The notes below the pieces were generated by a model. That model saw only the letters and a program-made list of their open reading frames with translations. It searched no databases and had not been told where the DNA came from. The translations under genes and the position numbers were made by a program. From positions 17,407-81,406 of the forward strand of contig DVJP01000030.1 of NCBI GenBank assembly GCA_018716725.1: a stretch of DNA of 64,000 nucleotides, in the 5' to 3' direction. Shown piece after piece: positions 1-64,000 of the stretch. Source of the stretch: Candidatus Merdivicinus excrementipullorum (GTDB taxonomy: Bacteria > Bacillota > Clostridia > Oscillospirales > Ruminococcaceae). Position 1 is the first letter of the stretch; each line of letters begins with the position of its first letter.

Positions 1-2
1 GG

Positions 3-404
3 ATGCTGAACTTAGGGGATGTGTCCATTTATTCCACCTTCAGCTACATCCACGAAATCTTAAAGGCCCGGGGCTATGAAACTATTGTCATCCCCGGGGT
101 GCCCAGCTTCTGCGCCGTGGCGGCCCGGCTGAATACAGGGCTTACCGAAATGGGCAAGCCCCTGCACATTATCCCGGCCAGCCACGAAGGATTGGCCGAA
201 AGCCTGGCCCTGCCCGGCAGCAAAATCCTCATGAAAACCGGCAAATCCATGCCCGCCGTGAAACAGGCGTTAAAGGACGCCGGGCTTTATGAGAAAGCGT
301 CCCTGGTCCAAAACTGCTGCCTGCCGGACGAAAAGGCCTGCCCCTCTTTGGACGAGGCCGACGAGGACCCCAGTTATTTTACCACCATTTTGGTGAAAGC
401 ATAA
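3..404 (+). CDS. cbiL: precorrin-2/cobalt-factor II C20-methyltransferase, C-terminal part (5' end outside window)
   Basis: ORF is open at the window edge. It carries the tetrapyrrole-methylase C-lobe motif VIPGVPSFCAVAARL and lies 11 bp upstream of cbiF. Confidence 0.7.
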   Translation: MLNLGDVSIYSTFSYIHEILKARGYETIVIPGVPSFCAVAARLNTGLTEMGKPLHIIPASHEGLAESLALPGSKILMKTGKSMPAVKQALKDAGLYEKASLVQNCCLPDEKACPSLDEADEDPSYFTTILVKA

Positions 405-415
405 GGAGAATTGCC

Positions 416-1186
416 ATGGTAACATTTGTCGGCGCCGGTAGCGGCGCGCCGGATTTAATCACCGTCCGGGGGGCCAAGCTCCTTTCCCAGGCGGATGTGA
501 TTATTTACGCAGGGAGTCTGGTAAATCCCGCCCTGCTGGATTACAAAAAGGAAGGCTGCGCCGTTTACAACAGCGCGGAAATGACGTTGGAAGAAGTGTT
601 CGCCGTCATGAAAGGGGCGGAGGACGAAGGCAAAATGACCGTCCGCCTGCACACCGGCGACCCCTGCCTTTACGGGGCCATCAAGGAACAGATGGAGCTT
701 TTGGACGAGGCTGGGATTTCCTATGAAGTTGTCCCCGGCGTGTCCAGCTTCTGCGGGGCTGCGGCGGCAGTCAAAGCGGAATACACCCTGCCCCAGGTGA
801 GCCAGACGGTTATCATCACCCGTATGGAGGGCCGCACGCCGGTTCCCGAAAGGGAGAAAATCCGGTCTTTGGCCGCCCATCAGAGCACCATGGTGATTTT
901 CCTAAGCACCGGCCTTTTGGAGGGCCTTTCCCGGGAGCTGATTGCCGGGGGCTACGCCCCGGACACCCCGGCGGCTATCGTCTACAAAGCCACCTGGCCG
1001 GAGGAAAAGGTGTTCCGCTGCACTGTGGAAACCCTGGCCCAAACCGCTAAGGACAACCACGTCACCAAAACCGCCCTGATTCTGGTGGGCAAGTTCTTAG
1101 AAGGCACCATCGAACGTTCCAAGCTCTATGACCCCGCCTTCACCACCGAATTCCGCCAGGGAACCGACACATGCGAATCGAAATAA
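416..1186 (+). CDS. cbiF: cobalt-precorrin-4 C11-methyltransferase
   Basis: N-terminus VTFVGAGSGAPDLITVRGAKLL and motif PGVSSF. An AAGGAG RBS lies 7 nt upstream. Confidence 0.9.
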   Translation: MVTFVGAGSGAPDLITVRGAKLLSQADVIIYAGSLVNPALLDYKKEGCAVYNSAEMTLEEVFAVMKGAEDEGKMTVRLHTGDPCLYGAIKEQMELLDEAGISYEVVPGVSSFCGAAAAVKAEYTLPQVSQTVIITRMEGRTPVPEREKIRSLAAHQSTMVIFLSTGLLEGLSRELIAGGYAPDTPAAIVYKATWPEEKVFRCTVETLAQTAKDNHVTKTALILVGKFLEGTIERSKLYDPAFTTEFRQGTDTCESK

Positions 1187-2148
1187 CGGCCTACACCGCC
1201 GACGGCCTCGCTTTAGGCGAAAAACTCCGGGGGCTGCTGGAGCAGGCAGGGGAAACCGTCCGCTTCCATTCCGGCAAAGGGCCGGAGGGCATGAAAGCCC
1301 GGGACTTTGCGGCGGAATATTTCCCCAAAGCGGACGCCCTGATTTTTATTGGGGCGGCGGGCATCGCTGTTCGGAGCATCGCGCCCTTTGTGGCGTCCAA
1401 ATTGTCTGACCCGGCGGTTTTGGCGCTGGACGACCAGGGGAAATTCGTCATTTCCCTGTTGTCGGGCCATGTGGGCGGAGCAAACGACCTGGCAAACCGG
1501 ATTGCCGGGCTGATTGGAGCCGTCCCGGTGGTGACCACCGCCACCGACGGACACGGGGTGTTCGCCATTGACAGCTGGGCCGCCAAGCAGGGCTTCTTTA
1601 TAATGAACCCGGAGAAAATCAAGGCGGTCAGCGGCAAGTTGCTGGACGGGAAGCCGGTGGGGTTTGCAAGCCCCTTTCCCGTCCTGGAAACCCTGCCCAA
1701 GGGATTTGTCCGGGCGGAGAAAAATCCGGACGTCGCGGTGGATGTGCGCTGTCCGGAAACAGACTGTCTCTGGATTGTCCCGCCTTTCCTGACCTTGGGG
1801 GTGGGGTGCCGGAAAAACACCCCGGAAGAAGCCATTGAAGCGGCGTTTCAAAAGCTGCTGGCTCAAACGGGATTTTCGGAGAAAGCGTTCCAAAAGGTGT
1901 GCAGCATTGATCTGAAAGCGGAGGAGCCGGGGCTTCTGGCCTTCTGCAAGGCCCATAATCTGCCCTTTGTCACCTATCCCGCCCAAGAACTGTCGGCGGT
2001 GGAGGGGGAGTTTACTCCTTCCGCCTTTGTGAGCCGTGTGACCGGCGTGGACAATGTCTGCGAGCGCAGCGCGGCGAAGGGCAGCGGCGGGCGGATTATC
2101 GTTCCCAAACAGGCCGGAAACGGCGTGACTATGGCCGTGGCCCGGTAA
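1171..2148 (+). CDS. cbiG: cobalt-precorrin-5A hydrolase
   Basis: CbiG-like motifs (AAGIAVRSIAP, SLLSGHVGGAN, LTLGVGCRKN, GVDNVCERSA). Overlaps the cbiF end by 16 nt. Confidence 0.85.
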   Translation: MRIEITAYTADGLALGEKLRGLLEQAGETVRFHSGKGPEGMKARDFAAEYFPKADALIFIGAAGIAVRSIAPFVASKLSDPAVLALDDQGKFVISLLSGHVGGANDLANRIAGLIGAVPVVTTATDGHGVFAIDSWAAKQGFFIMNPEKIKAVSGKLLDGKPVGFASPFPVLETLPKGFVRAEKNPDVAVDVRCPETDCLWIVPPFLTLGVGCRKNTPEEAIEAAFQKLLAQTGFSEKAFQKVCSIDLKAEEPGLLAFCKAHNLPFVTYPAQELSAVEGEFTPSAFVSRVTGVDNVCERSAAKGSGGRIIVPKQAGNGVTMAVAR

Positions 2149-2191
2149 AATAGAATTGCCATTTCAGTAGCAATATCTTTTGTTGTTGAAA

Positions 2192-2450
2192 AAATTGAAA
2201 GCTTTACTCAATTTTTCTCGAAAAATTGCAGGGGTAGATGTTGTGAGCAAGCTCACAACGGACAGAGTCCCTCCTCGCTTTCCGCAGAAAGCGAAATCCA
2301 ACCCATTCGCGCCTTGGGCGCGAAACATAAAAGAAAAGCGGAGCTATGAACTTATGGTTCATGGCGTGCAGGCTCGCCGCGAATGTTCGTCGTCAAGTGA
2401 ACTTGACGACACGATTCTGATTTTGCGTAGCAAAATCAAATTTTAGAATC
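2192..2450 (+). repeat. hairpin-mosaic intergenic element, copy A
   Basis: Chain of short perfect palindromes (2241-2258, 2275-2294, 2308-2322, 2344-2364, 2389-2410, 2419-2437). Modules are shared with 36631-36715 and 54798-54819. Confidence 0.75.
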
Positions 2451-2507
2451 TTCTGACATTTATCTGCGGTTTATTTGTGCCAGTAAGGCAAAGAAAGGAA
2501 TGGCATC

Positions 2508-3245
2508 ATGAAAAAATTATATGTGGTGGGCTTAGGCCCCGGCGGACGGGAATACATGACCGGTGAGGCCCGGGCGGCTTTGGAGGACGCGGAGCTCCTC
2601 TGCGGCTACACCGTTTACATCGATTTGATTCGGGGGGATTACCCGGACAAGGAAATCCTCACCACCCCCATGACCCAGGAAATCGAACGCTGCCGCATGG
2701 CGGTGGAAGCGGCGGAAAGCGGCAGAACCGTCGTCATGGTTTGCAGCGGCGACGCCGGGGTTTACGGCATGGCGGGCTTGATTTACGAGATTGCCGGGGA
2801 AAATTCCCCGGTGGAAATTGTCATTGTGCCCGGCATTACGGCGGCTTTAAGCGGCGCGGCGGTGCTGGGAGCACCCCTGGTCCACGATTTCGCCGTCATC
2901 TCCCTAAGCGACCTGCTGACCCCCTGGGAAACCATTGAAAAGCGGCTCCGGGCGGCGGGCGAAGCGGATTTTTCCCTCTGCCTTTACAACCCCTCCAGCA
3001 AAAAGCGGGCGGATTATCTGAAACGGGCCTGCGATATCCTGCTGGAAAGCCGGAACCCGGAAAACGCCTGCGGCTGGGTGAAAAATATCGGCCGGGAGGG
3101 CCAGGAATACAAGGTCATGACTTTGGCGGAACTGCGGGAGGAGCAGGTGGACATGTTCACCACCGTTTTTATCGGCAATTCCTCCACCAAATTCCTGGGG
3201 GGCAAATTGGTGACCCCCAGAGGCTATGAGCGCAAAATGAAATAA
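2508..3245 (+). CDS. cbiH: cobalt-factor III / precorrin-3B C17-methyltransferase
   Basis: LYVVGLGPGGREYMT, VCSGDAGVYGMAG and VPGITA motifs; operon context. Confidence 0.9.
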   Translation: MKKLYVVGLGPGGREYMTGEARAALEDAELLCGYTVYIDLIRGDYPDKEILTTPMTQEIERCRMAVEAAESGRTVVMVCSGDAGVYGMAGLIYEIAGENSPVEIVIVPGITAALSGAAVLGAPLVHDFAVISLSDLLTPWETIEKRLRAAGEADFSLCLYNPSSKKRADYLKRACDILLESRNPENACGWVKNIGREGQEYKVMTLAELREEQVDMFTTVFIGNSSTKFLGGKLVTPRGYERKMK

Positions 3246-3265
3246 CAGCGAAAGGGGGCGGCGGG

Positions 3266-4414
3266 ATGCCGCAGCTTGATATTTTCTGCCGCAAAGACGG
3301 CAAGGACCTGCGGTTCGGCTACACCACCGGTTCCTGCGCGGCGGCCGCTTCCAAGGCGGCGGCCCGGATGCTTTTGGAAGGGAGCCGGGAAGAATCGGTG
3401 GAGCTGATGACCCCCAAAGGGATTCTCCTAAACCTGCCGGTGGAGGAAATCACCGCCGGGGAGGGCTTTGTCAGCTGTGCAATCCGCAAGGACAGCGGCG
3501 ACGACCCGGACATTACAAACGGCATCCTGATTTTTTCCAGGGTGGAATTTTCTAAAACGCCGGGCATTACCCTGGAAGGGGGCTTCGGCGTGGGGCGGGT
3601 CACCAAGCCCGGCCTGGAATGCCCCGTGGGGGCCCCCGCCATTAACCGGGTGCCCCGGGAGATGATTACCGCCGCCGTCCGGGCCATGCAGGAGGAATCC
3701 GGCAATTTTGCGGGCCTCAAAGTGACCATTTCCATCCCCGAGGGGGAGCGCCTGGCAAAACGCACCTTCAACCCCCGTCTGGGGATTGTGGGGGGGCTTT
3801 CGGTACTGGGCACCTCCGGCATTGTGGAACCTATGAGCGAGGCGGCCCTGGTGGACACCATCCGGGTGGAAATGAAGCAGCTGGCAGCCTCCGGACGGAA
3901 AATGGCCGTCATTACCCCTGGCAATTACGGGGAGGACTTCATGAAAGAAGCCCTGCACGCGGATTTGTCCGGGGCGGTGAAATGCAGCAACTTTGTGGGG
4001 GAAACCCTGGACATGGCCGGGGAATTCGGTTTTCAGAAGGTGCTGCTCATCGGCCACATCGGCAAATTTGTCAAGCTGGCCGCCGGGATTATGAACACTC
4101 ATTCCCGTTACGCCGACGGGCGGATGGAGGTCATGGGGGTCCACGCCGCCCTCTGCGGGGCGGGCCGGGAGCTGGTGGCAAAGCTCATGGACTGCGTCAC
4201 CACCGACGACGCCCTGGACGTCCTGGAGGAAGCGGGGCTTTTGAAAGACACACTTTCTTCCATTCTGCAAAAGATTGACTTTCACCTGAAAGCCCGCTCC
4301 CACGGGGATTATCAGGTGGAAGCGGTGATTTTTTCCAACAAGCGGGGGCTTTTAGGCATGACCGCCGGGGCGGAAGGGATGCTCCGGGAATTCCTGGCGG
4401 AGGGGATGGAATGA
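3266..4414 (+). CDS. cbiD: cobalt-precorrin-5B (C1)-methyltransferase
   Basis: FGYTTGSCAAAASKAAA signature and GTSGIVEPMS motif. Confidence 0.9.
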   Translation: MPQLDIFCRKDGKDLRFGYTTGSCAAAASKAAARMLLEGSREESVELMTPKGILLNLPVEEITAGEGFVSCAIRKDSGDDPDITNGILIFSRVEFSKTPGITLEGGFGVGRVTKPGLECPVGAPAINRVPREMITAAVRAMQEESGNFAGLKVTISIPEGERLAKRTFNPRLGIVGGLSVLGTSGIVEPMSEAALVDTIRVEMKQLAASGRKMAVITPGNYGEDFMKEALHADLSGAVKCSNFVGETLDMAGEFGFQKVLLIGHIGKFVKLAAGIMNTHSRYADGRMEVMGVHAALCGAGRELVAKLMDCVTTDDALDVLEEAGLLKDTLSSILQKIDFHLKARSHGDYQVEAVIFSNKRGLLGMTAGAEGMLREFLAEGME

Positions 4415-5889
4415 AGTATCCATGCCCCTGCTGCGGGAACCTGACCCTTCCGGTAAAACCGGAGGACGCCGTGGCCTTTATCTGCCCGGTGTGCTTTTGG
4501 GAAAACGATGTGTTTTTGATGAGCGATACGGAACCCAGCGACGAGAACCACGGCCTGACCCTTTTGGATGGGCGGACCAATTACCGAAAATACGGGGCCT
4601 GCTGCCCAGAAATGCGGCCCTTTGCTTTAGAAAGGCGGGAAAATCCAATGAAACCCAGTATCACGGTGGCCGGTATCGGCATGGGCAATCCCGATACCAT
4701 GACCATAGAAGTGCGGAAAGCGGTGGAGCAGGCGGAGGCCCTCATCGGGGCGGGGCGGATGCTTCAGAGCTTTGCGCACCTCCAAAAGCCCTCCTTTGCC
4801 GCCATTACGCCGGAGGACATCCGGCGGGCCGTGGAGGAGCACCCGGAATTTTCCCAAATCTGCGTCCTCATGTCCGGGGACGTGGGCTTTTTCAGCGGCG
4901 CAAAGAAGCTGCGGGACGCCCTTGCCGGATACTCTGTTCGGTTCTTGCCGGGGATCAGCTCCATGGTGTATTTCTGCTCCAAACTGGGCGTCAGCTGGGA
5001 CGACGCACGCTGGGTCAGCGCCCACGGCCGGGAGGACGACGTCCTTCCCACCATCCGGATCAGCCCCAAAACCTTCCTTCTCACCGGCAGCACCCGGCCG
5101 GTGCAGGCTGTCTGCCGGGAGCTTTGCGCCGCCGGTTTGGGCCGTTTGATTGTCCATGCCGGGGAACGGCTTTCCTACCCGGAAGAACGGGTTGTCACCG
5201 GCACGGCGGAGGAGCTGGCCGGGCAGGAATTTGACAGCCTGTCCGTCATGCTGGTGGAAAACCCCAGCCCGGTGCAGCCGGAATTTTCCACCCACGGCAT
5301 CCCGGACGAAGAATTTATCCGGGGGAAGGTGCCCATGACCAAATTCGAGGTGCGCTGCGCGGCTGTTTCCCTGCTGCGGACAAGGCCCGGCGGCGTCATC
5401 TGGGACGTGGGGGCCGGAACCGGCTCCGTTTCGGTGGAGACGGCCCTGGCGAACCCCGGCGGGGCGGTGTACGCCGTGGAAATGAAGGAGGAAGCCGTTT
5501 CCTTAATCCGCCAGAACCGGGAGAAATTTAAGGCCTGGAACCTGACCCCCGTGGAAGGGGCGGCCCCCGGGGCATTGGAAAACCTGCCCGCGCCGGACGC
5601 CGTGTTTATCGGGGGCAGCACCGGGAATATGCCGGAAATCTTTCAGATGATCCGGGAGAAAAACCCGGCGGCCCGAGTGGCGGTCAGCGCCATTTCTTTG
5701 GAAACATTGGCCCAGGCCATTGACTGCTTTGCGAAATTCGGCCTGCAAAATACCGAGATTTCCCAGATTATGGCGGCCAGGGCCAAAGAAGCCGGGCGGT
5801 ACCATCTGATGATGGGCCAGAATCCGGTGTATCTCATCAGCGGACAATTTTCCGCAAATTTACAGGAATCACAGGGGGAACTGTTTTGA
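4411..5889 (+). CDS. cbiET: CPCC Cys-rich domain fused to cobalt-precorrin-6B/7 methyltransferase-decarboxylase (CbiE + CbiT)
   Basis: ATGA overlap with the cbiD stop. Residues 1-79 are Cys-rich (CPCC..CPVC..CC). The CbiE methylase begins at MKPSITVAGIGMG (4648) and the CbiT SAM motif is DVGAGTGSVS. There is no stop codon between the parts. Confidence 0.85.
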   Translation: MKYPCPCCGNLTLPVKPEDAVAFICPVCFWENDVFLMSDTEPSDENHGLTLLDGRTNYRKYGACCPEMRPFALERRENPMKPSITVAGIGMGNPDTMTIEVRKAVEQAEALIGAGRMLQSFAHLQKPSFAAITPEDIRRAVEEHPEFSQICVLMSGDVGFFSGAKKLRDALAGYSVRFLPGISSMVYFCSKLGVSWDDARWVSAHGREDDVLPTIRISPKTFLLTGSTRPVQAVCRELCAAGLGRLIVHAGERLSYPEERVVTGTAEELAGQEFDSLSVMLVENPSPVQPEFSTHGIPDEEFIRGKVPMTKFEVRCAAVSLLRTRPGGVIWDVGAGTGSVSVETALANPGGAVYAVEMKEEAVSLIRQNREKFKAWNLTPVEGAAPGALENLPAPDAVFIGGSTGNMPEIFQMIREKNPAARVAVSAISLETLAQAIDCFAKFGLQNTEISQIMAARAKEAGRYHLMMGQNPVYLISGQFSANLQESQGELF

Positions 5890-7100
5890 ATATCAAAATG
5901 GCGGGCATTGACCACAGCAAAGCCGGGGTGGAGGCCCGGGAGGCGTTTTCCTTTACCAAATCGGCGGCGGAAGGGGCCATGAAACAGGTGAGAGAGGAGT
6001 TCGGCGCGGACGGCTGCGTCATCCTGTCCACCTGCAACCGCACGGAGCTTTGGCTGGACGGCGGGGAAAATTTGGACCCTCTGGACATCCTCTGCCGGCT
6101 GAAAGGCGTAAACCCGGACGAGGCGGCGCCCTATATCACCGTCCGCCGGGACGAAGAGGCGGTCGGGCACCTGCTCCGCACGGCCTGCGGCATGAACTCC
6201 CGTCTGTTCGGGGAGGACCAGATTATCACCCAGGTGGGGGACGCCGGGGATTTTGCCAGGGAACTGAAAACCAGCGGCCCGGTGCTGGACAACCTGTTCC
6301 GGACAGCAGTCACCGCCGCCAAAAAGGTGAAAACCCAGGTGCGGCTCACGGCGGAGCGCCGGGGCGCGGCGGAAAGCACCGTGGAACTGCTTCAGAAGGA
6401 ATGGGGCGGCTTTGCGGGCAGGAAAATCCTGGTCATCGGCAACGGGAATATGGGGAAGCTGGCGGCGGAAAAGCTCTTAGAGGCCGGAGCGCAGGTTTCC
6501 ATGACTCTGCGCCAGTATAAGCACGGCGGCGCATCCGTGCCGGAGGGGTGCCGGGCGGTTTCCTATGAGGAGCGGTACGCCGTTATGGAGCAGTCCGACG
6601 CGGTGGTCAGCGCCACGGCCAGCCCTCACTATACGGTTCACGCCGGGTCGGTGCTGGTTTTAAGCCGGTTCCCCCAGATTTTTGTGGATTTGGCCGTGCC
6701 TCGGGACATTGACCCCTTAGTGGCGGACATTCCCGGCGTCAAGGTTTGGGATATTGACAGCCTTGGGGTTTCCGGCGCAGAATCGGCCAGCGAGGAAGCC
6801 GCCGCCCAGGCGGAGGAAATCCTGAAAGAATATCAGGCGGAGTTTCGGCGGTGGTACGATTTCCGGGAAGCAGTGCCCTTAATCCAGCAAATCAGCCGGA
6901 AAGCGGCGGAGGATATGGACAGCCGGATGGAAAAATGCATCCACACCCTGCACCTGCCGCCGGAACAGCGGGACAAGCTGTGGGAGCAGATCGACCACCA
7001 CGCGGAAAAGACCGTGGCCCATCTGCTTTTCGGCCTGCGGGAAACCCTTTCGCCGGAGCTTCTGCGGGATTGCCTGAAGGCTCTCAATATGGTAGAATAA
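5886..7100 (+). CDS. hemA: glutamyl-tRNA reductase
   Basis: AGIDHSKAGVEAREAFSF and STCNRTELW motifs. The start is either TTG 5886 (overlapping the cbiET stop) or ATG 5898. Confidence 0.9.
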   Translation: MNIKMAGIDHSKAGVEAREAFSFTKSAAEGAMKQVREEFGADGCVILSTCNRTELWLDGGENLDPLDILCRLKGVNPDEAAPYITVRRDEEAVGHLLRTACGMNSRLFGEDQIITQVGDAGDFARELKTSGPVLDNLFRTAVTAAKKVKTQVRLTAERRGAAESTVELLQKEWGGFAGRKILVIGNGNMGKLAAEKLLEAGAQVSMTLRQYKHGGASVPEGCRAVSYEERYAVMEQSDAVVSATASPHYTVHAGSVLVLSRFPQIFVDLAVPRDIDPLVADIPGVKVWDIDSLGVSGAESASEEAAAQAEEILKEYQAEFRRWYDFREAVPLIQQISRKAAEDMDSRMEKCIHTLHLPPEQRDKLWEQIDHHAEKTVAHLLFGLRETLSPELLRDCLKALNMVE

Positions 7101-7117
7101 AGGAAACGAGGGGGATT

Positions 7118-7672
7118 ATGGAACCGTATTTTCCCATTTTTATCTCCCTGTCCGGCAAAAAGGCGGTGGTCATCGGGGCCGGGGCCATCGCCTGCCGCAG
7201 GGTCAAAAGCCTTCTGCCTTTTGGGGCGGAAATCACGGTCGTCGCGCCGGAAGCCTGCGGGGAGCTGGAGCTTTTGGCCAGGGAAGGCCGCATCCGGCTG
7301 GAACGGCGGCCCTATGCCCCCGGGGATTTGTCCGGGGCAGTTATCGCCGTGTCCGCCGCCAATGACCGGGCGGTGAACCACGGGGCTTTTTTGGAGGCGA
7401 AAGCCGCCGGGATCCCCATCAGCGTGGCCGACTGCAAGGAGGAATCCACCTTCTATTTTCCGGGAATTGCCCGGGAAGGGGAAGTGGTGGCCGGGGTCAC
7501 GGCCAGCGGCTCCGACCATAAGCTGGCCAAAGAGGCGGCGGCCGCTGTGAGAGAATGTTTGCGAAATTTTGTGGAAAGCAGGGAATCACATGGAAAAACG
7601 GATCATCCGGGTAGGGAGCCGGGAAAGCGCCCTGGCAGTAGCCCAGACGAAACTGGTGCTGAATCAAATTGA
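7118..7672 (+). CDS. sirC: precorrin-2 dehydrogenase / sirohydrochlorin ferrochelatase (short CysG-N/SirC type)
   Basis: Rossmann motif KKAVVIGAGAIACRRV. The in-frame ATG at 7118 follows a GAGGGGG RBS. The tail overlaps the next gene. Confidence 0.7.
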   Translation: MEPYFPIFISLSGKKAVVIGAGAIACRRVKSLLPFGAEITVVAPEACGELELLAREGRIRLERRPYAPGDLSGAVIAVSAANDRAVNHGAFLEAKAAGIPISVADCKEESTFYFPGIAREGEVVAGVTASGSDHKLAKEAAAAVRECLRNFVESRESHGKTDHPGREPGKRPGSSPDETGAESN

Positions 7673-9968
7673 GGCGGCCCACCCTGAAATCGCCTTTGAG
7701 CTTATCACCATGAAAACCACCGGAGATAAAATCTTAGACCGGACGTTAGATAAAGTGGGGGGCAAAGGGCTTTTTGTCAAGGAGCTGGACCGGGCTTTGC
7801 GGGACGGCCGGGTGGACATTACCGTCCACAGCCTAAAGGACGTGCCCATGGAAACGCCGGAGGACCTGCCCCTGCTGGCCTTCGCCAAACGGGGGGACCC
7901 CCGGGACGCCTTGGTTCTGCGGGAAGGGATTTCCGCCTTGGAACCGGGCATGGTCATCGGCTGTTCCAGCGCCCGGCGCGTCCTTCAGCTGAAAACCCTC
8001 TATCCCCAATGCACGGTGAAGCCTGTGCGGGGCAATATTGTCACCCGGTTAAAAAAACTGGATTCCGGGGAGTTTGACGCCCTGATTCTGGCGGCGGCGG
8101 GCCTTGACCGGATGGACTTTTCCCATCGGGCCAGCCGGTATTTTGAACCGGATGAAATGATCCCGGCGGCGGGCCAGGGAATTTTGGCCATTCAAGGCCG
8201 GGCAGAGGGGGATTACGCCTTTTTAGAGTCCGCCGACGACCCGGAAGCCCGGTGCTGCGCTTTGGCGGAGCGGGCCTTTGTACGGGAGCTGGACGGCGGA
8301 TGCAGTTCCCCGGTGGCGGCCTTTGCCGTGGTTTCCGGGGAAACCGTAATCCTGACGGGGCTTTATCCCAACCCGGAAACCGGGGAGGCTATGGTGGACA
8401 AAATCAGCGGGAAAACGGCGGATGCGGAGCATTTAGGAATCTGCCTTGCCCGGAAAATGGCCGGCAAAACCGGCAAAGTCTGGCTGGTGGGGGCAGGCCC
8501 CGGGGATCCGGGTCTCTTTACCGTAAAAGGGCAGGAACTGCTCGCCCAGGCGGAAGTGGTGGTTTACGACCGGCTGGTGGGGCCGGGAATCCTGGCCCGC
8601 ATCCCCCGGACGGCCGAGGCCATTGACGTAGGCAAAAAGTCCGGGAACCATCCGGTGCCCCAGTGGCAGATCAACGAAATCCTCCTGGAAAAAGCCCTGG
8701 AGGGCAAACGGGTGGTGCGCTTAAAAGGCGGCGACCCCTTTGTCTTCGGCCGGGGCGGCGAGGAGCTGGAACTGCTCATTGAACACGGCGTCCCCTTTGA
8801 GGTGGTGCCGGGCATTACCTCGGCAGTGGCGGTGCCCGCTTACAACGGCATCCCGGTGACCCACCGGGACTGCACCACTTCTTTCCACGTCATCACCGGC
8901 CACACCCGCAAAGGGGAAGGGCCGTCTGTTGATTTCAAAACCCTGGCGGCGCTGGACGCCACCTTGGTGTTCCTCATGGGCCTGTCGGCTTTGGGGGATA
9001 TTGCCAGCGGGCTGATTTCCGCCGGTATGGACGAAAACACCCCGGCGGCGGTGCTGGAAAAGGGCACCACCGCCCATCAGCGGCGGGTGGTTTCCACTTT
9101 AAAGAACATCGAAGCGGAAACTCGGGCGGCGGAGATTCAATCCCCGGCCATTATCGTGGTGGGGAAAGTGTGCGCCTATTCCGAACAGTTTGCCTGGGCG
9201 GAAAAACGGCCCCTGGGCGGCGTCCGGGTGCTGGTGACAAGGCCCCAGGAATCCGCTTCGGCCCTGACCGGAAAGCTCACCGCTTTGGGGGCGGAGGTGA
9301 CGGAAATTCCCTCTATCGAAACAGTGCCCATTCCCGATAACACCGCCTTGCGGGACGCTTTATCCCGCCTGCCGGAATTCCAGTGGCTGGCCCTCACCAG
9401 CCCGGCAGGGGTCCGGATTTTCTTTGAGGAACTGCTTCAAAACGGGCTGGACACCCGGGCTTTAAGCGGCTTAAAGATCGCGGCGGTAGGCTCCGCCACA
9501 GCGGCGGCCCTGCGGGAACGGGGCATCCGGGCGGACCTGACCCCCAAAACCTACGATGGCGCCCATTTGGGGGAAATGCTGGCCAATGAAACCGGGAAAA
9601 TCCTCCTAGTCCGGGCGGAAACCGGTTCGCCGGAGCTGCCGGAAGCCTTGAAAAAAGCCGGAAAGGACTTTGAGGAAGTCCCGGCCTACCGGACGGTGTT
9701 CCGGGCCGACGGGGTCCTTTCCCCGGAGGAATTTTTCACCGGCCCCAAAGACTTCGCGGCCTTTACCAGCGCGTCCACAGTGGAAGGCTTTGTCCGCCGG
9801 GCGGAAGGTATGGATTTTGCCAAGGTCAACGCCCTGTGCATCGGGGAGCAGACGGCCCGCAAAGCCCGGGAGGCCGGGATGCAGGCGACTGTTTCCCATG
9901 CCGCCACCATGGATTCCATGGTGGAGAAATTGCTGGAAATCGCGGCGGGTTCCCGTCCGCAGAATTGA
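7590..9968 (+). CDS. hemC/cobA/hemD: trifunctional fusion: porphobilinogen deaminase + uroporphyrinogen-III C-methyltransferase + uroporphyrinogen-III synthase
   Basis: The N-terminal part is HemC-like (IRVGSRESALAVAQT). The middle is CobA-like (VWLVGAGPGDPGLFTVKG, VPGITSA). The C-terminal part is HemD-like (VLVTRPQESA...). It is a single uninterrupted ORF. Confidence 0.85.
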   Translation: MEKRIIRVGSRESALAVAQTKLVLNQIEAAHPEIAFELITMKTTGDKILDRTLDKVGGKGLFVKELDRALRDGRVDITVHSLKDVPMETPEDLPLLAFAKRGDPRDALVLREGISALEPGMVIGCSSARRVLQLKTLYPQCTVKPVRGNIVTRLKKLDSGEFDALILAAAGLDRMDFSHRASRYFEPDEMIPAAGQGILAIQGRAEGDYAFLESADDPEARCCALAERAFVRELDGGCSSPVAAFAVVSGETVILTGLYPNPETGEAMVDKISGKTADAEHLGICLARKMAGKTGKVWLVGAGPGDPGLFTVKGQELLAQAEVVVYDRLVGPGILARIPRTAEAIDVGKKSGNHPVPQWQINEILLEKALEGKRVVRLKGGDPFVFGRGGEELELLIEHGVPFEVVPGITSAVAVPAYNGIPVTHRDCTTSFHVITGHTRKGEGPSVDFKTLAALDATLVFLMGLSALGDIASGLISAGMDENTPAAVLEKGTTAHQRRVVSTLKNIEAETRAAEIQSPAIIVVGKVCAYSEQFAWAEKRPLGGVRVLVTRPQESASALTGKLTALGAEVTEIPSIETVPIPDNTALRDALSRLPEFQWLALTSPAGVRIFFEELLQNGLDTRALSGLKIAAVGSATAAALRERGIRADLTPKTYDGAHLGEMLANETGKILLVRAETGSPELPEALKKAGKDFEEVPAYRTVFRADGVLSPEEFFTGPKDFAAFTSASTVEGFVRRAEGMDFAKVNALCIGEQTARKAREAGMQATVSHAATMDSMVEKLLEIAAGSRPQN

Positions 9969-10126
9969 CGTGATGTCCGGATACCGTTTCGGGGATTCAG
10001 CGCCGAAACCGGTGATCCGCCGGCATTGCGCTCCCGCCGGTTTTGTGCTATTATATCAGTGGGTTCATCAAATAAACGGAGGGCCGGAAAATCCGGCCCC
10101 TGCATCTTAGAAAAGAGGTCTTTTCA

Positions 10127-11119
10127 ATGGATTTTTCGCAAATGCTGGAACGTCCCCGCCGCCTGCGGGGCAATCCCTTAATTCGTTCCATGGTCCGGGA
10201 AACCCGGGTGTCCAAATCCTCCCTGATTTACCCCATGTTCGTCCGGGACGGCAAAAACATCCTGGAGCCTATCCCTTCTTTGGACGGCCAGATGCGCTGT
10301 TCCGTTGACCGGTTGGGCGATATCCTGGAGGATGTGGCCAAGGCCGGGGTGAAAAACGTCATGCTCTTCGGCATCCCCGACCACAAGGACGAGGTGGGCT
10401 CCCAGGCTTACGCCGAGGACGGCGTGGTGCAGCGGGCTTTGCGCTTTGCCAAGGAGCACTACCCGGAGCTTTACCTGATTACCGACGTCTGCATGTGCGA
10501 ATACACCTCTCACGGGCACTGCGGCGTTCTCTGCGGCTATGAGGTGGACAACGACAAAACCCTGCCCCTGATTGCCAAAACCGCATTGTCCCACGTCCAG
10601 GCCGGCGCGGACATGGTGGCCCCTTCCGACATGATGGACGGACGGGTCCTGGCCATCCGGCAGGAACTGGACAAAAACGGCTTTGTTTCTACCCCCATTA
10701 TGTCTTATGCGGTGAAATATTCCTCCGCCTTTTACGGCCCCTTCCGGGAAGCGGCCGGTTCCGCCCCCTCCTTCGGCGACCGGAAGGGCTACCAAATGGA
10801 TTTCCACAACCGGAAAGAAGCTTTGAAAGAGGCGGCTTTGGACGTCCGGGAAGGCGCGGACATTTTAATGGTGAAGCCCGCCATGAGCTACCTGGATATT
10901 GTCCGGGAAGTGGCGGACAATTTCGACCTGCCGGTGGCGGCGTACAGCGTCAGCGGCGAATACGCCATGATCAAGGCGGCGGCCAAGGCCGGGCTGATTG
11001 ACGAGGCGGCGGTGGCCTGCGAGGCGGCGGCCAGCGTGTTCCGGGCGGGAGCCGGCATTCTGCTGACCTACTACGCCAAGGAACTGGCCAAATGGATTGA
11101 CGAAGGGAGAATCGGTTAA
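10127..11119 (+). CDS. hemB: porphobilinogen synthase (ALA dehydratase)
   Basis: RPRRLR, DVCMCEYTSHGHCG (Zn Cys triad) and VKPA motifs. Confidence 0.95.
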   Translation: MDFSQMLERPRRLRGNPLIRSMVRETRVSKSSLIYPMFVRDGKNILEPIPSLDGQMRCSVDRLGDILEDVAKAGVKNVMLFGIPDHKDEVGSQAYAEDGVVQRALRFAKEHYPELYLITDVCMCEYTSHGHCGVLCGYEVDNDKTLPLIAKTALSHVQAGADMVAPSDMMDGRVLAIRQELDKNGFVSTPIMSYAVKYSSAFYGPFREAAGSAPSFGDRKGYQMDFHNRKEALKEAALDVREGADILMVKPAMSYLDIVREVADNFDLPVAAYSVSGEYAMIKAAAKAGLIDEAAVACEAAASVFRAGAGILLTYYAKELAKWIDEGRIG

Positions 11120-12397
11120 ATGACACGTTCGGAACAGGTTTTTGCGGAAGCCCAGAATTACATCCCCGGCGGGGTCAACAGCCCTGTCCGGGCCTTCCAG
11201 TCGGTGGGGAGCACCCCCCGGATGATCGCCCGGGCGGATGGGGCGAAAATGTTTGACATCGACGGCCGGGAGTATGTGGACTTTGTGGGTTCCTGGGGCC
11301 CCATGATTTTGGGCCACAACCATCCTGCCGTCCGGGAAGCCGTGGTGAAGGCGGCAGAGAATGGCCTGAGCTTCGGCGCGGCTACGGAAATCGAGGTGGA
11401 AGTGGCGAAGCTCATCTGCTCCATGGTCCCCAATGTGGAGATGATCCGCATGGTCAATTCCGGCACAGAGGCGGTGATGAGCGCCATCCGGGCGGCCAGA
11501 GGCTTTACCAAGCGGAACCGGATCATTAAGTTCGCCGGGTGCTATCACGGCCACAGCGACGCTATGCTGGTGAAGGCAGGCTCCGGGGTTATGACCAGCG
11601 GCATTCCCGACAGCGCCGGAGTTCCGGCCGCCTGCGCCGCCGATACCCTGACGGCGGTTTACAACGATCTGGCCAGCGTTGAGGAGCTGTTTGCCCAGAA
11701 CAAAGACGAGGTTGCGGCCGTTATTGTGGAGCCTGTGGCCGCTAATATGGGCGTTGTAGAGCCTGCCCCCGGATTCCTTTCCGGGCTTCGGGAGCTTTGC
11801 GACAAAAACGGCGCGCTGCTGATCTTTGACGAAGTCATTACCGGGTTCCGGCTGGCTTTGGGCGGCGCCCAGGAATATTACGGCGTCCGGGCCGACCTGG
11901 TCACCTTCGGCAAAATCATCGGGGCCGGGATGCCCGTGGGCGCATATGCGGGCCGGCGGGACGTTATGAGCATGATTTCTCCCAAAGGCAGCGTTTATCA
12001 GGCGGGAACCTTAAGCGGCAACCCGGTGGCTATGGCGGCGGGGCTGACCCAGCTGACCATTTTAAAGGAAACCCCGGCGGTTTATGAAAAGGTAAACAAC
12101 TTGGGCAACACTTTCCGGGCGGAAATGCGGAAAATGGCGGCGGAAACCGGCGCGCCCATTACCGTCACCGGCGTCGGCTCCCTGTCCTGCGTCTTTTTCA
12201 CCAAGAATCCGGTGAAAAATTATACGGACGCCAAGACTTCCGACACGGCGCTGTTTGCGAAATATTTCCTCCATATGCTGGACAAGGGTTTTTATTTCGC
12301 GCCCTCCCAGTTTGAGGCCATTTTCCTGTCTGCGGCCCACACCAAAGCGGACTTGGATGCGGCAGTAAGGACAGCCCGGGAATTTTTTACAGCTTGA
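11120..12397 (+). CDS. hemL: glutamate-1-semialdehyde 2,1-aminomutase
   Basis: IPGGVNSPVRAF and FGKIIGAGMPVGAY (PLP lysine) motifs. The ATG abuts the hemB TAA. Confidence 0.95.
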   Translation: MTRSEQVFAEAQNYIPGGVNSPVRAFQSVGSTPRMIARADGAKMFDIDGREYVDFVGSWGPMILGHNHPAVREAVVKAAENGLSFGAATEIEVEVAKLICSMVPNVEMIRMVNSGTEAVMSAIRAARGFTKRNRIIKFAGCYHGHSDAMLVKAGSGVMTSGIPDSAGVPAACAADTLTAVYNDLASVEELFAQNKDEVAAVIVEPVAANMGVVEPAPGFLSGLRELCDKNGALLIFDEVITGFRLALGGAQEYYGVRADLVTFGKIIGAGMPVGAYAGRRDVMSMISPKGSVYQAGTLSGNPVAMAAGLTQLTILKETPAVYEKVNNLGNTFRAEMRKMAAETGAPITVTGVGSLSCVFFTKNPVKNYTDAKTSDTALFAKYFLHMLDKGFYFAPSQFEAIFLSAAHTKADLDAAVRTAREFFTA

Positions 12398-12510
12398 CCT
12401 AATCATTTACGCGGCGGCCTTCCTTGGCATAGGAATGTGCCGGGGAAGCCGGCTGCGTGAATGCCTCAGGATGCTTTAAAAATTTATCCGGCTTTTTTTG
12501 AAAAAAATTC

Positions 12511-12539
12511 TTGCTATTTGCTGCAAAGTATGCTATAAT
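12511..12539 (+). promoter_or_regulatory. sigma-70-type promoter for tRNA-Pro
   Basis: TTGCTA, 17-nt spacer, TATAAT, ending about 12 nt upstream of the tRNA 5' end. Confidence 0.6.
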
Positions 12540-12550
12540 AAATAAGTCGT

Positions 12551-12626
12551 CTGGGTGTGGCGCAGATGGTAGCGCGCTACCTTGGGGTGGTAGAGGCCGC
12601 TGGTTCAAATCCAGTCACTCAGACCA
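12551..12626 (+). tRNA. tRNA-Pro (anticodon GGG), CCA encoded
   Basis: Hand-folded cloverleaf: acceptor CTGGGTG/CACTCAG with a C1:G72 pair, D arm GCGC..GCGC, anticodon stem CTACC/GGTAG with loop TTGGGGT, T arm GCTGG-TTCAAAT-CCAGT, then A73-CCA. Confidence 0.9.
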
Positions 12627-12755
12627 GGCGGCGAATCGCCGCAGATAAACGCGCACTCACGTTTCGTGGGTGCGTTTTGTTTTTATCCCGCGAAGGGACA
12701 AGGATAAATTCGGTGGATGTACGGCCTGGAGCAGAACGCGCTCCGGGTCTTTTAC
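12623..12755 (+). repeat. tRNA 3'-flank direct repeat, copy 1 (includes terminator)
   Basis: About 130 nt, near-identical to 12812-12940; starts within the tRNA ACCA end. Confidence 0.85.
12651..12685 (+). terminator. rho-independent terminator after tRNA-Pro
   Basis: Stem CGCACTCAC/GTGGGTGCG followed by TTTTGTTTTT. Confidence 0.75.
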
Positions 12756-12811
12756 TTTGTTCTGCGTGAGTGTCCCGCGCTGATAAGGGGTCTCTTTTAT
12801 GAGGCCCCGCA

Positions 12812-12940
12812 CCAGGCGGCGAATCGCCGCAGATAAACGCGCACTCACGTTTCGTGGGTGCGTTTTGTTTTTATCCCGCCAAGGGACAAGGATAAGTTCA
12901 GTGAATGTATCCTGGAGCAGAACGCGCTTTAGGTCTTTTC
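12812..12940 (+). repeat. tRNA 3'-flank direct repeat, copy 2 (second copy of the terminator at 12840-12874)
   Basis: Starts with ACCAGGCGGCGAATCGCCGCAGATAAACGCGCACTCACG. It shows only a few substitutions and a short indel relative to copy 1. Confidence 0.85.
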
Positions 12941-13050
12941 CGCTTTTTTCGTCCCAAAAGCAGCTAAATGGTAGACTGCAACCTTATCAATGAACTTCCG
13001 CAGGATCTCCGGCGTTACTTTAAAAATACCTCTGGCAGTCCGAATTTTTC

Positions 13051-14208
13051 TCAATTCAGACAGCCGGAGGTATCTGCATATCTTTGATTTGAAAAAGCGG
13101 TTCTGTAATTCATATTCTCCCGGTAAGTTTCCACAGCATAGACGTAGTCCTCGAATTTCACATTGGGGGTGACCGAGTGGTCTGTGCCGAAGAAATATCT
13201 GGCGCCTACTGCTTTCATTCCGTTCAGTATCCGCAGCGTTTCCTTTTTGATTGCGGCATGGTCGCCGTCCTCCAAAACCCGTACATCCAGCCCGCCAACA
13301 AAGGCGAAATCCCCATGATGCTTTTCCGCGAACCGCACCACGTCGCAGCCCGCTTTCACTTCCATGGGGTTTAGGGCGTCGATTCCCATTTCCGCGAAAA
13401 AGGGCAGAGCCGCCTCAATATTGCCGCAGGAGTGAAAAATAACCGGCATATTCCGCTTATGGAAGTAATTGACGATTTCCTGATAATAAGGAAGGTACAG
13501 CTCCCTTAAAACCTTGAGAGAGCAGAACAGCCCGTTTTTGTAGCCCAGGTCATCGTAGAGGAATGCTCCCTGAGGCTGTTCCGTCAGTTCAAACAGCCGG
13601 TCCAGGTGGGCAATGTAAAAATCTGTGTATACCCGGTTGAAGTCGTGAATCCAGTCCGGATCCAGAAGCAGGTTTTCAAACATAGCCACATCGCCGGCGC
13701 TTTCCCGCAGGGTTTCCCACAGGCAAAGCTGGTGGGTCGTGGTAAAAGCGTCTTTGTCTTTGCAGTATTGGATAGCTTCCCGCACGCCCTCTATCCCCAG
13801 CCGTTCATCATCAACGGACAGCAGATGCTGGCGGTACTCTTCGTCCCATATTTTTCTTTCCGTCATGCGGAAATCAATGTGTTCCGGGGTGCCGGAATGG
13901 TTTTTCCACAGCTTGAATACCGCGCCGGCGCCGTTCCGGTAAGTGTACCACTCGTCGGTTTCTTCCAGGATTTCCCTAACCCTGCGGTAAGGCAGATGGT
14001 CAATAAAACCGCTGGTCCCCACAATGTCCAGCCCAAAGTACTCCGTGGGAGAAATGGAGACTTGCGCGCCGGTTTCCGGGTCCGATTTAGTCAAATGCCC
14101 CTGCGCCTGCCAATTCTGAATGGTTTCCGGCCAAAAGCTCTCATACAAGCCGATAAATTCCGCTTTGTTCCCCCTCAAAAAGGCTTCTGCATTTTCTTTG
14201 CGCGTCAT
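13051..14208 (-). CDS. uroporphyrinogen-decarboxylase (URO-D) superfamily protein, MtaA/CmuA-like, function unknown
   Basis: Start taken at MTRKEN after an AGGAAAGG RBS. Homologous along its length to 50050-51126. Motifs HSCG, EVKAG, GGLDVR, TDHS. Confidence 0.7.
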   Translation of the reverse strand: MTRKENAEAFLRGNKAEFIGLYESFWPETIQNWQAQGHLTKSDPETGAQVSISPTEYFGLDIVGTSGFIDHLPYRRVREILEETDEWYTYRNGAGAVFKLWKNHSGTPEHIDFRMTERKIWDEEYRQHLLSVDDERLGIEGVREAIQYCKDKDAFTTTHQLCLWETLRESAGDVAMFENLLLDPDWIHDFNRVYTDFYIAHLDRLFELTEQPQGAFLYDDLGYKNGLFCSLKVLRELYLPYYQEIVNYFHKRNMPVIFHSCGNIEAALPFFAEMGIDALNPMEVKAGCDVVRFAEKHHGDFAFVGGLDVRVLEDGDHAAIKKETLRILNGMKAVGARYFFGTDHSVTPNVKFEDYVYAVETYRENMNYRTAFSNQRYADTSGCLN

Positions 14209-14243
14209 GCAAAATCGATCCTTTCCTAAACCTGCCGTTTCGT

Positions 14244-15470
14244 TTACCAGTTGTTGACCAGTTCCATGGCGATCTGCTCCCATCTCACCAGGTTTTCCAG
14301 GCGGTAGCTGGCGGAGCTGATATCCTTTAAGACAATGTCGCAGCTGCACCCGTTGCGCTTGCAGGCGGCGATGGTGCGGCCGATTTCTTTCCGCAAAGCG
14401 TCCTCGTCCAGAACGCCGGAAGCAACGGAAGCCGGGTTTGGCTTATTGGCCACCACATATTTTTTGCCGATGATTTCTGTGGCGGCGTCCACGTCCGCCC
14501 AGGGAGTGACGCCGATTTTCCGCAGGTGGGGCAGTTTTTCCACAATGTCGATCTTCCTGTCCAGCGGCTCGCAGCAGCCGTAATACACCAGGCCGAAAGG
14601 CTCCATGACCTTCTTCATGTAATCAATGTCGAATTCCTCGTGCATGGACTTGGAAACCGAGGCGAAAATCTGGGCCATGCCCCGGCCCCAGATCTGGCTG
14701 CGTTTCACCGGGCCGCCGTCCAGCTTGCCAGGCAGGGCGCTGTTTAGTGCGGAAGTGCTGTGGATGTCGATGGGGTTTGCCTCGTAAAGCCCCAGTTTCT
14801 CCATCTGTTCCGAAATGCTGATTTCGATTTCCGTAAATTTCTCAATGATTTTGTGGCTGAATTCCGGCCGTTCCGCCAGGTCGATGAGCAGAGGTGTAAC
14901 CCCCCGCAGGGAGGAAATCTGGTCCCACATGGTGATGTAGGAGTTGTGCCCCACGATTTTTACCGGCAACACGTCCCCGATGGCGTTGGCGATTTTGTTG
15001 AACCGGGCTATGGTCCCTTCCTCATCGTAGGAAAGCACAGGCGTGTGAAGCTTGGCCACATCTTCTTCCGTGGCCAGCTGGTCCTCGTATTCATGGGCGA
15101 CAATCCCATTATTGGCGTCCGTAGCCAGGGTTTCCTCGTGGACGCTGACGCCGATGCCGGTGCTGGTATAGCCCTTGTACACCGGGAAATAGGGGGTCAG
15201 GATCATGTCCCCGGGGAAATGCTTCCAGTGAAACAGCTTTTTCCGCAGGAAATCCTCTACGCCGCGGAAGGTTTCATCTTCGCATTGGAGGGTCAGGGAG
15301 CCGTCCACATTCAGCTCGTGGAAGGGGATCTCCTCAATGAGCACCACCGGCCGGATCATCTTCAGGTCGTTTACCGCCCGATGGAGGACCCGCCGTTTGT
15401 CGTTTGCCTCCGACTGGCTGGCTTCAAAGTACTCCGCCGCTAATTTTCTCAGAATTTGAATATCGTTCAT
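14244..15470 (-). CDS. uncharacterised protein, possibly a distant URO-D-like TIM barrel
   Basis: Start taken at MNDIQILRK. The C-terminal architecture resembles the URO-D family tail. Forms an operon with 13051-14208. Confidence 0.5.
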   Translation of the reverse strand: MNDIQILRKLAAEYFEASQSEANDKRRVLHRAVNDLKMIRPVVLIEEIPFHELNVDGSLTLQCEDETFRGVEDFLRKKLFHWKHFPGDMILTPYFPVYKGYTSTGIGVSVHEETLATDANNGIVAHEYEDQLATEEDVAKLHTPVLSYDEEGTIARFNKIANAIGDVLPVKIVGHNSYITMWDQISSLRGVTPLLIDLAERPEFSHKIIEKFTEIEISISEQMEKLGLYEANPIDIHSTSALNSALPGKLDGGPVKRSQIWGRGMAQIFASVSKSMHEEFDIDYMKKVMEPFGLVYYGCCEPLDRKIDIVEKLPHLRKIGVTPWADVDAATEIIGKKYVVANKPNPASVASGVLDEDALRKEIGRTIAACKRNGCSCDIVLKDISSASYRLENLVRWEQIAMELVNNW

Positions 15471-15611
15471 ATTAAAACACTCCCTCGATTGATTTCCTAT
15501 CTTTTCATCCAGCCGAAGCGATTCTATTTTTGATTGCCCGGCTCGCAATAAATCATAAAATGTGATATAATGAACCTGTACCATTCTAACGGATTTTAAA
15601 GGAGCAAACTT

Positions 15612-16451
15612 ATGAATCAGGCCTCATATATCCTTCAAAGTCAATTTCGCGAAATTACGCTCAGCGTAAAACAGGCGCATTTTTTTAAAGCAAGTACGGA
15701 TTGGCAGATGGGTGATTTAATTCCGACATTCAGCCACATGGGATTCATTTTAAAGGGAACCGGTACCATGATGGTAAATCATCAGGAAATCCATCCTTCC
15801 AAAGGACAGCTTTACTTGCTGCCTGCCAAAACCAAACAAACCATGTTTACGGACGCCCAGAATCCATATGAGCTCTATTATTGCCACTTTAACATCGGCA
15901 GCTGTGGAACAGAATTATTTGACTCTTTGAATCTCCCCCTTTGCATCGATGTCAAATATCCTGAAAAAGCGATTTCCCTGTGTGAAAATATCATCCAGGC
16001 CCTGGAGGCTCAGACACTTACTTCCTTTATTCAATCAAAGCAGTACATGCTGAATCTCATTTCCTGCTATTTGGAATCTTGCCCGGAGGACAGCGTTTCC
16101 TTTCAGGAAAGCCTTCAGGATTCCCCCATTGCCCAGGCCATTGCCTATGCGGAGGAGCACTTGGACCAGTCTATTTCCGTCAAGAAAATGGCGGAAGTGG
16201 CAGGATACCATCCCAGCCATTTCGCAAAGCTGTTTCAGGAAAAGCTGAACATCAGCCCAGTCCAGTTTTTGATTCATAAAAAGGTTGATTATGCTGTCGA
16301 ACAGCTCACCGCCACTACCAGACCCATATCGGAAATTGCGGAAGCCCTGGGGTTCAGCAGCCAGTTCTATTTCTGCAATTTCTTCAAAAAGCAAACCGGC
16401 ATGGCCCCTACGGCATACAGGCAAATCTACTTCCGAAACGGCAGCAAATAG
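15612..16451 (+). CDS. AraC family transcriptional regulator (cupin sensor + HTH)
   Basis: C-terminal AraC HTH (ISVKKMAEVAGYHPSHFAKLF...GFSSQFYFCNFFKKQTG). Divergent from the URO-D-like operon. Confidence 0.85.
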   Translation: MNQASYILQSQFREITLSVKQAHFFKASTDWQMGDLIPTFSHMGFILKGTGTMMVNHQEIHPSKGQLYLLPAKTKQTMFTDAQNPYELYYCHFNIGSCGTELFDSLNLPLCIDVKYPEKAISLCENIIQALEAQTLTSFIQSKQYMLNLISCYLESCPEDSVSFQESLQDSPIAQAIAYAEEHLDQSISVKKMAEVAGYHPSHFAKLFQEKLNISPVQFLIHKKVDYAVEQLTATTRPISEIAEALGFSSQFYFCNFFKKQTGMAPTAYRQIYFRNGSK

Positions 16452-16645
16452 CCGGAACTGTTACATACTTAATTTAACACGCTTTCTTTCTGGAAGGAAT
16501 ACGATTTTTAAATCCGAATATATGATTTTTGAAGATTGTTGGCAGCCTGAGCCTGGCAGCAGAAAAATGGAACCGGCTGCTTACGCGGTTCAGACACAAA
16601 CAGCCGGTTTCAAATTTTTACTGGTGCGTCTCGGGATATGGGGGA

Positions 16646-18286
16646 TTATTCCGCCTGCATATAACGGTTGTGGCGGGCCTGATAGATGGCGACATAGTCT
16701 TCCAGCCCCAATTCTTTCAGTGTATTGATATACTCGTCAATGTTGGCCAGGTCGTACTGTCCCAGGCAGAGCTTCATCAGGGTTTCATTGGAATAAGTGG
16801 CGATATCGTTTGAAATCTGCGCCAGCTGGTCGGTTTCCTCTGCCGAAGGCACCGCCAGATATGCATCGCCCATATACCAGAACTTTTTGTCATAACCGCA
16901 GTATGTTTCACTAAAGTCTGCCAAGTCCGGCCGTTTTTCCATGGAGCCTACCAGATAGGTTTCCCAGGTTGCCAAAGCGTTTCCGGGAAGCAGGCCATAA
17001 AATAGGGTTTCACCAGTTCCTTTTTCCAGATAAAAATCTCTTTCCTTAAACCGGGGATCCATGTTTTTTTCGCCGTTATCGCCTACCGTGTAGGTGACAC
17101 CCTCTACGCCGTAGAAACACAAGTTAGCATATTCATCTGTAAAAATCATATCAAACAAATCTGCCACAGCCTGTAAATCCTTGCAATTTTTTGTAACGCC
17201 AAACCTTGCTTTAATGCTGTAAGAATCCTCTGCAATAGTGGCAGGGATTTCTCCTTCGTTTTTCCCCAGCATCACCGGCCAATAGACGCCGCCTACATCT
17301 TGTACATACACATCATTGGTCGTCAGCAACGCCCAGTCACAGGTGGCGGAAATGGTATTGGACTGCATTTTCTGGATGATGACCTCGCCGGATTTGTCAA
17401 AGGCGTCCGTATCAATCAGGTTATTGTCAATGAGGGATTTTACATAGGTGATATATTCCACCAGCTGGTCTTTCATGAGCCACGGGGATTTTGCGGTATT
17501 GTCCTCCATATCAATCATAACCAGACCGGCGGGAAGGCCAAAGCTGGGGGCAAAGTATGTAAAGCTGGGGGTATAGATCATTTTTTCATCCTGCTCGCCG
17601 TTGCCGTTTGCATCATTTTCCTGGAAAGCCATTAACGCATCCCGGAACTCATCCAGAGTGTCCGGAACTTCCAGTCCCAGATTATCCAGCCAGTCTTTTC
17701 GGATAAGCTGAGTCATGTTAGAATTAAAAGCCTCGCCTTGATAGGTAAAATACTGCTGTGTCGGCATCCAGTACATTTTTCCATCTGAGGCTGTGTTAGC
17801 GTTCCACATATTCGGATAATATTCCGCAGCAAAATTTTCCACATTCCCGTTGCTGTACTGGTTGATAATATCTTTCACATCCAGAAGGATGCCTCTTTCG
17901 CCCAGGTTTAAAATGGTAGACACATCAATTGACAGGTTTACTAAATCTGGCAGCTGCGTAGCGGCAGACAGCCGGGTTTGAAGAACCTGCTGGTATTGTT
18001 CCGCAGCCACAACTTCAAAATCCAGATTCAAATTGTGCTCTGCCAGCATCTCCAGCAGTGCTTGGTAAGAAGCCTGATTCTCTCGGGTATCCCAAGTGCT
18101 GGAAACATCCGACCCTAAAACCTTCAGCGTGCGGACTTCATCGGATGAAGCGGAAGAACCGCCGTTTTCCGCCGCAGAGCCGCCGGAGGCTGCGCTTCCG
18201 CCGTCATCGCCGCCGCAGCCGGCCAGAAGGGAGGAAGCGGTCAGAGCCGCCAGAAACAATGCTGTGATTTTCCAAGACTTTTTCAT
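16646..18286 (-). CDS. ABC transporter extracellular solute-binding lipoprotein (large LplA-like family 1 SBP)
   Basis: Signal peptide plus lipobox LLAGCGG followed by a Gly/Ser-rich linker. 546 aa, adjacent to two permeases. Confidence 0.85.
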   Translation of the reverse strand: MKKSWKITALFLAALTASSLLAGCGGDDGGSAASGGSAAENGGSSASSDEVRTLKVLGSDVSSTWDTRENQASYQALLEMLAEHNLNLDFEVVAAEQYQQVLQTRLSAATQLPDLVNLSIDVSTILNLGERGILLDVKDIINQYSNGNVENFAAEYYPNMWNANTASDGKMYWMPTQQYFTYQGEAFNSNMTQLIRKDWLDNLGLEVPDTLDEFRDALMAFQENDANGNGEQDEKMIYTPSFTYFAPSFGLPAGLVMIDMEDNTAKSPWLMKDQLVEYITYVKSLIDNNLIDTDAFDKSGEVIIQKMQSNTISATCDWALLTTNDVYVQDVGGVYWPVMLGKNEGEIPATIAEDSYSIKARFGVTKNCKDLQAVADLFDMIFTDEYANLCFYGVEGVTYTVGDNGEKNMDPRFKERDFYLEKGTGETLFYGLLPGNALATWETYLVGSMEKRPDLADFSETYCGYDKKFWYMGDAYLAVPSAEETDQLAQISNDIATYSNETLMKLCLGQYDLANIDEYINTLKELGLEDYVAIYQARHNRYMQAE

Positions 18287-18326
18287 AATTTTCGCTCCTT
18301 TATTGTGATTTTTTGAAATGGAACCG

Positions 18327-19244
18327 TCATTCCTTCAACGAACCTAACATAACGCCCTTAATAAAGTATTTCTGGAAAAAGGGGTAGGTAAAGATAACCG
18401 GCAGGGAGGTAAAGATAATCAGGGCGTATTTTAACTGATAGTTTTCCAGCATCCGCTGTATCTGGTCTTCCACAGCGGCCATGCCGCCCTGCATATCTGC
18501 AAGATTCACGCTTTGCTGAATCATGACCCGGTAAAGATAGAACTGCAAAGGATGCAGGGAAGAATCCGGCAGGTAGATCATAGCGTTAAACCAGCTGTTC
18601 CAAATCCCCACGATGGTGTAAATGGCGATTACCGCCAGAATCGGCTTGGAAAGAGGCAGGAAGATGGAAAACAGGATGCGTAAGTGCCCCGCGCCGTCTA
18701 TGTAAGCGGATTCCCGCAGCCCCTCCGGGATGGACATAAAGTAGCTCCGCACCAGGATAATGTTCCAAATGCCCACAGCTCCGGGGAGAATCATGGCCCA
18801 AATGTTGTTATAAAGACAAAGTTTTGTCATCAGCAGGAAACTGGGGATTAAGCCGCCGCTGAAGTACATGGGGATGATGACAAATTTTACCACAATGGAA
18901 CGGAAGGCCAGCCCTTTCGTTGCAAGGGGGTACGCGCCTAAAACGGAGGTCAGCAGGTTTAAAACCGTGCCGGACACCACATAAATCAGCGTATAGCCGT
19001 AAGCCGTCCACATCTTGACATCGCCCATAATGAGCTTATAGGAGCCAAAATAAAGCTTCTTCGGCCACAGGTAGGCGGTTTGGGCGATAACTTCCTGAGG
19101 GTCCGCTATGGACTGGACAAAGATGTAGTAGAAGGGGTATAATGTGATAAAACAGATGATTGCAGTAATGACGATAATAACAACATCGACAATGCGGGAA
19201 CCTTCCCGTATCCGGTTTTTCGGCATTTTTTTAGCGCTAACCAT
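18327..19244 (-). CDS. carbohydrate-type ABC transporter permease (LplC/MalG-like)
   Basis: Multi-TM protein with an EAA-like loop (SIPEGLRESAYIDGAGHLRIL). The ATG at 19244 follows a GGAGGGG RBS. Confidence 0.85.
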   Translation of the reverse strand: MVSAKKMPKNRIREGSRIVDVVIIVITAIICFITLYPFYYIFVQSIADPQEVIAQTAYLWPKKLYFGSYKLIMGDVKMWTAYGYTLIYVVSGTVLNLLTSVLGAYPLATKGLAFRSIVVKFVIIPMYFSGGLIPSFLLMTKLCLYNNIWAMILPGAVGIWNIILVRSYFMSIPEGLRESAYIDGAGHLRILFSIFLPLSKPILAVIAIYTIVGIWNSWFNAMIYLPDSSLHPLQFYLYRVMIQQSVNLADMQGGMAAVEDQIQRMLENYQLKYALIIFTSLPVIFTYPFFQKYFIKGVMLGSLKE

Positions 19245-19257
19245 AGCAAACCCCTCC

Positions 19258-20223
19258 TTACCACATGGAATACCCATTGATTTTTCTGGAAATCGTATTG
19301 CAGAGCCACAAGAGCGAGAAGTTGATGACCTGCATAAATATGCCGATAGCGGTGGCTTTACTGAACCCGCCGTTCAAGATGCCTTCCCGGTAAACATAGG
19401 TGCCGATGACGTCGGCGGTTTCGTAAATGGTGGGGTTGTACATCAGCAGGATGAACTCGGTGTTGGCGTTTAACAGGCCGCCCACTGCAAAAATAAACAG
19501 GATGATAATGGTGTTGCGGATAGAGGGCAGCGTAATGTGAATAGCCTGCTGGAACCGGTTGGCCCCGTCCATACGCGCCGCCTCATACAGATTCGGGTCG
19601 ATGGAAGCGATGGTGGAAAGATAGATAATGCTGTTCCAGCCAAAGGACGACCACACGTTGGTGATCACGTAAACCCATGGGAAATATTTGGGGTCGGTGC
19701 TGTAATTGATGGGGGAAAGGCCCATCATGGCCAGCAGCTGATTAATCAGGCCGTCCTGGGAAACCATCAGCAGCGCAAGGCTTGCCACCACTACCATGGA
19801 AATAAAGTGGGGCAGGTAGCTGGCTGTTTGGACAAACTTTTTGTACCGGACGTTTTTTACCTCATTGAGCAGAAGCGCAAATACAATCGGCACGCCAAAC
19901 CCAATCAAAAGCTGAAGGCCGCTCAGCACGACTGTATTCTTAATCAACCGCAGGAAATAGATGGAGCCGATAAAATCCGTAAAATGCTGGAGCCCCACCC
20001 ATTCTACGCTGCCGTCAAAGGCGATAAAGGGGCTGCCGGGGAAATAATTCTGAAATGCGATGACCACCCCGTACATGGGAATGTAGCAGAAAATAAAAAT
20101 GTGGATCAGCACCGGGGAAAGGATCAAATATAATATGATGTTTTCTTTTAAATTCCGTTTCCTTTTGGCCGTCCAAAATACTTTTTTGGAAACCTCCTGG
20201 GAAACGGCTGTCCGAGATAGCAT
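19258..20223 (-). CDS. carbohydrate-type ABC transporter permease (LplB/MalF-like)
   Basis: Multi-TM protein with EAA loop IDPNLYEAARMDGANRFQ. Confidence 0.85.
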   Translation of the reverse strand: MLSRTAVSQEVSKKVFWTAKRKRNLKENIILYLILSPVLIHIFIFCYIPMYGVVIAFQNYFPGSPFIAFDGSVEWVGLQHFTDFIGSIYFLRLIKNTVVLSGLQLLIGFGVPIVFALLLNEVKNVRYKKFVQTASYLPHFISMVVVASLALLMVSQDGLINQLLAMMGLSPINYSTDPKYFPWVYVITNVWSSFGWNSIIYLSTIASIDPNLYEAARMDGANRFQQAIHITLPSIRNTIIILFIFAVGGLLNANTEFILLMYNPTIYETADVIGTYVYREGILNGGFSKATAIGIFMQVINFSLLWLCNTISRKINGYSMW

Positions 20224-20494
20224 ATACTACGCCTCCTTGCCAGAAAAATATTATTTCGATGAATTCATGTTATAATATTTTGAATAGAATTGCAACTATA
20301 CAATATTTTATTTTAGGCATTTTAATATTATTTTGTTAATGAGTCGGTAAAAAAGCGATAAGAAGGCGGTAATAGACTATACATTTTTTGAAAATAATAC
20401 TTCATGAAAAATTTGCATATCCCATATTAGTTGACAAAATAACTGCTCGGATTTAAAATAATATATAGTATTTATCCAGATTGCAGGTGGTTAA

Positions 20495-22525
20495 ATGAAA
20501 AAATGGAGAGATTTCCTGCGGGACCGCACAGTAACCTGTACTGCATTTGCGATTTTCTTTCTGTGCATACTTCTCCCAATTACAGTTTTAGGAAGTATTT
20601 GGGGAAACCGGATGTGGATAGAAGAGACAAGCCGGTACCAGCAGCAAAAACAAGCGCAGTCCCAGCAAATTGCATCCGGAATCCAGCAGCAGTTTGACGA
20701 AATCAACCGGACGGCAACCAATATCCTCCTCTCCCGGTGGCTGTCCAGGCTGAATAACCACATCGGCCTGTACAGTGAAGAATTTGACGTTTTCGAACGA
20801 AATGGCATCGTGCAGGATCTGGCAACCCAGGCCGCCGCATTTTATTTTATTTCTGACATTATCGTTTCTGTGCCTAACAGCGAACTGGTTGTCAGTACAA
20901 AAGGCTGGTTTGATGAAAACAGTTTTGGGGAATACCATGATATTGAACTGAACGAGCAAGTACAGGAAATGTCGTCCCAAAAATATTTGCTGCTGCCGGT
21001 TTCTTCACTTTCTCCTACTACCACCAATTGTACGATTTATATGGAAATCGATTTTGCTGAAATGCTGAATTTTGTTCAAAACCTGTCCTTAGGAGAATTT
21101 TCTTCTATTTCGATTCAGCAGGGAGAGACGTCTTTGTGTACATGGGGAGAACGTCCTCCTGAAAACGTGGAGTCCTCCTTTGAGTTAGGACCTTTCGCGC
21201 AAAATTTAACGGTTTCCTTTTATTATCCATCTTCCCCGCCGGTGCGGAGCTGGAGCCCGATTATTTTGGCTTTAGCGGTCTTTGGGCTGCTTTGCGGTTC
21301 CGCTGCGGCCGCGGCTGCCCTGGCTTTGATTACAACGAAACCGCTGACACAAATCCTGAAGAAGCTTCCTCCAAGCACAGGAAGAAGCGGCGGCTCCTAT
21401 TGGCGCCTTTCCAGCGATATTGATAACTTGATTCACAACAACGAATACCTTTTAAAAAAGCTGAACCATCAATTGGAACAGTATGAACAGTATGAGAAAC
21501 GCGACGCCCTCTTTCAAATTTTAACGCTCCCGCCAGAGAATGCGGCGGAATATATTTATACCTGGATTCCGTGGTATCATCTGAATCTGCCGTACCAAGT
21601 GCTTCTATTCCAGCAAAAAGTGCCCTTAGTCAAAAAAACCTTGGACGTAATCAATGCAATCCTCGTAGCCTCTATGGAACGGGTGATTTCTTTTTCCATG
21701 CCCAGTACGGACGGGATCTATTTCGTTTGGTTCCGGGAGGGGGAGAAGCCGGATTACAATCAGCTGATCCCCAAGGAATTTTTTGAGGAATACGCTTTTG
21801 CAGTATCGGACAGGGAAACGGACTGTTGGAAGCTGCGGGATTGCTACCACCAAGCCAAAAAGCGGCTGGATGTCCAGCAGGATTTTAAAATAGAAAAAAC
21901 TCATTGGATTTCCCTCAGCGCTGAAATGAATTTAATCCACGCCATACAAAGCGGAAAAGCCAATGAATGTGAAAAGATCATTGAAAAATACCGGTTACTT
22001 GCTAATCAGGAAATAATGGATAATTTGATGGTGCTCCTGCTGCGTCTAGCCAGCGAATATGGTTTTTGCGCACAAAGCTATTCCGACCGGTTCCATCAAG
22101 GGCAGCTCCTTCATCGGGCAGATGTCCTTCACAGGGTAATCCACGACCTGTATACGGATTTGTGTCAATTTATCCAAAACGCCAAACAAAGCAATTCTTC
22201 TGAAACGGCTCTGCTGGTGCAGGAATATGTGCGGGATAACTTTACAAATCCTGAAATGTCGCTAAAATTACTGGCGGAAGTTTTTCAAAGCAACGCGTCC
22301 CTGCTTTCCAAGCTGTTTAAAAACCAGCTACAGGTTAATTTCAGCGATTATCTGCAGCAGATCCGCATGGAACATGCGAAAGAGATGCTGGTCAATACCG
22401 ATATGCCTGTCAGCCAAATCGCTGATAAAATTGGGTATGACAGCTACCTCTCCTTTAAGCGGGCATTCATACGGGTAGAGTCTATCTCCCCCAAGGAATA
22501 CCGGGAACAGCAAATTTCGGGATAA
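20495..22525 (+). CDS. membrane-anchored one-component AraC-family regulator (TM - extracytoplasmic domain - TM - cytoplasmic linker - HTH)
   Basis: Hydrophobic segments sit near residues 15-35 and 250-280. The AraC HTH is at the C-terminus (MSLKLLAEVFQSNASLLSKLF...GYDSYLSFKRAF). Confidence 0.75.
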   Translation: MKKWRDFLRDRTVTCTAFAIFFLCILLPITVLGSIWGNRMWIEETSRYQQQKQAQSQQIASGIQQQFDEINRTATNILLSRWLSRLNNHIGLYSEEFDVFERNGIVQDLATQAAAFYFISDIIVSVPNSELVVSTKGWFDENSFGEYHDIELNEQVQEMSSQKYLLLPVSSLSPTTTNCTIYMEIDFAEMLNFVQNLSLGEFSSISIQQGETSLCTWGERPPENVESSFELGPFAQNLTVSFYYPSSPPVRSWSPIILALAVFGLLCGSAAAAAALALITTKPLTQILKKLPPSTGRSGGSYWRLSSDIDNLIHNNEYLLKKLNHQLEQYEQYEKRDALFQILTLPPENAAEYIYTWIPWYHLNLPYQVLLFQQKVPLVKKTLDVINAILVASMERVISFSMPSTDGIYFVWFREGEKPDYNQLIPKEFFEEYAFAVSDRETDCWKLRDCYHQAKKRLDVQQDFKIEKTHWISLSAEMNLIHAIQSGKANECEKIIEKYRLLANQEIMDNLMVLLLRLASEYGFCAQSYSDRFHQGQLLHRADVLHRVIHDLYTDLCQFIQNAKQSNSSETALLVQEYVRDNFTNPEMSLKLLAEVFQSNASLLSKLFKNQLQVNFSDYLQQIRMEHAKEMLVNTDMPVSQIADKIGYDSYLSFKRAFIRVESISPKEYREQQISG

Positions 22526-22616
22526 AATACCGGGTTCACCTTTTGGGTATTCCCAAAGCAAAAAATAGGCCCGATTGGAATTCTATTTATCAAGGCTTAT
22601 CGCATTAGCCGCATAC

Positions 22617-22664
22617 AAAAAACACCTCCATTGTAGTCCTATCCTACTTTGGAGGTGTTTTCTG
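22617..22664. terminator. bidirectional hairpin terminator
   Basis: AAAAAACACCTCCA...TGGAGGTGTTTTCT. Confidence 0.6.
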
Positions 22665-22957
22665 CCATATCCTTTTTGGCCGGAATAGTTGACCAGCGGG
22701 TGATTTTGATTTTTTAACCCATTACTTTGTCGGCGGGTTACGGGTTATCTGCAGGCGGGGCCTTTGACTAAAACGCAGCCCGTAGATATTTGGAAAGGGA
22801 CATTAGACTGCGAGTTGCCTGCTGCAGGCGAATTCGGATTCTTGAAAATGTTGAGCAGTTCATAAATTTTTCCACACAGATACCGGTTAGGGGACGTTTC
22901 TGAGGAAAACGCACCTTTTTTCCTGTACTTGGCGACCGCCAAAGATGAAGGGGATAT

Positions 22958-23428
22958 TTACAAAATCTGCTCCATGCCGATTTTCTGGACCGACAGCCCG
23001 CAGCTTTCGTAAAACTTCCGGGCGGATTCGTTGCAGCCCCAGACGTTTAAGGTTACATTGTAACAGCCCTTTTCCCGGGCGAAGTCCAGAACCGCTTCAT
23101 AAAGGAGGCGGCCGATATGCCGGCCCCGGCAGGTTTCCTCCACGCAGAGGTCGTCGATATACAGAGTTTTGATGTCCGTCAGGATGTTGCTTTGCAAATG
23201 CTGCTGGAAGATACAAAAAGCATAACCCAGCATCTCGTCATTATCGTCCACCGCCGCCAGCACCGGCTTGGCGTCGTCGTGCAGGATGGCCAGCAATTCT
23301 TCATCCGTATACTTTTTGGAAGCCGGGCGGAACAAGTCCGGCCTTCCGTTGTGGTGCACCTGGGCTACCTGGAACAGCAGCCGGTTAATGGCGGGAATAT
23401 CCTTCTCCGCGGCGCGCCTGATTTTCAT
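22958..23428 (-). CDS. GNAT family N-acetyltransferase
   Basis: 156 aa with the acetyl-CoA motif RGRHIGRLLYEAVLDFAREKG. Confidence 0.85.
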   Translation of the reverse strand: MKIRRAAEKDIPAINRLLFQVAQVHHNGRPDLFRPASKKYTDEELLAILHDDAKPVLAAVDDNDEMLGYAFCIFQQHLQSNILTDIKTLYIDDLCVEETCRGRHIGRLLYEAVLDFAREKGCYNVTLNVWGCNESARKFYESCGLSVQKIGMEQIL

Positions 23429-23456
23429 AAAACCATCTCCTCATGGATATTTTGGG

Positions 23457-24869
23457 TTATTTGCTCCGGTCGCAGGCGGCCAGCAGGCTGGCGGCCTGGC
23501 CGGAAGATTGGCTGTCCGGTTCTTTTCCGGCATACCGGGCCAGGCAGTAGGCGTTGGTGACGCAGGCGAACAGGTCGGCGGGAAGGACCGCCTGCCCCTT
23601 TTTCAGAATGTCCGCCGGGGTATCCGCCGGGGACAGGGGAATCTTTTTCAAAAGCAGATGCTGCATGGCCAGCCGGTAGCCCTCCCGCAGCTTTTCCACG
23701 CCGTCCGGCATGGCCCGGAAGGCTTTGTATTCCTTTTTCCACCGGCGCTGGTCATAGGGACGTTCCCGCTTCCAGAAGCTGCCCGGCTCCCGGGAAAGCT
23801 CCTCCACATTGTCCTCGAAGTATTCGTTGGCGTCCGCCGGGCCGGACACATGCGCCCGCCGGAACAAAAGCCCCGACAGGAAATCCCGGATCTTGCCCAA
23901 AATAGTGCGGATAGCGCTCCAGATCTCATGACGGTAATAGAAGATCAGCCACAGAAGGAGGACCGCCACGGCGATCCCGAAAAACGTCCAGAAAATGCTG
24001 GATTCCCCCTCGGCGGGAGGCAGGCCCATGTCCCCCGGCGCAGGAGTATCCATAGGCGTTTCCGGAACCGGTTCTCCGGGTTCCCCCTGGGGCAGCAGCC
24101 GAAGAAGGGCGGATATCCCCGATTTTAACAGGCCGACTACCCAGCTGAAAAAGGCGGCAATGGGCTTCCGCAGGAAATATCCCCCGAAAATCAGGACGGA
24201 AATTCCTAAAATCAGGGAAAAGCTGTACCAGCGCATCCTGCGGGGCAGGATGCTGTGGTTGTGGCTGCGCTTCTGCATCAGGTAGTCGATGTTCCCCTGG
24301 TTTTCCGCCGCCGCGTAAACGCAGGCAGCGAAAAGCAGGGTTAAAGACAGGATCAGCATATCTAAGGGCTGTTTCAGCGCCCAAAACAGGAAACTGCAAA
24401 GCAGGTCCGCCACAATTAAAGCGGTGAGATAGGGCGCCCGGATAATATCGCTGTATTTTTCCTCCCAGCACCGGCAGCCCAAAATGCAGGCAGCCAGGCA
24501 GCATACCCCCACCGCAATGGGGGCGTACCAGGGAACCCAGGCGGAATTCGCGGGAATGGGGAGAAATCTCCCCCCGGCGAAAAATCCCGCAGCGCCGCAG
24601 AGGAGGGCGGCCAAAATGGAAGTGAGGTTTGCTAAGAAATCAAAGAGCCTTCCCTGCTTTTTGGAAAACGCAGGGATGAGAAACGCGCCGCAGAGCATCC
24701 CGGCTAAGCAGGACAGAAGGCACAAAGCCAGCATTACCGCCTGGTTATAACGGCTCGCCGGTATTTTGGGAATCAGCATCAGCCCGCAGAAAACCGGCAG
24801 GATGGGGAAAACCGTGCAAAGGACGGCGGTGACCTTTAACCCGCCTAACAGGCTCAACCGTTTGCCCAT
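23457..24869 (-). CDS. polytopic membrane protein with a DUF4129-like cytoplasmic C-terminal domain
   Basis: About 9 hydrophobic segments followed by a soluble tail. It is the third gene of the MoxR-DUF58 operon (16-nt overlap). Confidence 0.6.
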   Translation of the reverse strand: MGKRLSLLGGLKVTAVLCTVFPILPVFCGLMLIPKIPASRYNQAVMLALCLLSCLAGMLCGAFLIPAFSKKQGRLFDFLANLTSILAALLCGAAGFFAGGRFLPIPANSAWVPWYAPIAVGVCCLAACILGCRCWEEKYSDIIRAPYLTALIVADLLCSFLFWALKQPLDMLILSLTLLFAACVYAAAENQGNIDYLMQKRSHNHSILPRRMRWYSFSLILGISVLIFGGYFLRKPIAAFFSWVVGLLKSGISALLRLLPQGEPGEPVPETPMDTPAPGDMGLPPAEGESSIFWTFFGIAVAVLLLWLIFYYRHEIWSAIRTILGKIRDFLSGLLFRRAHVSGPADANEYFEDNVEELSREPGSFWKRERPYDQRRWKKEYKAFRAMPDGVEKLREGYRLAMQHLLLKKIPLSPADTPADILKKGQAVLPADLFACVTNAYCLARYAGKEPDSQSSGQAASLLAACDRSK

Positions 24870-26005
24870 AATCCCGCCTCCTTTTCCAGTTCCGTGGGGG
24901 AAAGTTCTAAGATCTCGCAGCCGGAAGCGTCCACATCCTCCGGGATCTCTCCCAAAAGCAGGGTGCGGACATGAACGCCGTCATACTGCTTGCGCCGGAT
25001 AATGTCCACGATTTTTCCGTCCACAAACCCGGTGACCAGGATTAAGTCGGTGGAGGTGAAGTCGTGGTAATGGTCGCTTAAAAAGGTGCAGAATTCCTCG
25101 GTGCTCTGAAGCCGGAGCCGGGCCAGCATCTGGAAAAGCCCTTCCACGTAATCCCGGCCCCAGAATTCCTCGGTAAAAATGGTGGAGCGCCCCTCGCCGG
25201 TGGTGCAGTTGGCCGCGAACCGCAGGGGCATCCCCGTGGCCAGGGTGGAGTCAAAAAGCCCGGCGCAGAGGCGGATGGCGGTTTCCATTTTTTCCGCGTC
25301 AATGGTCTTGCTGTCGTGCTCAAAATACCGGGACTGCATGTTTAAGACGATGGTGACGCTTTGGCGGGTGGTGGAATCGTTCTGGAACACCATGAGCTTC
25401 TGTTCCCTGGCCGTGGCGGGCCAGTGGATGCGGTTCATGGGGTCGAATTCCATATACTCCCGGACGCCGGAATTGTAAAAGGGATCCTCGATGAGACTCC
25501 GGCGGACGGCGATGTCGCCGGTCAGATACCGGGGCTTGATAAGTGCTTCCTCGCTTAAGGGCCGGGGCAGCACCAGCACCGAGGAATGAACCTCCGCGCC
25601 AATGGACTGGTTCACATTTCCCAGCAAATCGCTTGTCACCAGCACCACCCGGTCGATGGAAAATTCCCCCCGCTTTAAGCAGGTGACTTTCCAGCGGCGG
25701 CTCACCTTCTGGTAGCTTTTTAAGGTAAAGAAGCTGGGGACAAAGCGGCTTTTGTCCGTCAGCTGGGACTGTGCCCCAGCAAAATCCAGCCAGCGGGAAG
25801 CGGTAATTTCCGTCTTAAACCAGGGCAGAGGCAGCCACTTCCGGTTTTCCAGCTCCTCAATGAGTTCAATTTCGTCCCCCTCATAGACCTGGTCCCTGCT
25901 TAAATAGCAGCGGTAATGAACGTCCTGAAGGGCGTATTTGCGGTAAATCCAGTTTTGCAGCCAGAGGATGGCCAGCAAAATCGCCGCAAGGGCGGCTAAC
26001 TGCAT
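24854..26005 (-). CDS. DUF58 (vWA-like) domain protein
   Basis: N-terminal TM and an IHWPATAR motif region typical of DUF58. Directly downstream of MoxR. Confidence 0.8.
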   Translation of the reverse strand: MQLAALAAILLAILWLQNWIYRKYALQDVHYRCYLSRDQVYEGDEIELIEELENRKWLPLPWFKTEITASRWLDFAGAQSQLTDKSRFVPSFFTLKSYQKVSRRWKVTCLKRGEFSIDRVVLVTSDLLGNVNQSIGAEVHSSVLVLPRPLSEEALIKPRYLTGDIAVRRSLIEDPFYNSGVREYMEFDPMNRIHWPATAREQKLMVFQNDSTTRQSVTIVLNMQSRYFEHDSKTIDAEKMETAIRLCAGLFDSTLATGMPLRFAANCTTGEGRSTIFTEEFWGRDYVEGLFQMLARLRLQSTEEFCTFLSDHYHDFTSTDLILVTGFVDGKIVDIIRRKQYDGVHVRTLLLGEIPEDVDASGCEILELSPTELEKEAGLWANG

Positions 26006-26023
26006 AAAAGGGCCTCCTTCCGG

Positions 26024-26983
26024 CTACTGGGCGGTGTGTTCCGTGGGGGCCTCGGTGTTGCGGAGGATAAAGTCCAGAATCTCATAGGGCGCTTCCGAGG
26101 ATTGGGACAGGTTGTAGCCTTTGCAGATGATCCGGTGGTTCCAGACGTCCGGCGTCACCGCTTTTACATCGTCGGGCAGGACGTAATCCCGGCCGTCCAT
26201 GGCTGCATGGGCCTGGGACGCCCGCATCAAAGCCAAAGAACCACGGGGGCTGACCCCCAGCTTTACCTTTTCATGGGTGCGGGTGGCTTCGGCCAGCCTG
26301 ACGATATATCCGGCTACAGCGCCGCTGACGGTTACCTCCCGGACAGCCCGCTGCATTTCCACCACGGCTTCCCCGTCCAGAACAGGCTGAAGGCTGTCCA
26401 AGGGGCTGGTTTTCACATAGCCCGTCAGCATTTTCGCTTCGAAGTCCGCGCCGGGATAGCCCATTTTCAGCTTCAGGAAAAACCGGTCCAGCTGGGCTTC
26501 CGGCAGGGGGAAGGTGCCTTGGACCTCAATGGGGTTCTGGGTGGCGATGACCAAAAACGGGGAAGGGAGGATGTGGGTCACGCCGTCCACGGAAACCTGC
26601 CGTTCCTCCATGCACTCTAAAAGGCTGGACTGGGTCCGGGGGGTGGCCCGGTTGATTTCGTCCCCCAGGAGAATGTTGGTAAATACGGAGCCTTCCTTGA
26701 AAACAAATTCCCCTTCCTTCTGGTTGTAGAAATTGATGCCCGTCAGGTCAGAAGGCAGCAAATCCGGGGTAAACTGCACCCGCTTAAAGCCGCAGCGCAC
26801 GGATTTGGCCAGAGCCTTGGCCAGGGTGGTTTTGCCGGTGCCCGGCATGTCCTCCAATAAGACGTGTCCTCCGCACAGCAGGGAGAGGACCACTTTCCGG
26901 ATGATTTCTTCCTTGCCGAAAATGACAGAGGAAAGGTTTTGGCAAAGGGCGTTGGCTGAGGACTGAATCTGGGGAATGTTCAT
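26024..26983 (-). CDS. MoxR family AAA+ ATPase
   Basis: Walker A GTGKT and Walker B LLGDEINR. Length and motifs fit MoxR. Confidence 0.9.
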   Translation of the reverse strand: MNIPQIQSSANALCQNLSSVIFGKEEIIRKVVLSLLCGGHVLLEDMPGTGKTTLAKALAKSVRCGFKRVQFTPDLLPSDLTGINFYNQKEGEFVFKEGSVFTNILLGDEINRATPRTQSSLLECMEERQVSVDGVTHILPSPFLVIATQNPIEVQGTFPLPEAQLDRFFLKLKMGYPGADFEAKMLTGYVKTSPLDSLQPVLDGEAVVEMQRAVREVTVSGAVAGYIVRLAEATRTHEKVKLGVSPRGSLALMRASQAHAAMDGRDYVLPDDVKAVTPDVWNHRIICKGYNLSQSSEAPYEILDFILRNTEAPTEHTAQ

Positions 26984-27220
26984 AGGGGAATGCCTCCTAA
27001 TTTCTGATTTTTATAAAAATCGTATATTTGCTTCTATAATATCAGAATTTATGCAGAACAAAAAGTGAAATTTTGTGAATAAAACGATTTTTTTACATAA
27101 AAACAGAGGCTCCCGCTGGGGAGCCTCTCAGATTTTGCAGCAGATTCCGGGAAACCGGACTTTATGATTCCTTCGTACTTCCGATTTTCTCAATGCCGGG
27201 GATTCATTTGCCGCAGTTTA

Positions 27221-28012
27221 CTAGAAAATCCCTTCCGATTCCGCGGCTTCCAGTATTTTTGGGAACAGCGGGCCGCTGCCGGCGCAGATAGGGCAGGGCT
27301 TTTCATAGGAAAGCCCCATGCGGCCGGAAAAAATCTGCCCGCCGGCTTCCCGGAGGATGACGGAAGAAGCGGCATAATCCCAGGGGGAGAGCCGGGCTTC
27401 AAAAAAGCCGTCGAACCGCCCTGCCGCCACGTCGCAGAGGTCCAATGCCGCCGAACCGGACCGGCGGACGTCCCCGCACTGGGAAAACACCTTTTTCACT
27501 ACGGCGAAAGTGGGTTCCAAAAGTTCCCGGTAATAGGGGGAGCTGCCGAACACCAGCAGGGATTCGGCAAGGGGCGTGTCCGCCGCATGGATAGGCCGGC
27601 CGTTTAAAAAGGCCCCGCCCCCCTTTACTGCGGAAAACAGTTCTCCGGAGTCAAAATTCAAAACAACCCCCAGCAGCCCTTCCCCCCGGGAAACCAGGCC
27701 GATGGAAATGGCGGAACGGCGGCATCCCCGCATAAAATTGGCGGTGCCGTCAATGGGGTCGATGATAAAGCAAAGCCCCTCCGGCAGCTTTCCGCCTTCC
27801 CCTTCCTCCGCCAGAAATCCCGCTTCCGGCAGGATTTTGGCGAGTTCCTCCATTAAGAATTCCTGGGAAGCTAAATCGGCGGCGGTGACAAAATTGGCGT
27901 GGCCTTCCTTTGTGAATACCTCCGGCCGCTTTATGGCGCGGATCAGCTCCCCGTCCTTCCGGGCAATCTGCTCCACCTGAAGAGCCAGTTTTTGCAGGGG
28001 TGTTTTGTCCAT
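27221..28012 (-). CDS. suhB: inositol monophosphatase family protein
   Basis: DPIDGT and WDYAA motifs. Start taken at MDKTPLQK. Confidence 0.8.
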   Translation of the reverse strand: MDKTPLQKLALQVEQIARKDGELIRAIKRPEVFTKEGHANFVTAADLASQEFLMEELAKILPEAGFLAEEGEGGKLPEGLCFIIDPIDGTANFMRGCRRSAISIGLVSRGEGLLGVVLNFDSGELFSAVKGGGAFLNGRPIHAADTPLAESLLVFGSSPYYRELLEPTFAVVKKVFSQCGDVRRSGSAALDLCDVAAGRFDGFFEARLSPWDYAASSVILREAGGQIFSGRMGLSYEKPCPICAGSGPLFPKILEAAESEGIF

Positions 28013-28314
28013 AAAAAATCCCTCCTGATTTCCGGTGTCCCGCATCGGTTTTATAAAAATCCTGTTAAATTCAAAAAGATTCTATATAGAATTTATCATA
28101 TCCGAATTCTGCCTGCCTGTCAAGGGTCTCAAAAAACGGGGAAGTTTTTTGCATAATTTGGCTTGAAGAAACTGCCGGAACATGGTAAAATAGAAACGAT
28201 ATTTCAAAAAAATAGGCGCGGATTTTTGAATTATTGACGGAAGCTTTAAAAATCCGTCATATTTATATGCTTTAATCAAACTAAATACTGCGTAAATCGG
28301 GGAGGAAAGCCAAA

Positions 28315-29157
28315 ATGGCCAAAAAGAAAAAAAAGGACGCTTATATTGACCCGCAGCAAAGGGAACTGCGGGAGCTGATTGAGCTGAAAAAAATGCAGCA
28401 GGCAGCGGCGGAGCATCCGGAAGAGGTGCAGGCGGAATTTGAAAAAGAGGAGCCTATTGTCCCCAAAACCTTTAAAGAAAAATGGAAAAACTATTGGTAT
28501 CACTACAAAGGACTCACTTGGGGCGGTCTTGCAGGGGTAGTGCTGGTGGTTTGGCTCATTAAAGACATCTTTTTCGGCCCCGAATACGACCTGTCCGTTA
28601 CAACGGCTACAAAATACATGTTTTCAGCGCTGAACGACTCCATGTCGTCGGATTTGGCTTCCTATGCGGAGGATTACAACGGGGATGGAAAAACGGATGT
28701 GACTTATAATGAAATTACGATTTATCTGGATCCCGAAGCGGAAAATGTGGATGTCCAAATGAACGCTATCAATCTTCAAAAACTGATGGCCGTGTTTGCC
28801 GGCGGCGAGGATTTGCTTTTTGTTCTGGAACAGGAGAGCTACGACTATGTCTGCGGCGGGAAAGAGGGCATTTTTATAGATTTATCCGCCCTATATCCGG
28901 ATATTGACATTATCGAAGGGGATAAGCTGATTTTGAACGATACGGCGCTGGGGAAAAAGATGTACTTAAACGGCCTGGAAGAGGATGTATTCCTTTGCGT
29001 CCGGGATATGGGAGGCTCTGTCAAAGAGGACGATGAATCCCTGTCTACTATGGAAAGAAGCCTGGATTTTGTGGAAAATATCCTGCGGGAAGAATATCCT
29101 GACAAGTTCCCGGCGGAGGAAGCTCCGGCGGATAACAGTTCGGAGGAAGCCCGGTAA
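28315..29157 (+). CDS. single-pass membrane protein of unknown function
   Basis: Lys/Glu-rich N-terminus, one TM (LTWGGLAGVVLVVWLI), and an extracytoplasmic domain of about 190 aa. Confidence 0.6.
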   Translation: MAKKKKKDAYIDPQQRELRELIELKKMQQAAAEHPEEVQAEFEKEEPIVPKTFKEKWKNYWYHYKGLTWGGLAGVVLVVWLIKDIFFGPEYDLSVTTATKYMFSALNDSMSSDLASYAEDYNGDGKTDVTYNEITIYLDPEAENVDVQMNAINLQKLMAVFAGGEDLLFVLEQESYDYVCGGKEGIFIDLSALYPDIDIIEGDKLILNDTALGKKMYLNGLEEDVFLCVRDMGGSVKEDDESLSTMERSLDFVENILREEYPDKFPAEEAPADNSSEEAR

Positions 29158-29159
29158 AA

Positions 29160-29192
29160 AGAGCGCGCACCTTAAGGGTGCGCGCTTTGGCT
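29160..29192. terminator. bidirectional hairpin between convergent genes
   Basis: GCGCGCACC-ttaag-GGTGCGCGC. Confidence 0.6.
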
Positions 29193-29845
29193 TATGAAAG
29201 GATATAGGCTTCCAGCTGGCCGGCGTCGTCCGCAATGAAATCCGCCCCGGCTTCCGCAAGCTCCTGCCGTCCCCGGAATCCCCAGCTAACGCCGGCGCTG
29301 GCAACCCCGGCGTTTTTTGCCGTTTGGATATCCACGTTGGAATCTCCAATCAGCAGGGTTTCCTCCGGCGCGGCCTTCAGTTCATTGAGAATGGCCAAAA
29401 CGCCGTCCGGCGCGGGCTTTTTGGCGGCGCCGTCCCGCTGGCCCCATACTGCGGCGAAGAAGCCTTCCCCAAAAGCTTCTGCGCAGATTTTCTGAACAAA
29501 CTGGTTGGGCTTGTTGGACAGCACCGCCAACTGGACCCCTTTTTTCTTCAAATGGGCCAAAAGCTCCAAAATCCCGGGATAGGGCCGGGTCTTGTCCAGG
29601 TAATGGCCGTTGTAACGCTGGTCAAAAAGGGCCTTATAGCGGGCCGCTGTCTGCTGATCCCGCATGGATTCCGGCAGCATCCGTTCCGCCAGCTTATAGG
29701 CCCCGTCCCCAACAAAACGCCGGTAGGCGTCCACCGGATGGGTGGGGAGTCCGTTTTCCCTTAAAACCCAGTTGCAGGCGTCCGCCAAATCCTCTAAAGA
29801 ATTGATGAGCGTCCCGTCTAAATCAAAAATGCAGCATTGAAACAT
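29192..29845 (-). CDS. HAD-superfamily phosphatase (phosphoglycolate phosphatase-like)
   Basis: DLDGTL, SNKP and GDSNVD motifs. Start taken at MFQCCIFDLDG. Confidence 0.8.
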   Translation of the reverse strand: MFQCCIFDLDGTLINSLEDLADACNWVLRENGLPTHPVDAYRRFVGDGAYKLAERMLPESMRDQQTAARYKALFDQRYNGHYLDKTRPYPGILELLAHLKKKGVQLAVLSNKPNQFVQKICAEAFGEGFFAAVWGQRDGAAKKPAPDGVLAILNELKAAPEETLLIGDSNVDIQTAKNAGVASAGVSWGFRGRQELAEAGADFIADDAGQLEAYILS

Positions 29846-30045
29846 ATCGCACCGTCCTTCTTTTTCTCGTTCCCTTCCATCATACCACATTTTTGCAGCC
29901 GGTACAAGGCAGGGACCTAAAGTCCTTTTTAAGAGAAAGATACGAGGAATTGGCAAAAAGCAACCATCGGTTGCGGAAGTTTCAATAGCAGCTGATAGCG
30001 TGCAACTATGGATTGCGGTACAATATTTCTAAGGAGGTAAAGCAA

Positions 30046-30504
30046 ATGTTATCGGAAAGAATATATCAGTTCAGGCGCAAGAGCGGGCTTTCTCAAGAAC
30101 AGCTTGCGGAGAAGGTGGGTGTTTCCAGGCAGGCCATCTCTAAATGGGAGAGCGGAGCGTCAACGCCGGAATTGGAAAAACTGTTGGAGTTGAGTAAGTG
30201 CTTCAATATTACTCTTGATGAACTTGTGAAGGAAGAAACTGTCAACCGGGGCGCAAATGAAATACCGCAGAAAGCAGAACCTCCAAAACCTCCAAAAGTC
30301 ATCGAGCTGAAGGTGGGGATCGTACTTTGTTTGGCCGGCGCCATCTGTCTGATTCTGTTGGGAATCATGATAGTTTTCAGTCCAAGTGCAGCAGAACAGT
30401 TTCATGACGCTTCAATGATTACGCTGAACGGTTCCGGCGTAATACTCATCCTTTGTATCCTTTCGATGGTAATAGGTTTGATATTTATACTGCGGAAGAA
30501 ATGA
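30046..30504 (+). CDS. XRE-family HTH protein with a C-terminal two-TM anchor
   Basis: [26 protein letters not shown]. The ATG follows AAGGAGG, and the tail is hydrophobic. Confidence 0.75.
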
Positions 30505-30520
30505 TTTGGAGGTAAAGCAG

Positions 30521-30739
30521 ATGAAAAAGATAAGCTGTTTATTTGCCGCTCTCGCAATCCTGCTGTCTGATATCATGTGTGCAGTGGTTGCATATAACTA
30601 CTGTGCTTTGCAGTGGGGCGGGCAGTGTGCCGGGTATAGCGCGCCGTCCAGCATGGCGTTTTTATATTTCATCCCCTACGGAATCGGAATCGCATTCTGT
30701 GTTATTTTGGCACGATTCTTTTACCAAAAGCGGGGTTGA
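30521..30739 (+). CDS. small two-TM membrane protein
   Basis: Its RBS/spacer (GGAGGTAAAGCAGATG) matches that of the preceding gene. 72 aa, hydrophobic. Confidence 0.45.
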   Translation: MKKISCLFAALAILLSDIMCAVVAYNYCALQWGGQCAGYSAPSSMAFLYFIPYGIGIAFCVILARFFYQKRG

Positions 30740-30791
30740 CTTTCCCCTGAAAATGGCGCATAATAGAAAAAAAGCTCCGGGAGGGAATGTT

Positions 30792-31586
30792 ATGAAACGT
30801 ATCCGGCTGTTTGCCGCTGCCGCCCTGATTCTTTTGTGCGGCGCGGGCACCGGTTTTAGGCCTCAAAAAGATACCATCCGGGTGGCCACCTGGAATGTGG
30901 ATTCCGGCAGCGCCGACCTTTCCGATCAAAAGGAATTTTTAAGCGGGATTGACGCGGATATTATCGGATTGCAGGAAGCGGAGGAAAAGACTGCCCGGGT
31001 AAACGGCGTCAGCGTCTGTGATACGCTGGCGGAGGGGCTGTTCCGCTACGCTGAGTTTTTTGAATCCTTTCCCTGGATGGACGCTAACGGCCTTCAGAAA
31101 GGCAGCTATGGATTGGGGGTCCTGTCCAAGGGGGTGCTGCTCCAGGATGAGGTCTGGACCCTGCCTTCTGATGAGGAGCAGGATTTGGAGCCACGGATTC
31201 TGACCATGAACAAGGTTTCTTATCAGGGAAAATTCCTGTATTTTTACAACCTCCATCTGTCCTATGAGGACGATCAGGTCCGGGCGGAGCAGCTGGAGGC
31301 CGTCAATGAGATTCTGGCTGAAAACAGCGGGGAATACCAGATTGTGACGGGGGATTTTAACATCCGGGATTTGGCGGAATTGGACGCCCTGGAAGGCTTC
31401 CAGGCGGTGAACACTGAGGAGGCTCCTTTGGAAACCTATCACGGGGACGACTGGGACAGCAAGTGCCTGGACAATATTCTGTACAGCGGCAATCTGGAGT
31501 TGGTAGAAGCGGAGGTCTGCCCAACGGATACCTCCGACCACGACCTGCTTCTGGCGGAGTTCCGCTTTTTGAAGAAAGCGGAATAA
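30792..31586 (+). CDS. secreted endonuclease/exonuclease/phosphatase (EEP) family lipoprotein
   Basis: Signal peptide with LLCGAG, then VATWNV, GLQE, GDFN and SDHD EEP motifs. Confidence 0.75.
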   Translation: MKRIRLFAAAALILLCGAGTGFRPQKDTIRVATWNVDSGSADLSDQKEFLSGIDADIIGLQEAEEKTARVNGVSVCDTLAEGLFRYAEFFESFPWMDANGLQKGSYGLGVLSKGVLLQDEVWTLPSDEEQDLEPRILTMNKVSYQGKFLYFYNLHLSYEDDQVRAEQLEAVNEILAENSGEYQIVTGDFNIRDLAELDALEGFQAVNTEEAPLETYHGDDWDSKCLDNILYSGNLELVEAEVCPTDTSDHDLLLAEFRFLKKAE

Positions 31587-31701
31587 TTCCTCGGTTATTG
31601 CAGGTCCTGATTTTGTAAATTTTTTGCGGAAAACAGGGCGGGGAAAACCTCGCCCCTGCTTTCTTTTTTTGCCCAAATCCGTTATAATGGAAGAAAGGGG
31701 A

Positions 31702-32655
31702 ATGACGATGAATTTTCAAAAATCCAAAGCTTCTTTCCTCAGCGCAGACGGCGCGTCTCAAATTGCCTGCTATTTTTATGAGCCGCCGGCGGAACCTATA
31801 GGCGTGCTCCAAATCTCCCACGGCATGTGCGAATACATGGAACGGTACGAGGAGTTCGCGGATTTTCTCTGCGGGAAGGGCTTTGCCGTCTGCGGCCACG
31901 ACCACCTGGGACACGGGGCTTCCGCCCAAAATCCGGATGGTTTGGGGTATTTTGCCAAAAAGGACGGGGCGGCTTTCCTGCCGGAGGACGTCCGCCGCCT
32001 GACGCAAATGGCCAAAAAACGCTGGCCGGGCAAGCCGTACTTTCTGCTGGGCCACAGCATGGGCTCCTTTATCGCCCGGCAGTACCTCACTTTGTATGGA
32101 ACCGAATTGGACGGGGCCGTTATCTGCGGCACGGCGGGACCGAACCCGGCGGCAGGGGCCGGGAAAGCCCTGGCCTCCCTCCTTTGCGCGGTTGGTCTGG
32201 AAAAACACCGCAGCATCTTCTTAAACAGCCTGGCCTTTGGCAGCTACAACCGCCGGTTCGACGCCCCCAAAAGCAAATACGCCTGGCTCAGCCGGGAGGA
32301 CTCCATTGTCCGGAAATATGAACAGGATCCCTTGTGCAATTATACCTTTACCGCCGCCGGGTTCCGGGATTTGTTTGCCCTGCTGATCCGGGTGTCCGCA
32401 CCGGAATGGGCGGAGAAAGTCCCCAAAAACCTGCCGGTTTTCCTGATTTCCGGGGAGGACGACCCGGTGGGGGACTACGGCAAAGGGGTGCGGAAGGTGG
32501 AAGCCATGCTCCGGAAGGCGGGAATCCGGGACCTTTCCTGCCGCCTTTACCCCGGCGGGCGGCATGAAATCCTCAATGAGACAAACCGCAGGGAGGTTTA
32601 TGAGGATGTGTGGGAATGGCTGCGGGAGCGCTTAGTTTCCATGGACAAAAGGTAA
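31702..32655 (+). CDS. alpha/beta hydrolase (lysophospholipase/monoacylglycerol lipase-like)
   Basis: HGMCE, GHSMGS nucleophile elbow and a C-terminal GGRHE motif. Confidence 0.8.
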   Translation: MTMNFQKSKASFLSADGASQIACYFYEPPAEPIGVLQISHGMCEYMERYEEFADFLCGKGFAVCGHDHLGHGASAQNPDGLGYFAKKDGAAFLPEDVRRLTQMAKKRWPGKPYFLLGHSMGSFIARQYLTLYGTELDGAVICGTAGPNPAAGAGKALASLLCAVGLEKHRSIFLNSLAFGSYNRRFDAPKSKYAWLSREDSIVRKYEQDPLCNYTFTAAGFRDLFALLIRVSAPEWAEKVPKNLPVFLISGEDDPVGDYGKGVRKVEAMLRKAGIRDLSCRLYPGGRHEILNETNRREVYEDVWEWLRERLVSMDKR

Positions 32656-32750
32656 ACTTGTCTTTTTGCGAAAAACACCGTTCTTTTCCTTGTGTACAAA
32701 ATCCCTAAAAAGCCGGGAGAAATCCCGGGAAATCTCGTAACGGCATGACC

Positions 32751-32779
32751 TTGCAAAATTTGCAAAAATTCGGTATACT
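32751..32779 (+). promoter_or_regulatory. sigma-70-type promoter upstream of glyA
   Basis: TTGCAA, 17-nt spacer, TATACT. Confidence 0.55.
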
Positions 32780-32830
32780 AAAAAACAAGATTTGTTGCAT
32801 TTTGAATAATGACAGAAAGAAGGGTTCCTC

Positions 32831-34081
32831 ATGTACGAAAATTTAATGGACACCATCGGCTTTGTGGGACAGTATGACCCGGAAGTAGCGGAAGCTATGG
32901 GACTGGAACTGAAGCGCCAGCGCCGGAATATTGAGCTGATTGCCAGCGAGAATATCGTTTCCCCGGCGGTTATGGCGGCCATGGGCAGCGTCCTCACCAA
33001 TAAATACGCGGAAGGGTATCCCGGCAAGCGGTACTACGGCGGCTGCGAGGATGTGGACATTGTGGAGGAAATCGCCCGGAAACGGGCCTGCCAGCTCTTC
33101 GGCGCGGAGCATGCCAACGTCCAGCCCCATTCCGGCGCACAGGCCAACCTGGCGGTGTATTTCGCCCTGTTAAAGCCCGGCGACACGGTTTTGGGCATGA
33201 ACCTGGCCCACGGCGGCCACCTGACCCATGGTTCCCCGGTGAACCTGTCCGGCAGCTATTATAATTTCGTGCCCTACGGCATTAACGATGAGGGCTTTCT
33301 CGATTACGACGCGCTGATGAAGCAGGCCATGGAAGTGAAGCCCAAGCTGATTGTGGCAGGCGCTTCCGCTTACCCCCGGGCCATCGATTTCGCGAAGCTC
33401 CGGGAAATTGCCGACGCCTGCGGGGCTTACCTGATGGTGGATATGGCCCATATTGCCGGCCTGGTGGCGGGCGGCCAGCACATGAACCCGGTGCCCTATG
33501 CCGACGTGGTGACCACCACCACCCACAAGACCCTGCGTGGCCCCCGGGGCGGCATGATCCTCTGCAAGGAGGAGCTGGCCAAAGTCATCGACAAGGCCAT
33601 TTTCCCCGGCACCCAGGGCGGCCCGCTGATGCATATTATCGCGGCTAAGGCCGTCTGCTTCGGCGAGGCTTTGAAGCCCGAATTTAAAGACTACGCCAAA
33701 CGGATTGTGGACAACGCCCAGGCGTTGGCGGCGGGCCTTACCAAACGGGGCTTCCAACTGGTTTCCGGCGGCACCGACAACCACTTGATGCTGGTGGATC
33801 TCCGCGGCTTCGACATCACCGGCAAGGACTTTGAGAAAAAGCTGGATGAGGTGTACATCACCGTCAACAAAAACGCCATCCCCAACGACCCCCAAAGCCC
33901 CTTTATCACCAGCGGCATCCGGGTGGGCACCCCGGCCGTCACCACCAGGGGCTTTGACACGGAGGATATGGACGTGATCGCCGAGTGCATGTACCGCACC
34001 GCCTCCGATTTTGAGGGGACTCAAAATGAGGTTCGCGGCATGGTGGAGGGTCTCTGCGCCAAACACCCCCTGTACGAATAA
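32831..34081 (+). CDS. glyA: serine hydroxymethyltransferase
   Basis: Full-length SHMT with the [17 protein letters not shown] motif. Confidence 0.95.
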
Positions 34082-34150
34082 CAAAATATGCGAAAATCCG
34101 TTTCTTTTGCTACTATATCTGGTGGAATCTGTAAAATTGAAGAAACCCTC

Positions 34151-34179
34151 TTGACAAATCCATACCTGTCTGGTATACT
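34151..34179 (+). promoter_or_regulatory. strong sigma-70-type promoter for the pflB leader
   Basis: TTGACA, 17-nt spacer, TATACT. Confidence 0.7.
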
Positions 34180-34189
34180 GCAAGTGTAG

Positions 34190-34270
34190 TCTTCCGTGCG
34201 ACTGACGGGTTTGTGGAGTCCACCACATGGGAACACGGAAATGTAGATTTTTGCCGACCGTCTGGGCAGC
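34190..34270 (+). promoter_or_regulatory. ZTP (pfl-motif) riboswitch aptamer
   Basis: P1 is TTCCGTG/CACGGAA. The CGACTGACGG core, the GTGGAGTCCAC hairpin and the 3' CCGACCGTCTGGGCA sub-domain are present. The pseudoknot GACGG:CCGTC carries a compensated G-C to A-U change relative to the consensus as I recall it. Confidence 0.75.
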
Positions 34271-34299
34271 CTTGGAAGCAGGGCTGCCCTTTTTGTTTT
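34264..34299 (+). terminator. riboswitch expression-platform terminator
   Basis: GGGCAGCC/GGCTGCCC stem followed by TTTTTGTTTT. The 5' arm overlaps the conserved CUGGGCA. Confidence 0.7.
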
Positions 34300-34339
34300 G
34301 CAAAGGGCAGCCCCCGGGATTCAGAAAGGATGGTTTGTC

Positions 34340-36571
34340 ATGAATTTTGAGCAGTGGAACGGGTTTCAGAGCGGCAATTGGCAGGACGCTGTGGACGTCC
34401 GGGATTTTATTCAGAAAAACTACACCCCCTACGACGGGGACGGCTCCTTCCTGGCGGGAGCCACGGAGCGGACGGAACGGTTAATGACCAAGCTCCGGCG
34501 TTTGCAGCAGCTGGAAAAGGAATTCGGCGGCGTTTTGGACATTGACACCGAAACCGTTTCCTCCCTGACCAGCTACGCCCCCGGCTACTTAGACAAGGAC
34601 GACGAGATCATCGTGGGCTTGCAGACCCGGCGGCCTTTGCAGCGGGGGGTCAACCCCTTCGGCGGCATCCGCATGGCCCGGGCCGCCTGCGAGGCCTACG
34701 GCTACCACCTTTCCGACAAGATCGAACAGGAATTCCAGTACCGCACCACCCACAACGACGGCGTTTTCCGGGTTTACACCGATGAAATGCGCAAAGCCCG
34801 CCATATGGGGATCCTCACCGGCCTGCCGGACGCTTACGGCCGGGGCCGCATTATCGGCGACTACCGCCGGGTGGCCCTGTACGGCGTGGATGTGCTCATT
34901 GCCGAAAAGAAAAAGGACAAAGCCAAAATCGGGGAAGGGGTCATGGATACCGACACCATCCGCCTGTCCGAGGAATTGTTCCAGCAGATTAACTTCCTGG
35001 GCAAATTAAAGGAAATGGCCGCCATGTACGGCTGCGATATTTCAAAGCCCGCTTCTAACGCCAGAGAAGCCGTCCAGTGGCTGTACTTCGCCTACCTGGC
35101 CGCCAATAAGGAGCAGAACGGCGCGGCCATGTCCTTAGGGCGCACCAGCACCTTCCTTGACATTTTCATCCAGCGGGATATGGAGCGGGGGCTTCTCACC
35201 GAGGAAGGCGCCCAGGAACTGATGGACCAGTTTGTCATGAAGCTGCGGATGGCCCGTCACCTGCGGACCCCGGAATATAACGAGCTCTTCGGCGGCGACC
35301 CCATGTGGATCACTGAAAGCGTCGGCGGCGTCGGCGAGGACGGCCGCTCCATGGTCACCAAAAACTCCTTCCGGATCCTCAACACCCTTTACAACTTGGG
35401 GCCTGCGCCGGAGCCGAACCTGACCATCCTCTGGTCGGAAAAGCTGCCCAAGCCCTTTAAGGATTTCTGCGCGAAACTCTCCATTGACACCGACTCCATC
35501 CAGTACGAAAACGACGACCTGATGCGCCCCACCTACGGGGACGACTACGGCATCGCCTGCTGCGTTTCCGCCATGAAGATCGGCAAGCAGATGCAGTTCT
35601 TCGGGGCCCGGTGCAACCTGCCCAAACTCCTGCTTTTGGCCTTAAACGGCGGCCACGACCAGCTTTCCGGCACCGAAGTCGGCCCTCAGATGGAGGTTTA
35701 CCCCGACGAGTACCTGGATTACGATAAGGTTATGGAGCGTTTGGAAACCTACCGGGCGTGGCTGTGCAAGCTCTACGTCAACACCATGAACGTCATCCAT
35801 TATATGCATGACAAATACGCCTACGAAAAAATCCAGATGGCTCTCCACGACACCGACGTCCACCGGTTCATGGCCTTTGGCGTGGCTGGCCTTTCCGTCA
35901 TCGCCGACTCCTTAAGCGCCATCAAGTACGCCAAGGTGAAGGCCATCAAGGACGAGGACGGCTATATCTGCGATTTTGAAACCACCGGAGATTTCCCCAA
36001 ATACGGCAACGACGACGACCGGGTGGACAGCATCGCCAAGGAAATGCTGGAAAAGGTTTCCGCCGAGCTGAAAAAGAACCCAACCTACCGGAACGCCGAG
36101 CACACCCTTTCGGTGCTGACCATCACCTCCAACGTGGTGTACGGCAAAAAGACCGGCTCCACCCCCGACGGCCGCAAGAAGGGCGAACCCTTCGCCCCCG
36201 GCGCAAACCCCATGCACAACCGGGAAACTAACGGCGCGCTGGCTTCTTTAAACTCTGTGGCCAAAATGCCCTACGACAAGTGCCGGGACGGCATTTCCAA
36301 CACCTTCTCCATTACCCCGGATGCTCTGGGCCGGGCCGATTCCGACCGGGTGGACAACCTGGTGCTGGTGCTGGACGGCTACTTTAAGCAGATGGCCCAT
36401 CACTTGAACGTCAACGTTATGAACCGCCAGCAGCTGATTGACGCCTACAATGAGCCGGAGAAATACCCGAACCTGACCATCCGGGTGTCCGGCTATGCCG
36501 TCAACTTCTGCAAACTCTCTCGGGAGCAGCAGAAAGAGGTCATTTCCCGCACTTTCCACGAATCCATGTAA
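34340..36571 (+). CDS. pflB: formate C-acetyltransferase (pyruvate formate-lyase)
   Basis: Active-site CCVS and the C-terminal glycyl-radical motif RVSGYAV. Confidence 0.95.
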
Positions 36572-36576
36572 TGGCG

Positions 36577-37036
36577 AGCGGATGTAGAAATCCGCCTCTA
36601 CAAATTGAAATGTAACGAGAGAGAAATATGAAAAGTTTTACTCGATTTTTTTCAAAAAATCGCAAGGGTGAAGGGGACAGAGTCCCATTCTCGCACTCCG
36701 CAGAGTGCGAAATCTCCTATGATACAAAAGATCAGGAGGGGAGGCCAAATAGTCCAGTGGACTGTTTGGCCGTGGGGAACCCTATCAAGGGGTTCCCCAA
36801 AATAAATCGGCAAATCTACCGTGCAAAACAATTCACTGGATTGTTTTGCAGAGAATACTCCGGATACGGTCGGACGGCTTACGCCGTTTGACAAATCCCA
36901 GGCGTGGATTTTTCAAACTTTTTTCTGCGCTTTTTATCTTGGAGATTTCGTTTTCTGCGGAAAACGACCGAGGGCGCTGCCCTCTGGACACCCGCCACCT
37001 TTTGAAAAAGGTGGACGAAAACTTTTGATTTTTCTC
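36577..37036 (+). repeat. hairpin-mosaic intergenic element, copy B (begins with an inverted REP-like unit)
   Basis: 36631-36715 is homologous to copy A, and 36818-37036 is homologous to 57412-57627. Many perfect hairpins. Confidence 0.8.
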
Positions 37037-37132
37037 TCAGGCAATGTTGTGCGCCAGTCAGGGAAACTGCCGTGAATAAATTTATGGCGGTTCCCGCAAA
37101 ACCGCCCATCTTCGCGAAAACAGGAGGGTTCT

Positions 37133-37843
37133 ATGACCGGAAAAATCCATTCCATCCAATCCCTGGGCACTGTGGACGGCCCCGGCGTCCGCACTGTGGT
37201 TTTTATGCAGGGATGCCCTCTCCGGTGCGGCTACTGCCACAACCCGGATACCTGGGACCCAAATGCCGGGGAAACCGTGGACACAGCGGAGGTTTTCGCC
37301 AAAATCAAGCGGTTCCGGCCTTATTTCGGGCCGGAAGGGGGCGTGACGGTTTCCGGCGGGGAAGCCCTGCTCCAGCCGGATTTTGTCCGGGAACTTTTTG
37401 CTCTCTGTAAAAATGAGAGTATTCATACCGCCTTGGATACCAGTGGCTGCCTCTGGAATGAGCAGGTGGAAAGCCTTCTGGACGTCACGGATTTGGCGCT
37501 GCTGGACATTAAGATGACCACCGACGCCGATTACCGGGAATACGTCGGCTGTTCCCTGGAAAAGCCCCTGTTTTTCCTCAGTAAACTGGAAGAAAAAGGC
37601 ATTCCCGCCTGGATCCGCCATGTGGTGGTGCCGGGGCTTACAGACGCCCCGGAGAATATCCGGCGGCTGCGGGATTTGCTGAAGGGCTATTCCTATATCC
37701 AAAAGGTGGAATTTTTGCCCTTCCATAAAATCTGCGTACCAAAATATGAGAAAATGGGGATCCCTTTCCCCTTTGACCGGTTTCCGGCGGCCAGCAAAGA
37801 CCAGGCGGAACAGGCTTTCAGGGAATATCAGAAAGGCTCTTAA
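37133..37843 (+). CDS. pflA: pyruvate formate-lyase activating enzyme (radical SAM)
   Basis: CPLRCGYCHN cluster motif. AGGAGGG RBS. Confidence 0.9.
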   Translation: MTGKIHSIQSLGTVDGPGVRTVVFMQGCPLRCGYCHNPDTWDPNAGETVDTAEVFAKIKRFRPYFGPEGGVTVSGGEALLQPDFVRELFALCKNESIHTALDTSGCLWNEQVESLLDVTDLALLDIKMTTDADYREYVGCSLEKPLFFLSKLEEKGIPAWIRHVVVPGLTDAPENIRRLRDLLKGYSYIQKVEFLPFHKICVPKYEKMGIPFPFDRFPAASKDQAEQAFREYQKGS

Positions 37844-37977
37844 GCAAATATTTAAGAAATATTATGAAATGCCTTCTTGCCGGTTTCGCCGGTTCATGGT
37901 ACAATAGAACACGGGCAGTGAAAGGGTTCACCCAGCTGCCCGTGTTTTGCCTTATTTCTATCTTTTCGGAGGTTTTT

Positions 37978-39567
37978 ATGATATTTCCCAGGAAATTCCT
38001 CATGGCGGCAGCGGCTCTGCTGGCGGCGGCCGTTTTGTTTTCCGGCTGCCGGTTTGGCCGGGAAGAGAACGCCCTGGTTTACGACCTGGACGCTGTGCCT
38101 GTGAATTTAGACCCCCAGTCGGCGGCGGACGCCGCTTCCCGGCTGGTGATCCAGTGTATTTTTGAGGGGCTTGTAACGGCCCGCGATGACGGTTCCATCC
38201 AGCCTGCCGCCGCAGAGGACTGGTCGGTGAGCAAGGATGGCTTAACCTATACCTTCTATTTGCGGGAGGACGTCAAATGGGAGAACGGCGACCCGGTGAC
38301 AGCGGCGGATTTTGTATTCGGATTCCAACGGCTGTTAAATCCGGACACCGACGCGCCGGATGCGGAGAATTATTTTGGCATTGAGAACGCGGAGGAGGTG
38401 GCTGCCGGGCAGATGGAGCCGGAAATGCTGGGCGTCGAGGCTGTTTCGGAAAAGGAACTGGTTATCCGTTTGGAAGAGGCGGATTCCCGTTTCCTGGAGC
38501 TTTTGGACCAGCCCGCCGCCATGCCCTGCCACGAGGAGTTTTTTGCCGGGACCAAAGGGCGCTACGGCCTGGGCGCCAAGCTGATTATGGGAAACGGCGC
38601 GTTTTATTTAAACTCCTGGCCGGAAGATGGGAACCTTTCCCTAAGGCCCAGCCAGACCTATCACAGCGCTTCTTCTGTGACGGCGACCTCCCTTTTACTG
38701 GTGGTCCCCAAAGAGGGCCGGGATTCTAAATTGCAGCGGTTTACGGACGGGACGGTTTCGGCGGCGGCCTTTACCGGGATGGAATATATGGAGCTTTCCG
38801 GCGGGGATTATACCGTTTTGGAAAATGGCAATTCTATTTGGGGGCTGGTGTTCAATACCCAGAAGGAGCCTTTTTCCAATGAAAACCTCCGGAAGGCCCT
38901 GTTTTTGGATGCGGATTTCTCCACCATGGAGCCGGAACTGCCGGAATATCTGGAGCGGATTTCCGCGGCCGTTTCCCCGGGGATTGTCATGGGGGAAGGA
39001 GAAAGCTACCGGGAGCTGGCGGGGATGCCGTCCCTTCCGGCTCAGGATTTGGCCGCGGCCCAGGCCGCCAGGGACCAGGCTTTGCAGGAGATTTCCTCGG
39101 AAAGCCTGCGGGCGGCCCGGCTTATTGTCCCGGAAGGGGAGGGGCATGAAACCTATTTTGCCTATCTTTCTCAAATCTGGCAAAGGGATTTGGGGGTTTA
39201 TTTGACGGTTGAGGTGCTCTCCCAGGCAGAATATGACGCCCGGCTGCAAAGCGGGGATTTTGAGTGCGCCGTATACCGCCTTTCCGGGGACTATAACAGC
39301 CCCGGCTCGGTGCTGTCGGCCATGGAAGGCGGGCTGTATGGCTGCTCCGACCCGGCTTACGGGGAACTGCTTGTCCGGGCAGGGGAATCGGAAGGCGCGG
39401 AAGCGGCGGCCCTCTGGCTTCAAGCGGAACAGATGCTCTTTGACCAATCCCTTTTCCTGCCTCTTTACCGCCAGTCGGAATATTTCCTGCTGAATACCGG
39501 GGTTTCCGGAGTTACTTATGATTTTTACAGCCGCACACCGGATTTCCGGTTCGGCGTGGTAAATTAG
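37978..39567 (+). CDS. family-5 (OppA/DppA-like) peptide/nickel solute-binding lipoprotein, orphan
   Basis: Signal peptide plus lipobox FSGC, and family-5 SBP N-terminal region. No permease or ATPase is adjacent. Confidence 0.75.
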   Translation: MIFPRKFLMAAAALLAAAVLFSGCRFGREENALVYDLDAVPVNLDPQSAADAASRLVIQCIFEGLVTARDDGSIQPAAAEDWSVSKDGLTYTFYLREDVKWENGDPVTAADFVFGFQRLLNPDTDAPDAENYFGIENAEEVAAGQMEPEMLGVEAVSEKELVIRLEEADSRFLELLDQPAAMPCHEEFFAGTKGRYGLGAKLIMGNGAFYLNSWPEDGNLSLRPSQTYHSASSVTATSLLLVVPKEGRDSKLQRFTDGTVSAAAFTGMEYMELSGGDYTVLENGNSIWGLVFNTQKEPFSNENLRKALFLDADFSTMEPELPEYLERISAAVSPGIVMGEGESYRELAGMPSLPAQDLAAAQAARDQALQEISSESLRAARLIVPEGEGHETYFAYLSQIWQRDLGVYLTVEVLSQAEYDARLQSGDFECAVYRLSGDYNSPGSVLSAMEGGLYGCSDPAYGELLVRAGESEGAEAAALWLQAEQMLFDQSLFLPLYRQSEYFLLNTGVSGVTYDFYSRTPDFRFGVVN

Positions 39568-39613
39568 CCGCCGGTCTGTTTGCCGGACAGTCTGGGAAAT
39601 TTACAGAACTCCC

Positions 39614-39642
39614 TTTACAAACGGCAAGCATTCTTATATAAT
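39614..39642 (+). promoter_or_regulatory. sigma-70-type promoter
   Basis: TTTACA, 17-nt spacer, TATAAT. Confidence 0.55.
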
Positions 39643-39671
39643 AATGAAAAAGCTGAGAAAAGAGGGCCCGT

Positions 39672-40460
39672 ATGATTACCAATCAAGAAATCGATCATGG
39701 AAAAGGCTTTGACTGGGGCCTTGCTTCGGCCGATTACGCCAAATACCGGGATATTTACCCGGAGGAATTTTACCAAAGGATCACGGAATTGGGATGCTGC
39801 GTCAAGGGACAGAAAGTCCTTGACTTGGGGACCGGGACCGGCGTGCTGCCGCGCAATATGAGCAAATACGGCGCGGATTTTGTTGGGACGGATATTTCGG
39901 AAAACCAGATCCGGTACGCCCAATTGCTGAGCGAGCAGGCAGGCCTTTCCATTGACTACCTCTGCGCGGCTGCGGAAGACTTGGATTTCCCGGAGGAAAG
40001 CTTTGACGTTGTGACAGCCTGTCAGTGCTTCATGTATTTTGACAAAGGGGCGCTTCTGCCGAAAGTCCATCGGTTTTTGAAGGAGGATGGCCATTTTCTG
40101 ATCTTATTCATGGCCTGGCTGCCGGATGAAAGCGAGATTGCCCGGCGGAGCGAGGAACTGGTGCTGAAATATAACCCGGAATGGACGGGCGGCGGGATGA
40201 AGCGGTATGAATTGGAAACACCCGTCTGGGCAAAAGAATGGTTTACGGTTGCGCACGCAGTCACATACGATATCCCCGTTGTGTTCACGCGGGAAAGCTG
40301 GCACGGGAGGATCAAAGCCTGCCGGGGCATCGGCGCTTCTTCCTTAAGCCAGGAGGAGATTGCGGCCTGGGAGAAGGAGCATCTTGCCTATCTGGAAACT
40401 GTGCCGGAGAAGTTCTCCATTCTGCATTATGCGACGATGCTGGACTTGAAAAAGAAATAA
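39672..40460 (+). CDS. class I SAM-dependent methyltransferase
   Basis: Motif I VLDLGTGTG, with post-I and motif II spacing. Confidence 0.8.
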   Translation: MITNQEIDHGKGFDWGLASADYAKYRDIYPEEFYQRITELGCCVKGQKVLDLGTGTGVLPRNMSKYGADFVGTDISENQIRYAQLLSEQAGLSIDYLCAAAEDLDFPEESFDVVTACQCFMYFDKGALLPKVHRFLKEDGHFLILFMAWLPDESEIARRSEELVLKYNPEWTGGGMKRYELETPVWAKEWFTVAHAVTYDIPVVFTRESWHGRIKACRGIGASSLSQEEIAAWEKEHLAYLETVPEKFSILHYATMLDLKKK

Positions 40461-40529
40461 AGCCCCACGCCGGACTTCCGGTTCGGAACTGTGAATTGAC
40501 GGGAAACAGAAAAAACTTTGCAAAATGCC

Positions 40530-40558
40530 TTTACAAATCGGAAAACCCATGATATAAT
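40530..40558 (+). promoter_or_regulatory. sigma-70-type promoter for rpsO
   Basis: TTTACA, 17-nt spacer, TATAAT, followed by a structured leader of about 100 nt. Confidence 0.6.
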
Positions 40559-40663
40559 ATGTAACGATACCGCTAGGATGGCTTTGCGGAGTAAGCCCCA
40601 ACGGGGACGTTGCCTGCCCTTGGCTCTCCTTGCCGGCAAATATTTTAAAGAGGTGACTTTACC

Positions 40664-40930
40664 ATGATGAGAAAAGAAGAAAAAACCCAGATCATTGAGG
40701 CCAACAAACGCCACGAAGGCGACACCGGTTCTCCCGAAGTCCAGATCGCAATCCTGACCAAACGGATCAACGACCTGACCGAGCACCTGAAGGCTAACAA
40801 AAACGACCATCATAGCCGCCGCGGCCTGCTGAAAATGGTCGGCCGCCGCCGCAACCTGCTCAACTACCTCATGAAGACCGATATCGACTGCTACCGCGCT
40901 CTGATTGAGAAACTGGGCATCCGTAAGTAA
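40664..40930 (+). CDS. rpsO: 30S ribosomal protein S15
   Basis: [14 protein letters not shown] and HHSRRGLL motifs. Confidence 0.95.
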
Positions 40931-41125
40931 TTTTTGGCAATCGGGAGGCAGATGGTTTTCCATCTGCCTTTTGGTGTATCTTCCGGCGGCTGTCCCGCCG
41001 GGGAAAAACGATAAAAATTTGTTGGTGCGGGGAAACGGGTGTTTAGCATTAACTCGTACGTCCGAGCTTTCGGGCGCAGGATTTATTGCTAAGCCTGTTT
41101 TGTGCCGCACAGTCTGGAGGTACAA

Positions 41126-43240
41126 ATGGCACACGAAATCAGAACCTTTGAAACCACTTTTGCCGGCCGCCCCTTGGTTGTGGAAACCGGCCGCACCAGC
41201 GAGCTGGCCAACGGCTCCTGCTGGGTCCGCTATGGCGAAACTGTTGTAATGGCCAACGTCACCGCTTCCGCCAAACCCCGGGAAGGCGTGGATTTCTTCC
41301 CCCTTTCTGTGGATTATGAGGAAAAACTCTACGCAGTGGGCAAAATCCCCGGCTCCTTCTTAAAACGCGAAGGCCGCCCCTCCGAGAAGGCCACCCTGGC
41401 TTCCCGGATGATCGACCGCCCCATCCGGCCCATGTTCCCCAAGGACATGCGCAACGATGTGTCGGTTGTGGTCACCGTCCTTTCCACCGACATTGACAAT
41501 TCCCCGGAAATCGCGGGCTTTATCGCCGCGTCTATCGCTATCTGCATTTCGGATATCCCCTTTAGGGAACCCATCGCCGCTGTCAGCGTGGGCTTAGTGG
41601 ACGGCCGGATTGTCCTGAACCCCATGACCGCCGACCGGGCCAAATCCGACCTGGATCTGACCGTTGCCGGTTCCGCTGAAAAGATCGTCATGATCGAGGC
41701 GGGCGCAAACGAAGTCCCCAACGACGTAATGCTGGACGCCATTGCCGCCGGTCACGAGGAAATCAAGAAAATGGTGGCCTTTATCGCCGATATCCAGGCC
41801 CAGATCGGCAAACCCAAATTTGCCTTTGAATCCAAAGAGGTTCCCCATGAGCTGCTGGACGCGGTTCTGGAGGAATTCGGCGACGCTTTCAAGGCCGCCT
41901 TGGACACCGATGATAAGAACGTTCGGGAAGAACGTTTGTTACCCATTAAGGACGCGATCCACGATAAATATGACCCCGAATACGCTGAAACCCAGCCCAC
42001 CCTGCTGGATGAAGTGATCTATAAAGCCCAGAAAGTCATTGTCCGCCGCTGGCTCTTGGACGAGCAGAAGCGCGTGGACGGCCGCGGCATGGACGAAATG
42101 CGTCCCCTTTCCGCGGAAGTGGACCTGCTGCCCCGGGTGCATGGCTCCGGCTTGTTTACCCGCGGCCAGACCCAGGTGCTGACTGTGGCCACTTTAGGCC
42201 CTGTTTCCGACGCCCAGCTGTTGGACAGCATCGACGAGGAGCAGGAAAAACGCTATATGCACCAGTATAACTTCCCCTCCTACTCCGTAGGCGAGACCAA
42301 GCCCTCCAGAGGCCCCGGCCGCCGCGAAATCGGCCACGGCGCTTTGGCGGAGCGCGCTTTGGTTCCCGTCCTGCCGGATGTAAACGAGTTCCCCTACGCC
42401 ATGCGGCTGGTTTCCGAAGTGCTTTCCTCTAACGGCTCCACCTCCCAGGCTTCCATCTGCGGCTCCACTCTGGCCCTGATGGCTGCCGGCGTGCCCATTA
42501 AAGCCCCTGTTGCCGGTATCTCCTGCGGCTTGATTACCGAGGGCGACCGCTGGATGACCATGGTGGACATCCAGGGCCTGGAGGACTTCTACGGCGATAT
42601 GGACTTTAAAGTGGGCGGCACCCACAAGGGCATTACCGCTATCCAGGTGGACATCAAGATCGACGGCCTGACCCTGGACATCATCAAGGACGCTTTCGAG
42701 AAAACCAAAAAGGCCCGGGATTATATCATTGATGAGGTTATCCTGAAAGCCATTCCGGCTCCCCGGGACCATGTTTCCAAATACGCGCCCAAGCAGAAAT
42801 CCACTATCATCCCTGTGGATAAGATCCGTGACGTCATCGGCACCGGCGGCAAGGTCATCCAGAAAATCTGCGCCGAATGCGACGTCAAAATCGACATCAA
42901 CGAGGACGGCAGCGTCTTTATCCTGGGCATCGACCAGGATAACGTGGACCGGGCTATGTATATTGTGGAAACCATTGCCCGCGACCCGGAAGTTGGAGCC
43001 ATTTACAAGGGCAAAGTGACCCGGCTCATGAACTTCGGCGCGTTCGTGGAGATTGCTCCCGGCAAGGAAGGCTTGGTACACATTTCCAAGCTGGAAAATT
43101 ACCGGGTGGACAAAGTGGAAGACGTGGTCAATGTAGGCGATGAGGTGTACGTCAAGGTCACCGAAATCGACGACCAGGGCCGCATCAACCTGTCCCGGAA
43201 GGACGCTATGAACGACCTGGCCCGCCGGAACCAGAAATAA
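41126..43240 (+). CDS. pnp: polyribonucleotide nucleotidyltransferase (PNPase)
   Basis: Two RNase PH domains, a KH domain and an S1 domain (GKVTRLMNFGAFVEI). Start taken at MAHEIRTFE. Confidence 0.95.
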   Translation: MAHEIRTFETTFAGRPLVVETGRTSELANGSCWVRYGETVVMANVTASAKPREGVDFFPLSVDYEEKLYAVGKIPGSFLKREGRPSEKATLASRMIDRPIRPMFPKDMRNDVSVVVTVLSTDIDNSPEIAGFIAASIAICISDIPFREPIAAVSVGLVDGRIVLNPMTADRAKSDLDLTVAGSAEKIVMIEAGANEVPNDVMLDAIAAGHEEIKKMVAFIADIQAQIGKPKFAFESKEVPHELLDAVLEEFGDAFKAALDTDDKNVREERLLPIKDAIHDKYDPEYAETQPTLLDEVIYKAQKVIVRRWLLDEQKRVDGRGMDEMRPLSAEVDLLPRVHGSGLFTRGQTQVLTVATLGPVSDAQLLDSIDEEQEKRYMHQYNFPSYSVGETKPSRGPGRREIGHGALAERALVPVLPDVNEFPYAMRLVSEVLSSNGSTSQASICGSTLALMAAGVPIKAPVAGISCGLITEGDRWMTMVDIQGLEDFYGDMDFKVGGTHKGITAIQVDIKIDGLTLDIIKDAFEKTKKARDYIIDEVILKAIPAPRDHVSKYAPKQKSTIIPVDKIRDVIGTGGKVIQKICAECDVKIDINEDGSVFILGIDQDNVDRAMYIVETIARDPEVGAIYKGKVTRLMNFGAFVEIAPGKEGLVHISKLENYRVDKVEDVVNVGDEVYVKVTEIDDQGRINLSRKDAMNDLARRNQK

Positions 43241-43252
43241 TGCGATGAAGAA

Positions 43253-43290
43253 ACCGCCGCATCCCTTTTGGGGTGCGGCGGTCTTTTGCG
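43253..43290. terminator. bidirectional terminator between pnp and the ABC operon
   Basis: ACCGCCGCA...TGCGGCGGT stem followed by CTTTTG. Confidence 0.65.
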
Positions 43291-43291
43291 T

Positions 43292-44278
43292 TTAGGAAAC
43301 ATCTGCGCCGGTTTCGGCGTCAGCTTCTTTTTCTTCGGCGCTTTCTTTGGGAATGGGCGTTAAAACGATGCGTCCCTCCTCTAAATGGGTCAGCATGGTT
43401 TCCCGGCCGGTAATGCCCAGTGCCTCCAGATACTCCTTGGGCAGCTGGACGCGGCCGGTGCGGTCCACGACGGTGCGTTCCTCCACCTCCGGCGGCTCTT
43501 CCTCGGAATCCTCGCTTAAGGAGCCGATATTCTCAAGCGAAAGCTTCCGGCGGATAAACTCGCTGCTGGTGCGGCCGTCCCGGATCATCACCGCCCGGCT
43601 GACAAAGGAGGACACCAGCCGGTCATGAGTGACAATGACAATGGTAATGCCCAGCTGCTGGTTGAGCTTTTGGAAAAGCCGCAGCAGTTCCTTGGTGGTT
43701 TTGGAATCCACGGCGCCGGTAGGTTCGTCGGCCAAGAGGAGCCGGGGGTTCCCGGCTAAGGCGATGGCAATGGCAACCCTTTGCTGCTCGCCGCCGGAAA
43801 GCTCCGTCAGGCGGCTGTTTTTCCGGTGGGACAGCCCCACCAAGTCCAGCAGAGCGGAAGCTCGTTCCTTGGCGTTTTTGCAGGAGATGGAGCTGCCGTC
43901 AGGGCCGGGGAGGGGCGGCATTTTCGCAGGGTCCGCCCGGCTGATGGAAAGGGGAATTTCCACATTCTGCTGGGCCGTCAGGTAGGGGATCAGGTTCCGG
44001 GCGGGGTTCTGCCAGACAAACCCCACGGTGGACCGCCGGTATTCCATCATCTGCTTGGGAGTGAAGGCCAGCAGGTTTTTGCCGTCCACCGTCAGTTTTC
44101 CGGCGCTGGGCACGTCTAAGCCCCCAAGCATGTTGAGCAGGGTGGATTTGCCGGAGCCGGAATTGCCGATAATGGCCATCAGCTCCCCGTCCTCCACCGT
44201 CAAATCCAGCCCTTGCAGGGCCACCACTTCAATTTCCCCGGTTTTGTAGATTTTTACCAGGTTTTCGCAGTTAATCAT
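43292..44278 (-). CDS. ABC transporter ATP-binding protein (MacB/LolD-type) with a ~90-aa C-terminal extension containing an AbrB/SpoVT-like motif
   Basis: Walker A GNSGSGKST, signature LSGGEQQR, Walker B LLLADEPT. The tail reads GRVQLPKEYLEALGITGRETMLTHLEEGRIVLTP. Confidence 0.85.
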   Translation of the reverse strand: MINCENLVKIYKTGEIEVVALQGLDLTVEDGELMAIIGNSGSGKSTLLNMLGGLDVPSAGKLTVDGKNLLAFTPKQMMEYRRSTVGFVWQNPARNLIPYLTAQQNVEIPLSISRADPAKMPPLPGPDGSSISCKNAKERASALLDLVGLSHRKNSRLTELSGGEQQRVAIAIALAGNPRLLLADEPTGAVDSKTTKELLRLFQKLNQQLGITIVIVTHDRLVSSFVSRAVMIRDGRTSSEFIRRKLSLENIGSLSEDSEEEPPEVEERTVVDRTGRVQLPKEYLEALGITGRETMLTHLEEGRIVLTPIPKESAEEKEADAETGADVS

Positions 44279-44982
44279 GAGGCCTCCCCCTTTCCCGTCA
44301 CAGCCCGCAAAATCCCGTCCTCCAGGGTAAACACCTGGTCGGCCAGCTGCATCAGATCCGGGTCGTGGGTGGTCATGACAATGGTGGCCCCCTGTTCCTC
44401 AATGAGTTTTTTGAATACTGCAATCACCTGCAGGCCCATGTTGGAATCCAGCTGGGCGGTAGGCTCGTCGGCGAAAATCACCGCCGGACGGTGGGCAATG
44501 GCCCGGGCGATGGCCACCCGCTGCTGCTCGCCGCCGGACATTTCCTGGGGGAGATGGGCGGCCCGTTTGGCTAGGCCCACATAGTCCAAGCATTCCAAAG
44601 CCCGTTCCCTGCGCCCTGCCGCCGGGAACCCGGCCACCCGCAGGGCAAATTCCACATTCTCCAAGGCCGTCATGGCGGACATCAACGCAACGGACTGAAA
44701 AACAAATCCGATGCGGGTCCGCCGCAGCTTATCCCGTTCCCGTTCAGGCAGGGCGGACAGCTCCTTGTCCTCAAAGTAGATTTTTCCCGAGGTGGGCCGG
44801 TCCAGGGACCCCAGAAGGTTAATGAGGGTGGTTTTTCCGGAACCGGATTTGCCGCTTAGTAAGTTCAGGCACTGGGGCCGGATGGCCAGGGTCACGTCCT
44901 GCAAAGCGTGGACCTCCCCGGCGGAGGAGGAAAAGGTGCGGGTTAGGCCTTCTGTGCGGATAATGGGCGTATATTCTTCCAT
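44275..44982 (-). CDS. ABC transporter ATP-binding protein (MacB/FtsE-type)
   Basis: Walker A GKSGSGKTT, signature MSGGEQQR, Walker B VIFADEPT. ATGA overlap with the downstream ATPase. Confidence 0.9.
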   Translation of the reverse strand: MEEYTPIIRTEGLTRTFSSSAGEVHALQDVTLAIRPQCLNLLSGKSGSGKTTLINLLGSLDRPTSGKIYFEDKELSALPERERDKLRRTRIGFVFQSVALMSAMTALENVEFALRVAGFPAAGRRERALECLDYVGLAKRAAHLPQEMSGGEQQRVAIARAIAHRPAVIFADEPTAQLDSNMGLQVIAVFKKLIEEQGATIVMTTHDPDLMQLADQVFTLEDGILRAVTGKGEAS

Positions 44983-44998
44983 ATCTCTTCCCCCTTTC

Positions 44999-47860
44999 TT
45001 AATCTTCGCCCAGTTTCAGGGCTTCGCCGGCATGGAGCTTAAAGACCGTCCGCCCCAGGATAAAGGCGGCGGCCGCCAGCATAATCAGCACGATCCCCAC
45101 GGTGCGCCAGTAATCTTCCGGGAAGGCCACCACCGTAAAGGGGAGAATCTGGTCGGCGGCGTCCACATTGCATTCCAAAATCGGGGCGAACAGCACCGCC
45201 GTCAAAGTCCCCAGCCCCAGCCCGGCCAGTATGGAGGCGGCGGACACCAGAATCTGCTCCCACAAAAGAACCATGACCACCGAAAGCCGGGTAAGGCCCA
45301 TGGAGCGCAGGATGCCGAACTGCAACAGCCGCCCCTTGATGGCCAGAATCCAGTAGATAAAGAACCCCACCATGGTAATCAGCATAGTCACCACAAAGGA
45401 CAGGGTGAAAAAGCCGTTGATTCCCTGGGTCATGGGGTCGTTTTTCATGGCGGTAACCTCCGCCGTGGTGTCTTGCAGGGAGGTGATGGGCACCCCCATT
45501 TCCGTAAGTTCCTCGTAAAGCTGGGCGGAGGTGACCCCCGGGGCCTTTTTCAGCCAGATAGCGTAAGGCTCCAGCTTGGTTTCCTGCTGAAGGTAGATCA
45601 GATTCGCCACAGCTAAGGCCGGCGTATTTTTTGCGGTCCCCACCGGGTTAAAGGAGGGGAAATAGTCAATGCCGGCGTAGACGATAAATTCCACCGACTC
45701 TTTGTTGTCTCCGATGGTCAAAAACACCGCGTCGCCGGGAGTGAGACTCAGTTCCTCCATTAAGGAATTGGATAAAAGCAGCGCCCGCGGCTCGTCGGCC
45801 ATCAGGTTCAGGTACTCGTTGATGTGGTGGGGAAGCAGGCTGTTTTTCATCCAGCAGGTATTGCCGAACTCATTGGGGACAATGCCCATTAGGGTAAGAT
45901 TCCCGGCTTTTTGGGAATTGGCCGAAAGGGAGACGTCCTTTTTCGTCAAAACCCGGGCAGCGCTCTGGGCGGTTTCCATATTTTCATATTTGGAGAATTG
46001 AGGCTCCGTGTAGTAGACCGGCCCTTCCTCCGAAGCCGGTACGGCCCCCGGCGCCATGACGCCGCCGGAACCGCTGGAACCGCCGGTGGAGGGCCACTCC
46101 TCCTGCAAAACGATGTCCGCGCCAATGCTGTATCGGATGCGGTCCTCGTCGTTCTGGTTTAAAGTCCGGACGGTGACGGCGTTGAAAATGCCCATGGAAA
46201 CCGTGAAAATTAAAAACAGGGAAATGGCCTGGGTGTTCCGGCTGCTGCGGGAGGTATTAATCAGGGACAAATACAGCACCGGCCCCCAGAACCGCCGGCC
46301 AATCCGGTAGACGAGCTTGATAAACAGGGGGAATACCCGCAGGAATAACAGAGTTCCGCCCAAAATAAAGATGGTGGAGCTTAAATACATGGTAAAGTCA
46401 ATGGGGATCTCCGATGCAGCAGCGCCGGTTTCCCGGATGATTTGCAGACGGTTTTGGAAATTGTAAAGGCCGTAGAGGGACACTGCCAGGCAGATGAAGT
46501 CCAAAAACAGCCGCTGCCACAACGGGGCGGGGGTTTTGCCGGATTTTTTCCGTTTAAAGGACACAATAGAGGTTTCGCCGGTAAAGGCCGCGGCGGCCAG
46601 CATGGTGATGACCAGCAGAACCGCTGTGGCCGCCCCGTACAAAACAGCGGGAAGCGTCAGGGAAACCGGCAGTGCCTTGCGGTTTACAAATTCCATAAAC
46701 CCGTTGGAGGAGCCGATGATCTGGCAGAACAAAAGGCTCAGCATGGGGCCGATGATGAAAGCCGCCAGGGACAAAACCGCCGACTGGGCGGTATAAACCC
46801 CGGTGATCTGGCCTTTGGACGCGCCGCGGCTCCGCAAAACGGCGATTTCGTTTTTTTCATGCCCCAAAATCAGCCGGGAAACCATGAGTACATAAAACAG
46901 GAGCATCAGCAGGATGGGGATTTCGATAATCCACAAGGTAGCGGTCAGCTCTTCCCGTCTGACGTCGTATTCCTCCAAAATGGAGCCGAAGGAGCTGCGG
47001 AGGGAAGGCGAGAAAAATTTCTGGTCCTCATATTTAGCCAAAACTTTGGAAATAGCGCCGCAGTTTTCCGGGGTCATGCTTCGGTAGTCCAAAGCCGCCG
47101 CCCATTGGGCGTGGTCGAAGAGGGGGGCGTCCGCTTCCACAAACATTTGGGAGAACAGCTCCGGCTGGATCATAATTACGTCGGAAAAAGTGCTCCAGGG
47201 CATGACCCAAAACAAGCTTTCCGGGTCCTTCATCCGGTAAACCCCTGTAATTTTAACAGTGGCCGCCAGGGTGTGGGAAGTGCCTCCTTGAGAGCTGAAT
47301 TGATACTGGTACAAGTCATAGGAGGTCCCAAGGGAGCAGTCCAGGTTCCGGGCGGCTTCCTCGCTGACAACGGCCTCAATGACGCCGTCTTTGGCTTCCG
47401 CGGAGGGGAAAGCTCCGTCCAGCAGCTCTACCTGGTCAAAAAGCCCTGTGCAGGCCCCAAGGCCGCCGGATTTGTACAAATCGTGAATATCCTCCATGGC
47501 TGTGCCGGCCCGGACGACCCGCAAGTCGCCAGCTTCCGTATAAACGGAGAACTCCTGCATTGGCAGGCCGGTTTCCGCTATCAATTCCTGAAACTGGGTT
47601 TCATATTGATGGTAGGCTTGGGTTTTGACAACCGGGTCTTTGCTACCCTCATAAAGGTCTGTATCCGCCAGCAGCCGGCCGGGATACACATTTTGGGACG
47701 TCTGTACCTGCTCTAAGTCCTTTAAGAGCATCCGGCTCAAAATGGCGTGGCTGTATACCGGCATACTGCATACGATGGCCACCGCCATGAGATAACCGGC
47801 CAGCAGGCTCAGGGCCAGCCACCGGTTCTGGCGCATTTTGCGCAGTGCAAATTGGAACAT
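44999..47860 (-). CDS. large ABC transporter permease with two FtsX-type modules
   Basis: 953 aa with repeated four-TM FtsX-like blocks separated by large extracytoplasmic domains. Confidence 0.85.
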   Translation of the reverse strand: MFQFALRKMRQNRWLALSLLAGYLMAVAIVCSMPVYSHAILSRMLLKDLEQVQTSQNVYPGRLLADTDLYEGSKDPVVKTQAYHQYETQFQELIAETGLPMQEFSVYTEAGDLRVVRAGTAMEDIHDLYKSGGLGACTGLFDQVELLDGAFPSAEAKDGVIEAVVSEEAARNLDCSLGTSYDLYQYQFSSQGGTSHTLAATVKITGVYRMKDPESLFWVMPWSTFSDVIMIQPELFSQMFVEADAPLFDHAQWAAALDYRSMTPENCGAISKVLAKYEDQKFFSPSLRSSFGSILEEYDVRREELTATLWIIEIPILLMLLFYVLMVSRLILGHEKNEIAVLRSRGASKGQITGVYTAQSAVLSLAAFIIGPMLSLLFCQIIGSSNGFMEFVNRKALPVSLTLPAVLYGAATAVLLVITMLAAAAFTGETSIVSFKRKKSGKTPAPLWQRLFLDFICLAVSLYGLYNFQNRLQIIRETGAAASEIPIDFTMYLSSTIFILGGTLLFLRVFPLFIKLVYRIGRRFWGPVLYLSLINTSRSSRNTQAISLFLIFTVSMGIFNAVTVRTLNQNDEDRIRYSIGADIVLQEEWPSTGGSSGSGGVMAPGAVPASEEGPVYYTEPQFSKYENMETAQSAARVLTKKDVSLSANSQKAGNLTLMGIVPNEFGNTCWMKNSLLPHHINEYLNLMADEPRALLLSNSLMEELSLTPGDAVFLTIGDNKESVEFIVYAGIDYFPSFNPVGTAKNTPALAVANLIYLQQETKLEPYAIWLKKAPGVTSAQLYEELTEMGVPITSLQDTTAEVTAMKNDPMTQGINGFFTLSFVVTMLITMVGFFIYWILAIKGRLLQFGILRSMGLTRLSVVMVLLWEQILVSAASILAGLGLGTLTAVLFAPILECNVDAADQILPFTVVAFPEDYWRTVGIVLIMLAAAAFILGRTVFKLHAGEALKLGED

Positions 47861-47872
47861 ACCGCCGGCCCC

Positions 47873-48877
47873 CTATTTGATAATGACGACTTCGCCTTCT
47901 TCAAGGCCGTCTACAACCTCAACGTCCGTGACGTTTTTAATACCGGTTTCAATGACCCGTTCCTTTTTAACGCCGTCTTCCAGCACCTGGACATAAGACT
48001 CGCCGGAATACAGAGAAACCACGTTCCGGGGCAGGATCAGCACGTTATCCTTCTGCTGCTTAATCAGTTCTACGGAAACCGATTCCCCCAGCAGGTCCCC
48101 TTCCGGCAGCTGGTCGGTGATTTCCACCCGGATAAAGGATTCTCCCTTTTCCATAGCCAAGGAGGGGGATTCAGCGGAGGTCATTGCCACCTTGCCGGCA
48201 TATTCCGTGCCGTCCAGGGTGACCGTTACATCTTTGCCCAGCTGGAAGTCAGATACCTTATCCCCGGTGCACTCAATTTGCAGGGAAGTAGGGTCCACCA
48301 CCCGCATTAAGGTGCTGCGGGCGGCAATATAGTCCCCGATCCCCACATTATTGATATAGGAAACCACCCCGTCGATAGGGGAGTAGATGTACTGCTTGGA
48401 AAGCTCCTCCTGCATTTCGTCCAGCTGGATCTTTTGCAGCTGGTAGTCGATTTCCGCCAGCCGGATTGATTCTGAAGTAGCGTTCTCTGCCTTTCTGGCG
48501 GCGTTTAGGGCAATTTGGGCGCGTTCCACCAAAAGCTTCTGCTTTTGGATTTCGCTTTCCAGCTCATCCGTGTCCAGCCGGGCCAGAAGCTGCCCTTTTG
48601 TCACAGTATCCCCGGATTTCACATTGATCTCGCTTAAATAGCCGGAGCGTTTTTCAAAGGACAGGTCATAGGTGCTGGTGGAAATAAAGGTGCCGGAGGT
48701 GGTAACGCTGTCCACGATGGTCCCCCGTTCCACGGTGGTGGTGGTGTAGGTGACAGCGACAGGTTCCTTTAACGGCGGGGCTAAAGCTTCTTCCTCCTCC
48801 GGGAACAGCCCGCATCCGGACAGGGCGATGGCAGCCAGCGCGGCCGCGGCCGCGATTCGTAAAATTTTCATCATCAT
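47873..48877 (-). CDS. membrane-fusion (HlyD/RND adaptor family) lipoprotein
   Basis: Lipobox LSGCG, coiled-coil hairpin, lipoyl and beta-barrel signature regions. Confidence 0.8.
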   Translation of the reverse strand: MMMKILRIAAAAALAAIALSGCGLFPEEEEALAPPLKEPVAVTYTTTTVERGTIVDSVTTSGTFISTSTYDLSFEKRSGYLSEINVKSGDTVTKGQLLARLDTDELESEIQKQKLLVERAQIALNAARKAENATSESIRLAEIDYQLQKIQLDEMQEELSKQYIYSPIDGVVSYINNVGIGDYIAARSTLMRVVDPTSLQIECTGDKVSDFQLGKDVTVTLDGTEYAGKVAMTSAESPSLAMEKGESFIRVEITDQLPEGDLLGESVSVELIKQQKDNVLILPRNVVSLYSGESYVQVLEDGVKKERVIETGIKNVTDVEVVDGLEEGEVVIIK

Positions 48878-49072
48878 CAGCTCTTTTCCATTATGATTCC
48901 GTGTTATTCAGATATTTATAAGTATTGCATATTTTATAAAGGAAAACAACCGTATTTTTTCACAAATTATAAACCTCTGTCTGTGGCAAACAGACAAAGA
49001 TTTTGGAAGGATTGGAAAATCCCAGGAAATTTGGTATAATGAAGGCAGAAGCTATTGGGAGGGGATGGAGAG

Positions 49073-49927
49073 ATGCAGCTGCCAACGGATTATTTAAGCC
49101 CGGCGCTATTGCGGTGCAGTCATTATGACGGTTACGCGGCCAATCAAAATACGCCGTACAGTGTCCGGACGGTTTATGATTATGAGGTGGAGTATTACCT
49201 GCGCTGCGACGGAGGGATCCGGGTGGACGGGAAATTCCTGCCTTTTCACGCAGGTGAAATGAACCTGCGCAAGCCCGGGCAGGCGGTGCAGGGGGTGCCG
49301 CCCTACGAATGCTACATCCTCTGCGTGGATTTGGTGGGGAACGGCCGCCGGGGCGGCAGCGGCTATTCCTTCGGCACCCGAGAAGAGGCCCAGGAACGGT
49401 ATGAAAACCCCCTTTTGGACAGCCTTCCCGACCGGCTGGAAATCCCGCACAGGGAACTGGTGACAGGGCTTTTTGAAAGTATCCTCCGGAACCAGGATTC
49501 GGTGGGGGATCTGGCCTTCTTCCGGCTGAAATCCAGTTTATTCTACCTTTTTTCCGAGATTTTTGAGGCGGCTGCGGCCCACAATGTTTCCGGAAGCACG
49601 GCGGCGGTGCGGAGGGCGGTCCGGCGGCTGCGGGAGGATTTCGCGGGACCGGTGAAAATTGAGGAGCTGGCCCGGGAAAGCGGCCTGAGCCGGGCCTTTT
49701 TCCACCGGCGTTTTTTAGAGGAAACCGGCCTGACGCCCGGGCAGTTCTTAACCCGGCTGCGGATGGAAAAGGCCAAGGACCTTCTGGGCTTTACGGCCAT
49801 CCCGGTGGGGGAGGCGGGCGCCCTGTGCGGGTACCCGGATCCGGTCTATTTCGCCAGGATGTTCCGGCAGTACACCGGCCTGACCCCCAGCGCCTACCGC
49901 CGCCAGGCTGCCGGCAGCCCGCGGTAA
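49073..49927 (+). CDS. AraC family transcriptional regulator
   Basis: C-terminal HTH (IEELARESGLSRAFFHRRF...GYPDPVYFARMFRQYTG). ATG at 49073 follows a GGAGGGG RBS. Confidence 0.8.
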   Translation: MQLPTDYLSPALLRCSHYDGYAANQNTPYSVRTVYDYEVEYYLRCDGGIRVDGKFLPFHAGEMNLRKPGQAVQGVPPYECYILCVDLVGNGRRGGSGYSFGTREEAQERYENPLLDSLPDRLEIPHRELVTGLFESILRNQDSVGDLAFFRLKSSLFYLFSEIFEAAAAHNVSGSTAAVRRAVRRLREDFAGPVKIEELARESGLSRAFFHRRFLEETGLTPGQFLTRLRMEKAKDLLGFTAIPVGEAGALCGYPDPVYFARMFRQYTGLTPSAYRRQAAGSPR

Positions 49928-50049
49928 AAGCCTCCGGCTTTTGCAGAAAAAGATACTTTTGTCCTAGTTTTTCAACAAAAATCCTAACGCTTGCAGGAAA
50001 ATTATGCTATACTGATTCCACAAAGTTTTTCCGAAAGAAGGGGATTTTT

Positions 50050-51126
50050 GTGACAGGAAAAGAACGGATGCTGCGGATTCTCCGGCACGAGCCGGTGGAC
50101 CGCATTGGAGTTTATGAGCATTTCTGGGGCGACACCTATAACGCCTGGCGGGCCGAAGGGCATATTCCCAACGGGGAATCCTTCGACGACCATTTCGGTT
50201 TTGATATGTCCGAATGCTGGCCCCTTAACATGGTAGCGGACCTGGATTTCAAGCAGGAAGTTGTGGCTGAGGATGAGGATACCATTACATTTTTGGACGG
50301 AAACGGCGCTATCCTCCGGCGGCACAAATTCCACGACACCACCCCGGAGCATGTGGATTTCACGGTGAAAGAGCGGGAGGACTGGGAGAAAATCAAACCC
50401 CTCCTGCTGGAGCCTAATCCCCGCCGCATCAACTTCGAGGCCTACCGCAACGCAAAAAAAGCCGCCGCAGACGCCGGACGGTTCTTTGTGTGGAGCGGCG
50501 TCAACGTCTTTGAGTGCATGCATCCGGTGTGCGGCCACGAAAATATGCTGGTGGGCATGGCCCTGGACCCGGACTGGGTGCGGGATATGGCCGAAACTTA
50601 CGCGAACCTGACTATCAAGCTCCAGGAAATCCTGTTTGAGCAGGAAGGCTACCCGGACGGTATCTGGTATTACGAGGACATGGGCTATAAGGGCAGCCCC
50701 TTTATGTCTCCCACTATGTACAAAGAGATTATCCAGCCTTCCCACATCAAGACCTTCGGCTGGGCCAAGGAGCACGGCCTGCCGGTTATCGTCCATTCCT
50801 GCGGTTTTGTGGAACCCCTGGTGCCTTACATGATCGAAGCGGGCATGGACTGCCTCCAGGTCATTGAAATCAAGGCCGGCATGGATTTGTTAAAGCTCCA
50901 TAAGCTCTATGGGGACAAAATCGCCTTTATGGGCGGCATCGACGTCCGCACCCTTTACACCAACGACCGGGAGATTATCACCAAAGAGCTGGAAAGCAAG
51001 ATTCCGGTTGTGAAGCAGGGCTTTAACTATGTGGTGCACAGCGACCACTCCATCCCCAAAACCGTCAACTACGAAACCTACTGCTTCTTCCTGGAAAAGG
51101 CCCTGGAACTGGGCAAATACGAGTAA
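50050..51126 (+). CDS. URO-D superfamily protein, MtaA/CmuA-like (paralogue of 13051-14208)
   Basis: GTG 50050 follows a GAAGGGG RBS (alternative ATG at 50068). Motifs VHSCG, EIKAG, GGIDVR, SDHS. Confidence 0.7.
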   Translation: MTGKERMLRILRHEPVDRIGVYEHFWGDTYNAWRAEGHIPNGESFDDHFGFDMSECWPLNMVADLDFKQEVVAEDEDTITFLDGNGAILRRHKFHDTTPEHVDFTVKEREDWEKIKPLLLEPNPRRINFEAYRNAKKAAADAGRFFVWSGVNVFECMHPVCGHENMLVGMALDPDWVRDMAETYANLTIKLQEILFEQEGYPDGIWYYEDMGYKGSPFMSPTMYKEIIQPSHIKTFGWAKEHGLPVIVHSCGFVEPLVPYMIEAGMDCLQVIEIKAGMDLLKLHKLYGDKIAFMGGIDVRTLYTNDREIITKELESKIPVVKQGFNYVVHSDHSIPKTVNYETYCFFLEKALELGKYE

Positions 51127-51130
51127 AAAG

Positions 51131-51162
51131 AAATGGGCCGGTTATATACCGGTCCATTTTGC
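51131..51162 (+). terminator. rho-independent terminator
   Basis: AATGGGCCGGT-atat-ACCGGTCCATT followed by TTG. Confidence 0.6.
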
Positions 51163-51199
51163 GTGGTTTATATGATGAAATAGGAACGCCCCGGGAAAC

Positions 51200-51226
51200 T
51201 GTAGGGGACGGTGCCCACATCGTCCC
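51200..51226 (+). repeat. REP-like hairpin (TGTAG-stem-CCCA loop-stem)
   Basis: tgtaGGGGACGGTGcccaCATCGTCCC. Confidence 0.7.
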
Positions 51227-51277
51227 ATGGATACAAAACTACGGGCCGGGCAACCCGGTTCCTGCAAATTTTCCGAA

Positions 51278-51526
51278 TCAGTGCCGGTGGCTCCCCGCCG
51301 GTTTCTCAAAAATCAGCCGGATAGCCGCATGGAACCCCATGTCAAACCCGTGATATAAATGCTCGGCGTTGCAGGCTCCCCAGGCGGCGTCCAGTTTTTC
51401 CAGTTCCCCCTGGTCGGGTATCTTTTCTTCCAGCAGTTCATAAAAACGGCGATAGGCCCGGGTCAGTTCCGGGGGGTCCGGCTCCTGTTCCAAAATATCG
51501 AAAAATAAATCGCGCAAATCATACAT
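51278..51526 (-). CDS. small helical protein of unknown function (resembles small ORFs I associate with Firmicutes mobile elements; recollection only)
   Basis: 82 aa with an AGGAGGA RBS. Downstream of the RHH gene. Confidence 0.45.
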   Translation of the reverse strand: MYDLRDLFFDILEQEPDPPELTRAYRRFYELLEEKIPDQGELEKLDAAWGACNAEHLYHGFDMGFHAAIRLIFEKPAGSHRH

Positions 51527-51554
51527 GTCACGTTCCTCCTGTCAAAATTTGTGT

Positions 51555-51583
51555 TTGACAAGAACGCCCCTCTGATGTATACT
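51555..51583 (+). promoter_or_regulatory. consensus-like sigma-70 promoter pointing antisense into the RHH gene
   Basis: TTGACA, 17-nt spacer, TATACT. The -35 lies inside the inverted repeat TGTCAAA-n7-TTTGACA (51540-51560). Confidence 0.5.
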
Positions 51584-51589
51584 AGATTT

Positions 51590-51663
51590 CAGATAGGATT
51601 TTCCTGTCGTCTTATAGAGTTTCGGTTTGTTTTGCAAAGTGGGCCGGAACTCTATTTTTGTTT
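51590..51663 (+). ncRNA. candidate ~75-nt antisense sRNA (promoter plus intrinsic terminator)
   Basis: Predicted TSS about 7 nt after the -10. Hairpin GAGTTTCGG/CCGGAACTC (51617-51652) is followed by TATTTTTGTTT only on the + strand. It overlaps the stop codon of the RHH gene. Confidence 0.3.
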
Positions 51664-51834
51664 GTCGATACGGTCTTTTACCAATTTTACCCCTTGCATG
51701 ATAACATCCGTTCGGGTTGTGGAAAGTTTATCGGCACACTCCTGAATCAGCGCCGCTTCGTCCTTTCTAAGCCGAATATTTAAGTTGATATTCCGGGGGT
51801 TTTCTTTTGGAGGCCGTCCGGTTTTGGGGCTCAT
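51652..51834 (-). CDS. ribbon-helix-helix (CopG/MobC-like) DNA-binding protein
   Basis: GRPPK..NLNIRL beta-strand followed by two helices. The ATG follows an AGGTGA RBS. Confidence 0.5.
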   Translation of the reverse strand: MSPKTGRPPKENPRNINLNIRLRKDEAALIQECADKLSTTRTDVIMQGVKLVKDRIDKQK

Positions 51835-51863
51835 ATCATCACCTACTTTCAGCCCATACAATA

Positions 51864-51892
51864 AATATAATACGGCACGTGCAATATGTCAA
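51864..51892 (-). promoter_or_regulatory. sigma-70-type promoter for the RHH cassette
   Basis: On the minus strand: TTGACA, 17-nt spacer, TATATT, about 30 nt upstream of the ATG. Confidence 0.5.
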
Positions 51893-51921
51893 GCCTTTTT
51901 AGAAAATTTTGCATTTTATGA

Positions 51922-51967
51922 GGGCGGGATAAACCGTCGCTTTCGGCACAGAATCCCCGCCCCTACA
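51922..51967 (-). repeat. REP-like unit, inverted orientation, enlarged loop
   Basis: GGGCGGGAT...ATCCCCGCCCCTACAAATG. Confidence 0.5.
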
Positions 51968-52061
51968 AATGTGTTTTTTGTTCCGTTTTATAACGATAGG
52001 AGATGAAACACATCCATACGGCGAGTTTATCGAGCCGTTCTGACAGTTGGATAGGAATACT

Positions 52062-52207
52062 ACGGCCGCGGCGAATTGCCGCGGGGCCTCCCCATTTGAA
52101 CGCAAAAGCGGGAATAACTTTTACAGCGGCGCAACTTGTTTGCGCCAGCCGAAGCTTAACGCGGGGTACAATGGCCGCGTCGTCTTATCAGCGGCGATTC
52201 GCCGCTA
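52062..52207 (+). repeat. copy of the ~120-bp hairpin unit also found in tandem at 54.7-54.95 kb
   Basis: Shares GGCGCAACTTGTTTGCGCCAGCCGAAGCTTAACGCGGGGTACAA with 54742-54785. Runs up to the HD gene stop codon. Confidence 0.75.
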
Positions 52208-52867
52208 CATCATGATTTGGCCGTTAATGACAATGCCGAACCGCAGGTCAAAGAAGGCCGCGGCCTTCCGGCACAAAAGCATGCGGGTCATGAAAATCTC
52301 AAAATATTCCAGGATCGGGCAGATGCTGGAATCGATTTCCAGTTCCAGGGTAATGGTTTTCGCCTCCTTGTCCAGCTTTAGGGCGCTGCGTTCTACGGCA
52401 TAGTTTACCCGGTCGTGGATGTCGAAGGCAATAGTGTCTTTGCTGCGGACCCGGCTGCGGCGCACGTCGGATTTGTCCGCCAAAATCAGGGCCGCCGCCA
52501 GCTCGTTGACCGGGTAGGCCGTTTCCTCGTCGTGGTTGCCGATGGCTGTAATCACCGCCGCTGTTTCCTCTGGGGGCATCCCCAGCTTGTCCAAAAGCCG
52601 GAAGGCCATGATCGCGCCGCTTTGGGCATGGTCCACCCGATTTACTACGTTGCCGATATCGTGGAGATACCCGGCAATCCGGGCAAGCTCCGCCGTCCGG
52701 GCCGGATACCCCAGCTCTGCCAGGAGATCAGCCGCCTGTTTGGCGCATTTGGCCACATGGGCGAAGCTGTGCTCCGTAAATCCCAGGGCTTCCAGGGAAG
52801 CGTCGGCCTGACGGATATAGGTATTGATTTCCTCACTGTGACGCAGGAGGTCGTAAGTGATTTCCAT
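52205..52867 (-). CDS. HD-domain phosphohydrolase
   Basis: HD motifs (GYLHDIGN, GNHDEE). True start MEITYDLL follows an AAGGAGTGG RBS. The longer tracked ORF is an artefact. Confidence 0.8.
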   Translation of the reverse strand: MEITYDLLRHSEEINTYIRQADASLEALGFTEHSFAHVAKCAKQAADLLAELGYPARTAELARIAGYLHDIGNVVNRVDHAQSGAIMAFRLLDKLGMPPEETAAVITAIGNHDEETAYPVNELAAALILADKSDVRRSRVRSKDTIAFDIHDRVNYAVERSALKLDKEAKTITLELEIDSSICPILEYFEIFMTRMLLCRKAAAFFDLRFGIVINGQIMM

Positions 52868-53110
52868 AAATCCACTCCTTTCATACTGCATACTGCCAGT
52901 ATAACACATTTTTTGTCTGGAAAAAACCAATTTGCGGAAAACCATAAATAAAGTTCGAAAAATCCAATGATTTTGATAGCAATTTCCAGTGAGATGTGGT
53001 ATACTGAACCTAAATACGGGAGTATTCCCGCAGCCTGGCTTATTCTCTTCCATGGGATCTGCGGAAGGGTACGGCTGGGAAATAGACGAATAGAACGGAG
53101 TGAAATCCCA

Positions 53111-54094
53111 ATGACACACAAGGAACGGTTTATCAAAACCCTGAAAGGCGAGAAAATCGGCGGCCAGGTGCCAACCTTCGAGCTGGTATTTTTCCTGACC
53201 ATGGAAGCCTTCGGCAAGGTGCATCCCTCCCACCGGGCGTATTACCAGTGGAACCAGATGAGCCAGAACGAACGGAACCTCCACATGAACGAAATGGCGG
53301 ATCTGTACATTGAAACCGCAAAACGGTACGGCCACAGCGCTATTTTCCTGCATCCCAATCCCGGCGATTTTGAAAACGCTCTTTGGCTTTTGCAGCTGAT
53401 CCGGGAAAAAAGCGGCGATGAATATTACCTGATGATGCACGGCGACCCCACTTGGGCTATCCCGGACGGGGACAGCATGTTCGAGTTCTCCGCCAGAATG
53501 TACGAGGAGCCGGAAAAACTCAACGAAGAGTCTGAGCGCCGCCTGGAAAGCGCCCTGGAATTTGCCCGGAAGCTGGACGACAACGGCCATCTGCTGGACG
53601 GCTTTACCCTTTGCTCCGATTACTGCTTCAATACCAATCCCTTCTTCAGCCCCGACAAATTTGACGAGCTGATTGTGCCCTACTTGAAGCGTGTCATTGA
53701 CGAATACCGGAAAATGGGCTACTACACTATCAAGCACACCGACGGAAACATTATGCCCATCGCCAAACAGATGGCAGACTGCGGCCCCGATGCGTTCCAT
53801 TCTCTGGATCCTCAGGGCGGCGTCAGCATCCCCGAGCTGCGCAAGCTCATCGGCGATAAGATCACCCTGGTGGGCAACGTCAACTGCGGCCTTTTGCAGA
53901 CCGGCACTGACGAGGAATGCCGGGAGGATGTAAAACGTTCCCTGCGGGAAGGTATGGAGCGCGGCTATGGCTACATTTTCTCCACTTCTAACTGCGCTTA
54001 CACCGGCATGCCGTTAGAGCGTTATGAAATGATGATGGATATTTGGAAAGAATACGGCAACTACGACCGTTATCCCAACGGCAAAGGCATCTAA
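53111..54094 (+). CDS. URO-D superfamily protein (third type; lacks the HxC motif)
   Basis: MTHKERFIKTLKGE start. KHTDGN, SLDP and GNVNCG motifs typical of URO-D family proteins. Confidence 0.75.
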   Translation: MTHKERFIKTLKGEKIGGQVPTFELVFFLTMEAFGKVHPSHRAYYQWNQMSQNERNLHMNEMADLYIETAKRYGHSAIFLHPNPGDFENALWLLQLIREKSGDEYYLMMHGDPTWAIPDGDSMFEFSARMYEEPEKLNEESERRLESALEFARKLDDNGHLLDGFTLCSDYCFNTNPFFSPDKFDELIVPYLKRVIDEYRKMGYYTIKHTDGNIMPIAKQMADCGPDAFHSLDPQGGVSIPELRKLIGDKITLVGNVNCGLLQTGTDEECREDVKRSLREGMERGYGYIFSTSNCAYTGMPLERYEMMMDIWKEYGNYDRYPNGKGI

Positions 54095-54220
54095 GGGCCT
54101 TTATCCATACAGCCAATAAGTTGACAGGGGCGTCCTTGGGGGCGTCCCTGTTTTGTTATGGCGTCACAAAAACAGGGCCAGGGAAGCAAAACACTGTAAG
54201 CCGTGGTGTGACATTGATCT

Positions 54221-54247
54221 TGTAGGGGACGACGCCCACATCGTCCC
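54221..54247 (+). repeat. REP-like hairpin
   Basis: tgtaGGGGACGACGcccaCATCGTCCC. Confidence 0.7.
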
Positions 54248-54272
54248 GCATTTTGAAACATGACCTTTGTAT

Positions 54273-54296
54273 TGTAGGGGCGTGCATTGCACGCCC
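54273..54296 (+). repeat. REP-like hairpin, variant loop
   Basis: tgtagGGGCGTGCAttGCACGCCC. Confidence 0.6.
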
Positions 54297-54572
54297 GTGG
54301 TTTGCCAGAAACGTTCCCGTGTTTTATGCGGGCGGAGAAACCCGGCTCTGCTGGCGTGCCGCCTATGCGGCGGGGCAGAGAACGGCAAAAGGGTTAGGTT
54401 TTGCGCAGCACCCCATCTTTTTTTGCGCGAAAAAAGATGGGGAAGAAAAACGCGCCGGGGCAAGCCCCTGGACCCCACGCCGCGGCCGCATACCACCAGA
54501 TGCGTATTGGTTGTACAACTTTTAGGAAAGGCATCGTGGCGGGATTTTATAATTCGCTAGTATCTAGTATAT

Positions 54573-54657
54573 TGTAGGGGGCGATGCCCACATCGCCCCG
54601 CAATTATCGAAAATGATTGTATAGAACTGCGGGCGGATGTGGGCATCCGCCCCTACA
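54573..54657. repeat. BIME-like pair: two REP-like hairpins in inverted orientation separated by ~30 nt
   Basis: 54573-54600 is tgtagGGGGCGATGcccaCATCGCCCC. 54631-54657 is GGGCGGATGtgggCATCCGCCCctaca. Confidence 0.75.
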
Positions 54658-54699
54658 AATGCGTTGTTCGCTTGATAGTACAAAAATGAAGGGGCGGGA

Positions 54700-54950
54700 C
54701 TTCCCCGTTTTAACCGTAGAAGCGGGGAAATCTTTCACAGGGGCGCAACTTGTTTGCGCCAGCCGAAGCCTAACGCGGGGTACAACAGCCGCGGCGCGTC
54801 GTCAAGCTAACTTGACGACAAGCGGCGGGGCTTCCCCGTTTTAACCGTAGAAGCGGGGAAATCTTTTCCAGAGGCGTGACTTGTTCACGCCAATCGAAGC
54901 TTGTTGCGCGGCAGAACGGCCGCGTCGACTTAGCAGCGGGGCTTCCCCGC
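54700..54950 (+). repeat. tandem array (two units plus a partial third) of a ~110-130-bp multi-hairpin unit
   Basis: CTTCCCCGTTTTAACCGTAGAAGCGGGGAAATCTTT recurs at 54700 and 54831, with a partial copy at 54942. The internal hairpin is GGCGCAA-cttgt-TTGCGCC in one unit and GGCGTGA-cttgt-TCACGCC in the other. Confidence 0.8.
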
Positions 54951-55067
54951 CGCCGGTTGGTAATAACAGCAGCCGTCCACTTTTGTGCCGGTGACAGCCG
55001 CATCCGTCCGGGCACAGTACCCGTCCCGTTGGTACCGGCAGTCCTTGCTGCATGGAATTAAGTTCAT
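54930..55067 (-). CDS. 45-aa Cys-rich small protein (below the ORF-track cutoff)
   Basis: GGAGGAGG RBS lies 6 nt before the ATG. Translation: MNLIPCSKDCRYQRDGYCARTDAAVTGTKVDGCCYYQPAAGKPRC. Confidence 0.4.
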   Translation of the reverse strand: MNLIPCSKDCRYQRDGYCARTDAAVTGTKVDGCCYYQPAAGKPRC

Positions 55068-55167
55068 AAAAATCCTCCTCCAATCAGATTTTTCATGACC
55101 GTTACCCTGATATTTTGCCGTTTTTCCGGCACACTATACCCAGACGAATTTTGAGGAGGGTGCGATT

Positions 55168-56154
55168 GTGAAAAAAGCCGTGATATTTTCCGCCGCGGTA
55201 CTTGCGGCGTTTATTGGAGCATGGCTGATTTCCGGCGGGAAACCGCCGGAAGTGCAGCTGGTTTCTATGAAAGAGCTGGCCTATACCGAAACTGTTTCCG
55301 TGTCCGGGGTTGTGGAATCGCCAAATCAAAGTGAGCTGAACCTGGACTATCCGGTGGTCCCTGAAAAAGTCCTGGTAAAAGAGGGGGACTCCGTGTCTTA
55401 CGGCGATCCCATCGCTTTGGTGGACAAGGAAGCAACCATCCGGGCGGCGGCCGGATTTGCGGCGCAGTTTACGGAAGAACTGCCGGACGGCGTGTCAGAT
55501 AAGGTGAAAGCGGCCTTTTCCGCCATCAGCGGGGAGCTTGCCCAGAATATGGACGCCCTGCCGGAAACCATTTCCGCCCCCATGACCGGCGTCGTTACCT
55601 CCCTGTCTCTGACAGCCGGGGAACTGTTCCTGCCCACTGGGCCGGCCGCCGCCGTTTCCACAGTGGACACCCTCCAGCTGCGGCTTTATGTGCCGGAATC
55701 CCAAGTGAACCTCTTAAAAACCGGGGAAACTTTTACCTTTACGGTCCCCGCTGTCCAGGACGGCCTGTTTGAAGCCCATATCACCCGGTTCAGCCCCTCC
55801 GCCTATCAGAAGCTGGACGGGATGTCCTACGAAACCGTGGTGGACGCGGTGGCCAAGGTGGAGGACACCTTTAACGCGCTGCGCCCCGGCTACACCGTCC
55901 AGGCGGAACTGCCCGCCGGGGAGGAGGAAACCCTCTGGCTCCTGCCCTACGAGGCGGTGGCCCAGGACGAAAACGGCCAGGAATATGTGTATGTCTGCCG
56001 GGAGGGAGAGATTTCCCGCCGGGATGTGGAAACCGGCCGGGAACTGTCCACCTCCATCCAGATTGTAAGCGGCTTGGGCCGTTATGAGAAGGTAGTTTTG
56101 GACGCAGAGACCCTGGAAAAGGATGCCGGAGGGGATGAACCATGGAGTTTTTGA
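55168..56154 (+). CDS. membrane-fusion (HlyD/RND adaptor family) protein
   Basis: GTG start follows a GAGGAGG RBS. N-terminal TM plus barrel-sandwich hybrid and beta-barrel regions. Confidence 0.75.
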   Translation: MKKAVIFSAAVLAAFIGAWLISGGKPPEVQLVSMKELAYTETVSVSGVVESPNQSELNLDYPVVPEKVLVKEGDSVSYGDPIALVDKEATIRAAAGFAAQFTEELPDGVSDKVKAAFSAISGELAQNMDALPETISAPMTGVVTSLSLTAGELFLPTGPAAAVSTVDTLQLRLYVPESQVNLLKTGETFTFTVPAVQDGLFEAHITRFSPSAYQKLDGMSYETVVDAVAKVEDTFNALRPGYTVQAELPAGEEETLWLLPYEAVAQDENGQEYVYVCREGEISRRDVETGRELSTSIQIVSGLGRYEKVVLDAETLEKDAGGDEPWSF

Positions 56155-57302
56155 AAAACGCCTGGCGGAATACCGGCCGTCGGCCTGCCCGGTCCCTGCT
56201 TACCATTCTGAGCATCGCCATCGGGGCCTTTTCGGTGATGCTCATTGGCGCGGTGGGGTTAATCGGACAGCAGGCCGTTGCCAGCGAATTGGCGGGCTTA
56301 GGCCTTCAGGGATTGATGGTCAGCGGGGAGGACCGGCCCTTGACGGAGGAGGTCCTGACAGAGACCTCCCAGGAGCCTTCTGTGGCCGGGGCCACCCCTT
56401 TTTTGGTGGAATACACGGACATCCGCGCCCGGGGAGAAAAGCGGAAAGCCGCCGTGTGGGGCGTTGATTCCAGCGTGGGCCAGGTCATTTCCATGGAGCT
56501 TCAATACGGCCGGGAGATCACCCCGGCGGACGTCCGCAGCGGCGCCCATGTCTGCCTTGTAGAGGAAAATCTGGCCATGGAGATTTTCCACCGGGAAAAC
56601 GCCGTGGGAAAGACCCTGACGGTGACTTTGAACGGGGCGGAGGAGAAATTTACCATTGTGGGCGTAATGGAAACCGGCGGCGCGCTGCTGCAAGGCATGA
56701 TGGGAGACGGCGTGCCGTTATTTGCCTACCTGCCCTATACCGTCCAACAAGACTGCACCGGCCGGGAGGATTTTGACCGGATTGCCGTCAAACTGAAGCA
56801 GGGGGTGGAACCGGAGGACGCAAAACGTCTCTTATCCCGGCAGCTTGGCGGGGAGGAGGCGGTGAAGGTGGAGAATATGAACCGCTATGCCGGGACGGTC
56901 CAGCAGGTTTTAAGCATCGTATCCTTGGTGCTGGCGGCCATTGCGGGCATCAGCCTCCTGGTGGCCTGCCTGTCCGTCATGACCACCATGCTCTGTTCAG
57001 TGGGGGAGCGGACCCGGGAAATCGGCATCAAAAAAAGCATTGGCGCTTCCCCGCAGATGATTGTGTGGGAATTCTTGCTGGAAGCGGCCCTGCTGAGCCT
57101 GGCAGGAGGACTGGCGGGAATTTTGGCCGGCGCTTTGATGGGATGGGCCGGCTGTCTGGCCTTAGGGATTCCGTACCTCTTCCCGGGAAATTTGGCTTTG
57201 GCCTGCGCCCTGGTTTCCCTTTTGGCCGGGACGGCTTTTGGGGCGTATCCCGCCCGGAAAGCGGCGAAGCTCAAGCCGGCGGACGCCTTGCGGACAGAAT
57301 AA
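56142..57302 (+). CDS. MacB-type ABC transporter permease (FtsX domain), no cognate ATPase adjacent
   Basis: 386 aa: TM1, MacB-type periplasmic domain, then three TMs with an FtsX signature. Confidence 0.85.
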   Translation: MEFLKNAWRNTGRRPARSLLTILSIAIGAFSVMLIGAVGLIGQQAVASELAGLGLQGLMVSGEDRPLTEEVLTETSQEPSVAGATPFLVEYTDIRARGEKRKAAVWGVDSSVGQVISMELQYGREITPADVRSGAHVCLVEENLAMEIFHRENAVGKTLTVTLNGAEEKFTIVGVMETGGALLQGMMGDGVPLFAYLPYTVQQDCTGREDFDRIAVKLKQGVEPEDAKRLLSRQLGGEEAVKVENMNRYAGTVQQVLSIVSLVLAAIAGISLLVACLSVMTTMLCSVGERTREIGIKKSIGASPQMIVWEFLLEAALLSLAGGLAGILAGALMGWAGCLALGIPYLFPGNLALACALVSLLAGTAFGAYPARKAAKLKPADALRTE

Positions 57303-57306
57303 AAAA

Positions 57307-57336
57307 TGCCGCCGGGGCAGCTTACTCCGGCGGCGT
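57307..57336. repeat. 30-bp direct repeat, copy 1 (terminator hairpin preceded by an A-run)
   Basis: TGCCGCCGGGGCAGCTTACTCCGGCGGCGT, identical to 57660-57689. Confidence 0.95.
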
Positions 57337-57659
57337 AATTTGGCTAACCAGTATCATTTGTGCAGCAAGGCGCACAAAGAGTTTTTCGATTTGCCGCAAG
57401 AATCACCACTTACCGTGCCAAACAATTCACTGGATTGTTTGGCAAAGAAGGATTCGGATGCGGTCGGACGGCTGTGCCGTTCGATACACCCCTTGCGGGG
57501 GTTTATCGAGCTGTTCCTGCGCTTTATGTCTTGGAGATTTCGTTTCCTGCGGGAAACGAGGAAGGGACTCTGTCCCCTCCACCCCTGCAAGCTTTTGAAA
57601 AAGCTTGACCAAAACTTTTATTTTATCTTTTGCAGTTATGTTTATTAATCATTATTCTG
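57337..57659 (+). repeat. hairpin-mosaic intergenic element, copy C (323 bp)
   Basis: 57412-57627 is homologous to 36818-37036 with stem covariation. Bracketed by the 30-bp direct repeat. Confidence 0.85.
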
Positions 57660-57694
57660 TGCCGCCGGGGCAGCTTACTCCGGCGGCGTTTTTA
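57660..57694. terminator. 30-bp direct repeat, copy 2, followed by a T-run (functional half of the original bidirectional terminator)
   Basis: GCCGCCGG-loop-CCGGCGGC followed by TTTTT. Confidence 0.8.
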
Positions 57695-57703
57695 TAGAGC
57701 AAA

Positions 57704-58375
57704 TTAAGAAATAAAAGGATTCGTGCGGTTTTTCATCAGCTGGGATTTCAGCACGCCGCCAATCAGCAGCCCGCCGACGGCGGTGATGATGATTTCCGGC
57801 ACCATATACAGGCCGTTGTAAATTAAGGAATACACTGCGGACAGGGCGTTCCCGTGGAAGGTTTCCAAAAACCACCCGCCCCAGGGCACCTGATCTCCGA
57901 AGAACCATTCCGCGTAGCTGGAAAACAGGAAGAATCCGGAGAGAAAATGGCAGAGGTACCGGCCAAGCAGTCCGATTACCGCCCCAAGGGCCAAGGCAGC
58001 CGGAACCTTTTTGACAAATTTGGGGGCAAATCCCGCCAGCCCGATGGCCGCGAAAGCAAGGATGTAGTCTAACAGCATGACCCAGAAAAAGGTAGTCAAG
58101 CCGCCGTTGGATTCAATCATGGCGGCCAAGCCTCCGGCACGCCCGCCGGAAATCAGCATGGTGATAAGGCCGTGGACCACCCCGGCCAAGGAACCCCATG
58201 CAGGGCCGTATTTGTAAGCGATGACGACCAGGGGAAGCATGGAACAGAGGGTGACGGACCCGCCGTACAGCCAGGTGGCGTCAAATTTTAAAAAGGTGTC
58301 AATCAGGATGCCGATAGCCAGCAGGATACCGCTTTCCGTTAAACGGAGGATTTTTTGGTTTTGATTAGTTTGCAT
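57704..58375 (-). CDS. thiT: ECF-transporter S component, thiamine-specific (ThiT-like)
   Basis: Six-TM S-component pattern, preceded by a TPP riboswitch. Confidence 0.75.
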   Translation of the reverse strand: MQTNQNQKILRLTESGILLAIGILIDTFLKFDATWLYGGSVTLCSMLPLVVIAYKYGPAWGSLAGVVHGLITMLISGGRAGGLAAMIESNGGLTTFFWVMLLDYILAFAAIGLAGFAPKFVKKVPAALALGAVIGLLGRYLCHFLSGFFLFSSYAEWFFGDQVPWGGWFLETFHGNALSAVYSLIYNGLYMVPEIIITAVGGLLIGGVLKSQLMKNRTNPFIS

Positions 58376-58426
58376 AAAAAACGTCCTTTGACAGTTATTT
58401 CAGGGGCTGTTTCCCTGACGGCTAAG

Positions 58427-58453
58427 AAAAAAGCCGCAGGGCAACCCCACGGC
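58427..58453 (-). terminator. TPP riboswitch expression-platform terminator
   Basis: On the minus strand: GCCGTGGGG-ttg-CCCTGCGGC followed by TTTTTT. Confidence 0.7.
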
Positions 58454-58469
58454 CGGAATTTGTCTGTTA

Positions 58470-58556
58470 CAAATCTTCCTTCGGTGGGATTATCCACACA
58501 GGTTCGAGGGTTGAAGCGCGCTTCTCTCAGCCGGGTTTTCACCGGCACCCCTGATT
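58470..58556 (-). promoter_or_regulatory. TPP (THI-box) riboswitch aptamer
   Basis: The minus strand reads GGGGTGCCGGTGAAAACCCGGCTGAGAGAAGCGCGCTTCAACCCTCGAACCTGTGTGGATAATCCCACCGAAGGAAG. The CTGAGA and ACCTG..GGATAAT..CC elements are conserved. Confidence 0.85.
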
Positions 58557-58589
58557 CGACATTTATTTTAACATAAATTTTACATTTCG

Positions 58590-60164
58590 TCAATCCCTAG
58601 GCCCATTTTCCAGGATAAATTTAGCCACCCGCAGGCCGTCTACGGCGGCGCTCATAATCCCTCCCGCGTATCCGGCTCCTTCCCCGCAGGGATAAAGCCC
58701 TTTGACGGATATGGAGTTAAAATCTTCCCCCCGGCTGATGCGGATGGGGCTGGAGGTGCGGGTTTCCGGCCCGGTGAGGACAGCGTCCGCCTCGGCGAAG
58801 CCGCGGAGCTTCCGGTCAAAAAGCCGAAGCCCGTCCCGCATCATCCCGGTAATCTGCCGGGGAAAGAGCTTGTCAAAATCCACCGGCGCAAGGCCCAGGG
58901 CGTAGCTGGGCTGCACCCGGTTTAAGGAAAGGCCGGGTTTCCCCTCCAAGAAATTCCCGGCCGTTGCGCCGCAGGCCCGGTAGTTTTCCCCGGCCAGCAG
59001 GAAAGCCCGGTGTTCCAGCTGCTCCTGGAATTCCAGCCCGGCGAAAATGCCGCTGCCAAAATCCGAGGAATCCACCGACACCACCAAAGCGGCGTTGGCG
59101 TTTTCCTTGTCCCGTTTATATTCGCTCATGCCGTTGGTCACCACCTGCCCTAGTCCCGATGCGGCGGGAACCACTGTGCCGCCGGGGCACATGCAGAAGG
59201 TGTACACGGCTTTTTCCCCCTGCCGGTGGGAAAGCTGGTATTCCCCGGGGGGCAGATCCGGATGCCCGGCCATTTTGCCGTAAAGCCCCCGGTCAATCCA
59301 CTCCTGCCGGTGTTCAATCCGCGCCCCCACGGAAAAGGGTTTGGATTCCATGAAAACGCCGTGCCGGGCCAGCATCCGGAAGGTATCCCGGGCGCTGTGG
59401 CCCACGGCCAAAATTAAATGGGAAACCGCCAAAGGCTCACCGTTGACAGAAATGCCGGTGAGCTTTCCGTTTTGGACGGAAATCCCGGTAAGCTGGGTGT
59501 GGAACCGCACATCCCCGCCGTTTTGGAGGATTTCCTGCCGGATGGACCGGACAACTTGCCGCAGCCGGTCGGTGCCGATATGAGGCTTGGCCTTTTTCAG
59601 GGTTTCCATGGGCGCCCCGTGGCGGCCGAACTGCTCTAAGACATAAGAACACAAGGGGTCGTTGATCCGGGTGGTCAGCTTCCCGTCGGAAAAGGTGCCT
59701 GCGCCGCCTTCTCCGAACTGGACGTTGCAGTTTTCGTCCAGCTGGCCCCTGGCCCAGAAGTTTTCCACTGCCTGCACCCGTTCTTCCACCGGGCCGCCCC
59801 GTTCCAGGACGATGACCGGAACCCCGTGCCGGGCTAAAAGGCTTGCGGCGAACATCCCCGCAGGGCCGAAGCCGGCGATTGCCACCAGCCCTTCCGGCTT
59901 GGAGCCGGGACGGACGGAAAAGGGCTGATCCTCCTGCCAGCGGACGCCGTTTTTGCTTAAGAAGGCTTCCTCGCCGCCGTCAAGGCGCACCACCACTGTA
60001 TTGACTTTGTGAATATCCTGCTGCTTCCGGGCGTCCAGGGAGGTTTTGGAAACATACGCCTCCCGGACCCGGCTTTTGGGCACGCCCAGCAGCTTGACCG
60101 CCCGGGAAACAGCGGCGTCTTCCGGTTCCCCCAGGCGGGTTTTGATGTTGTTGAGTATCAGCAT
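58590..60164 (-). CDS. FAD-dependent oxidoreductase (COG2509-like)
   Basis: Dinucleotide motif IAGFGPAGMFAA. Length and N-terminal domain are typical of this family. Confidence 0.8.
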   Translation of the reverse strand: MLILNNIKTRLGEPEDAAVSRAVKLLGVPKSRVREAYVSKTSLDARKQQDIHKVNTVVVRLDGGEEAFLSKNGVRWQEDQPFSVRPGSKPEGLVAIAGFGPAGMFAASLLARHGVPVIVLERGGPVEERVQAVENFWARGQLDENCNVQFGEGGAGTFSDGKLTTRINDPLCSYVLEQFGRHGAPMETLKKAKPHIGTDRLRQVVRSIRQEILQNGGDVRFHTQLTGISVQNGKLTGISVNGEPLAVSHLILAVGHSARDTFRMLARHGVFMESKPFSVGARIEHRQEWIDRGLYGKMAGHPDLPPGEYQLSHRQGEKAVYTFCMCPGGTVVPAASGLGQVVTNGMSEYKRDKENANAALVVSVDSSDFGSGIFAGLEFQEQLEHRAFLLAGENYRACGATAGNFLEGKPGLSLNRVQPSYALGLAPVDFDKLFPRQITGMMRDGLRLFDRKLRGFAEADAVLTGPETRTSSPIRISRGEDFNSISVKGLYPCGEGAGYAGGIMSAAVDGLRVAKFILENGPRD

Positions 60165-60228
60165 GAATGCTCCTCCTGTAAAAGAAAACAGGCGGGAAAG
60201 TCAGCTTCCCGCCCGGTAGGGATTCTTG

Positions 60229-61500
60229 TTATTTTGCCGTCAGGTTGACGGTAGTGGTGTAATCGCCCACAGCCCAGGCCAGAACGCCGTCCTGGCAGTA
60301 AACTCTGGCGCTGATGGTGTACTGCCCTTTTTCCAGGGTCACCTGGGAAAGGTCCACCGTCACAACCAGGTCATCCGCCGAAAGGGTTTCCATAACGCTG
60401 TCCTCGCCCACAATTTTGACGTTGCTTAGGGCTTGGGGCACAATGGACACGTCATAACCGGCAGGCAGGTTTTCCAAAACGAAATTGCTCTGGGGGATGG
60501 AATAGGTCCGTGCAGTAAAGCCGTCCTGAGGGAAGGTGACAGTGACGGAAGCGACGCTTTCCATATTGGTAAACCCGGCGGGGAGAGTGACGTCCAGGGT
60601 AAATTCCCGGCCAATGTCGATGGAACGGAAATCAATGGGGCCGATGACGATTTCGTCCTGGTTGTCAATAATATCCGGCGCGGCCGCCACTAAAATGGTA
60701 TCCTGGGACAGGGTGTATTCCAGCTCGTCTAAGGGGAACCCTTTGGGCGTATTGACAAATTCCACGGACAGGGCCATTTCCTTGGTTTTGTAAATGGGGA
60801 TGGTGATTTCCACATTTCCCGGTTCCACTGTCAGGTACTCGGAGGAAACAGGGGCGCCGTTCCGGTCCAGCAGTACCGGTGACGCGGTCAGCTGGAGGGA
60901 GTCCGTCATGTTTTTATCCTCGGTATCCACCGTAACGGAGCAGCTGGCGATCCGTTCCACCAGGGTCTGGGGGCCGGTGACCAGAATGTTTTCCTCATTG
61001 GCGTAGGGCTGCTGCATAATGTAGCCGTCGGCGGCGCTTAGGTTGGGCGTCTGGATTTCCAGGGTAAACTGTTCGCTGACGATTTTATCAAAAGTTAGGG
61101 TGGCAGTGCTTTCCGAGATGCCGGTGATCCGGTAATCCGGGTCGTTGTCCTTTTTGGTGACCTCAATGGGCAGGGTGTAAGACTGGGCCTTATTGACGCT
61201 GTTTAAGGAAATAGAGGCGCTGAAGTCGTCGGCGGTGAGCCGGTGGACTTTTGAGGATTTCCCGGTGACGTACACCGTCACCATAATTTCGGAATCGCCG
61301 ATTTGCTGGAGGCCCAGGCTTTGGGGGATGGAGCCTTCATAATTGATGGTCACCGGGACGTTGTTGATGACTACGTTGCTCTCCGGTTTTAGGGAGATCA
61401 TTACGGCAAACCAGGCGACAATAGCCGCCAGGATGGAGAAAATCTGGACGAAATGGTTGTTTTCAAACAAGCTTTGAAAGCTGATGCGGATTTTTTTCAT
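60229..61500 (-). CDS. cdaR: YbbR-domain protein, CdaA regulator
   Basis: N-terminal TM plus repeated YbbR-like beta domains. 4-nt overlap with cdaA. Confidence 0.8.
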   Translation of the reverse strand: MKKIRISFQSLFENNHFVQIFSILAAIVAWFAVMISLKPESNVVINNVPVTINYEGSIPQSLGLQQIGDSEIMVTVYVTGKSSKVHRLTADDFSASISLNSVNKAQSYTLPIEVTKKDNDPDYRITGISESTATLTFDKIVSEQFTLEIQTPNLSAADGYIMQQPYANEENILVTGPQTLVERIASCSVTVDTEDKNMTDSLQLTASPVLLDRNGAPVSSEYLTVEPGNVEITIPIYKTKEMALSVEFVNTPKGFPLDELEYTLSQDTILVAAAPDIIDNQDEIVIGPIDFRSIDIGREFTLDVTLPAGFTNMESVASVTVTFPQDGFTARTYSIPQSNFVLENLPAGYDVSIVPQALSNVKIVGEDSVMETLSADDLVVTVDLSQVTLEKGQYTISARVYCQDGVLAWAVGDYTTTVNLTAK

Positions 61501-62381
61501 TTTTTCCTCCCCTTCCAGAAGCCCGCTTTTTTCTCCTTTTTCCCTTTTTCTTTGGTTTCCTCCGCCTCAGGGATCAGGTAGAAATGCAGGGTCTGGCGCA
61601 GCTTTTCAATGGACAGGTTCCGGATCAGGCGGCCGTTGACGGCAAAGGAGATGCCGCCGGTTTCCTCGCTGACCACAATGGTCACCGAGTCGGAAACCTC
61701 GCTGATGCCTAAGGAAGCCCGGTGGCGGGAACCTAAATTTTTATCGATGTCCTCTTCGTGGGAGGGCTTCGGCAGGAAGCAGGCTGCCGCCAGGATCTTG
61801 CCGTCCCGCATAATCATGGCCCCGTCGTGAAGAGGGGAATTTTTAAAGAAAATATTGCCGATGAGCTCCACGCTGGGAATGGCGTCCACCATAACGCCGG
61901 TGGCGATCTGCTCCCCCAGCTTGGTCTGGCGCTCGATGACAATCAGCGCGCCGGTAGCCGACATGGACAGCCGCTGCACCGCCTCGCACAGCACCTCAAT
62001 GGGCTGGGACCAGACGGTGCTTTTTGCGCTGTCCTCCCCATGGGTCCAGGGGGTCAGGGTGGTTACCTTGGCCCGGCCCAGTTTTTCCAAGGTCCGGCGC
62101 AGCTCCGGCTGGAACACTACGATAATGGCGATAATACCCAGCTCAAAAACTTTGTTTAACAGCCAGGTAATAGTATTCAGCTCCAGAAGCTGGGCCAGCA
62201 GGTAGCAGGCGCCCATAATAATGATGCCCTTTACCAGCTGTCCCGCCCGGGTTTCCCGGACAATCATTATGCCTTTATAAAGAAGGTAAGCGACCAGCAG
62301 GATGTCCAGCAGGTCCAGCGGGAATCGGAAGTCCCTGGCGACCCCAACAATCGAATCCCACATATTCAGCAATGTCTGCAT
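61497..62381 (-). CDS. cdaA: diadenylate cyclase
   Basis: Three N-terminal TMs. DAC motifs DGAMIM and RHRASLG, followed by VVSEETGGIS. Confidence 0.9.
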   Translation of the reverse strand: MQTLLNMWDSIVGVARDFRFPLDLLDILLVAYLLYKGIMIVRETRAGQLVKGIIIMGACYLLAQLLELNTITWLLNKVFELGIIAIIVVFQPELRRTLEKLGRAKVTTLTPWTHGEDSAKSTVWSQPIEVLCEAVQRLSMSATGALIVIERQTKLGEQIATGVMVDAIPSVELIGNIFFKNSPLHDGAMIMRDGKILAAACFLPKPSHEEDIDKNLGSRHRASLGISEVSDSVTIVVSEETGGISFAVNGRLIRNLSIEKLRQTLHFYLIPEAEETKEKGKKEKKAGFWKGRKK

Positions 62382-62479
62382 ATTGAATCCGTCACGGCCT
62401 GAAACAGGCCCCTTTCTTTGATTTTTTAGACTGGCTAAACCAGTCTTACTCTTTTATTTTACCATATCTGGCGATAAAT

Positions 62480-63637
62480 TCAACCTTTGGGAAGGCCAAA
62501 TTTCTTAATTTTTTGGATTTCGGTTAAAAATTGCGCGATTTGCTGGGGGGTGTTGAAATGGGAAGGGGAGAACCGGACCGCCCCCTGCTTCTGGGTCCCC
62601 AGGGTGCAGTGGGCCAGCCCCGCGCAGTGGAAGCCGCCTCGCAGGGCGAATCCCCGCCTGTTCAGGTAAGCGGCAACCTCCTCGGAAGGGAAGTCCCCTA
62701 CGTTGAAGCTGACGATAGGCGCTTTTTCCCCCATGCGGAAGCTTTCCGCCAGGAGCTTTACATGGGGCATCCGGGACAGCTCCCGGTAAACCCAGGCGCA
62801 GTAATCCATTTCCCGGCGGTAAATCCGCCCGATGCCCCTGGCGTTTAAATAGTCCATGCCGGCCCCCATGGAAAGGACGCCCACGGTGTTTATGGTGCCG
62901 CTTTCCAACCGGTCCGGGTAAAAGTCCGGCTGCTCCAAATCCAAAGACGCGCTGCCGGTGCCCCCTTCCAGGATGGTGGCCAGCTCCACCCCTTCCCCCA
63001 GGATAAGAAGGCCGGTGCCGGTGGTGCCGAAAAGCCCCTTGTGCCCGGCGGCGCAGAGGATGTCGATACCTAAGTTTTCCATATGGATGGGGAAAATCCC
63101 GGCCCCCTGGGCGGCGTCCACTAAAAAGAGAATGCCGTTTTCCCGGCACATGGCCCCGATTTCCCGGATGGGCAGGACCGTTCCGGACAGGTTGGAGGCG
63201 TAAGTGCAGATAACAAGCCTCGTATCCTGCCGCAGTTCGCTGCGGAAATTCTGGACCGTGCGTTCCGGGTCCAGCTCCTCCACCCGGGCGATGGAGTACT
63301 GCACCTCCCCGGTTTTGCTCATGGCATGGACCGGCCGGATGGCGGAATTGTGCTCCATGGAGGACAGGACCACATGGCCGCCGCCGGCCATAGCCCCTTT
63401 GATGGCCATATTTAACGCCATGGTGCAGTTTAAGGTGAAAATTACATTTTCCGGCTGGGCGCCGAACATAGCGGCGGCCTTTTCCCGAACGCTGAAAACC
63501 TTGGCCGCCGCCCGCATGGAAATATTGTGGCCGCTGCGTCCCGGGTTGCCGCCGTAAAACCGGATGGCCTCTGCCGCCGCCCGCTGAACCTGGAACGGTT
63601 TTGGGAAGCTGGTGGCCGCGTTGTCAAAATAGACCAT
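62480..63637 (-). CDS. class V aminotransferase-fold cysteine desulfurase-like enzyme
   Basis: Start at MVYFDNAATS. PLP lysine in AAGHKGL and C-terminal GGFHCAG active-site Cys. Confidence 0.8.
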   Translation of the reverse strand: MVYFDNAATSFPKPFQVQRAAAEAIRFYGGNPGRSGHNISMRAAAKVFSVREKAAAMFGAQPENVIFTLNCTMALNMAIKGAMAGGGHVVLSSMEHNSAIRPVHAMSKTGEVQYSIARVEELDPERTVQNFRSELRQDTRLVICTYASNLSGTVLPIREIGAMCRENGILFLVDAAQGAGIFPIHMENLGIDILCAAGHKGLFGTTGTGLLILGEGVELATILEGGTGSASLDLEQPDFYPDRLESGTINTVGVLSMGAGMDYLNARGIGRIYRREMDYCAWVYRELSRMPHVKLLAESFRMGEKAPIVSFNVGDFPSEEVAAYLNRRGFALRGGFHCAGLAHCTLGTQKQGAVRFSPSHFNTPQQIAQFLTEIQKIKKFGLPKG

Positions 63638-63682
63638 GCCAAAAACCTTCCTTTCCGGGGAGGGGAGCAATGGAAGGGCGGG

Positions 63683-63904
63683 TCAGTTTTTCTGAACAGT
63701 CCCCAGGACCCGGATACCGTTTTTTTGCAGCAGGTCCGCCGCCGTCCGGCCGTCGCCGGAAACCGCCAGGCTGTAGCTGCATCCCCGCTTGGCGTATTCC
63801 TCCGGAGTGCGGAGGATGGTGCTGCGGATGCCGGCCTTTTCCAAGACCCGCTGGCCTTTATAGGCGTAGGTGACGGAACGGAGTATCAGAATAGCTTTCT
63901 CCAT
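63683..63904 (-). CDS. DUF3343-like small protein (putative S/Se carrier-like)
   Basis: 73 aa with a GGAGGGA RBS, immediately upstream of the desulfurase. Family assignment is from memory of the fold pattern. Confidence 0.5.
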   Translation of the reverse strand: MEKAILILRSVTYAYKGQRVLEKAGIRSTILRTPEEYAKRGCSYSLAVSGDGRTAADLLQKNGIRVLGTVQKN

Positions 63905-64000
63905 TGGCTGTCCCTCCGATATGGTGGATTTTGAGGGAAACCCCCTCGGGACAGTATATGCATCCGGCGGCGCCCCTGGTTCCCGTTTTATTTTTCGTCC

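Follow-up and report, generated by a model that had tools for sequence, protein, structure and literature searches.

The pflB-pflA spacer of Candidatus Merdivicinus excrementipullorum is probably a decayed copy of a non-coding mobile element that inserts at terminator hairpins

The window analysed here, a stretch of 64,000 nt of DNA from Candidatus Merdivicinus excrementipullorum, an Oscillospiraceae species, contains three copies (A, B and C) of a hairpin-rich repeat. The hairpin-filled spacer between pflB and pflA (copy B) is, with a probability of roughly 80%, a decayed and rearranged copy of a non-coding MITE, found widely among gut Oscillospiraceae, that goes in at the feet of terminator hairpins and duplicates the hairpin in full. 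These MITEs are unusual in that the duplication is as large as a hairpin, and they carry a conserved palindromic module as cargo; the family does not represent a new class of RNA. No earlier description of it was found in our partial coverage of the literature; a 2024 review of MITEs mentions neither Clostridia nor hairpin targets.

Copies in the window

A first-pass annotation, made from the letters of the window, had described a family of modular multi-hairpin repeats whose copies differ by paired, stem-preserving changes. Such a family is real. All five hairpin pairs quoted there were found in place, and both block alignments hold: positions 36817-37035 align with 57411-57628 at 78% identity, and positions 36624-36714 align with 2190-2298 at 67%. 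However, a sensitive self-comparison showed that 36619-36717 is the reverse complement of 36941-37038, the latter being matched also by 57533-57630. The supposed 5' module is therefore the inverted 3' module, and the five covarying hairpins are only three (H1 to H3), which form one unit of about 90 nt, here called the T module. The second and third of the quoted pairs represent the same two hairpins as the fourth and fifth, read from the other strand. It also follows that copy B is a single large imperfect palindrome, and that the copies are not all co-oriented.

Matches to a covariance model place four T modules in the window, two per strand, and all three copies contain at least one of them. 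On the plus strand lie the T module of copy A (2193-2303, 55.1 bits) and the left one of copy B (36627-36719, 88.5 bits, also supported by alignment, with H1, H2 and H3); on the minus strand lie the right, inverted one of copy B (36939-37030, 89.1 bits) and that of copy C (57531-57623, 91.5 bits). The claim that all three copies stand on the plus strand is thus contradicted by T modules in both orientations. The pattern TCGnnnnCCGCAGnnnnCGAAATC would be expected 0.07 times in the window and is present four times.

Spread and covariation of the T module

One genome per species was scanned for an exact pattern in which only the H3 loop and the base of its stem were fixed, and at least 119 loci were returned, nearly all of them from Oscillospiraceae or other Clostridia. 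Although the pattern covered H3 alone, the whole T module is present in at least about 110 of these loci, and a profile gave 159 matches in 116 of 122 loci. The hosts comprise Oscillospiraceae, Ruminococcus, Butyricicoccus pullicaecorum DSM 23266, Huintestinicola, Merdivicinus, and other Clostridia MAGs. Several copies are found per MAG, and many stand at the end of a contig, which is what a dispersed repeat should show; once the family is recognised, many of the contig breaks in Oscillospiraceae MAGs, and many of their oddly long intergenic spacers, are explained. The module is well conserved across genera, and in dozens of genera it adjoins unrelated genes.

Within its approximately 90 nt the T module has three perfect hairpins, whose stems vary while the loops and linkers are conserved, and its consensus reads aAAAGTTTtcG.TCaagccTTTTcAAAaggcttGC.GGggTC[H2 stem, loop ~GCAGAG]GTCGC[nnnn]CCGCAG[nnnn]GCGAAATCTCC. 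The four free pairs of H3 are fully complementary in 123 of 137 public-genome instances, which between them use 36 tetramers; in shuffles the number of such instances averaged 11.6 and never exceeded 22. When 117 copies were aligned to the covariance model, 95.8% of the cells paired, compared with 75.9% in shuffled alignments and 33-46% when the partners are slid. Cells changed on both sides number 412 against 99 after shuffling, and none of 500 shuffles reaches the observed value. RNAalifold counted up to 32 two-sided changes per pair among 52 copies, with one-sided changes at about 0-1 in H1 and H3. The covariation that had been noted between copies of the window was thus borne out on family-wide alignments, where it is very strong and far above shuffles.

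Element ends and target-site duplications

Several copies of the T module are flanked by long exact direct repeats of a hairpin, and these led to the real ends of the element and to a terminal inverted repeat (TIR). The 16-mer core of the TIR, CAGnnTGTCGAwAAAG, occurs 127 times at no more than three mismatches, against 11 times in shuffled sequence. Complete copies have the full TIR of about 45 bp, CAGnnTGTCGAwAAAG-N18-19-TGCAC(A), at either end. They measure 236-349 bp and consist of the left TIR, the T module, a variable middle that often contains a further hairpin (X), and the right TIR; the T module is placed 30-75 nt in from the left TIR and is invariably directed inward. The family had been thought to lack terminal inverted repeats, whereas its complete members have both these TIRs and long target-site duplications.

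Another 120 loci came from metagenomes scanned for the TIR alone. The elements found in this way are T-containing ones of 331-334 bp, abundant T-less ones of 460-491 bp, and likewise T-less minis of about 160 bp (146-172 bp), so that the family elements span 146-491 bp; they are without an ORF and have many dispersed copies. The 460-491-bp T-less subfamily was seen in human-gut metagenome contigs (L135, L145, L151, L154, L178, L189, L201, L223 and others), often with further TIR-like matches about 495 bp away on either side, a spacing that suggests tandem or adjacent T-less copies separated by hairpins.

Duplications of 23-41 bp, lying flush with both CAG ends and forming hairpins with 9-14-bp stems, bound 12 of 29 distinct TIR-delimited elements; in 16 of the 29 a duplication is absent. 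With copy C of the window and locus L023 added to these 12, there are 14 independent duplications, each of which is a complete palindrome with an 8-16-bp stem plus 0-3 nt per side, usually one and one. A T-tract either follows the second hairpin copy or is contained within the duplication, and the element ends lie 0-3 nt outside both feet of a terminator-like palindrome. The size of the target hairpin sets the length of the duplication, and such a relation marks a joining that is staggered, symmetric and guided by structure, at the two feet of a hairpin or cruciform. For the study of target recognition this is unusually clean natural evidence for choice by structure, a 23-41-bp duplication following hairpin size within 0-3 nt. 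The same kind of hairpin duplication is present in T-less relatives (L072, L176, L178, L151 and others), and the T module is therefore dispensable for movement. The 35-bp hairpin duplication of L023 (2565-2599 and 2836-2870) has identical arms and differing loops, TTT in one copy and GAA in the other; the relation of these loops is nearer inverted than direct.

These ends bear directly on the possibility that the repeats are of the REP/BIME or REPIN kind and that RAYT or an IS200/IS605-type HUH transposase moves them in the form of single-stranded DNA hairpins. Hairpins that are perfect at the DNA level, conserved loops and a mosaic, modular build as in BIMEs would all suit such elements, and the family resembles REP, BIME and REPIN sequences in its mosaic extragenic palindrome arrays, its compensatory stem changes and its position downstream of genes. 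However, REPs are single imperfect palindromes of 20-40 nt, mobilised by RAYT (HUH) and devoid of TIRs and duplications, whereas here the unit is TIR-bounded and 236-349 bp long. To our knowledge, HUH single-strand transposition (IS200/IS605) yields neither TIRs nor duplications of the kind that bound these elements; moreover, the junctions are without a short conserved target tetranucleotide, and an HUH gene was not seen in the loci examined. Movement by an HUH enzyme is thus very improbable. The earlier suggestion of a single-stranded DNA hairpin element analogous to BIMEs came nearer the truth than that of a structured RNA, but the unit is a transposon-type MITE.

DNA palindromes and RNA helices

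The modules follow gene ends at a distance of 20-100 nt, on the downstream side, and would be transcribed along with these genes. In tandem-gene contexts, as judged from crude ORF calls, 18 are co-oriented and 8 opposite. The copy B spacer, folded as RNA, forms one long foldback of -244 kcal/mol, far better than shuffles (z = -10.4). Together with the very strong covariation in three helices, these observations would fit a structured RNA, one of the two kinds of element proposed in the first-pass annotation. In that case the T module and its partners would act on host mRNA, for instance by stabilising it from the 3' UTR, by providing a processing site or as an sRNA, and would have spread since the RNA is useful. 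RNA helices as variable as these normally pass through G:U and tolerate it, on the transcribed strand only, and many such pairs would be expected among about 2100. Nevertheless, a census of the stem pairs gave 2069 Watson-Crick, 9 G:T and 10 A:C, with no asymmetry between the strands, and H1 is a near-perfect palindrome with a centre of only 1-3 nt. As wobble is no better tolerated than mismatch, as the strands are alike and as H1 is so nearly palindromic, we infer that the palindromes of the T module are preserved as DNA and not as RNA helices.

Other observations also disagree with a useful RNA. T modules occur in both orientations within the window, the 18:8 split is at most a weak bias and not significant (two-sided p ~0.08), and the TIRs and hairpin duplications show spread by transposition. 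A comparison with Rfam, which had been recommended for the family, gave no match: none for the repeats at gathering score in the window, where matches with E up to 10 were of chance level only, and nothing relevant in the pfl spacer of a relative or in another repeat of the window at gathering and at permissive thresholds. We consider a structured RNA acting on host mRNA unlikely. For those who search genomes for RNA motifs, the lesson is that striking "covariation" can come from DNA palindromes of mobile elements, and that G:U should be weighed against A:C first.

Copies C and A

Copy C is a complete, old insertion. End-to-end alignment with TIR-delimited elements of other genomes delimits it as a 323-bp MITE at 57337-57659 on the minus strand. 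It lies between two copies of a 30-bp target-site duplication, an exact direct repeat (30/30) absent from the first-pass annotation. The first duplication copy, at 57307-57336, is a whole terminator hairpin (TGCCGCCGGGGCAGCTTACTCCGGCGGCGT); the second, at 57660-57689, is followed by a T-tract. The duplicated hairpin has a 9-bp stem with overhangs of 1 and 2 nt, and the minus-strand 5' CAG of the element is flush with it. The TIRs have diverged, with 5 mismatches in the 16-mer. The terminator duplicated by copy C belongs to the gene of the YuaJ thiamine transporter, upstream of which we observed a TPP riboswitch (58459-58562, minus strand).

Copy A is an element fragment. It comprises a T module standing alone and carrying an additional palindrome of 20 nt (2240-2259); it is located in the cbiG-cbiL spacer, and recognisable TIRs and a duplication are both absent. 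The site is polymorphic: strains with an identical CbiL protein, among them L130, lack copy A and have another spacer of 140 bp with a different small palindromic element, and the strains thus differ by replacement, without a clean single-copy empty site. This second small palindromic element, with the ends TGTAGGGG(A/C)G...C(G/C)CCCCTACA, is found at 1349-1500 of L130 and also in L260, L254 and L032, and stands in the cbiG-cbiL spacer of some strains in place of copy A. Related TGTAGGGGCG motifs are present in the pfl spacers of relatives.

Copy B and the pfl spacer

The gene pflB (34298-36571), whose product has PFL-like and Gly_radical domains according to Pfam, is preceded by a ZTP (pfl-motif) riboswitch at 34188-34274 on the plus strand. 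It is separated from pflA (37133-37843) by 561 bp, which, in agreement with the first reading of this region, hold no credible CDS. The PflA protein encoded here shows 100% identity to its counterpart in Candidatus Merdivicinus excrementipullorum. Most of this spacer is copy B (36578-37083), a composite palindromic element of two MITE left halves arranged head to head, as seen from the self reverse-complement match over 36619-37038. Its left edge was set by alignment to the TIR of a complete element (L160), and its right edge is the point where likeness to the spacer of relatives resumes. The TIRs of copy B have decayed and are not recognisable, and a target-site duplication is absent.

In the left half of copy B, the T module is followed by the X hairpin GGCCAAATAGTCCAgTGGACTGTTTGGCC (36743-36771), a conserved partner of T in many genomes; the T plus X unit of about 170 nt is kept in L058, L041, L087, L101 and others. 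After X comes the hairpin TGGGGAACCC-tatcaag-GGGTTCCCCA (36773-36799), and the same G-rich hairpin stands after X at other loci. The right half contains the X' hairpin TGCAAAACAATTCAcTGGATTGTTTTGCA (36822-36850), homologous to 57416-57444 in copy C, and the inverted T module. Copy B consists of left halves of different subfamilies, one of the L101/L058 type (T plus X) and the other of the copy C type, fused around palindromic X hairpins. Convergent pairs of T modules 470-760 bp apart recur at other loci (L018, L028, L076).

The same spacer is 217 bp long in Merdivicinus intestinigallinarum, 219 bp in M. faecavium and 447 bp in a third relative (L260). A sequence of about 217 bp is conserved among the three, and only its last ~45 nt are left in the window. 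This retained ancestral tail, at 37084-37132 on the plus strand, includes a GGCGGTT...AACCGCC hairpin and the ribosome-binding site of pflA, and nothing else in the spacer aligns with the three relatives. Copy B is therefore a replacement and not a clean insertion; by this comparison of spacers, it replaced about 170 bp of an ancestral spacer of 217 bp. The premise that pflB and pflA are normally tightly linked does not apply to this genus, where a conserved spacer of 217-219 bp was already in place; in the species of the window it was rewritten by mobile DNA. No sigma-70-like promoter able to serve pflA was found on the plus strand of copy B. The spacer of the relatives (L254, 2984-3200; L257, 2982-3200; L260; e.g. 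CACCGCTGGAACGGCGCGACAAGCTGCGCCGTCATGGGGAG), conserved across species and without an Rfam match, may be an unrecognised regulatory element of pflA that was lost in the window species.

Persistence of the copies could be taken to mean that the repeats are immobile, being either debris of local duplication and recombination or a conserved regulatory spacer that is palindromic by chance. Copies B and C are indeed fixed and identical in all same-species contigs read (22 for copy B and 23 for copy C), and copy B is without a duplication. On the other hand, copy A is polymorphic, the T module stands beside unrelated genes in dozens of genera, and the 14 independent hairpin duplications contradict immobility, which we regard as extremely improbable. 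A mobile MITE thus remains the preferred reading for all three copies.

Relation to known systems and possible mechanism

The IS1182 family, for which ISfinder gives direct repeats of 0-60 bp, is the best and closest precedent for this MITE by virtue of its hairpin targeting. TIRs of the family taken from annotated plasmids start with GAGnCTG (IS1272, GAGTCTGGGACATAAA; Kurthia, GAGGCTGGGACA; ISKpn6, GAGCCTGCG), and the MITE starts with CAGTCTGTCGAAAAAG. This likeness (a common xAGnCTG and 9/16 identity to IS1272, with a different first base) is suggestive but not conclusive. IS1272 (IS1182 family) and TnSha1, both from Staphylococcus, target hairpins, mostly terminators, without a primary-sequence consensus (PMC4923244, PMC5678879); palindrome targeting by certain IS1182-family members is credited in these two papers to Siguier et al. 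2015. The MITE resembles IS1272 in that the hairpin targets are chosen by structure and the core TIRs have about 16 bp in both. However, IS1272 deletes all or part of its target hairpin and makes no duplication, whereas the MITE duplicates the whole hairpin. The MITE differs further in being non-coding, in that a cognate transposase was not found in the loci searched, and in having its hosts among Clostridia and not Bacilli.

We propose that a DDE-type transposase, supplied in trans, would recognise the target hairpin or cruciform and join the 3' ends of the element symmetrically at both feet, and that gap repair would then copy the hairpin. Such joining would correspond to pathway b of the model drawn for IS1272, in which the entire stem-loop is predicted to be duplicated if joining takes place at the 5' feet (PMC5678879, PMC4923244). 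The hairpin and T-tract would stay downstream, so that termination of the neighbouring gene would survive; the element would then ride in the 3' UTR of its neighbour, making terminators a safe landing site. Regenerating a terminator on insertion would let selfish DNA spread in compact genomes with termination intact. The T palindromes could be structure-specific protein-binding or cruciform sites, or could be kept perfect by hairpin-templated repair. A more specific proposal is that the T module is a structure-specific DNA (or DNA plus RNA) device, whose three cruciform-forming palindromes with fixed loops would mimic the target and recruit or regulate a putative transposase that reads terminator hairpins, the whole being a new structure-guided system and no derivative of the IS1182 family; this we regard as doubtful.

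Neither an autonomous element with these TIRs nor an IS1182-type transposase was detected in the fetched loci (about 1.6 Mb), in three viral-collection scans or in the window, and the assignment of the transposase to a type hence rests on analogy. That no transposase lies near the copies had been noted before, and agrees with a Pfam scan of ten ORFs of the window and with a negative tblastn search with the IS1272 transposase, which was negative against all fetched DNA as well. The three viral-collection scans, made with TIR patterns, gave nothing, or chance coding matches, and no elements of 0.9-4.5 kb flanked by hairpin direct repeats were found. ORFs between weak TIR pairs (L057, L064, L191, L165, L198) proved to be housekeeping or unknown genes, and all-against-all clustering of the ORFs of the fetched loci gave only ABC-transporter paralogues as recurrent proteins. 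Locus L210 contains at 1225-2755 an IS3-type ORF (HTH_21 plus rve), which was rejected as a parent; it interrupts a split T module, the MITE itself having been struck there by another IS. Three other origins were discarded: IS630/Tc1, considered since the TIRs start with CAG, as the flanks are not TA; the terminator-targeting class C group II introns, as an RT and intron structure are absent and duplications are present; and captured terminators as a source of the internal hairpins, with which the conserved loops and linkers do not fit.

The family may also be compared with other small repeats of bacteria. The pneumococcal BOX, RUP and SPRITE repeats are likewise small, modular, multi-hairpin intergenic repeats of Bacillota, which often cluster and nest, and are co-transcribed with their neighbours. 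However, BOX is built of boxA, boxB and boxC modules and is without hairpin-sized duplications, RUP duplicates TA (IS630-like), and the MITE has no sequence similarity to any of the three and no Rfam match. The Correia elements of Neisseria and the enterobacterial ERIC sequences share with it a non-coding, TIR-bounded unit of 100-350 bp that is high-copy, intergenic and able to form long hairpins once transcribed, but their duplications are short and fixed (TA for Correia), unlike the hairpin-sized ones described here. Among classic bacterial MITEs such as Correia and ERIC, we know of none reported with a whole terminator hairpin as its duplication.

Other repeats in the window

Two further sets of repeats were observed in the window. 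A GC-rich, hairpin-rich unit of about 110-130 nt (GCGGGGCTTCCCCGTTTTAACCGTAGAAGCGGGG...GGCGCAACTTGTTTGCGCC...) has three plus-strand copies, 76-81% identical, at 52075-52182, 54689-54796 and 54820-54927. They flank an HD-domain gene (52205-53800, minus strand), are without an Rfam match, and could represent a further family of repeats or an undescribed cis-element. A 99-nt direct repeat (12623-12721 and 12811-12909, 96% identical and 188 bp apart), with terminator-like hairpins inside, begins directly after tRNA-Pro(GGG) at 12551-12626.

Follow-up and report, generated by a model that had tools for sequence, protein, structure and literature searches.

A 323-nt intergenic insert between two copies of a terminator hairpin and its probable relationship to hairpin-seeking IS1182-family elements

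How did an entire stem-loop come to stand on both sides of a short insert between two convergent genes, and is that insert, or was it once, a mobile element? The locus that raises this question lies in a 64-kb window, by which we mean the whole stretch of 64,000 nt that was analysed. A preliminary description of the window had claimed a 30-bp duplication around a 323-bp insert, and sequence comparison bore this out: the 30-mer TGCCGCCGGGGCAGCTTACTCCGGCGGCGT occurs twice, at 57307-57336 and at 57660-57689, and the two copies are identical at 30/30 positions. The repeats are spaced 353 nt apart and enclose an insert of 323 nt (57337-57659), and no third copy of the 30-mer was found within the 64-kb window when up to three mismatches were allowed (chance expectation 0). 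ORF and Pfam domain analysis agreed with the earlier naming of a convergent FtsX permease and thiT as the flanking genes, where the FtsX permease gene is the last of a YknX-FtsX operon. The features of the site are as follows.

56142..57302, + strand: FtsX/MacB-type ABC permease, 386 aa (Pfam MacB_PCD and FtsX; identical protein)
57301..57306, unstranded: A6 run, 5' half of the original bidirectional terminator and U-tract for - strand thiT transcripts
57307..57336, unstranded: hairpin copy 1, the left target-site duplication, with stem GCCGCCGG/CCGGCGGC and a few inner pairs
57660..57689, unstranded: hairpin copy 2, the right target-site duplication, with loop ...CTTACT... in every filled strain examined
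57689..57693, unstranded: T5 run, 3' half of the original terminator and U-tract for FtsX-operon transcripts, present in L382/L383 (see below)
57704..58375, - strand: thiT, energy-coupling-factor thiamine transporter S component (Pfam Thia_YuaJ), convergent with FtsX
58459-58562: TPP riboswitch, upstream of thiT

The A6 run that had been placed ahead of copy 1 is indeed present at 57301-57306 and overlaps the FtsX stop codon TAA (57300-57302). The claim that copy 2 is followed by TTTTT held in part: the T5 run exists, but only four T (57690-57693) lie beyond the repeat. In silico removal of 57337-57689, followed by folding of both strands, restored a bidirectional terminator as had been proposed, with an A-run/hairpin/T-run order and folding energies of -27.1 kcal/mol (+ strand) and -22.8 kcal/mol (- strand). 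This reconstituted site, which is also the empty site described below, is a GC-rich stem-loop with a U-tract for each strand, situated at the 3' ends of the convergent genes. As the sequence now stands, a T-run follows copy 2 alone on the + strand and copy 1 alone on the - strand, and each convergent transcript is thus predicted to meet a hairpin lacking a U-tract first and a hairpin with a U-tract only past the element. Folding of the 323-nt insert itself gives a series of short hairpins whichever strand is taken (z = -7.3 and -8.4).

The polarity of the change was read from relatives, in which the FtsX-thiT region had been named as the place to look for an empty site. A ThiT variant (P0001) that is 99% identical to the window protein led to a 1,320-nt contig (L382, from SRR12730735) in which 46 nt separate thiT from the 3' end of FtsX. 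The intergenic sequence reads TAA-AAA-TGCCGCCGGGGCAGCTCGCTCCGGCGGCGT-TTTTT: the hairpin of the window is present once, flanked by an A-run (A5) and a T-run. The same single-hairpin allele is present in L383 (SRR29134153), a contig that spans YknX, FtsX and thiT and encodes an FtsX variant with 91% amino acid identity. The empty intergenic region therefore measures 46 nt, compared with 401 nt in the window. These contigs come from two different SRA runs and represent one diverged lineage, whose FtsX 3' flank is 88% identical to the window at the nucleotide level and whose thiT flank is 98% identical; given these values, L382 and L383 are a separate lineage rather than a collapsed assembly of the window allele. 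A sister species (L384, GCA_054268575.1), with an FtsX that is 73% identical, keeps the five-gene synteny YknX-FtsX / thiT-FAD-dependent protein-YbbR and has one unrelated terminator within an intergenic gap of 38 nt. The single hairpin in L382/L383 and the single terminator in L384 together indicate that the insertion, which comprises the element plus the second hairpin copy, is derived. The single terminator is ancestral, and the derived insertion of 353 nt is bounded exactly by the repeat.

The synteny of the sister species also overturned the idea that the FtsX-thiT junction is species-specific, for which ThiT relatives (72-87% identical) with other neighbours and unrelated simple terminators had spoken. 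A scan of metagenome contigs for the exact A6 empty-site pattern gave 0 matches; the real allele has A5 and falls outside this pattern, and the null result is uninformative in any case, as the collection has only one instance of the filled site (L176).

The 401-nt intergenic region is shared by all of nine contigs from other samples whose ThiT or FtsX is identical to that of the window, and the 323-nt insert was identical in 10/10 filled contigs. As all of the identical-ThiT/FtsX contigs are filled, nothing can be learned from them about mobility. The hairpin loops are informative in another respect. In L007 and L009, which are among these nine contigs, and in the metagenome contig L176, copy 1 has the loop ...CTCGCT..., as at the empty site, and copy 2 has the loop ...CTTACT..., while the window and seven other contigs feature ...CTTACT... 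in both hairpin copies. Because L007, L009 and L176 retain the ancestral loop in copy 1, the 30/30 identity of the hairpin copies in the window is probably secondary. In the simplest history, insertion would have duplicated the ancestral hairpin, two adjacent bases would then have changed in copy 2, and copy 2 would have converted copy 1 in the window line. This three-step account would also suit other insertions, at which loops are flipped or have diverged.

The word 'mosaic', which the preliminary description used for the insert, is a fair label: its centre (57411-57628) recurs in the window, and this is the only part to do so, both ends being unique within the window. The parts of the insert and the related copies are listed here.

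57337..57348, unstranded: 12 nt, AATTTGGCTAAC, that separate hairpin copy 1 from the start of recognisable element sequence
57349..57379, + strand: degenerate left end CAGTATC and terminus-proximal hairpin TTTGTGC...GCACAAA, from alignment with L076/L059
57411..57628, + strand: central cargo, common to the other window copies (repeat families D4, D5 and D9)
57533..57627, + strand: three-palindrome core, conserved across Oscillospirales
57627..57640, + strand: possible remnant of a right terminal inverted repeat, CTTTTGCAGTTATG, compared with CTTTTTCGACAGRCTG in the family (weak match)
57641..57659, unstranded: 19-nt AT-rich tail, TTTATTAATCATTATTCTG, which directly abuts hairpin copy 2 and whose reverse complement begins CAG
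36608-36737 (- strand) and 36817-37035 (+ strand): two cargo copies as an inverted pair, in the intergenic region between a glycyl-radical enzyme gene and the gene for its activase
2192..2298, - strand: fourth core copy of the window, without a flanking duplication

The central cargo holds a hairpin at 57417-57443 (tip AAACAATTCACTGGATTGTTT), hairpins TCGGACGGC/GCCGTTCGA and CCCC/GGGG, and the three-palindrome core. The order of the core is GATTTCG-stem-CTGCGG-stem-CGA, then stem 2 (GGGAC..GTCCC) and stem 3 (CAAGCTTTTGAAAAAGCTTG), and then ..AAAACTTTT. Within the window, the insert centre is 79% identical to 36817-37032 (+), 72% to 36608-36737 (-) and 66% to 2192-2298 (-). The preliminary description had seen no flanking duplications at copies A and B, and this still stands, with no hairpin duplication found around the cargo pair at 36608..37035; copy D likewise has none.

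Beyond the centre, positions 57349-57379 are collinear with the left end of two related elements, L076 and L059 (CAGTCTGTCAAAAAGC-ATTTTGTGCCC...GGGCACAAAGG), and the insert as a whole is collinear with the L076 element: the TTTGTGC...GCACAAA hairpin is followed by an H0-type hairpin, then by the three-palindrome core and finally by a tail rich in AT. No counterpart of the 12 nt at 57337-57348 or of the 19 nt at 57641-57659 was found in related clean elements. The termini of the window copy agree with the family consensus at ~8/16 positions at the right end and at ~5/16 at the left end, where the match is set back by 12 nt, and a search of the window with the terminal repeat gave no significant match (10 matches at up to three mismatches, compared with 5.3 expected). 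The 323-nt insert encodes no transposase and is crossed only by short overlapping ORFs on both strands, while tblastn with the transposase of a related element, L370, gave no match in the window.

Other copies had been suggested as a place to look for hairpin-sized direct repeats, and these were found at L046, L076, L199, L278, L055, L136 and L040. In other Oscillospirales and in contigs from a viral collection, a local hairpin of 12-28 nt is found twice, immediately on either side of small elements (99-325 bp) that have the termini CAGYYTGTCRAWAAAG. At L046, where the element is situated between convergent genes, a perfect 28-nt hairpin is present on both sides (28/28), and at L076 another 28-nt hairpin is repeated 28/28, with copy 2 followed by T6. 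L199 was met by chance in the flank of an unrelated 21-mer scan match and served to delimit the terminal inverted repeats, CAGYYTGTCRAWAAAG; its order is [27-nt perfect hairpin]CAGCTTGTCAATAAA...TTTTTCGACAGACTG[same hairpin]TTTT, with 27/27 identity, an insert of 232 nt and clean inverted termini. Hairpin bracketing was also seen at L278, L055, L136 and L040, each with a different local hairpin. The CAGYYTGTCRAWAAAG termini are shared by L076, L059, L046 (left end), L278, L055, L136, L040, L022 and L038, and the ends of the family read 5'-CAGYYTGTCRAWAAAG...CTTTWTYGACARRCTG-3' (CAGYYTGTCGAAAAAG ends). In related elements 0-1 nt separates hairpin from terminus, and a perfect hairpin of at least 7 bp adjoins 7/12 termini, compared with 0.9% of random positions in the same DNA (p = 5e-12). 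The target hairpins are entirely different in sequence between insertions. Some paired hairpins have identical stems and loops that are flipped (L040 and L322) or different (L055, L278 and L304).

Several other candidates were rejected as bracketed elements. Multi-copy REP-like families account for the repeats of L053, L152 and L252, the duplication at L205 is segmental and longer, at L232 a 36-nt palindromic repeat surrounds a gene that does not encode a transposase, and the repeats at L075 form a cyanobacterial tandem array. No strict empty site was obtained from relatives of L046 either, as they have a single terminator after a His_Phos gene but differ in the downstream genes.

A candidate enzyme for this family was obtained by scanning a viral-contig collection with the terminal repeat and keeping matches that had a partner terminus and a flanking repeat. 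L370 measures 1,525 bp, has the same termini and contains an ORF of 473 aa; the palindromic duplication around it is 40 nt long and perfect. The ORF scored 399 bits against NCBIfam NF033551 (IS1182 family equivalog; cutoff 270), and Pfam analysis identified DUF772 and DDE_Tnp_1_6 domains. L322 is a frameshifted copy of 1,509 bp between two copies of a 23-nt hairpin, with a transposase that is 61-68% identical to that of L370 at the amino acid level. Both come from viral-collection contigs and neither from the window's genome. No IS30 model was among the NCBIfam matches to the L370 ORF at E values up to 0.001, no further copies of an L370-type transposase were found in 3 Mb of compared DNA, and no transposase was found adjoining the unpaired termini in L017 and L037. 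Mobility of the mosaic elements, as claimed in the preliminary description, is supported by the empty site, by the recurring brackets and by longer elements with the same termini, one of which encodes an IS1182-family transposase.

Collectively, these data make it probable that the insert is a decayed, non-autonomous (MITE-like) element related to a hairpin-seeking lineage of the IS1182 family. This lineage would pick DNA hairpins, mostly intrinsic terminators, by structure rather than by sequence. In an ancestor of the window's genome, the element would have entered the single bidirectional terminator between FtsX and thiT, with each of its 3' ends attached to a different strand at one foot of the palindrome, the feet being separated by 30 nt, and gap repair would then have copied the whole stem-loop to both sides to yield A6-hairpin-[element]-hairpin-T5. 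A published model for hairpin-targeting elements distinguishes three outcomes by the points of the extruded cruciform to which the 3' ends are joined; when these points are the 5' feet, the stem-loop is duplicated in full ('pathway b'; PMC5678879). From this model and the family-level evidence we infer that the window copy was moved by an IS1182-type transposase, while the structure of the product, read with the same model (PMC5678879), points to a staggered-cut geometry with joints at the feet of the extruded stem-loop.

Other routes to this arrangement can be envisaged. Replication or repair could have copied the element in if a fork stalled at the terminator hairpin, the template switched to another mosaic locus and then returned, in which case the duplicated hairpin would be a by-product of microhomology in the palindrome. 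Such an event would suit the lack of convincing terminal inverted repeats in the window copy, the 12 + 19 nt of extra sequence beside its hairpins and the patchwork build of the insert, with a centre 79% like copy B and unique ends, and the loop-flipped or diverged pairs at L040, L322 and L055 show that template-switch-like events do take place at these palindromes. We nevertheless consider it improbable, in view of clean cases elsewhere that have defined inverted termini 0-1 nt from the hairpins, of the sharing of these termini with transposase-encoding elements that are bracketed in the same way, and of a left end in the window that is collinear with such an element (L076).

It is very improbable that a different hairpin-duplicating transposase, such as one of the IS30-family IS1630 type or of the IS1202 group, moved the element. 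The termini in the window are too decayed to be assigned, and IS1202-group duplications of 16-28 bp would be comparable, but the TGT...ACA ends of that group are absent here, the only enzyme found with the termini of this element family is of the IS1182 type, and a limited search met no IS30- or IS1202-type gene beside such termini.

That the filled state is ancestral is scarcely credible. The single-hairpin alleles would then be precise deletions between the 30-nt repeats, which would represent a pair of old terminators homogenised by gene conversion; the L382/L383 sequence is exactly what recombination between direct repeats of 30 nt would yield, and the copies do seem to convert, given the copy-2 loop in both window copies compared with copy 1 of the L007 type. 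This explanation is countered by L384, which has the same synteny with one terminator and without the element, and by the same architecture with different hairpins in unrelated genomes and around transposase-bearing insertion sequences. Two independent terminators that happen to be paired are disfavoured because the recurrence with different hairpins would be left without explanation. Finally, a target-primed reverse-transcription or Cas1-type origin of the long duplication was dismissed, as no gene or feature supports either.

The nature of the cargo also calls for attention. The core pattern has 4 matches in the window, compared with 0.15 expected, and each copy has a different yet complementary stem. 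In species-representative genomes it is present at a minimum of 120 loci, almost all of them in Oscillospirales (Oscillospiraceae, Ruminococcus, Butyricicoccus and Acutalibacteraceae). Full complementarity at the four free stem positions was found in 107/126 copies, with more than 25 different stem sequences, and an alignment of 62 copies featured compensatory changes in 16/23 predicted pairs and a one-sided change in almost none. Because the changes are two-sided and Watson-Crick-only, this covariation fits maintained perfect DNA palindromes better than a G-U-tolerant RNA helix, as judged from the alignment. Rfam searches of the window and of 20 clean-core loci returned nothing at the gathering score, and the best sub-threshold match was Clostridiales-2 (17 bits, compared with 58.6). 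The hairpin tip AAACAATTCACTGGATTGTTT is found across phyla. A 21-mer common to copies B and C was abandoned as a marker of the element, since it is an independent, widespread hairpin tip with the core nearby in 1/128 metagenome matches.

The four cargo copies in the 64-kb window are 66-79% alike, with a duplication at only one of them, and one Ruminococcus MAG contains two copies, L076 and L059, that are 95% identical and occupy different sites. Among 81 core copies with enough flanking sequence (window included), clean hairpin duplications are present at three (window, L046 and L076), and flipped or diverged hairpin pairs additionally occur at L040 and L055. The small number of duplications suggests that the cargo is older, or more widespread, than the insertions that can be demonstrated. 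A doubtful reading is that the cargo, with its three perfect palindromes of invariant loops and linkers and its hairpin tip AAACAATTCACTGGATTGTTT, is not junk, and that these palindromes are DNA hairpins that function in the biology of the element. They could be cis-acting sites for a hairpin-recognising transposase, or they could be landing pads that draw further insertions into harmless intergenic DNA; if so, nested insertion with hairpin duplication would build the 'mosaic' arrays of these genomes.

The class of mechanism proposed here is already known, and the series of filled, empty and outgroup alleles is unusually clean. It represents a natural allele series for a shape-recognising element that duplicates a whole terminator hairpin, it would link the abundant 'mosaic' intergenic repeats of gut Oscillospirales to a concrete transposase family, and it implies that IS1182-family elements can duplicate as well as delete hairpin targets. 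By splitting a bidirectional terminator, the insertion is predicted to give each convergent gene a structured 3' extension of ~350 nt that is antisense to that of the other, and changes in transcript ends that arise in this way are open to testing. The hairpin-to-hairpin signature provides a simple rule for annotating insertions and for spotting polymorphic sites in metagenomes. Matches to the core are often located at contig ends, and because many of them are, mosaic repeats appear to break short-read assemblies.

IS1272 and TnSha1 of staphylococci share with the elements described here the transposase family of L370 (NF033551) and structural hairpin targets. They insert into hairpins, several of them confirmed terminators, without primary-sequence specificity and delete part of the target hairpin with no duplication (PMC4923244; PMC5678879), and some IS1182 members target palindromes according to Siguier et al. 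(2015), as cited in PMC4923244 and PMC5678879. IS1272 differs in that it removes part or all of the stem-loop ('stem-loop replacing'), whereas the whole stem-loop is duplicated here, and in that the unit here is small, transposase-less and filled with palindrome-rich cargo. The IS1182 family is heterogeneous, as indicated by the 4-bp duplication of ISPse1, and ISfinder reportedly gives direct repeats of 0-60 bp for it. In the literature searched, we found no review-level statement on IS1182 duplication lengths and no paper describing IS1182-derived miniature elements with whole-hairpin duplication.

Long duplications are also known from other families. Members of the IS1202 group have unusually long target-site duplications (16-28 bp) as well, with no hairpin or other target preference found, and differ in their TGT...ACA ends and in a Tn7 TnsB-like transposase. 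Cas1 integration, at CRISPR repeats and by casposons, proceeds by strand transfers at both borders of a ~30-bp, often palindromic, sequence, followed by gap repair. The likeness to the insertion described here is one of geometry and an analogy only, as the enzyme is unrelated and no cas1/CRISPR context was seen. Correia, RUP, BOX, ERIC and REP/BIME elements are likewise small, non-coding, multi-copy and stem-loop-rich intergenic elements that are often located beside terminators and are able to alter transcript ends, and BOX and BIME have a modular, mosaic build. REP/BIME depend on RAYT tyrosine-HUH enzymes and make no duplications, whereas the presumed partner here is an IS1182-family DDE transposase, and typical MITEs duplicate 2-10 bp, whereas an entire hairpin of 12-40 nt is duplicated here. 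IS1630 of Mycoplasma fermentans (IS30 family) and ISMhom-1 insert into inverted repeats and duplicate them over long and variable lengths, with IS1630 duplications of 16-26 bp that differ from site to site; the 1999 IS1630 paper is said to derive the duplicated repeats from terminators. These elements differ in their IS30 transposase, autonomous length of 1.3-1.4 kb, 27-bp inverted repeats and occurrence in Mollicutes. Without falling into the IS30 family, the elements described here match in their behaviour the outcome known from IS1630, duplication of the whole hairpin, and not the hairpin deletion of IS1272.

Hairpin pairs that bracket the elements frequently combine identical stems with loops that are flipped or different. 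Among the hairpin-bracketed relatives of the 323-nt insert, the stems are the same and the loops flipped in L040 (3646-3850) and L322, while the same stems carry differing loops in L055 and L278, as well as in L304, a further insertion with a hairpin pair. These loop changes suggest template switching or conversion inside the palindromes, either during or after gap repair. A comparison of window positions 57000-58700 with the empty-site lineage (L382/L383), which carries a single hairpin and no insert, showed 88% identity on the FtsX side versus 98% on the thiT side. This step in identity hints that recombination had a boundary at, or close to, the FtsX-thiT terminator.

One metagenome-assembled genome, Ruminococcus sp. 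SIG541, features two copies of a related 286-nt element (L076 and L059) that are 95% identical, occupy separate sites and adjoin different hairpins. This element looks recently active in that organism.

The cargo of the insert includes a three-palindrome core, which is present in four copies in the window:

57533-57627, inside the insert
36941-37035
36623-36717, minus strand
2207-2301, minus strand

The layout of the core is GATTTCG-stem-CTGCGG-stem-CGA, followed by stem 2, stem 3 and AAAACTTT. It is conserved across the Oscillospirales (loci L017-L136), where changes were double-sided in 16 of the 23 pairs and G-U intermediates were almost absent. No entry for this core was found in Rfam. Its orientation with respect to genes is inconsistent, and it is therefore not a 5'-UTR element.

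The hairpin tip, a 21-mer (AAACAATTCACTGGATTGTTT), occurs in the window at 57420-57440 and 36826-36846, and at least 120 exact matches were identified in metagenome contigs (loci L137-L256) from rumen, human gut and also marine samples. The surroundings of the 21-mer differ strongly between these loci and the lower stem co-varies. The three-palindrome core lies close to the 21-mer in only one of the 128 matches listed. In three of the loci (L150, L155 and L177), the 21-mer looks to be within a tRNA-like T-arm context.

The window also features other repeats and a riboswitch:

51200-51226, 54221-54247 and 54572-54658, GC-rich hairpins of a second repeat family, TGTAGGGG(N)...CCCC
52075-52182, 54689-54796 and 54820-54927, a 108-nt unit present three times
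12551-12939, tRNA-Pro(GGG), then two 99-nt units (12623-12721 and 12811-12909)
34188-34274, ZMP/ZTP riboswitch (62 bits)

The GC-rich hairpins are multi-copy in the window, recur at many Oscillospirales loci (including L053 and L152) and are sometimes paired inversely, such as 54572-54614 with 54616-54658. The 108-nt unit is another hairpin-rich mosaic. Its copies, two of them 131 nt apart, are 76-81% alike, and all three occupy the extended non-coding region that precedes the YknX-FtsX operon. The 99-nt units 3' of the tRNA gene are 96% identical, 188 nt apart and each contain a terminator-like hairpin. The 3' end of a glycyl-radical enzyme gene (stop codon at approximately 36571) follows slightly more than 2 kb downstream of the riboswitch.

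A further locus from an AT-rich organism (L232, 9021-10900) features two exact copies of a 36-nt palindromic, terminator-like sequence, 1,842 bp apart, that enclose a single 543-aa ORF, which is not a transposase. This unit may represent a gene cassette whose insertion duplicated the terminator.
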